DNA of 32,000 bases from Nostoc sp. PCC 7120 = FACHB-418 (GTDB lineage Bacteria; Cyanobacteriota; Cyanobacteriia; Cyanobacteriales; Nostocaceae). A program made the translations under genes and the position numbers. The notes below the pieces were generated by a model. The model was given only the letters and a program-made list of their open reading frames with translations. It ran no database searches and was not told the DNA's origin. Shown one piece after another: positions 1-32,000 of this stretch. Every line of letters begins with the position of its first letter. The first letter of the stretch is position 1. The DNA lies in the NCBI RefSeq assembly GCF_000009705.1, contig NC_003272.1, positions 5,040,001 to 5,072,000 of the forward strand, written 5' to 3'.

Positions 1-9455: not shown

Positions 9456-9734
9456 TTACCTACCTGCTTTTTTGTCAGATTTACCATGGCCTCTGTAGGT
9501 ACGAGTAGGAGCGAATTCTCCCAACTTATGTCCCACCATCTGCTCGCTGATAAAAACTGGAACGTGTTGACGACCGTTGTGAACGGCTATAGTATGACCT
9601 ACCATCAAGGGCAAAATTGTGGAAGCTCTTGACCAAGTTTTAATTACTTGTTTTTCATTTCTGTCGTTGAGCTTTTCAATTTTGCTGAGTAAATGATCGG
9701 CGATGAAAGGACCTTTTTTAAGAGAACGACCCAT
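9456..9734 (-). CDS. rpsS: 30S ribosomal protein S19
   Basis: 92 aa. [16 protein letters not shown]...[17 protein letters not shown]...[12 protein letters not shown] is canonical S19. Confidence 0.97.
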
Positions 9735-9744
9735 AATTGCGAAA

Positions 9745-9856
9745 GTTTTGAGTTTATGTTGTGAGTTTTTAACTTTGAGTTTTGGGTGTTGATTAGGTTC
9801 ATACTACTCAGCACTCATTACTCAGCATGGGCTGAACGCCCCGCTAACAGCACTAA
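9745..9856. repeat. Heptamer arrays (AGTTTTG type, then ACTCAGC type) plus a short GC-rich unit in the rpsS-rplB spacer
   Basis: Reads agttttgagtttatgttgtgagtttttaactttgagttttgg, then tactcagcactcattactcagca, then tgggctgaacgccccgctaacagc. The ACTCAGC-type units recur at 13915-13945. Confidence 0.65.
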
Positions 9857-10720
9857 TTAAGACTCACGACCACCACGACCGCGTTTAGAAGATTTACGAC
9901 GACGGCGTATAATCAACTTGCTGCTGGCTTTCTTGGGTTTGCGTGTTTTGGCGCCCAAGGTGGGTTTACCCCAAGGAGTTACAGGGCCGGATCTACCGAT
10001 AGGCGCTCTACCCTCACCACCGCCGTGTGGGTGGTCTACTGGGTTCATGACGCTACCTCTAACTTTAGGACGGCGACCTTTCCAGCGATTTCTACCTGCT
10101 TTACCAGCGCTTAAGTTTCTCGCGTCGGTGTTACCTACTTGGCCGATGGTGGCGTAGCACTCCCGACGAATCAAGCGGACTTCTCCAGAAGGTAGCTTGA
10201 GGGTCACGTAATTCCCTTCTTTAGCTACAACTTGAGCTGTTGCACCAGCAGAGCGGACAATTTGACCACCTTTGCCTGCTTTTAACTCTACGTTGTGAAC
10301 GCTTGTACCTAAGGGAATGTTCGCCAAGGGTAAAGCATTGCCATCTTCAATAGGAGACTCTGGCCCAGCAATAATTACTGTCCCAACTTTTAAGTTGTTT
10401 GGATGCAGGATGTACCGTTTTTCCCCATCTTCATAGGAAACCAGAGCAATCCGAGCGTTCCGGTTAGGATCGTATTCAATAGCTATGACTGTGGCAGGAA
10501 TACTACGTTTATCCCGTTTAAAGTCAATGATCCGATACAGTCTTTTGTGTCCACCACCACGGCGGCGACTAGTAATCCGACCTTGGTTGTTGCGGCCTTT
10601 TGCCCTGTGTTTATATACCGTCAGCGACTTTTCTGGTTCGGTTTTGGTAATTTCCGCGAAGTCGGAAATTGTAACCTGGCGAGTACTGGGGGTATAAGGG
10701 CGGTAAGAACGAGTACCCAT
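9857..10720 (-). CDS. rplB: 50S ribosomal protein L2
   Basis: 287 aa. [19 protein letters not shown]...[14 protein letters not shown] is the canonical L2 signature. Confidence 0.97.
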
Positions 10721-10726
10721 GATATT

Positions 10727-11041
10727 TTATACCTCTGGGAATAGAACTTGTCTGATTTTATCTACATCCCCAGGGGCGATAGTGACGATCGCTTTCTTAT
10801 ATTGGGGCTTAAAGCCAATAAATTTACCCACACGTTTTTTTCTGCGTGGTGGCAATGCCGTATTGACTTTGACAACCTTGACCTGAAATAGGTCTTCAAT
10901 TGCTGCTCTGATTTGTGGCTTACTGGCCTTAGGAGTCACTTCAAAGGTGTATTTATTCTGCTCCATCATGATGGTCGCTTTTTCTGTCAAGATCGGGCGA
11001 CGCACTAAATCGGGCAGGTTGCGGGGGTCAAACTTAGCCAT
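10727..11041 (-). CDS. rplW: 50S ribosomal protein L23
   Basis: 104 aa. [19 protein letters not shown]...VKVVKVNT resembles L23. Its start overlaps the rplD 3' end by 8 nt. Confidence 0.93.
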
Positions 11042-11666
11042 TGTAGACCTCCTGAATTTTTTCTAATGCTGATGTGGTGACAACAATTTTGTCAGCGTGC
11101 AGCAAATCATAAACGTTGAGTTGGTCAGCCGCAATGAGTTTTAGGTTCTCAATGTTACGGGCAGACAAATACACGTTTTCAGGAAATTCCGACAAAATTA
11201 ACAATATTTTGCTTTCCGGTTCTGCACCCCAACGAGTGAATGCTGCCACCAAATCTTTAGTTTTGGGGCGGGATAACTCGTTGCTAAATTCTTCTACTAA
11301 AATCAAATCGTCTATACGGCTGACAAATGCTGTCCGCAGTGCTAAACGCCGCTCTTTGCGGTTCATTTTTAAATCGAAATCTCTGGGTTTGGGTCCAAAG
11401 ATGACACCACCACCACGCCATAACGGTGAACGGATGGAACCTGCACGAGCGCGACCAGTTCCTTTTTGTCGCCAGGGTTTACGACCGCCGCCTCGGACTT
11501 CAGCACGGGTTTTGGTGCTGGCTGTTCCTTGACGAGCGTTGGTTTGCTGTCTAACTAGGGCGCGGTGTACAATGTGCGCCGCCGTTGTTTCTTTGGCAAC
11601 CCGCAACTCGAACGTTTTTTGTCCGATTTGCTCCCCTTGCCAATTTTTTACTACACTCTCTACCAT
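11034..11666 (-). CDS. rplD: 50S ribosomal protein L4
   Basis: 210 aa. [51 protein letters not shown] is the canonical L4 loop. Confidence 0.96.
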
Positions 11667-11677
11667 TTTTCTGTCCT

Positions 11678-11730
11678 TTATCAGTTGCTTAGTTGTCAGT
11701 TGTCAGTAACGTTTGGATATTGACTTGTGA
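11678..11730. repeat. Heptamer array (AGTTGTC type) in the rplD-rplC spacer
   Basis: Reads tcagttgcttagttgtcagttgtcagtaacgtttggatattgacttgtgactac. The 7-nt periodicity has one irregular unit. Confidence 0.7.
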
Positions 11731-12366
11731 CTACTTCCCAACTTTTTTAGCAGGTACAATACTTAGTAAAGCGCCTGGTTTACCAGGAACAGCTCCTTTA
11801 ATTAGCAGTAAATTACGTTCTGCATCAACGCGGATTACGGTCAGTTTGCGAATGGTGACACGAGTACCACCTAAACGACCAGCCATCCGCTTACCTGGAT
11901 ACACGCGGCCTGGGGTTGTACCTGCACCGATAGAACCAGGCGCTCTGTGGTTTTTGGAACCGTGAGACATTGGCCCGCGTCCAAAGTTATTCCGTTTTTG
12001 GTTGCCTGCAAAGCCGCGACCGATACTTGTACCGATTACGTCTACAAGCTCACCTACACTAAAAATATCTGCTTTAATTTCTTGACCTAAAGCATAATCG
12101 CTAGAGCCATCTGTGTGATACTCTTTCAAATGCCTTAATGCTGGGGCAGATGATTTGGCTAAATGGCCGAGTAAAGGTCTATTCAACGCCTTGGGTTTGA
12201 CTTCGCCATAACCAACTTGGATGGCAGCGTAACCGTCGGTTTGTTTACTTTTAACTTGGGTAACAACGCATGGCCCCACTTGTACGACAGTCACAGGAAT
12301 TGCGACTCCTGCTTCGTCAAATATTTGGGTCATGCCCAGCTTGGTGCCGAGAATCCCTACTGACAC
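11731..12366 (-). CDS. rplC: 50S ribosomal protein L3
   Basis: 211 aa. [15 protein letters not shown]...[29 protein letters not shown] is canonical L3. The GTG start is preceded by AAAGGAGAG. It is the first gene of the cluster because rpsJ lies elsewhere in cyanobacteria. Confidence 0.96.
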
Positions 12367-13253
12367 AGTAACTGGCTCTCCTTTCTACGAAATCGGGTTT
12401 TCTAGACACACTGTGTGGTTTCCGGTGATGAACGGACGAAATTGTGAACTTGTATGGGGTTGATGCCACTGCAAATTCTTCCGGACACAATCAGGCGGTG
12501 TCTTTGTTTGCTGAATCTATTTAGTTACACTCATTTAATTACCAGAACAGCCACAAGCGACTTCTCTAAGGAAGGGATAGCTTCTGGTATCAGGGCAAGC
12601 TCTTACAGCTTTACACTTTGTGCAGCAACGCTTTCGTCCAAGCGCTTGCATAGGCACTTTCTGGCGGCAGTACCTGAAGGATATCTCCCAGTTTGAGGCA
12701 ACTGCCGTGTCGTAGTGGACTTAAGCAGTTTTTACCGCTCAGTATCCTTTAACTGAAAACTGTGTAATGCTATGAAGCCAACATCACTGCTCAGTTTCTA
12801 CTTCACTAAACAAATTCAACCTTAGCTTAAGGTTTTGCTTGTTCTCTGACTACACGAGTGAATGTAGTCTAAGGATGATGGAATTTTATATTTAGCCATC
12901 AACTCTTGGTTTGACCTAAAAGCTTTTCTAGTTTACCAGTCTTTGATCCATTACGGCTAGTTTATTCTTTTTGGGAATAGACTCATTAGCTTCTATAGCT
13001 AACACTAGCCCAAGATCATCGCTACATGATACCCTGATAGTTCAGTTTGGTCACAATCTAATAATATAAACTATCCAATGATAATTGTCTAGAAAATTTA
13101 TAGATTATTTTTTTGGGCTGCTATGTACAGTCAAGTCAGCACGATTGAGTATAGCTTATTTAAAGTATAAGCTTCCTGATCTAACTGAATCTCTCACTTC
13201 ACAGTAAATAATAGAGATATGGAAGTGGGATATGACAAAACCTCAGAAAATCT

Positions 13254-13742
13254 ATGGCACTAATTACCACTGGTAACGGTTTAATTCGGGATCTAGAGAA
13301 ATTTGGATCTGTAGGAGTTTACGTACCTCTAGAAGGAGGTTTTGAAGGTCGATATCGGCGGCGGTTGCGTGCTGCTGGCTATACAACTCTGCAATTTACT
13401 GCTAGGGGATTAGGCGATGTAGCAGCCTATCTCACAGGAGTTCACGGGGTAAGACCTCCCCATCTGGGCAAAAAAAGCTCTGGTAATGGTGCAGCAGTAG
13501 GGAATGTATATTATCTGCCACCAATTGTTGGTTCTCAGCTAGAACACCTGCCACCCAAGTCTAAGGGTTTGGTGTTGTGGATCATTGAAGGGCATATTTT
13601 ATCTGATCAAGAAGTCGAGTTCTTGACCAGTTTACCAAGTCTGGAACCAAGAGTGAAGGTAGTTGTTGAGAGAGGAGGCGATCGCACTTTCCGTTGGAAG
13701 GCTCTAAAAGATACATTCTCTGCTAGTTATCAAGCTGTTTAG
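13254..13742 (+). CDS. ndhN: NAD(P)H-quinone oxidoreductase (NDH-1) subunit N
   Basis: 162 aa. MALITTGNGLIRDLEKFGSVGVYVPLEGGFEGRYRRRLRAAGY...VVERGGDRTFRWK matches my memory of cyanobacterial/plastid NdhN. No search was run. Confidence 0.85.
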   Translation: MALITTGNGLIRDLEKFGSVGVYVPLEGGFEGRYRRRLRAAGYTTLQFTARGLGDVAAYLTGVHGVRPPHLGKKSSGNGAAVGNVYYLPPIVGSQLEHLPPKSKGLVLWIIEGHILSDQEVEFLTSLPSLEPRVKVVVERGGDRTFRWKALKDTFSASYQAV

Positions 13743-13744
13743 AT

Positions 13745-13939
13745 GACAGGGGACTGCTGAGACAGCGCTGCCGGAGGGTTTCCCTCCGCAGGCGACTGTG
13801 TTCGCCGTTCGCGGAGCGTTCCGTAGGAAAGGCGTTCTCGTTCGCGGAGCTTCCCCAAGGGAAGAGTACCCAGGGGGGGACTGATGAGTAATCAATTCCA
13901 AATTACAGAATTGCTTACTCAGCACTCAGTACTCAGCGC
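13745..13939. repeat. Cluster of short GC-rich dispersed-repeat units and ACTCAGC-type heptamers between convergent ndhN and the GNAT gene
   Basis: Hairpins ggaggg-ttt-ccctcc and cttccc-caa-gggaag are present. The direct repeat gttcgcggagc(g)ttcc occurs twice. The region ends with cttactcagcactcagtactcagcg. Track ORFs 13704-13925 and 13884-14108 are translations of this repeat DNA. Confidence 0.7.
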
Positions 13940-14407
13940 TTACAAAGTTATCAGCATTTCCATTGTACTGAGACGAAAACCACAGGACTTAAAAAATTTT
14001 CTGGCTGCTTTGTTTATGGCTGCGGTATCTAAGCGAATTTGTGCTACTCCCATTTGCCGACAGCGTTCAATGGTTATTTCTACTAATTGCCTGGCAATAC
14101 CTTGTTGACGATATTCTGGCTCAACCCAAATATCGTGAATAAATCCAAATTCTTTAGTCCGATAAATAGGTATTTCTTGCTCGACTGTCGCCGCTACAAA
14201 AGCTACCAGTTGTCCTTGATTTTCAGCTACCAGAAACACGCTACGTTCTTGATCTGCTAATCTGGTCAACCATCTTTCATAACGCTTTTCAGGCTGTGGC
14301 AAAAAACCATACTTGGCAGCATCCCAAGATTCATGTAAAGCACAGATATTGGCAACCATTGGTAAAACATCAGGAACATCAGCTGATGTTGCAGGGCGAA
14401 TTAGCAT
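13940..14407 (-). CDS. GNAT-family N-acetyltransferase
   Basis: 155 aa with an acetyl-CoA-binding-type motif (VEPEYRQQGIARQLVE) and a typical GNAT length and beta-alpha pattern. Confidence 0.8.
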   Translation of the reverse strand: MLIRPATSADVPDVLPMVANICALHESWDAAKYGFLPQPEKRYERWLTRLADQERSVFLVAENQGQLVAFVAATVEQEIPIYRTKEFGFIHDIWVEPEYRQQGIARQLVEITIERCRQMGVAQIRLDTAAINKAARKFFKSCGFRLSTMEMLITL

Positions 14408-14566
14408 AAGTTCAGAAAGTATCTATGAGCTAGTACTGCAAGGCATAATTTGTAACTATGTTTTTGCGAGGATTCCAGACATTTCCTTCGGCTGGCTTAT
14501 TTACCTCGTAATGTACTCAAAGAATAAGACAGTGGATTTATATGAACTATAAACCCCACTTACGCT

Positions 14567-15025
14567 TCAAAAACTGACTGGGTAGATTAAATCAAATTCA
14601 CGATAAAGGATAATTTGAGAAGAGTTCTCTGGTTCTTCTAAAACTGCATAATTTAAGCCGCCTGTAATTTGGGTTACTGGTCGCTTTAAAGGTTTTTCAA
14701 ATTGATGCCATTCGCGGTTACTCCACTCATAAATTGCTGCATCTAAATCGTTTTGCAATTCGGAAGCTAACAAGAACAGTTCTAATTTATCTTTTGTGTT
14801 GCCGGTCAGGACAAATTTGAGAGAGACTGACTGAGTAATTGCTGGCCTGGGTTCGTTAGCGGCTAAAGTTTTACAATCTCCTAGTTGGATATCATAAGGC
14901 TGTAATTGCAGATTTTCCTGCTGCTTCAGGGTCTTTTCGATGTCGTTTAAGCGTTGATCTAGATAAGGTAGTAGTCCTAGTTTGGCATCGATCAACAACT
15001 TACGAATATTGGAAGGTTGGGTCAT
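14567..15025 (-). CDS. Hypothetical protein (no family recognised)
   Basis: 152-aa ORF with ordinary amino-acid composition and no TM segment. It lies downstream of, and co-oriented with, the ABC-2 permease. I cannot assign a family by eye. Confidence 0.55.
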   Translation of the reverse strand: MTQPSNIRKLLIDAKLGLLPYLDQRLNDIEKTLKQQENLQLQPYDIQLGDCKTLAANEPRPAITQSVSLKFVLTGNTKDKLELFLLASELQNDLDAAIYEWSNREWHQFEKPLKRPVTQITGGLNYAVLEEPENSSQIILYREFDLIYPVSF

Positions 15026-15128
15026 GGTTACTTTTTATCCCGTTACCCAGTCAGATTAGCGTTTTGTTGGTTGGTAAATAGAGAAACTTTGAAAAACTTT
15101 GTTTGGGAAAGATTTTTATTTAGTTAGG

Positions 15129-15265
15129 ACTTACGCAAATAGGTTATCTGTTGAGACCGGGTGTAAGGGTTTAAGGGTACAGGGGTGTAAGGGTTTCAAG
15201 CATTTATACCCTTATACCCCTACACCCTTGTCCAAACCCTCGATCTTTCGTTTTCATGCGTAAGT
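15129..15265. repeat. MITE-like palindromic element built from GGGTGTA/AGGGTTT heptamers, bounded by 9-bp inverted repeats
   Basis: ACTTACGCA (15129-15137) and TGCGTAAGT (15257-15265) are exact reverse complements. The interior, gggtgtaagggtttaagggtacaggggtgtaagggt...acccttatacccctacaccctt, forms an imperfect long hairpin. A related half-copy lies at 31117-31176. Confidence 0.55.
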
Positions 15266-15269
15266 TCTA

Positions 15270-16097
15270 TTAGTCTTGTTGGTGGGCAAATTTAGCAGCA
15301 CCCCAAAGAGAAAGGGCGATCGCTATGACTAGTAAGACAGGTATGCTATACCAAGGGAACTGAGATAAGGGCAAGTTGGCGGCTGCGCGTAGCCCCGTAC
15401 TGGCATAAGTTAAAGGGAATAAATAAACGATAACTTGGAATGCTGTTGGTAAGGTACTGGGGTCGAAGAAGGTTGCACCTAAGAAGGACATGGGGATAAT
15501 GACAAAGTTGTTGTATAGTCCTACCGATTCTAGCGATCGCACCGATAGTCCCACAATTACACCCAAACCTGCAAATACTGCACAATTTAATATCAACAAC
15601 ACCAAAAACAGGGGATGAAGGAAATTCCAGTTTCTCGTGATTATCAGGGCTACCAATATCACTGAACCAGAAGTCATCAAACCCCGTACAACTCCAGCCA
15701 GCATTTTACCCAATTGCAGTGCTAAGGGATGGATGGGTGTGAGTAATAGTTCTTCAAAGGTTTTGGTAAATAATCTATCTCCACAAATCGAGAATGTTGT
15801 CCCACCAAAGCTAATGGTCATGGAAGATAAGGCTACCATTCCTGGCAAGATAAATTCTAAATAGTTATTGTAATTAGCACTGATGGCGGAACCTGGCCTA
15901 ATTGAGCTACCCAGCCCTAAACCAAAAGCCAAAATATATATTAGTGGTGAGATTAAGCCGGATGCAGCTACTTGGGCTATGCGTACCCGTAAATCTAACC
16001 AATCTCCCCAAAAGATAGTCAGACTATCAGCTAACAGGATTTGCAGTTGTGAGGTTTTAAACTTTTTGCCCCAGATTAAGGCTTTTTGAGATGTCAC
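15270..16097 (-). CDS. ABC-2 type transporter permease
   Basis: 275 aa with about six hydrophobic spans. Its length and topology are typical of ABC-2 (NodJ/YadH-like) permeases. No ATPase gene is adjacent. Confidence 0.75.
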   Translation of the reverse strand: MTSQKALIWGKKFKTSQLQILLADSLTIFWGDWLDLRVRIAQVAASGLISPLIYILAFGLGLGSSIRPGSAISANYNNYLEFILPGMVALSSMTISFGGTTFSICGDRLFTKTFEELLLTPIHPLALQLGKMLAGVVRGLMTSGSVILVALIITRNWNFLHPLFLVLLILNCAVFAGLGVIVGLSVRSLESVGLYNNFVIIPMSFLGATFFDPSTLPTAFQVIVYLFPLTYASTGLRAAANLPLSQFPWYSIPVLLVIAIALSLWGAAKFAHQQD

Positions 16098-16220
16098 TTT
16101 TTTTTAGTCAGGTATCAAATTCGTTGTAAATATTACTTTACATTTTTTGGCATCTCAAAGTTTTAATAAAATTTCTCTACGTTATGCCCAAAATATATCA
16201 GTAGTGGGCGCTGAATACAA

Positions 16221-16247
16221 AGAAGCAGTGATATTACCACTGCTTCT
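16221..16247 (-). terminator. Candidate intrinsic terminator downstream of the pentapeptide-repeat gene
   Basis: A perfect 10-bp stem, agaagcagtg (16221-16230) with cactgcttct (16238-16247), encloses a 7-nt loop. On the minus strand it is followed by TTGTATT. Confidence 0.45.
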
Positions 16248-16403
16248 CATGATCAACTGTATATGTTTTGTCAAGTAACATTATTAAACGCAACTGCGTG
16301 TTAATGTTAGTCTCATTATTTTTGCAAGGGTGGGTGATGACACCCGATTCAAACTTACCCACCCCACTTTGTGCTTTTTAAATCCAGCTTGCTTAGTTCA
16401 ACC

Positions 16404-16862
16404 CTAGTCCCAATCAGGAATATTTTGGGCTTCTTCACCACCAATACCGATCGCAGTATTATAAATTTCCGCATCGGTTATGGTGAGATTATCCATTGAT
16501 GCACCGTACACATTAGAGTCGATGACATGGGCGCGAGTCAAGTTTGCCCCATTGAGGTTAGCTTTTTTGAAATTGACGTTGGTGAGGTAGGCTGAAGTTA
16601 AGTTAGCTTTTTTTAAGTTGGCGTTAGTTAAGTCAGCACCTTCGAGGTTAGCACCTTCGAGGTTAGCACCTGCCAAATTTGCTCCTCGTAAGTCAGCACC
16701 AATTAAATGTTCGCCACTGAGGTTCATGCCTGTTAGATTACACCCGTTACATTCCCCAGTTGATAATAACCTTTGTAGGTCTTGCGGATTCCCAGCTGTT
16801 ACTGAGTTAGCCAAAAATAGGGGAGTTGCTAAGGCAAGCGCCGCGAATAGCTTAAGTTTCAT
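16404..16862 (-). CDS. Pentapeptide-repeat protein with an N-terminal signal peptide
   Basis: 152 aa. The signal-like N-terminus is MKLKLFAALALATPLFLANSVTA. Consecutive A(D/N)LxG-type pentapeptides follow (ADLRGANLAGANLEGANLEGADLTNANLKKANL). Confidence 0.9.
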   Translation of the reverse strand: MKLKLFAALALATPLFLANSVTAGNPQDLQRLLSTGECNGCNLTGMNLSGEHLIGADLRGANLAGANLEGANLEGADLTNANLKKANLTSAYLTNVNFKKANLNGANLTRAHVIDSNVYGASMDNLTITDAEIYNTAIGIGGEEAQNIPDWD

Positions 16863-17173
16863 AATTATCCCCCTTTCTATTTAGATTGTGTCCGTTCTTT
16901 ACCTCACATTTCTATTATCTCACTAAAATTCAGGATAATGTTGATTTAAAGCACAACTTGTTTGTAACGTAAAAGATGTTTGATTGGATCTTGGATATTA
17001 TATTGGCTATGGTTTTCAGAGATTTACATCCAAAGAAATAAGCATAAATACTTGGATTAATTTACTGTTAAATATTTTTAAGTTAATGTACCAATTAGTA
17101 TAGTTTTATTATTAAACTTTTTCAGTATTTGACTATTACTAAGTGGCACGTAGTAATTATGTTATTTGGTACT

Positions 17174-18037
17174 TTATGTCATCAGAAAATTCCGCATATA
17201 TTGATTAACTAATTCTGGCTTTTCTTGTTGTACCCAGTGTCCACAAGCGGGAATATACTTAATTTGCAGGTCTTTGACGTAGGTTGATGTGTCATAGGTA
17301 AGTTCTTTACCGAGAGCAGTATCATTCTCTCCCCAAATCAAGAGTGTTGGCACATTCAAAATACCCCAACTTTTATTAAAAAAGGAGTGGGAAAAAACAT
17401 TGCGGTAATAATTCAACATGGCTGTAAGCGCACCTGGTTTTGCCGCAGCATTTCTATAGGTATTGAGGTCATTTGGAGTAAAAGCGTTCTTATTAAATGC
17501 TGTGTTTTGAATAGTGTTGGGAATTGCTTGATAATTGGTAGATTGGAGTAGTAATTCAGGCAGTCTAGGGATTTGAAAAAAGAAGATATACCAACTACGT
17601 AATAACTGTTGAGGAGTGTACAGGCCTTGAATAAACTTGGCTGGGTGGGGCAAGTTGAGAATGATTAATTTTTCTAGCATATGGGGATGAGCGTAGGCGA
17701 ATGACCAAGCGATCGCACCACCCCAATCATGACCAACTAGGATACACTTCTCATGTCCTAATTCTTTAATCAGTCCTGCCACGTCTTTGATAAACTCATC
17801 CATGACGTAGGCGGATTGCTCTTGTGGCTTATCACTATCGTTGTAGCCACGTAAGTCCACCGCAACAACTTGATAATGTTGGGCAAATTCCGGGATTTGA
17901 TATCGCCAGGAATACCAACACTCAGGAAACCCATGTAACATCAACATTAATGTCCCTGTTCCTTGGGTAACGTAGTGGAGTTTCACGCCATTAGTAGTGA
18001 TATATTTATGTGTCCAAGTTTCTTGGGTAACAGACAT
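17174..18037 (-). CDS. Alpha/beta hydrolase, epoxide-hydrolase-like
   Basis: 287 aa. It has an HGFPECWYSWRYQ (HGxP) oxyanion motif, a GHDWGG nucleophile elbow with Asp, and a C-terminal GHW histidine region. Confidence 0.85.
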   Translation of the reverse strand: MSVTQETWTHKYITTNGVKLHYVTQGTGTLMLMLHGFPECWYSWRYQIPEFAQHYQVVAVDLRGYNDSDKPQEQSAYVMDEFIKDVAGLIKELGHEKCILVGHDWGGAIAWSFAYAHPHMLEKLIILNLPHPAKFIQGLYTPQQLLRSWYIFFFQIPRLPELLLQSTNYQAIPNTIQNTAFNKNAFTPNDLNTYRNAAAKPGALTAMLNYYRNVFSHSFFNKSWGILNVPTLLIWGENDTALGKELTYDTSTYVKDLQIKYIPACGHWVQQEKPELVNQYMRNFLMT

Positions 18038-18217
18038 ATTAGACTCCTATGTCATTTATGAATTTAGTCTTAGCGTAAGAATTTTGGCTTAATTAGTAAT
18101 TATCAAATTCAGCTATTAAATTGATATTGTGCAATATTTTCTGGCTGAAAGCATCTGTTTAAAGATGGTGTTAGGGAACGCCAAAAAATAAATTATTCCA
18201 AATTCACGGTTGGTAGG

Positions 18218-18272
18218 GTGCGTCAGTGTGAATGATTTCTTGGTACAGCTAGGTTTTCCCGCACTGACGCAC
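18218..18272. repeat. Perfect 11-bp inverted repeat (GTGCGTCAGTG ... CACTGACGCAC) with a 33-nt spacer
   Basis: The arms lie at 18218-18228 and 18262-18272, extendable to 14 bp with one mismatch. The repeat sits in the divergent hydrolase/EEP intergenic region. Confidence 0.7.
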
Positions 18273-18476
18273 TCTAAATTTTGGATATTTTTTTATCTGG
18301 AAGTTCCTTATATCGGTAATTATAGACTTAATAGAGGCGATAGCAGAATAGTGTAGATAAGTCATCAACACTTGTGAGTAAAAATTATTTTAAATTTTAG
18401 TGAGTAGGTATGCTGGGTGGAACACCATCACTATCACATAGTATGTAATAAAATTAAGCTATATCAAGTTTTTTGA

Positions 18477-19322
18477 ATGCTAGTTATGCCTGACATCAAA
18501 GAACACGCAGTCATTCTTGCTAGACAATTTCTGCCTTATTACAGATTTATGCGTACGCAAGAATTAACTATTGATAGTAGTCAGGGATTGCAAACAGAGT
18601 TGAACAGCAATTCTATTAAAGTTTTAAATTGGAATATTGCTAAAAATAACTTTGAGAAATTTTGGTTTCAAGACTTTTTTAAAATCCTCAGGCTGTACCA
18701 ACCAGATATCATATTTCTACAAGAAGTCCGTATGGGCGTGAATGTAGAACAAATTATGGGCTTTACAAATATGAGTTGGGCTTATGCGCCTAATTTTATC
18801 GATGCTCATCATCAAACTTATTCAGGTATTTTGACGGCAGCAAAAATTAGTGCGATCGCTAAAAAAGTTATCGTCACTAAACACCATGAGCCTGTGTTCA
18901 AAACTCCTAAGGTTTCGCTGATTACTGAATATTCCTTATCTCATCAGCAACAGACACTTTTAACTATTAATAGCCATCTAATTAATTTTGTCGATTTAGA
19001 TAAATTTAAAGCTCAATTACACGAATTAGAGTTAGCCATATCTACCCATAGGGGTTCGATTCTTTTTGCTGGCGATTTCAATACTTGGAGTCGCAAACGA
19101 GCAGTCCTTTTAGAGAAAACAGTAATTCGATTGGGTTTAAAAGAAGCACATTTTACACCGGAAGAAAATAAAAAGATTAAACGGTTTCTTTTGTCACCCC
19201 CCCTAGATTATATTTTTTATCGTGGTTTGAGTGAAAAACCAGCAACTGCTAAGGTTTTAGATGAAATTTGTTCATCCGATCACAAACCTTTACTGGCAGA
19301 ATTTACTTATATCGATACATAA
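18477..19322 (+). CDS. Endonuclease/exonuclease/phosphatase (EEP) family protein, YbhP-like
   Basis: 281 aa with EEP landmarks: LNWNI, IIFLQEV, GDFNTW and SDHKPL near the C-terminus. The stop is 9 nt before the cls start. Confidence 0.85.
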   Translation: MLVMPDIKEHAVILARQFLPYYRFMRTQELTIDSSQGLQTELNSNSIKVLNWNIAKNNFEKFWFQDFFKILRLYQPDIIFLQEVRMGVNVEQIMGFTNMSWAYAPNFIDAHHQTYSGILTAAKISAIAKKVIVTKHHEPVFKTPKVSLITEYSLSHQQQTLLTINSHLINFVDLDKFKAQLHELELAISTHRGSILFAGDFNTWSRKRAVLLEKTVIRLGLKEAHFTPEENKKIKRFLLSPPLDYIFYRGLSEKPATAKVLDEICSSDHKPLLAEFTYIDT

Positions 19323-19331
19323 TAAATTCAG

Positions 19332-20774
19332 ATGCTGATAGACAGTAGCGTCCTTGCTTTTTTTAGCGCAGCTACAGTTGTTATTCATGGTTTGGGAATT
19401 GCCCATGCTGCCCATGCCGTGATGGATGTGCGTTCTTCTCGTGGGGCGATCGCTTGGAGTATTTCCTTAATCACTTTTCCCTGGCTGACTATTCCTTTAT
19501 ATTGGATCTTAGGCAGAACTAAGTTTCATGGATATTCTGAAGCTATCCGCTCAGTTTACGCCCAACATTATCAATTTGTTCGTCAAACTTATATTGAGAT
19601 TACAAAATTTCAGGTGGTAGTTTCGGCAAAATTGGAACCATTGCAACTATTAGCTGAGGCCTTCATTGGTATTCCTTTTACATCTGGTAATAATGCCAAA
19701 TTACTAATTAATGGTCAGCAAACTTATGCAGCCATGTTGAGTGCGATCGCATCTGCCAATAGTTATATTTTGCTGCAATCCTACATTGTTGTTGATGACA
19801 AAGCTGGGAATGAGTTTAAAGATGCTCTAATTGCCAAGGCAAAGCAAGGAATAAGAGTTTACTTAATTTATGATGAAATTGGTTCTAATAAAATCTCTCG
19901 CCTTTATGTTAAATCTCTGCAAAAATATGATATTCAAGTGAGTGCATTTCATACTACCAGAGGCAGAGGTAATCGTTTTCAATTAAATTTCCGCAACCAT
20001 CGCAAAATTTTAGTAGTTGATGGGAGAACTGCGTTTATTGGTGGTTTGAATATTAGTGATGAATATCTAGGTAAAAATCCTCGCCTGAGTCCTTGGCGTG
20101 ATACCCACATGATGTTAGAAGGCCCCACTGTCCAAAGTCTGCAAGGATGTTTTTTGCAAGATTGGTATTGGGCGACTCGTCAAGTTATCGATGTAAACTG
20201 GCAAGTGCAACCCAATTGGGAAAGTGACTACACAGCATTGGTATTTCCTACAGGCCCCGCAGATAAGCTGAAAGCTTGTAAACTGTTTTTCGTCAGCGCT
20301 ATCAATCAAGCACAAACTCGTCTCTGGATTGCTACTCCCTATTTTGTGCCGGATGATTCCACTTTGACAGCCTTGAAATTGGCAGCACTACGCGGCGTGG
20401 ATGTGCGAATTATTTTACCAAATCGACCCGATCATTTACTTGTGTACTTGTGTTCCTTTTCTTATTACACAGAGATGAAGGCAACGAATATTAAATTATA
20501 TCGATATAAACATGGATTTATGCACCAGAAGGTAATACTGATTGACAAAGAAATGGCAGGTGTGGGAACAGTTAATCTAGATAATCGCTCATTCTTTCTC
20601 AATTTTGAAGTTATGGGTTTTGTTGCCAATTCTCAGTTTGTGAAAAGTGTGGAGGAGATGTTACAAGCTGATTTAAAGGCTGCTTTGGCTGTGGATTTTT
20701 CTGATTATGAGAGGAAATATTTGTGGTTTAAGTTAGCTGTGAGAATATCTAGTTTGTTGAAACCTTTGTTGTGA
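19332..20774 (+). CDS. cls: Cardiolipin synthase (PLD superfamily, two HKD motifs)
   Basis: 480 aa. There are two N-terminal TM helices and two HxKxxxxD motifs (HRKILVVDG and HQKVILIDK), each followed by GG/GT-N-L/I-D/S context. Confidence 0.92.
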   Translation: MLIDSSVLAFFSAATVVIHGLGIAHAAHAVMDVRSSRGAIAWSISLITFPWLTIPLYWILGRTKFHGYSEAIRSVYAQHYQFVRQTYIEITKFQVVVSAKLEPLQLLAEAFIGIPFTSGNNAKLLINGQQTYAAMLSAIASANSYILLQSYIVVDDKAGNEFKDALIAKAKQGIRVYLIYDEIGSNKISRLYVKSLQKYDIQVSAFHTTRGRGNRFQLNFRNHRKILVVDGRTAFIGGLNISDEYLGKNPRLSPWRDTHMMLEGPTVQSLQGCFLQDWYWATRQVIDVNWQVQPNWESDYTALVFPTGPADKLKACKLFFVSAINQAQTRLWIATPYFVPDDSTLTALKLAALRGVDVRIILPNRPDHLLVYLCSFSYYTEMKATNIKLYRYKHGFMHQKVILIDKEMAGVGTVNLDNRSFFLNFEVMGFVANSQFVKSVEEMLQADLKAALAVDFSDYERKYLWFKLAVRISSLLKPLL

Positions 20775-20991
20775 GAGTCATGTAGCACTTTCCAGGCATA
20801 GCATATTATTTTACTTTCCAGTCACTCTCTGCTATCAAAAATCTATCTCTACCTGAACGTTCTTGCGGTATTGGGAATGAAATCAATGGGCGACCAACAC
20901 ATTATATTTTTATTCTCTATTTCAAAGAGTATTGTTTGGGCGATCGCTAATATAGATTGTGAGATAATATATACAAAATTGAAGAAATGTA

Positions 20992-21318
20992 ATGAATATA
21001 AAGCAAACACTCACATCTATTATTAAAGTTATCTCTACGATTCTCATCAGCACTGCTATTGGTTTGGAACTATGGAATATTTATGCAGTAGTTACTAATA
21101 GCAATATTCCCAGCATTTTAAATCCTATTTTCTGGGTCGAGCGCTTTGCTGTAAGTTGCCATTTGTTGGAAGGAATAATCGCCGCTTTTTATGCTCCTAG
21201 CAAAAAAAAGATGCCAATTCAATATGGCATCTATACATTTTTTGTGGGTACAGTTGGTTTATTAGAATTGTTTAGCAAAGAGTCTGAAGATATATGTAAT
21301 ATAAAGGCAAAAAATTAG
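20992..21318 (+). CDS. Small integral membrane protein, unknown function
   Basis: 108 aa with about three hydrophobic helices. Its TAG stop overlaps the stop of the convergent GGDEF-EAL gene. Confidence 0.5.
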
Positions 21319-23012
21319 ACTGCTATCGCCTCTTTTGGTTGCAATATTTCCATAATTTCCTTTGCAGGTGCAGGGATACCAAAGTAATATCCCTGGCCTT
21401 CTTGACATCCGCGCTTTTGTAAATAACTAAGCTGTTGCTGGGTTTCGATGCCCTCAGCTGTAATTTTTAATTGTAAGCTTTTTGCTAGGGCAATAATAGC
21501 GTTAGTCACCGCAGCACTATCAGGATTAGAACATACATCCTGCACAAATGACCGATCAATTTTCAGCATATTTACAGGAAAGCGCTTTAGATAATTGAGA
21601 GAAGAATAACCAGTACCGAAGTCATCTAAAGCTAGCCATACGCCTAATTCTCGTAATTGTTTGAGTATTGTGACTGAGCGCTGAATGTCTGTCATTAAAG
21701 AACTTTCAGTGACTTCCAGTTCCAAATACGATGGATGCAGACCACTCTCCTGTATGATTTCACTGACAAGCTCTACTAAATTTGATTCTTCAAACTGTCG
21801 AGCTGACAGGTTTACTGACATCCGTATTGGTGGAAGTCCTGCAAGTTGCCAAGTGCGGTTTTGCAGACAAGCAGTTCGCAATACCCATTCGCCAATTTCC
21901 ACAATTAAGCCGTTGGCTTCAGCAATGGGAATAAACTTGGCGGGAGATACTAAACCTCGTGTAGGATGTTGCCAGCGTACTAACGCTTCAACGGCTGTGA
22001 TTTGCTTAGTCTGTAAATCGATAATGGGTTGGTAATAAACCACTATTTCATTTCGCTCTAATGCTCCATGTAGTTCATTCTCTAAAGCTAATCGTTCTTG
22101 CAGTTGGGCGTTAATCTCTGGCGAATAGAACTGGTGTTGGCTGCGTCCTTGTTGCTTGGCTTGATACAAAGCTACATGAGCCTGCTGTAACAACTGGTCA
22201 ACATCATGAAGATTATCTGGTTGATTAATTGTGATACCGATGCTAGCTGTGATATGAATCTGGTTACCTTGGATAGTGAAAGGTTTATTTAGCGTAGTCA
22301 ATAGCAGTTGTGACAGCTTAATGATACTTTCAATTGAGGGAATTTCTACCCTAGCGATCGCAAATTCATCTCCACTTAAATGGGCTAAAATATCCTTCTG
22401 TGCTAAACAACTGGTCAAACGCTGGGCTACCGCTCTTAATAGCAAATTTGATTGCTCATGTTCTAACGCATGACTTATGCCAGTAAAGTCATCAATTCCC
22501 AATACCATTACAGCTAACATTTTTTGACTGTATTGCTGTGATAAAGCCTGATTAACACGTTCCCGCAATAGCTCCCGATTAGGCAAGCCTGTGAGTTTGT
22601 CATAATTGCTGATATAGTCAATCAACTCATCTAATTTGTGGAGAGTTTGTGATGTATCTGCCATGAGAGTACCCGCTTCATCTACAAATTCTGTAGGCAG
22701 ACTGGGTAAAGTTTTGTTATTGAGGTAGTCTCGCAACGTGGCGGATGTCAAATTGACGGGAATCAGCAGATGGTGAAGTGCATAAAGGGTAACAACCGTA
22801 CCAATTAACGTAGCGAATAAAGCAATAACCAGAACTCTAATTGTCATCTCCCAAGAGTAAGAATTGGAAATGACGAAACTGAAGAGTAAAGTTAAAAGCG
22901 GGATGTGAGTCCCTAAAAACGCCACCAACATAATTTTGGCGGTGTAATTTTTGTTGAGTAACCGAAAATTATCTAAAGTTGAGTATAAGTAGAGCTTCTG
23001 ATTTAACTGCAT
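21315..23012 (-). CDS. Membrane-anchored GGDEF (SGDEF variant)-EAL c-di-GMP turnover protein
   Basis: 565 aa with two N-terminal TM helices. The GGDEF-domain motif reads SGDEF (nt 22362-22376). The EAL domain carries [21 protein letters not shown] and QGY. Confidence 0.92.
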
Positions 23013-23496
23013 AGATCCTAATGTGGGGTTTGAAAGTTGGCAAATTGGTACTCAGGTATTCTTGTCATCCTGATTCACCAGCCAGTAGAAACAAACCAAT
23101 TGGAGGTTATTTATTATGCTGCCCTAAATAACTATCGAATATATAGAATTTTCATTATAGTTTCTGTAAATATTAGATATTGGGTTATTTATGAAAAAAA
23201 TAATAAAGTAATTTCACTTAGGGATTGATAAAATTTACGTAAAATAAAAATCAAAAGATTTGTGAGTGTAAATGCTTATGCTAGAGCATGGCTTATTACC
23301 AGAATTTTGAGGATAAAACTTGCAGCATATTTGCATGATTCAAATAAACCCTGCTATGCAAGAAAAGAATTGGTAGGATGAGTAGGAGCGATCGCTCCAA
23401 TCACAAATAAAGGCGTTATCTTGAGCCGATCTAAATTATTCTTATATTACTTAAATTTAGTTTTAACTATTCCTATCTAACAAGATTTATCACACA

Positions 23497-23976
23497 ATGA
23501 ATGAATTTAATTCCCATCAAAAAACTGAACAAACTCAGATTTTGGCTCAAGAAGATGAGTTCAAGTTGCAACAAATTAATGCAGAAATTAAAGACTTTAT
23601 GGAAACACTTCCATCACCGATAGTTCTTCAACAATATAATAGTATCTTGCCCAATACATCTGAACGAATTATTGCTATGGCAGAGAGAGAGCAAGAACAC
23701 AAACATAAGATGCGGGAAAAGCTTATAGATGCTCAAATCTCTGAATTTAAACAAGAAAGGTATGAGAGAAGATTAGGGCAAATTTTTGGGTTTTCTCTTG
23801 GTGTTATATCAATTATAGCTGGTTCAATTATAGCAATTTGGGAATCTACTTTAGCTGGTAGTTTCATTGGTTCAACGGGAGTTATAGCTTTAGTCTTTCT
23901 TTTCCTTTTTAGTAGTAAAAAATCACAAAAAAACAGTTATATATTAGAACTTAAAAATACCGATATTGTGGAATAA
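23497..23976 (+). CDS. DUF2335-like membrane protein
   Basis: 159 aa. LPSPIVLQQYNSILPNTSERIIAMAEREQEHKHKM followed by two TM helices matches the DUF2335 pattern as I recall it. Confidence 0.7.
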   Translation: MNEFNSHQKTEQTQILAQEDEFKLQQINAEIKDFMETLPSPIVLQQYNSILPNTSERIIAMAEREQEHKHKMREKLIDAQISEFKQERYERRLGQIFGFSLGVISIIAGSIIAIWESTLAGSFIGSTGVIALVFLFLFSSKKSQKNSYILELKNTDIVE

Positions 23977-24030
23977 ATTTTAAAATATTTCGATAGAATG
24001 TAAGGGATAGGAGTAATAGGAGCGATCGCT

Positions 24031-24588
24031 GTGACTCTAACAACTGCAAAGTGGAAGATTGACGACTATCATCGCATGATTGCAGCCGGAATTTTGACAG
24101 GGCGACAGGTGGAATTACTCAATGGAGAGGTTGTAGAAATGGCCCCAGAGGGAGAATCCCACGCTTATTGCAGTGATGAGGCGGGAGAATATTTAATTTA
24201 CCTGTTAGGAAATAAGGCGAAAGTCCGCCAAGCCAAACCAATTACCTTACCTGATAGTAACTCAGAACCAGAACCTGATATTGCGATCGTGCAACGCTTG
24301 GGGAAGGATTACAGATAACACCATCCTTATCCAGAAAACGTTTTTTGGGTAATTGAGTATTCAGATTCAAGTCTAACTAAAGACTTGGAAGTGAAAACCA
24401 AGATTTACGCCGCAGTAGGGATTCCAGAATATTGGGTAATTAATTTACGAACTATGCAACTTATTGTATTTAGACAACCTACAGAAAAAGGTTATCAGTC
24501 ACAAGAAATATTAACGCAGGGAAGTATTAACCCTTTGGCATTTACTGATATTGCCGTTTCTATTGAGAAATTATTGGGTAATCAATGA
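24031..24588 (+). pseudogene. Uma2-family (DUF820) endonuclease gene interrupted by one in-frame TAA
   Basis: Track ORFs 24031-24318 and 24385-24588 are in the same frame (offset 354 nt). Reading through the TAA at 24316-24318 gives ...IAIVQRLGKDYR*HHPYPENVFWVIEYSDSSLTKDLEVKTKIYAAVGIPEYWVINL..., a continuous Uma2 core (E-x-S-D-S-S, GIPEYW). Confidence 0.8.
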
Positions 24589-24842
24589 CAGTGAGTATTT
24601 GGACGTATGTCTAAATTGTTATGTGTTTATTGAACAGCTAACATTAGTAATATTTATTAATTTGCTTAATATTTATAGAGATATTGAGTAACTCCAGAGT
24701 AGATACTTGATGCACGAAAACTAAATTTTCTTACTTTAAAGTATGTGTAAATATTTACTTTATAATTGACCATTTTAACCCACAATGTATACAATATATT
24801 ACTAAGCTTTTCAAGTTCCAATACCATGATTACAGTATTTAT

Positions 24843-26024
24843 ATGAATAACAATTACTCTTTTGATGATGATCAAAATTGGTTTGAAGATTACTCTAATG
24901 AAGAGGATGATTTTCAAATTGATGAATATGATTTGACCTCTACACCTAATGATTTTAATGTACTAACAATTTATAATTTTATGGAATCTGGAGCAGTAAA
25001 AATACCTGGATTTCAAAGAAACTACGTTTGGGATTTAAATAGAGCATCAAAACTAATTGAATCCATAATTCTTGGGTTGCCAATTCCGCAAATATTTCTT
25101 TATGAAGAAGATAGAAATAAATTTTTAGTGATTGATGGTCAACAACGTTTAATGTCAATTTATTATTTTATGAAGCGTAGATTTCCTGTTAAGGAGAAGC
25201 GAGTTGAATTAAGGCTGATTTTTGAAAAATTCGGCAAAATTCCTGATGACATACTACACGATAATAATTATTTTATAGATTTTGATTTAAGTCTCCCACA
25301 AAAACTTCCTAAACAACCAAACAAATTTAAAGGTCTTAATTATTATACTTTAGATGATTACAAAACACAGTTCGAGCTTAGGCCTATCCGTAACGTAATA
25401 GTTAAACAAAACTTTCCTAAGGATGATGATTCTTCAATATATGAAATTTTTAATCGTTTAAATTCAGGTGGAGTTAATTTATATCCACAAGAAATTAGAG
25501 CTAGTTTATATCATTCCCCTTTCTATGAGATGCTCAATCGTATCAATATGGAACAAGGATGGCGAGATTTATTACATATGAATGAGCCGGATATTCACAT
25601 GAAAGATATTGAACTTTTGCTTCGAGGTTTTGCTATGCTGATTGATGGCGAAGATTATGCTCCCTCACTACCCAAATTTTTAAACAAATTTTCTAGAAAA
25701 AGTAGAAATAATTCTCATGAACAAAATCAATATCTTGAGAATTTATTTAAATCCTTTTTAAAACAATGTGAGTCTTTACCGCAAGAACCATTTATGAAAA
25801 AACGTAATAATCGATTCCATATAGCCCTTTTTGAAGCTGTATTTACTGCAATATGTAAGTCAAAATTCTTGCAAAGACAGCTATTAGATCACCCTTTAGA
25901 TATTAATAAAATTAAGCAGCTAGAAAACGATGAGCAATTTGTAAAAGCTTCATCGGAAGGAACAACAAAGACATCTAACGTAGAAACTCGTTTAGAACGA
26001 GCTACAAAAATATTAGGAGAATAG
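24843..26024 (+). CDS. DUF262 (ParB/Srx-fold, GmrS-like) domain protein lacking a DUF1524 nuclease domain
   Basis: 393 aa with IPGFQRNYVW (aa 54-63), DGQQR (aa 98-102, nt 25134-25148) and FNRLNSGGVNL. The C-terminal ~180 aa look helical and have no His-Me/HNH-like motif. The N-terminus is acidic. The start could instead be M47 (nt 24981). Confidence 0.85.
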   Translation: MNNNYSFDDDQNWFEDYSNEEDDFQIDEYDLTSTPNDFNVLTIYNFMESGAVKIPGFQRNYVWDLNRASKLIESIILGLPIPQIFLYEEDRNKFLVIDGQQRLMSIYYFMKRRFPVKEKRVELRLIFEKFGKIPDDILHDNNYFIDFDLSLPQKLPKQPNKFKGLNYYTLDDYKTQFELRPIRNVIVKQNFPKDDDSSIYEIFNRLNSGGVNLYPQEIRASLYHSPFYEMLNRINMEQGWRDLLHMNEPDIHMKDIELLLRGFAMLIDGEDYAPSLPKFLNKFSRKSRNNSHEQNQYLENLFKSFLKQCESLPQEPFMKKRNNRFHIALFEAVFTAICKSKFLQRQLLDHPLDINKIKQLENDEQFVKASSEGTTKTSNVETRLERATKILGE

Positions 26025-26035
26025 GAGATATTGTA

Positions 26036-26566
26036 GTGCTTGAAGATACGGGTGTAGATAGACTCTACAAAGAGTTTAAAGATTTAGTAGTATATCTTGA
26101 AAAGGATAACGAAATATCACTCAAAAATACGGTAGATGAAAATTTTAGGAAGGCTTTACTACTAGCAGCAGCAAGCTATTTTGAATCTCGCATAACAGAT
26201 GATATTGTCAGATTTGTAGACGAAACATCTAATAAAAATAAAGTTTTATTATCTTTTGTACAGAATAAAGCTATTAGTAGACAATATCATACCTACTTCA
26301 ATTGGAAAGAAACAAATGCCAATACTTTTTTTGGTTTATTCGGAGAAGTCTTTTCAAATTTTCTCAAGAAAGAAGTAAAAGATAATGATCAACTTAATTC
26401 TTCTATTAAAGCATTCCTTGAAATAGGGCGTGAAAGAAACAGACTAGTACATCAGGATTTTGGTACTTTCTCATTAGAAAAAACTTCTGATGAAATATAT
26501 GAACTATATAAGAAGGCTTTAATGTTTGTAGATTCTTTCCCTGAGAAGCTTCGCCAATGTTTATAA
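26036..26566 (+). CDS. HEPN-like protein (Rx4H motif), partner of the DUF262 gene
   Basis: 176 aa. The GTG start lies 11 nt after the DUF262 stop and is preceded by GGAGA. The composition looks helical. RNRLVH (R134-H139, nt 26435-26452) lies near the C-terminal third, as in HEPN RNases. Confidence 0.7.
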   Translation: MLEDTGVDRLYKEFKDLVVYLEKDNEISLKNTVDENFRKALLLAAASYFESRITDDIVRFVDETSNKNKVLLSFVQNKAISRQYHTYFNWKETNANTFFGLFGEVFSNFLKKEVKDNDQLNSSIKAFLEIGRERNRLVHQDFGTFSLEKTSDEIYELYKKALMFVDSFPEKLRQCL

Positions 26567-26752
26567 GAAAACAAATATTAGACTAGTAATTTTTATAGAA
26601 TTGTTAATTAAATCATTAATATATCTAGTACTCGTATTTGTTTAGAAAACTCAATACACATATATTCCCTTTTTCCTATGCCCTGTTACCTGCCTACGAA
26701 AGTCACTTTGGTAATCAAATCTAATTCCTACATATCTAGCGCAATAGTCAAA

Positions 26753-27571
26753 CTAATTTCTAGGTTCTACTTGATAATATTTTTGTAATATTTTATAAAG
26801 TGATTGATGCTTCTCCAGCAATTGCTGTGGTTTTTCAAAGAATGTTTCAGTCGTCACAGCAAAAAACTCGGCGGGGTTAGTCGCGCCGTAAGCATTTATT
26901 ACAGTCTTTCTTCCTTCTTGAACATCATTGCAGAGTTGTTGGTATTCTGCGGTCATTACTTTAGACCAAATGGGATAATCTGATTTGTTTGGCAAAATAG
27001 GTACACCATCAGCCTTACCATCTTCTTGATCTAATTGGTGGGCAAATTCATGTAGAACAACATTATGTCCATCTTGCCAGTTGTGAATATCGTATTGTAT
27101 CTGTTCCCAAGATAATATAAGTTGGTCTTTAGTCCATGATTCTCCTAATCTGGCATCACGCCTTTCTTCGACAATATAATTATCAACGGCAACGGTTTGG
27201 GTGACAAAATAAGTGCTGGGATAGATTAAAATTGAGCGCAGTTTTGGAAAATATTCTCCTCGCTCATTAAGTAGGAGTAAACAGGCTACAGCAGCGATTG
27301 TTAATTTCATTTCTTCGGTTACCTGCAAGCCTCTACAGCCAATAAATTGTTTCTCTGCTAAAAATACTTGAACATGTCCTTGTAGCCGTCGCCGTTCTTC
27401 AGGAGAAAGTCGAAGGTAAATAGGCAGATTATTTTCAATAATGGCATTCCAAAGTGGAGGAAACGGACGTTCTTTAATGCGATATCTGCGTTTGTTTCTC
27501 AGGATGGGACTGATGAAAATCAAACCAATAACTAGACCAATAATGATAAAAATAATAATTGATTTCAACAT
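26753..27571 (-). CDS. MtfA-like zinc metallopeptidase (M90 family) with an N-terminal TM anchor
   Basis: 272 aa with an HEFAHQLD (HExxH) motif and a downstream NPAEFFAVTTETFF motif typical of MtfA-type proteins. The N-terminus, MLKSIIIFIIIGLVIGLIFISPIL, is hydrophobic. Confidence 0.8.
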   Translation of the reverse strand: MLKSIIIFIIIGLVIGLIFISPILRNKRRYRIKERPFPPLWNAIIENNLPIYLRLSPEERRRLQGHVQVFLAEKQFIGCRGLQVTEEMKLTIAAVACLLLLNERGEYFPKLRSILIYPSTYFVTQTVAVDNYIVEERRDARLGESWTKDQLILSWEQIQYDIHNWQDGHNVVLHEFAHQLDQEDGKADGVPILPNKSDYPIWSKVMTAEYQQLCNDVQEGRKTVINAYGATNPAEFFAVTTETFFEKPQQLLEKHQSLYKILQKYYQVEPRN

Positions 27572-27813
27572 TACTTGTGCCTATGGATGTTATGGAGCGA
27601 TTTTACGCTACCCTAACACTAAGATACTTTCTACTCAGTTGTTTTCAAGTTGAATAATTGTGTCAAAACTGCTTCTCAAAATCTCAATAATCTTGTGAGT
27701 TGAACAGTTGCCAATACGAAGCTAGATAAACTTTATCGCACAAGCGCCCATGCAAAACGTTAAAGCCAACGATCGCCATCACTAGAAAAAGTATACTCTA
27801 GTCATCTGAATCT

Positions 27814-27837
27814 GATTATTAGCGATCGCTAATAATC
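27814..27837. promoter_or_regulatory. 24-bp perfect palindrome centred on HIP1, upstream of ilvA (candidate operator or hairpin)
   Basis: GATTATTAGCGATCGCTAATAATC is its own reverse complement. It ends 68 nt before the ilvA ATG. Confidence 0.4.
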
Positions 27838-27905
27838 GTCAAAGCATAAGGACAAACTTAACGTAAAATTATCTTTTATCTACCCCTCCTCACTCCATCT
27901 ACCCC

Positions 27906-29417
27906 ATGTTTTGCGACTACCTGGTACAAATTCTGACTGCCCGTGTGTATGATGTTGCCCAGGAATCACCTCTGGAATATGCCCCCAATCTTTCAGCCAG
28001 ACTGAATAATAAACTGTTGCTGAAGCGTGAGGATATGCAGTCTGTGTTTTCCTTTAAGCTGCGGGGTGCTTACAACAAGATGGTGAATCTACCGCCGGAT
28101 TTACTGGCACAGGGTGTAATTGCGGCTTCTGCGGGGAATCATGCCCAAGGTGTGGCTCTAGGCGCAAAACAGCTAGGAACGAGAGCGATTATTGTCATGC
28201 CGGTTACTACACCCCAGGTGAAGGTAGATGCAGTTAAAGCACGAGGAGGAGAGGTGGTATTGCATGGGGATACCTATGATGATGCCTATGCCTACGCGCG
28301 CCAATTGGAAGCAGAGAAAGGTTTAACATTTATTCACCCCTTTGATGATCCTCATGTAATTGCGGGACAGGGAACTATTGGGATGGAAATTCTCAGACAA
28401 TATCAGCAACCTATTCATGCAATTTTTGTTGCTATTGGCGGCGGCGGTTTGATTTCGGGGATTGCTGCTTATGTAAAACGCTTACGTCCAGAAATTAAAA
28501 TTATTGGGGTTGAACCGGTTGACGCTGATGCCATGAACCAATCCTTGCAAGCTGGTAAACGGGTGCGATTGTCACAGGTGGGTTTATTTGCCGATGGGGT
28601 AGCAGTGCGGGAAGTGGGAGAAGAAACCTTCCGGCTGTGTCAGGAATATGTGGACGAGATTATTTTGGTCGATACAGATGACACCTGTGCAGCGATTAAG
28701 GATGTATTTGAAGATACCAGATCTATTTTAGAACCGGCGGGGGCATTGGCGATCGCCGGCGCTAAAGCTTATGTAGAACGAGAACAAATCCAAGGACAAA
28801 CTTTAGTTGCTGTCGCCTGCGGCGCAAATATGAATTTTGACCGTCTGCGCTTTGTTGCAGAACGGGCAGAATTTGGTGAACGCCGCGAAGCTATCTTTGC
28901 AGTGACAATTCCTGAAACACCTGGGAGTTTGCGGAAGTTTTGCGAATGTATTGGTAGACGCAATTTGACAGAGTTTAACTATCGCATTGCTGATGAAAAA
29001 ATTGCCCATATTTTTATTGGGATGCAGATTCAAAACCGTGCTGATAAAATTCACATGGTAGAGACTTTTGCAGAATGTGGTTTTGAAATCCTCGATTTAA
29101 CAGATGATGAACTGACAAAACTGCACTTGCGCCACATGGTGGGTGGACATTCTCCCCTAGCCCATAATGAATTACTCTACCGTTTTGAATTTCCGGAACG
29201 CCCTGGCGCATTGATGAAATTTGTTGCCTCCATGAGTCCTAATTGGAATATCAGTATGTTTCACTACCGCAACAATGGCTCAGACTACGGGCGCATTGTG
29301 GTAGGAATGCAAGTCCCACCGCAGGAAATGGAAGAATGGCAAGCATTTCTCGATTCCCTCGGCTACCAGTATTGGGATGAAAGCCAGAACCCAGCCTATA
29401 AGCTATTTTTGGGTTAG
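27906..29417 (+). CDS. ilvA: Biosynthetic threonine ammonia-lyase (threonine dehydratase)
   Basis: 503 aa. It has a PLP-lysine motif (SFKLRGA), a GGGGL glycine loop, and two C-terminal ACT-like regulatory repeats, as expected for the long biosynthetic IlvA. Confidence 0.95.
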   Translation: MFCDYLVQILTARVYDVAQESPLEYAPNLSARLNNKLLLKREDMQSVFSFKLRGAYNKMVNLPPDLLAQGVIAASAGNHAQGVALGAKQLGTRAIIVMPVTTPQVKVDAVKARGGEVVLHGDTYDDAYAYARQLEAEKGLTFIHPFDDPHVIAGQGTIGMEILRQYQQPIHAIFVAIGGGGLISGIAAYVKRLRPEIKIIGVEPVDADAMNQSLQAGKRVRLSQVGLFADGVAVREVGEETFRLCQEYVDEIILVDTDDTCAAIKDVFEDTRSILEPAGALAIAGAKAYVEREQIQGQTLVAVACGANMNFDRLRFVAERAEFGERREAIFAVTIPETPGSLRKFCECIGRRNLTEFNYRIADEKIAHIFIGMQIQNRADKIHMVETFAECGFEILDLTDDELTKLHLRHMVGGHSPLAHNELLYRFEFPERPGALMKFVASMSPNWNISMFHYRNNGSDYGRIVVGMQVPPQEMEEWQAFLDSLGYQYWDESQNPAYKLFLG

Positions 29418-29430
29418 AGATGACAGCCCA

Positions 29431-30903
29431 CTATTTGAATTCTATAAAAGACAAATCTTCAGCAAGAATCAAGTTAATTTCGTAATCATCTAACTCTTGT
29501 AAATGTGTAACGATGCGGTTAGCTTGTTGTTCAATGCTGCGTTCAAATAGCGCCCGCGCAAAGCGTCCATTACCAAAACTTTTGTCCCGTTTGGCGTAGG
29601 CGACCTCAAAGGTGGCTTGCAGCACGATAATGGCTGAGGAGTCTAAAATATAACCGTTGTCTTGACAGAATTTCTTGAAAATCAATAGCAACTGATTGGG
29701 AGTGTAGTGATCAAGATAAAATAACCGATTTAACCGTGATTTAAAACCGGGGTTTAACTCTAATAAGCGATCCATTTCATCAGTGTAGCCGGCGACAACC
29801 ACAGCCATGTGATCGCGGTAATCTTCCATGCGTTTAATTAATATCTGCAATGCTTCCTTGCCAAAATCGCTAGGGGTATCTTCAGCCGCTAAGGCGTGGG
29901 CTTCGTCAATGAACAAAACACCGCCGATGGCTTGGTGTACAGCACTTTCCATTCGTAGGGCAGTTTGTCCAATATAACCGCCAATGATGCCGGCGCGATC
30001 GGTTTCAACAACGTGTCCCCGTGGAAAAAATCCCATTTGTTTATATAAACGCCCTACCAAACGGGCGATGGTCGTCTTACCTGTACCTGGGGGGCCGTAA
30101 AGCATTAGGTGTAGTGAAGTGTCTACTATTTTTAGTCCTCGTTTTCTCCGTTCCGTTTGTACTTTCAAGTAGTTGGCTAAGGAGAAAAGTTGATGTTTAG
30201 TTTGCTCATGCCCAACTAATGCCTTTAAGTCTGCAAACACAGCTTCTACAGTATCCTTTTCTGGGGGGTCATGCTCAACAAAAGAGGCTTTTGTCTCCTG
30301 CTTAGAATCACGAGTATCACTATGACTATCAACCGATTCTTTTTCCGTATCGGGAGCGCTGACAATTAAACTATGGACTTTCATTTTGATTTTGTCATGA
30401 ATCACAAAACCAAAATTTTTCCCTGAGACATCAACTAACTTATCGGCAGGAAATTTATCTACTAAAGTACTGTTGATATAGAACTCTACCATATTACCCA
30501 CACGGGTAATTTCTAAAAGGTTAACCGAGTCACTACGGTGAATGCGATCGCACCTTTTCCAATCTGTGTAATTAATAAAGTTACCATCTTTGATTTCCGT
30601 GATGCGATAGTGACCATTGCCCGAAATCACGAACTCAAAGAAATTGCTAACGTCTGACAATCCCCAGACAAAACCATAACCATGATCATCTACACCAGCA
30701 GCTTTTTCTAGAACTATATGAATATGAAAATTCGTTCTCTCATAAAAGAACTCGGCTGAGTTCCACGATAGCCAATATGTATCACCTGCACGTTTATGGT
30801 CAAATACATAATGACTCACGTCCATGCAAAGGCTACACTCTTCACTATCTCGTGTTACCCAGCTACAGCGATTGTCTTGAAAATGCTCTTCAAAAATCAG
30901 CAT
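29431..30903 (-). CDS. AAA+ ATPase (CbbX/SpoVK-like module) fused to an unassigned N-terminal domain of about 185 aa
   Basis: 490 aa. Walker A is GPPGTGKTT (nt ~30073-30096) and Walker B is VLFIDEAH. GYTDEMDRLLELNPGFKSRL is typical of the CbbX/SpoVK clade. An acidic/Ser-rich linker spans aa 186-220. Confidence 0.88.
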   Translation of the reverse strand: MLIFEEHFQDNRCSWVTRDSEECSLCMDVSHYVFDHKRAGDTYWLSWNSAEFFYERTNFHIHIVLEKAAGVDDHGYGFVWGLSDVSNFFEFVISGNGHYRITEIKDGNFINYTDWKRCDRIHRSDSVNLLEITRVGNMVEFYINSTLVDKFPADKLVDVSGKNFGFVIHDKIKMKVHSLIVSAPDTEKESVDSHSDTRDSKQETKASFVEHDPPEKDTVEAVFADLKALVGHEQTKHQLFSLANYLKVQTERRKRGLKIVDTSLHLMLYGPPGTGKTTIARLVGRLYKQMGFFPRGHVVETDRAGIIGGYIGQTALRMESAVHQAIGGVLFIDEAHALAAEDTPSDFGKEALQILIKRMEDYRDHMAVVVAGYTDEMDRLLELNPGFKSRLNRLFYLDHYTPNQLLLIFKKFCQDNGYILDSSAIIVLQATFEVAYAKRDKSFGNGRFARALFERSIEQQANRIVTHLQELDDYEINLILAEDLSFIEFK

Positions 30904-31116
30904 TGCGTTCCTCTGTAGCTCTGTGTGTAAAATCAGCTGCTAGCTATTTCACTCTAACAAGAGGTTTTATGATTTTATAACCCCTCTCCCTGGCAGAAGA
31001 GCCATTAACTTATTCAGCAACTTTCTAAATAAAACAGCAGCAATTTTAGACATCAGCTTGTTTTGTAAATGTTTACCGTGAATTAGCTGCTGTCTAGAAG
31101 CATCAACCTGTGATTT

Positions 31117-31176
31117 GAGGGGTGTAAGGGTGTAGGGGTGTAAGGGTTTGAAAAATTTACATCCTTGTTCAAATCC
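31117..31176. repeat. GGGTGTA-type heptamer repeat related to the element at 15129-15265
   Basis: gaggggtgtaagggtgtaggggtgtaagggtttgaaaaatttacatcc shares ggtgtaagggttt(c/g)aa..attta with 15185-15210. Track ORF 30967-31218 overlies it. Confidence 0.6.
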
Positions 31177-31282
31177 CAGCCTCACCCAGAGAAGGCTAGG
31201 GCTGGTATTATTTACCAAGCAAGTTGCTTAACGCCGCGCTACCGCTAATAGTCCTTAGATTCTTTACTCTCCACAGATCAAA

Positions 31283-32000
31283 ATGTCACTAACTGCATCT
31301 TCCACACCTCAAGGATTTAGTACCTTTATTACTAATTTGGGTATACGTGATACTACTGAAGATTTTGTATTCTTACGATCAGATGTACCTTGTGTAGCTG
31401 ATGGCGTATTTACTCAAAGCCTTTTCGCTGGGCCTAGTGTGACTATTAGCCGTCAAAATTTACAAGATGGGCAAGCACAAGGGATTATTATAATTTCCAA
31501 AAATGCCAACGTTGCTAATGGTGCTGTGGGGATTGCTGATGCTCAAGAGATTATACAACTCGTGGCACAGGAAACTGGGATTGCTGCCGAAAATTTGGCG
31601 ATCGCATCCACTGGGGTAATTGGTAGACGTTACCCCATAGAAAAAATTCGCGCTGGCTTGGTGGGAATGGGTCAAAAACTAACTGCTGCCGATTTTGACT
31701 TAGCTGCACGGGGTATTATGACCACCGACACCGTATCTAAAATCGCTGCACGACAAGTTGGTAATGCCAAATTGGTGGGTATTGCTAAAGGTGTCGGCAT
31801 GATTGAGCCGAATATGGCGACAATGTTAGCTTTCTTTTTTACTGATGCCGCGATTTCTGCCAATACACTGCGTCAAATTTTTCGCTCTACCATAGATAAA
31901 ACATTTAATTGTTTAAGCATAGATACTGATACTTCTACTAGTGATAGTGCGGTAATTTTGGCGAATGGTTTAGCGGGTGAAGTTCCTGAAGCAGAATTTG
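31283..32000 (+). CDS. argJ: ArgJ-family protein (ornithine acetyltransferase / N-acetylglutamate synthase), 5' partial
   Basis: The frame is open from the ATG at 31283 to the window end, so it is absent from the ORF track. The translation MSLTASSTPQGFSTFITNLGIRDTTEDFVFLRSD...FTQS...ISKNANVANG...TGVIGRRYP...GIMTTDT...GIAKGVGMIEPNMATML matches ArgJ landmarks (KG(S/V)GMI.PNMATML). Confidence 0.85.
   Translation, partial: MSLTASSTPQGFSTFITNLGIRDTTEDFVFLRSDVPCVADGVFTQSLFAGPSVTISRQNLQDGQAQGIIIISKNANVANGAVGIADAQEIIQLVAQETGIAAENLAIASTGVIGRRYPIEKIRAGLVGMGQKLTAADFDLAARGIMTTDTVSKIAARQVGNAKLVGIAKGVGMIEPNMATMLAFFFTDAAISANTLRQIFRSTIDKTFNCLSIDTDTSTSDSAVILANGLAGEVPEAEF

Follow-up and report, generated by a model that had tools for sequence, protein, structure and literature searches.

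A probable PD-T4-2-type anti-phage cassette pairing DUF262 and HEPN genes in the chromosome of a cyanobacterium

Results

Organisation of the cassette

The window (the whole stretch of 32,000 nucleotides of Nostoc sp. PCC 7120 that was analysed) carries two adjacent genes that are likely to constitute a self-contained, horizontally mobile anti-phage cassette of the PD-T4-2 type. The pair would represent a divergent subfamily of the class in which a DUF262/ParBDB protein is coupled to a RiboL-PSP-HEPN protein, and would encode a HEPN RNase gated by DNA and NTP. Since the architecture of PD-T4-2 is shared, we regard the pair as a new member of a known defence family and not as an undescribed system. 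The features of the region are as follows:

24589..26752, no strand assigned, AT-rich island holding the cassette (GC approximately 0.27-0.33 vs 0.37-0.47 in the flanks)
24766..24795, + strand, tentative promoter-like sequence TTGACC-18 nt-TACAAT (10/12 consensus matches), approximately 48 nt 5′ of the ORF1 ATG
24843..26024, + strand, ORF1, the A component, an intact ORF of 393 aa with an ATG start
24843..24941, + strand, N-terminal tail of ORF1 (aa 1-33), acidic and aromatic (12 D/E, 0 K/R, 7 F/W/Y), predicted to be disordered
24966..25511, + strand, DUF262 domain of ORF1 (aa 42-223) with QRxxxW (F57-W63), DGQQR (D98-R102) and FxxxN (F203-N207)
25512..26021, + strand, C-terminal helical half of ORF1 (aa ~224-393), homologous to the C-terminal 'ParBDB' region of NsnA
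26023..26028, + strand, Shine-Dalgarno-like AGGAGA, read from the sequence, overlapping the ORF1 stop and 7 nt ahead of the ORF2 GTG
26036..26566, + strand, ORF2, the B component, an intact ORF of 176 aa with a GTG start, a RiboL-PSP-type HEPN protein and predicted RNase effector
26279..26344, + strand, codons of the second conserved block of ORF2 (aa 82-103, RQYH..F.W...NAN.F...FG), subfamily-specific
26435..26452, + strand, codons of the conserved Rx4H HEPN motif of ORF2 (RNRLVH, R134-H139)

ORF1 ends with TAG at 26022-26024 and an 11 nt spacer separates it from the GTG of ORF2, giving a cassette of 1724 nt (393 + 176 aa). Both ORFs, the motifs quoted for them, the spacer and the separate GGAGA of ORF2 were found in the sequence as described in the original prediction. 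Its reading of the pair as an operon was upheld, and the synteny that it had set as a test came out in its favour: in 95/95 loci (all those with upstream sequence) a same-strand ORF1 homologue lies upstream of the ORF2 homologue. Measured in 93 loci, the B alignment mostly starts between -11 and +35 nt from the stop of A, a spacing that fits co-translation of A and B from a single operon. The region shows no enrichment of promoter-like sites (9 observed vs 14.5 expected). Moreover, DNA similarity to Nostoc cassettes begins only at 24831-24842 and the promoter-like site is therefore not conserved. The flanks contained no tandem or direct repeat arrays, and no Rfam match or terminator was found at the cassette. 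A type III toxin-antitoxin or AbiF-like arrangement, in which a HEPN protein is accompanied by an RNA antitoxin, was rejected as no tandem-repeat antitoxin RNA lies beside ORF2.

ORF1 is a DUF262 protein without a nuclease domain

Residues 42-223 of ORF1 match PF03235 (GmrSD_N) in Pfam at 2.6e-32 and contain the motifs IPGFQRNYVW (aa 54-63), DGQQR (aa 98-102) and FNRLNSGGVNL (aa 203-213). The QRxxxW, DGQQR and FxxxN residues, as defined in PMC12065111, are all invariant in 36 ORF1 homologues (63-82% identity), and within the N-terminal tail of the same proteins E28, Y29 and D30 are invariant, whilst F14, D16 and Y17 are at least 90% conserved. As had been predicted, DUF262 is not joined to DUF1524: no Pfam match of ORF1 to DUF1524 (PF07510) or a His-Me nuclease was found even at E<=1, and no other nuclease domain was detectable with Pfam and PADLOC profiles. 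ORF1 falls into PHROG 2598 (3e-95) and has 5053 homologues in the database. Its AF2 model has an overall pLDDT of 63.8, with approximately 30-40 in the tail and 80-94 in the all-helical C-terminal half; the model is poor in the DUF262 half and Foldseek output from it is meaningless. A profile search of PDB sequences returned BrxU (7p9k) alone (E = 0.077).

The best PADLOC match of ORF1 was NsnA of the Menshen system (4.3e-60, 202 bits), full-length from aa 22-391 on profile positions 34-379 of 385, followed by PD-T4-2_A (9.7e-43, 144.6 bits), which aligns in two stretches up to profile position 361 of 363; both alignments run to aa 391 of ORF1. ORF1 therefore resembles NsnA (Millman 2022; PMC12065111) in joining a ParB-DUF262 domain to a ParBDB C-terminal domain, and by inference from that work its C-terminal half may bind DNA. 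With GmrSD, BrxU and SspE it shares an N-terminal DUF262 domain bearing the same three motifs. However, the DUF1524 His-Me nuclease of these enzymes is neither fused to ORF1 nor encoded in neighbouring genes, and a GmrSD identity was therefore rejected. The original prediction holds in its broad concept, a DUF262 protein as sensor or regulator that works with a separate HEPN effector, but its term 'split GmrSD' is imprecise: ORF1 is of the NsnA/PD-T4-2_A type from end to end, whereas its similarity to models of the GmrSD/BrxU/SspE type (SspE, HEC-05 and HEC-06) spans only approximately 30-80 N-terminal residues. A further candidate, Dazbog, was rejected as no match to DzbA was found among PADLOC profiles.

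ORF2 is a RiboL-PSP-type HEPN protein

The prediction that ORF2 is a HEPN protein with an Rx4H motif was borne out. Residues 8-172 match PF18735 (HEPN_RiboL-PSP) in Pfam at 1.1e-24 (87.8 bits vs a cutoff of 28.4), and RNRLVH at 134-139 is invariant in 35 ORF2 homologues. The motif also proved conserved across 151 diverse representatives (35-63% identity), with R134 in 150, N135 in 148 and H139 in 148. The second block is similarly constrained (G103 151/151, F88 150/151, W90 148/151, R82 143/151, H85 134/151); in the ORF2 model it falls where confidence is lower, among a loop and short helices, and it is missing from the distant variants examined. The MAE_18760/MAE_28990 family, which the original prediction had named as a neighbour of DUF262 genes, was not recovered: ORF2 gave no PF18737 match at E<=1 and PF18735 matches instead. 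ORF2 belongs to PHROG 15536 (1.6e-64) and has more than 1000 homologues in the database (893 clusters at 50% identity). Among PADLOC profiles, PD-T4-2_B is the top but weak match (6.8e-4, 17.7 bits, aa 37-143 on profile positions 30-133 of 168), alongside CARF_HEPN (2.6e-3). From its sequence, ORF2 is predicted to be an RNase effector.

A check of the fold gave a mixed outcome. The AF2 model of ORF2 is confident (pLDDT 88.5) and all-alpha, but a Foldseek search against PDB and BFVD returned nothing at E<=0.001, and the HEPN entries in its output had E ~0.8-3. These non-significant entries include 2q00_B, 6m6w_D and 7bxo (E 1.3-2.8) and a phage MAE_28990-like HEPN protein (E = 0.82). A profile search of PDB sequences gave no match for ORF2. 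Two of the weak entries, 6m6w and 7bxo (E ~1.6-2.8), are structures of HepT, and the cassette does resemble HEPN-MNT (HepT/MntA) in placing a small HEPN RNase beside a nucleotide-using partner. However, a DUF262 NTPase stands here in place of the minimal nucleotidyltransferase, and a HEPN-MNT identity was rejected because this defining partner is missing. A purely functional analogy also exists with DARNA / PD-T7-3, an ssDNA-activated HEPN tRNase (bioRxiv 10.64898/2026.02.22.705581), in that DARNA is a defence HEPN RNase with Rx4H gated by phage-derived DNA, as is proposed for ORF2. Unlike the window pair, DARNA is a single polypeptide with its own C-terminal DNA-binding domain and no DUF262, and no sequence relationship to ORF2 was detected.

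The conservation of ORF2 bears on a reading akin to type IV restriction, in which ORF1 itself would nick or cleave (modified) phage DNA and ORF2 would be an accessory or regulatory HEPN protein and not an RNase. We consider this very unlikely. It draws on the fact that GmrSD, BrxU and SspE are the best-known DUF262 proteins and that source annotations of homologues read 'ParB-like and HNH nuclease domain'. Moreover, the phage used to select PD-T4-2 was T4, which has glucosyl-hmC in its DNA. The label 'ParB nuclease' was also applied to ParB-fold proteins in a 2013 survey (PMC3710099). However, ORF1 has no detectable DUF1524, HNH or other nuclease domain, DUF262 serves as the NTPase/sensor and not the nuclease in GmrSD-type enzymes, and the almost complete conservation of R134, N135 and H139 points to a catalytic HEPN. 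The effector of the window pair is predicted to act on RNA, unlike those of GmrSD, BrxU and SspE, which act on DNA.

The two genes form a conserved unit

The A-B alignment gap is 107 nt or less in 92/95 loci and the two proteins co-diverge (r = 0.79). Paired loci span many bacterial phyla, as well as some archaea and prophages, showing that A and B form an obligate two-gene unit across phyla. No conserved third gene was found, the 115 nearest ORFs being distributed over 109 Pfam families that are mostly housekeeping; such neighbours lend little defence-island support. Taken together, an intact ORF pair at low GC, abundant homologues and near-universal synteny place the cassette far beyond chance.

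This synteny also decides whether ORF1 could be an orphan NsnA left behind by a Menshen system that has lost NsnB and NsnC. NsnA being the best PADLOC match of ORF1 over its full length speaks for such a history, and Menshen has a similar proposed logic of DUF262 sensor and RNase effector (PMC12065111). However, the window pair has two genes and not three, with a stand-alone HEPN effector in place of the NsnB ABC-ATPase and NsnC inPIN-effector, neither of which was found within 3 kb either side of the cassette. A PF18735 HEPN gene is the downstream partner in every locus examined, a genuine Menshen locus used for comparison scores 1e-102 for NsnA and 3e-92 for NsnB, and the Menshen survey sets PD-T4-2 apart as a separate DUF262-centred system (PMC12065111). 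The absence of NsnB and NsnC means that the window cassette is not Menshen, and given the conserved two-gene synteny its derivation from a degenerate Menshen is effectively refuted.

The compact bicistronic order, with a putative neutraliser gene first, would equally suit a toxin-antitoxin-like addiction module. Here ORF2 would be a HEPN RNase toxin and ORF1 its protein antitoxin, mainly stabilising the carrier element, with any defence incidental; HEPN-MNT and the proposed HEPN-ParA/Soj dyads are analogues. Scattered genomic contexts outside islands and carriage by prophages and satellite-like elements fit this view, and NTPase antitoxins have been proposed for HEPN dyads (Anantharaman et al., PMC3710099). 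However, PD-T4-2, which has the same architecture, gives strong protection against T4 in its native host, and ORF1, a protein of 393 aa in which the NTPase motifs are invariant and a domain of DNA-binding type is conserved, exceeds the needs of a simple antitoxin. Moreover, toxin-antitoxin behaviour and defence can coexist. We therefore think an addiction module quite unlikely.

Relationship to PD-T4-2 and to the RiboL-PSP-HEPN/ParB class

PD-T4-2 of E. coli ECOR65 is annotated 'DUF262, HEPN' (Vassallo et al. 2022, PMC9519451). Its A protein carries PF03235 (RCO39066.1), whilst the B ORF is unannotated with PF18735 as the top HHpred match at 97.8% (PMC9519451), and a review table places the system under both DUF262 and PF18735. 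PD-T4-2 protects K-12 against T4, and its deletion from ECOR65 restores T4 plaquing (PMC9519451). The original statement that such pairs lack experimental characterisation is therefore outdated, PD-T4-2 having been shown to protect against T4 both natively and after transfer. The class was also already tabulated in 2013, where RiboL-PSP-HEPN is listed 'in operon with ParB' and its Rx4-6H motif as conserved (Anantharaman et al. 2013, PMC3710099), a purely computational description. ORF2 belongs firmly to this class by its Pfam score, its Rx4H and an adjoining ParB-superfamily (DUF262) gene.

The window pair resembles PD-T4-2 in having two co-oriented adjacent genes, DUF262 first and HEPN second, with an A protein that bears DUF262 without DUF1524 and a small HEPN B protein whose best Pfam match is PF18735; this likeness rests on PADLOC profiles and domain assignments. 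The two differ in the weak match of ORF2 to PD-T4-2_B, in the somewhat larger window proteins (1724 nt vs 1540 nt for the ECOR65 ORFs at QOYX01000002:338334-339873) and in the host, a cyanobacterium and not E. coli. In a sensitive blastn search of E. coli genomes, the matches were confined to the window-type subfamily and to plasmid GmrSD genes that are unrelated, and the ECOR65 PD-T4-2 locus was not reached. The window-type subfamily is present in 31/5426 complete E. coli genomes, with the same PADLOC scoring as the window pair, and we assign the window pair to a divergent subfamily, one with members in E. coli as well.

Genomic setting and mobility

The cassette ORFs have a GC of 0.28-0.32 and lie in an island with a split Uma2 pseudogene on one side and the gene of an M90 peptidase on the other. 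Similarity of approximately 80% to four Nostoc loci is limited to 24831-26571. Relatives of the pair were found on 16 IMG/VR contigs, and an E. coli copy sits within a prophage or satellite-like element. The drop in GC, the cassette-limited Nostoc homology, the viral contigs, the prophage or satellite copy and the PHROG families of both proteins indicate that the cassette is mobile. Its entry into a core region of the chromosome of this cyanobacterium was probably by horizontal transfer, and it is probably an anti-phage system of abortive-infection type.

Discussion

In the mechanism that we favour, ORF1 would act as the sensor or switch, its NTPase part having the ParB/Srx fold and its helical C-terminal domain binding DNA; both roles are drawn from published work on GmrSD, SspE and NsnA. 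ORF1 would bind either the DNA of the phage or some state or modification of DNA that is specific to phage, and NTP binding or hydrolysis would then release or activate ORF2, which probably dimerises to form a composite Rx4H site. Activated ORF2 would cleave RNA (tRNA, mRNA or rRNA), and with translation halted the infection would abort or stall. As long as a cell is uninfected, ORF1 would presumably hold ORF2 inactive.

A variant of this mechanism, which we rate as unlikely, is that the pair forms a distinct, very widespread subfamily, with members in bacteria, archaea, candidate-phyla bacteria (Parcubacteria) and prophages, whose mechanism may differ from that of E. coli PD-T4-2. The tail of A and the RQYH..W..NAN..FG block of B, both specific to the subfamily, could then form a new means of gating a HEPN RNase. 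As most of the hosts are not known to be infected by hmC phages, the trigger may lie elsewhere than in hypermodified DNA.

PD-T4-2 has been validated as a defence system, and no published mechanism for it, or for the pair under another name, was found in the literature searched. The DUF262 and RiboL-PSP-HEPN pair recurs as a unit over many phyla, archaea and prophages, and the subfamily now delimited is well populated and has invariant residues of catalytic type that are clear targets for mutagenesis. For the genome, the gain is the annotation of a probable anti-phage, abortive-infection-type cassette and not a new category of system. Lastly, other PF18735 partners of DUF262 genes show no match at all to PADLOC PD-T4-2_B, suggesting that this detection profile is too narrow; with ORF2 scoring as low as 17.7 bits, PADLOC might miss the window pair.

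The locus and its surroundings

The window consists of core cyanobacterial chromosome, including the S10/spc ribosomal operon, SecY and NdhN, and the DUF262-HEPN cassette sits inside an AT-rich island within it (GC 0.27-0.33 vs 0.37-0.47), bordered by a split Uma2 pseudogene and an M90 peptidase gene. Both cassette ORFs were confirmed at their predicted positions, with every motif originally quoted for them. The features discussed are as follows:

18477-20774, + strand: Exo_endo_phos protein, then a two-HKD PLD-family protein with PLDc_N
24031-24318 and 24385-24588, + strand: two short ORFs matching Uma2 (PF05685, putative restriction endonuclease), the first its N-terminal half and the second its C-terminal half
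24843..26024, + strand: ORF1, DUF262 protein (A component), 393 aa
24843-24941, + strand: N-terminal tail of ORF1 (aa 1-33), with 12 acidic, 0 basic and 7 aromatic residues
26036..26566, + strand: ORF2, small HEPN protein (B component), GTG start, 176 aa
26279-26344, + strand: second strongly conserved block of ORF2 (aa 82-103), RQYH..F.W...NAN.F...FG
29431-30903, - strand: 490-aa protein with a C-terminal AAA + AAA_lid_6 ATPase

Immediately upstream of the cassette, the two Uma2 ORFs appear to form a split pseudogene; their PADLOC matches to PDC-S03 were weak. Weak PADLOC matches to IetA/TRIP13 (4e-9) were found for the 490-aa ATPase, whose N-terminal stretch of ~200 aa had no Pfam match. PADLOC DrmC models matched the PLD-family protein (1.8e-19); its domain set resembles a cardiolipin-synthase-type enzyme and it is probably not a defence gene. 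No gene for NsnB, NsnC, a methylase or a nuclease was found near the cassette.

Relationship to known defence systems

PF03235 (GmrSD_N/DUF262) covers aa 42-223 of ORF1 (2.6e-32) and, as the original prediction held, neither DUF1524 nor any other nuclease domain was detected by Pfam at E<=1. The three DUF262 motifs (QRxxxW, DGQQR and FxxxN) are invariant across 36 homologues. In PADLOC searches NsnA, the sensor of Menshen (NsnABC), aligned with ORF1 end to end (4.3e-60), as did PD-T4-2_A (9.7e-43), whilst GmrSD-like models (SspE, HEC-05/06) matched over just 30-80 residues at the start of the DUF262 domain. The C-terminal half of ORF1 is helical and confidently modelled by AF2; judging from the NsnA alignment, it would correspond to the 'ParBDB' DNA-binding domain known from NsnA, GmrSD and SspE (PMC12065111). 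Without NsnB and NsnC the pair is not a Menshen system, and a degenerate Menshen is a less likely reading of the NsnA match. Since it lacks DUF1524, it is not GmrSD-like either; a type IV-like enzyme that targets DNA is likewise a less likely reading. The N-terminal tail of ORF1 is predicted to be disordered and is conserved in part (E28, Y29 and D30 are invariant); it could mimic nucleic acid or bind a partner.

For ORF2 the original prediction had pointed to the MAE_18760/MAE_28990 family; instead, almost the entire length of ORF2 matches HEPN_RiboL-PSP (PF18735, 1.1e-24). The 11-nt spacer between the genes holds an AGGAGA overlapping the ORF1 stop codon. R134, N135 and H139 do not vary across 35 homologues and, among homologues at 35-63% identity, are retained in 150/151, 148/151 and 148/151 sequences respectively. 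The AF2 model is all-alpha and confident (pLDDT 88.5). It had no significant fold match in the PDB or viral structure library, with the HEPN entries 2q00, HepT and a phage MAE_28990-like protein at E ~1 amid unrelated helical proteins, and the HEPN assignment therefore comes from the profile match and motif. The aa 82-103 block, in which G103 is kept in 151/151 sequences, falls in a loop region of lower model confidence. It is subfamily-specific and is missing from four distant DUF262 + PF18735 pairs (L120-L123). The family comprises 893 clusters at 50% identity, nearly all stand-alone proteins of 170-200 aa. Of the 150 best representatives, just one is clearly a fusion (P0328, 403 aa), joining HEPN to a C-terminal domain of ~220 aa containing 'LIGANPGG'.

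A 2013 HEPN survey had already described 'Ribo L-PSP-HEPN ... operon with ParB' with a conserved Rx4-6H (PMC3710099). The architecture defining the pair is shared with PD-T4-2 from E. coli ECOR65, annotated 'DUF262, HEPN', whose A protein is PF03235 and whose B protein has PF18735 as top HHpred match (Vassallo et al. 2022, PMC9519451); this likeness is one of domains and profiles. PD-T4-2 protects K-12 against T4, and its deletion from ECOR65 restores T4 plaquing (PMC9519451). Reviews enter it under both domains, and a 2025 Menshen survey treats it as a separate DUF262-centred system, 'largely uncharacterized' (PMC12065111). The top PADLOC match of ORF2 is PD-T4-2_B, though a weak one (6.8e-4); the E. 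coli member of the window pair's subfamily has an identical score, and L120-L123 had no match to this profile, which thus appears narrow. For these reasons we class the pair, on profile comparisons, as a divergent subfamily of the PD-T4-2-type class.

Pairing, distribution and mobility

Searches with a profile of ORF2 homologues supplied 80 reference-genome loci, whose hosts include Cyanobacteria, Acidobacteria, Chloroflexota, Proteobacteria, Spirochaetes, Latescibacterota, Nitrospirae, Parcubacteria and two archaea, together with 16 loci on viral contigs. An ORF1 homologue lies upstream on the same strand in 95/95 loci with upstream sequence, with A and B BLAST alignments <=107 nt apart in 92 and operon-typical stop-to-start distances. 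Across loci, the identities of ORF1 and ORF2 homologues to the window are correlated (r = 0.79). No third gene is conserved beside the pair: among the 115 nearest flanking ORFs, 109 Pfam families are represented, chiefly housekeeping. Loci with A-B separations of ~1.6 kb (L023) and ~0.9 kb (L047), possibly insertions, a 287-nt alignment gap (L019) or truncated A ORFs (L038, 165 aa; L072, 196 aa) may be decaying copies. Four neighbours are squalene-hopene cyclases (Vicinamibacterales loci L008, L009, L011, L016 and similar), probably through shared chromosomal context within one lineage rather than a functional link.

DNA identity of ~80% to four Nostoc genomes starts at 24831-24842 and stops at 26566-26571; these genomes share just the two genes with the window and their flanks are unrelated, a pattern suggesting that a minimal cassette has moved horizontally. 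The subfamily also occurs in 31/5426 complete E. coli genomes, and the one copy examined, in NRG 857C, lies inside a prophage or satellite-like element. There (L097, 7092-17741) the pair adjoins a truncated major capsid gene and is followed by an HTH regulator, head decoration and capsid genes, SSB, primase, an Icd-like gene and an integrase, the satellite-like block sitting within a lambdoid prophage. This may be where a phage satellite carries defence cargo. Both ORF1 and ORF2 belong to phage protein families of unknown function.

Proposed mechanism

The domain identities, conserved catalytic-type residues, obligate gene pairing and cassette mobility are established, as is phage defence by an E. 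coli system of the same architecture. By analogy with DUF262 in GmrSD, BrxU and SspE, and with HEPN effectors elsewhere, we infer that ORF1 would sense phage DNA via its DUF262 and helical DNA-binding domains, that an NTP-dependent change would free or activate a dimeric ORF2 HEPN RNase, and that cleavage of tRNA, mRNA or rRNA would stop translation. DARNA, a DNA-activated HEPN tRNase (bioRxiv 10.64898/2026.02.22.705581), offers a functional analogy. No RNA antitoxin candidate is present at the cassette. A toxin-antitoxin addiction module would also suit a two-gene HEPN operon but is less likely than DNA-triggered defence. The idea of a DUF262 sensor gating a HEPN RNase is reasonable, but the class was already known and experimentally validated as PD-T4-2; what the pair adds is a new, divergent member. 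We found no mechanistic study of PD-T4-2 in the literature searched; the main value of the pair is that its subfamily, well defined and widely distributed, lends itself to working out that mechanism. In one distant pair on a viral contig (L120), a RelA_SpoT-domain gene (1711-2721, 8.9e-19) directly follows the DUF262 and PF18735 genes; it may be either an extra alarmone-type component or a system of its own.
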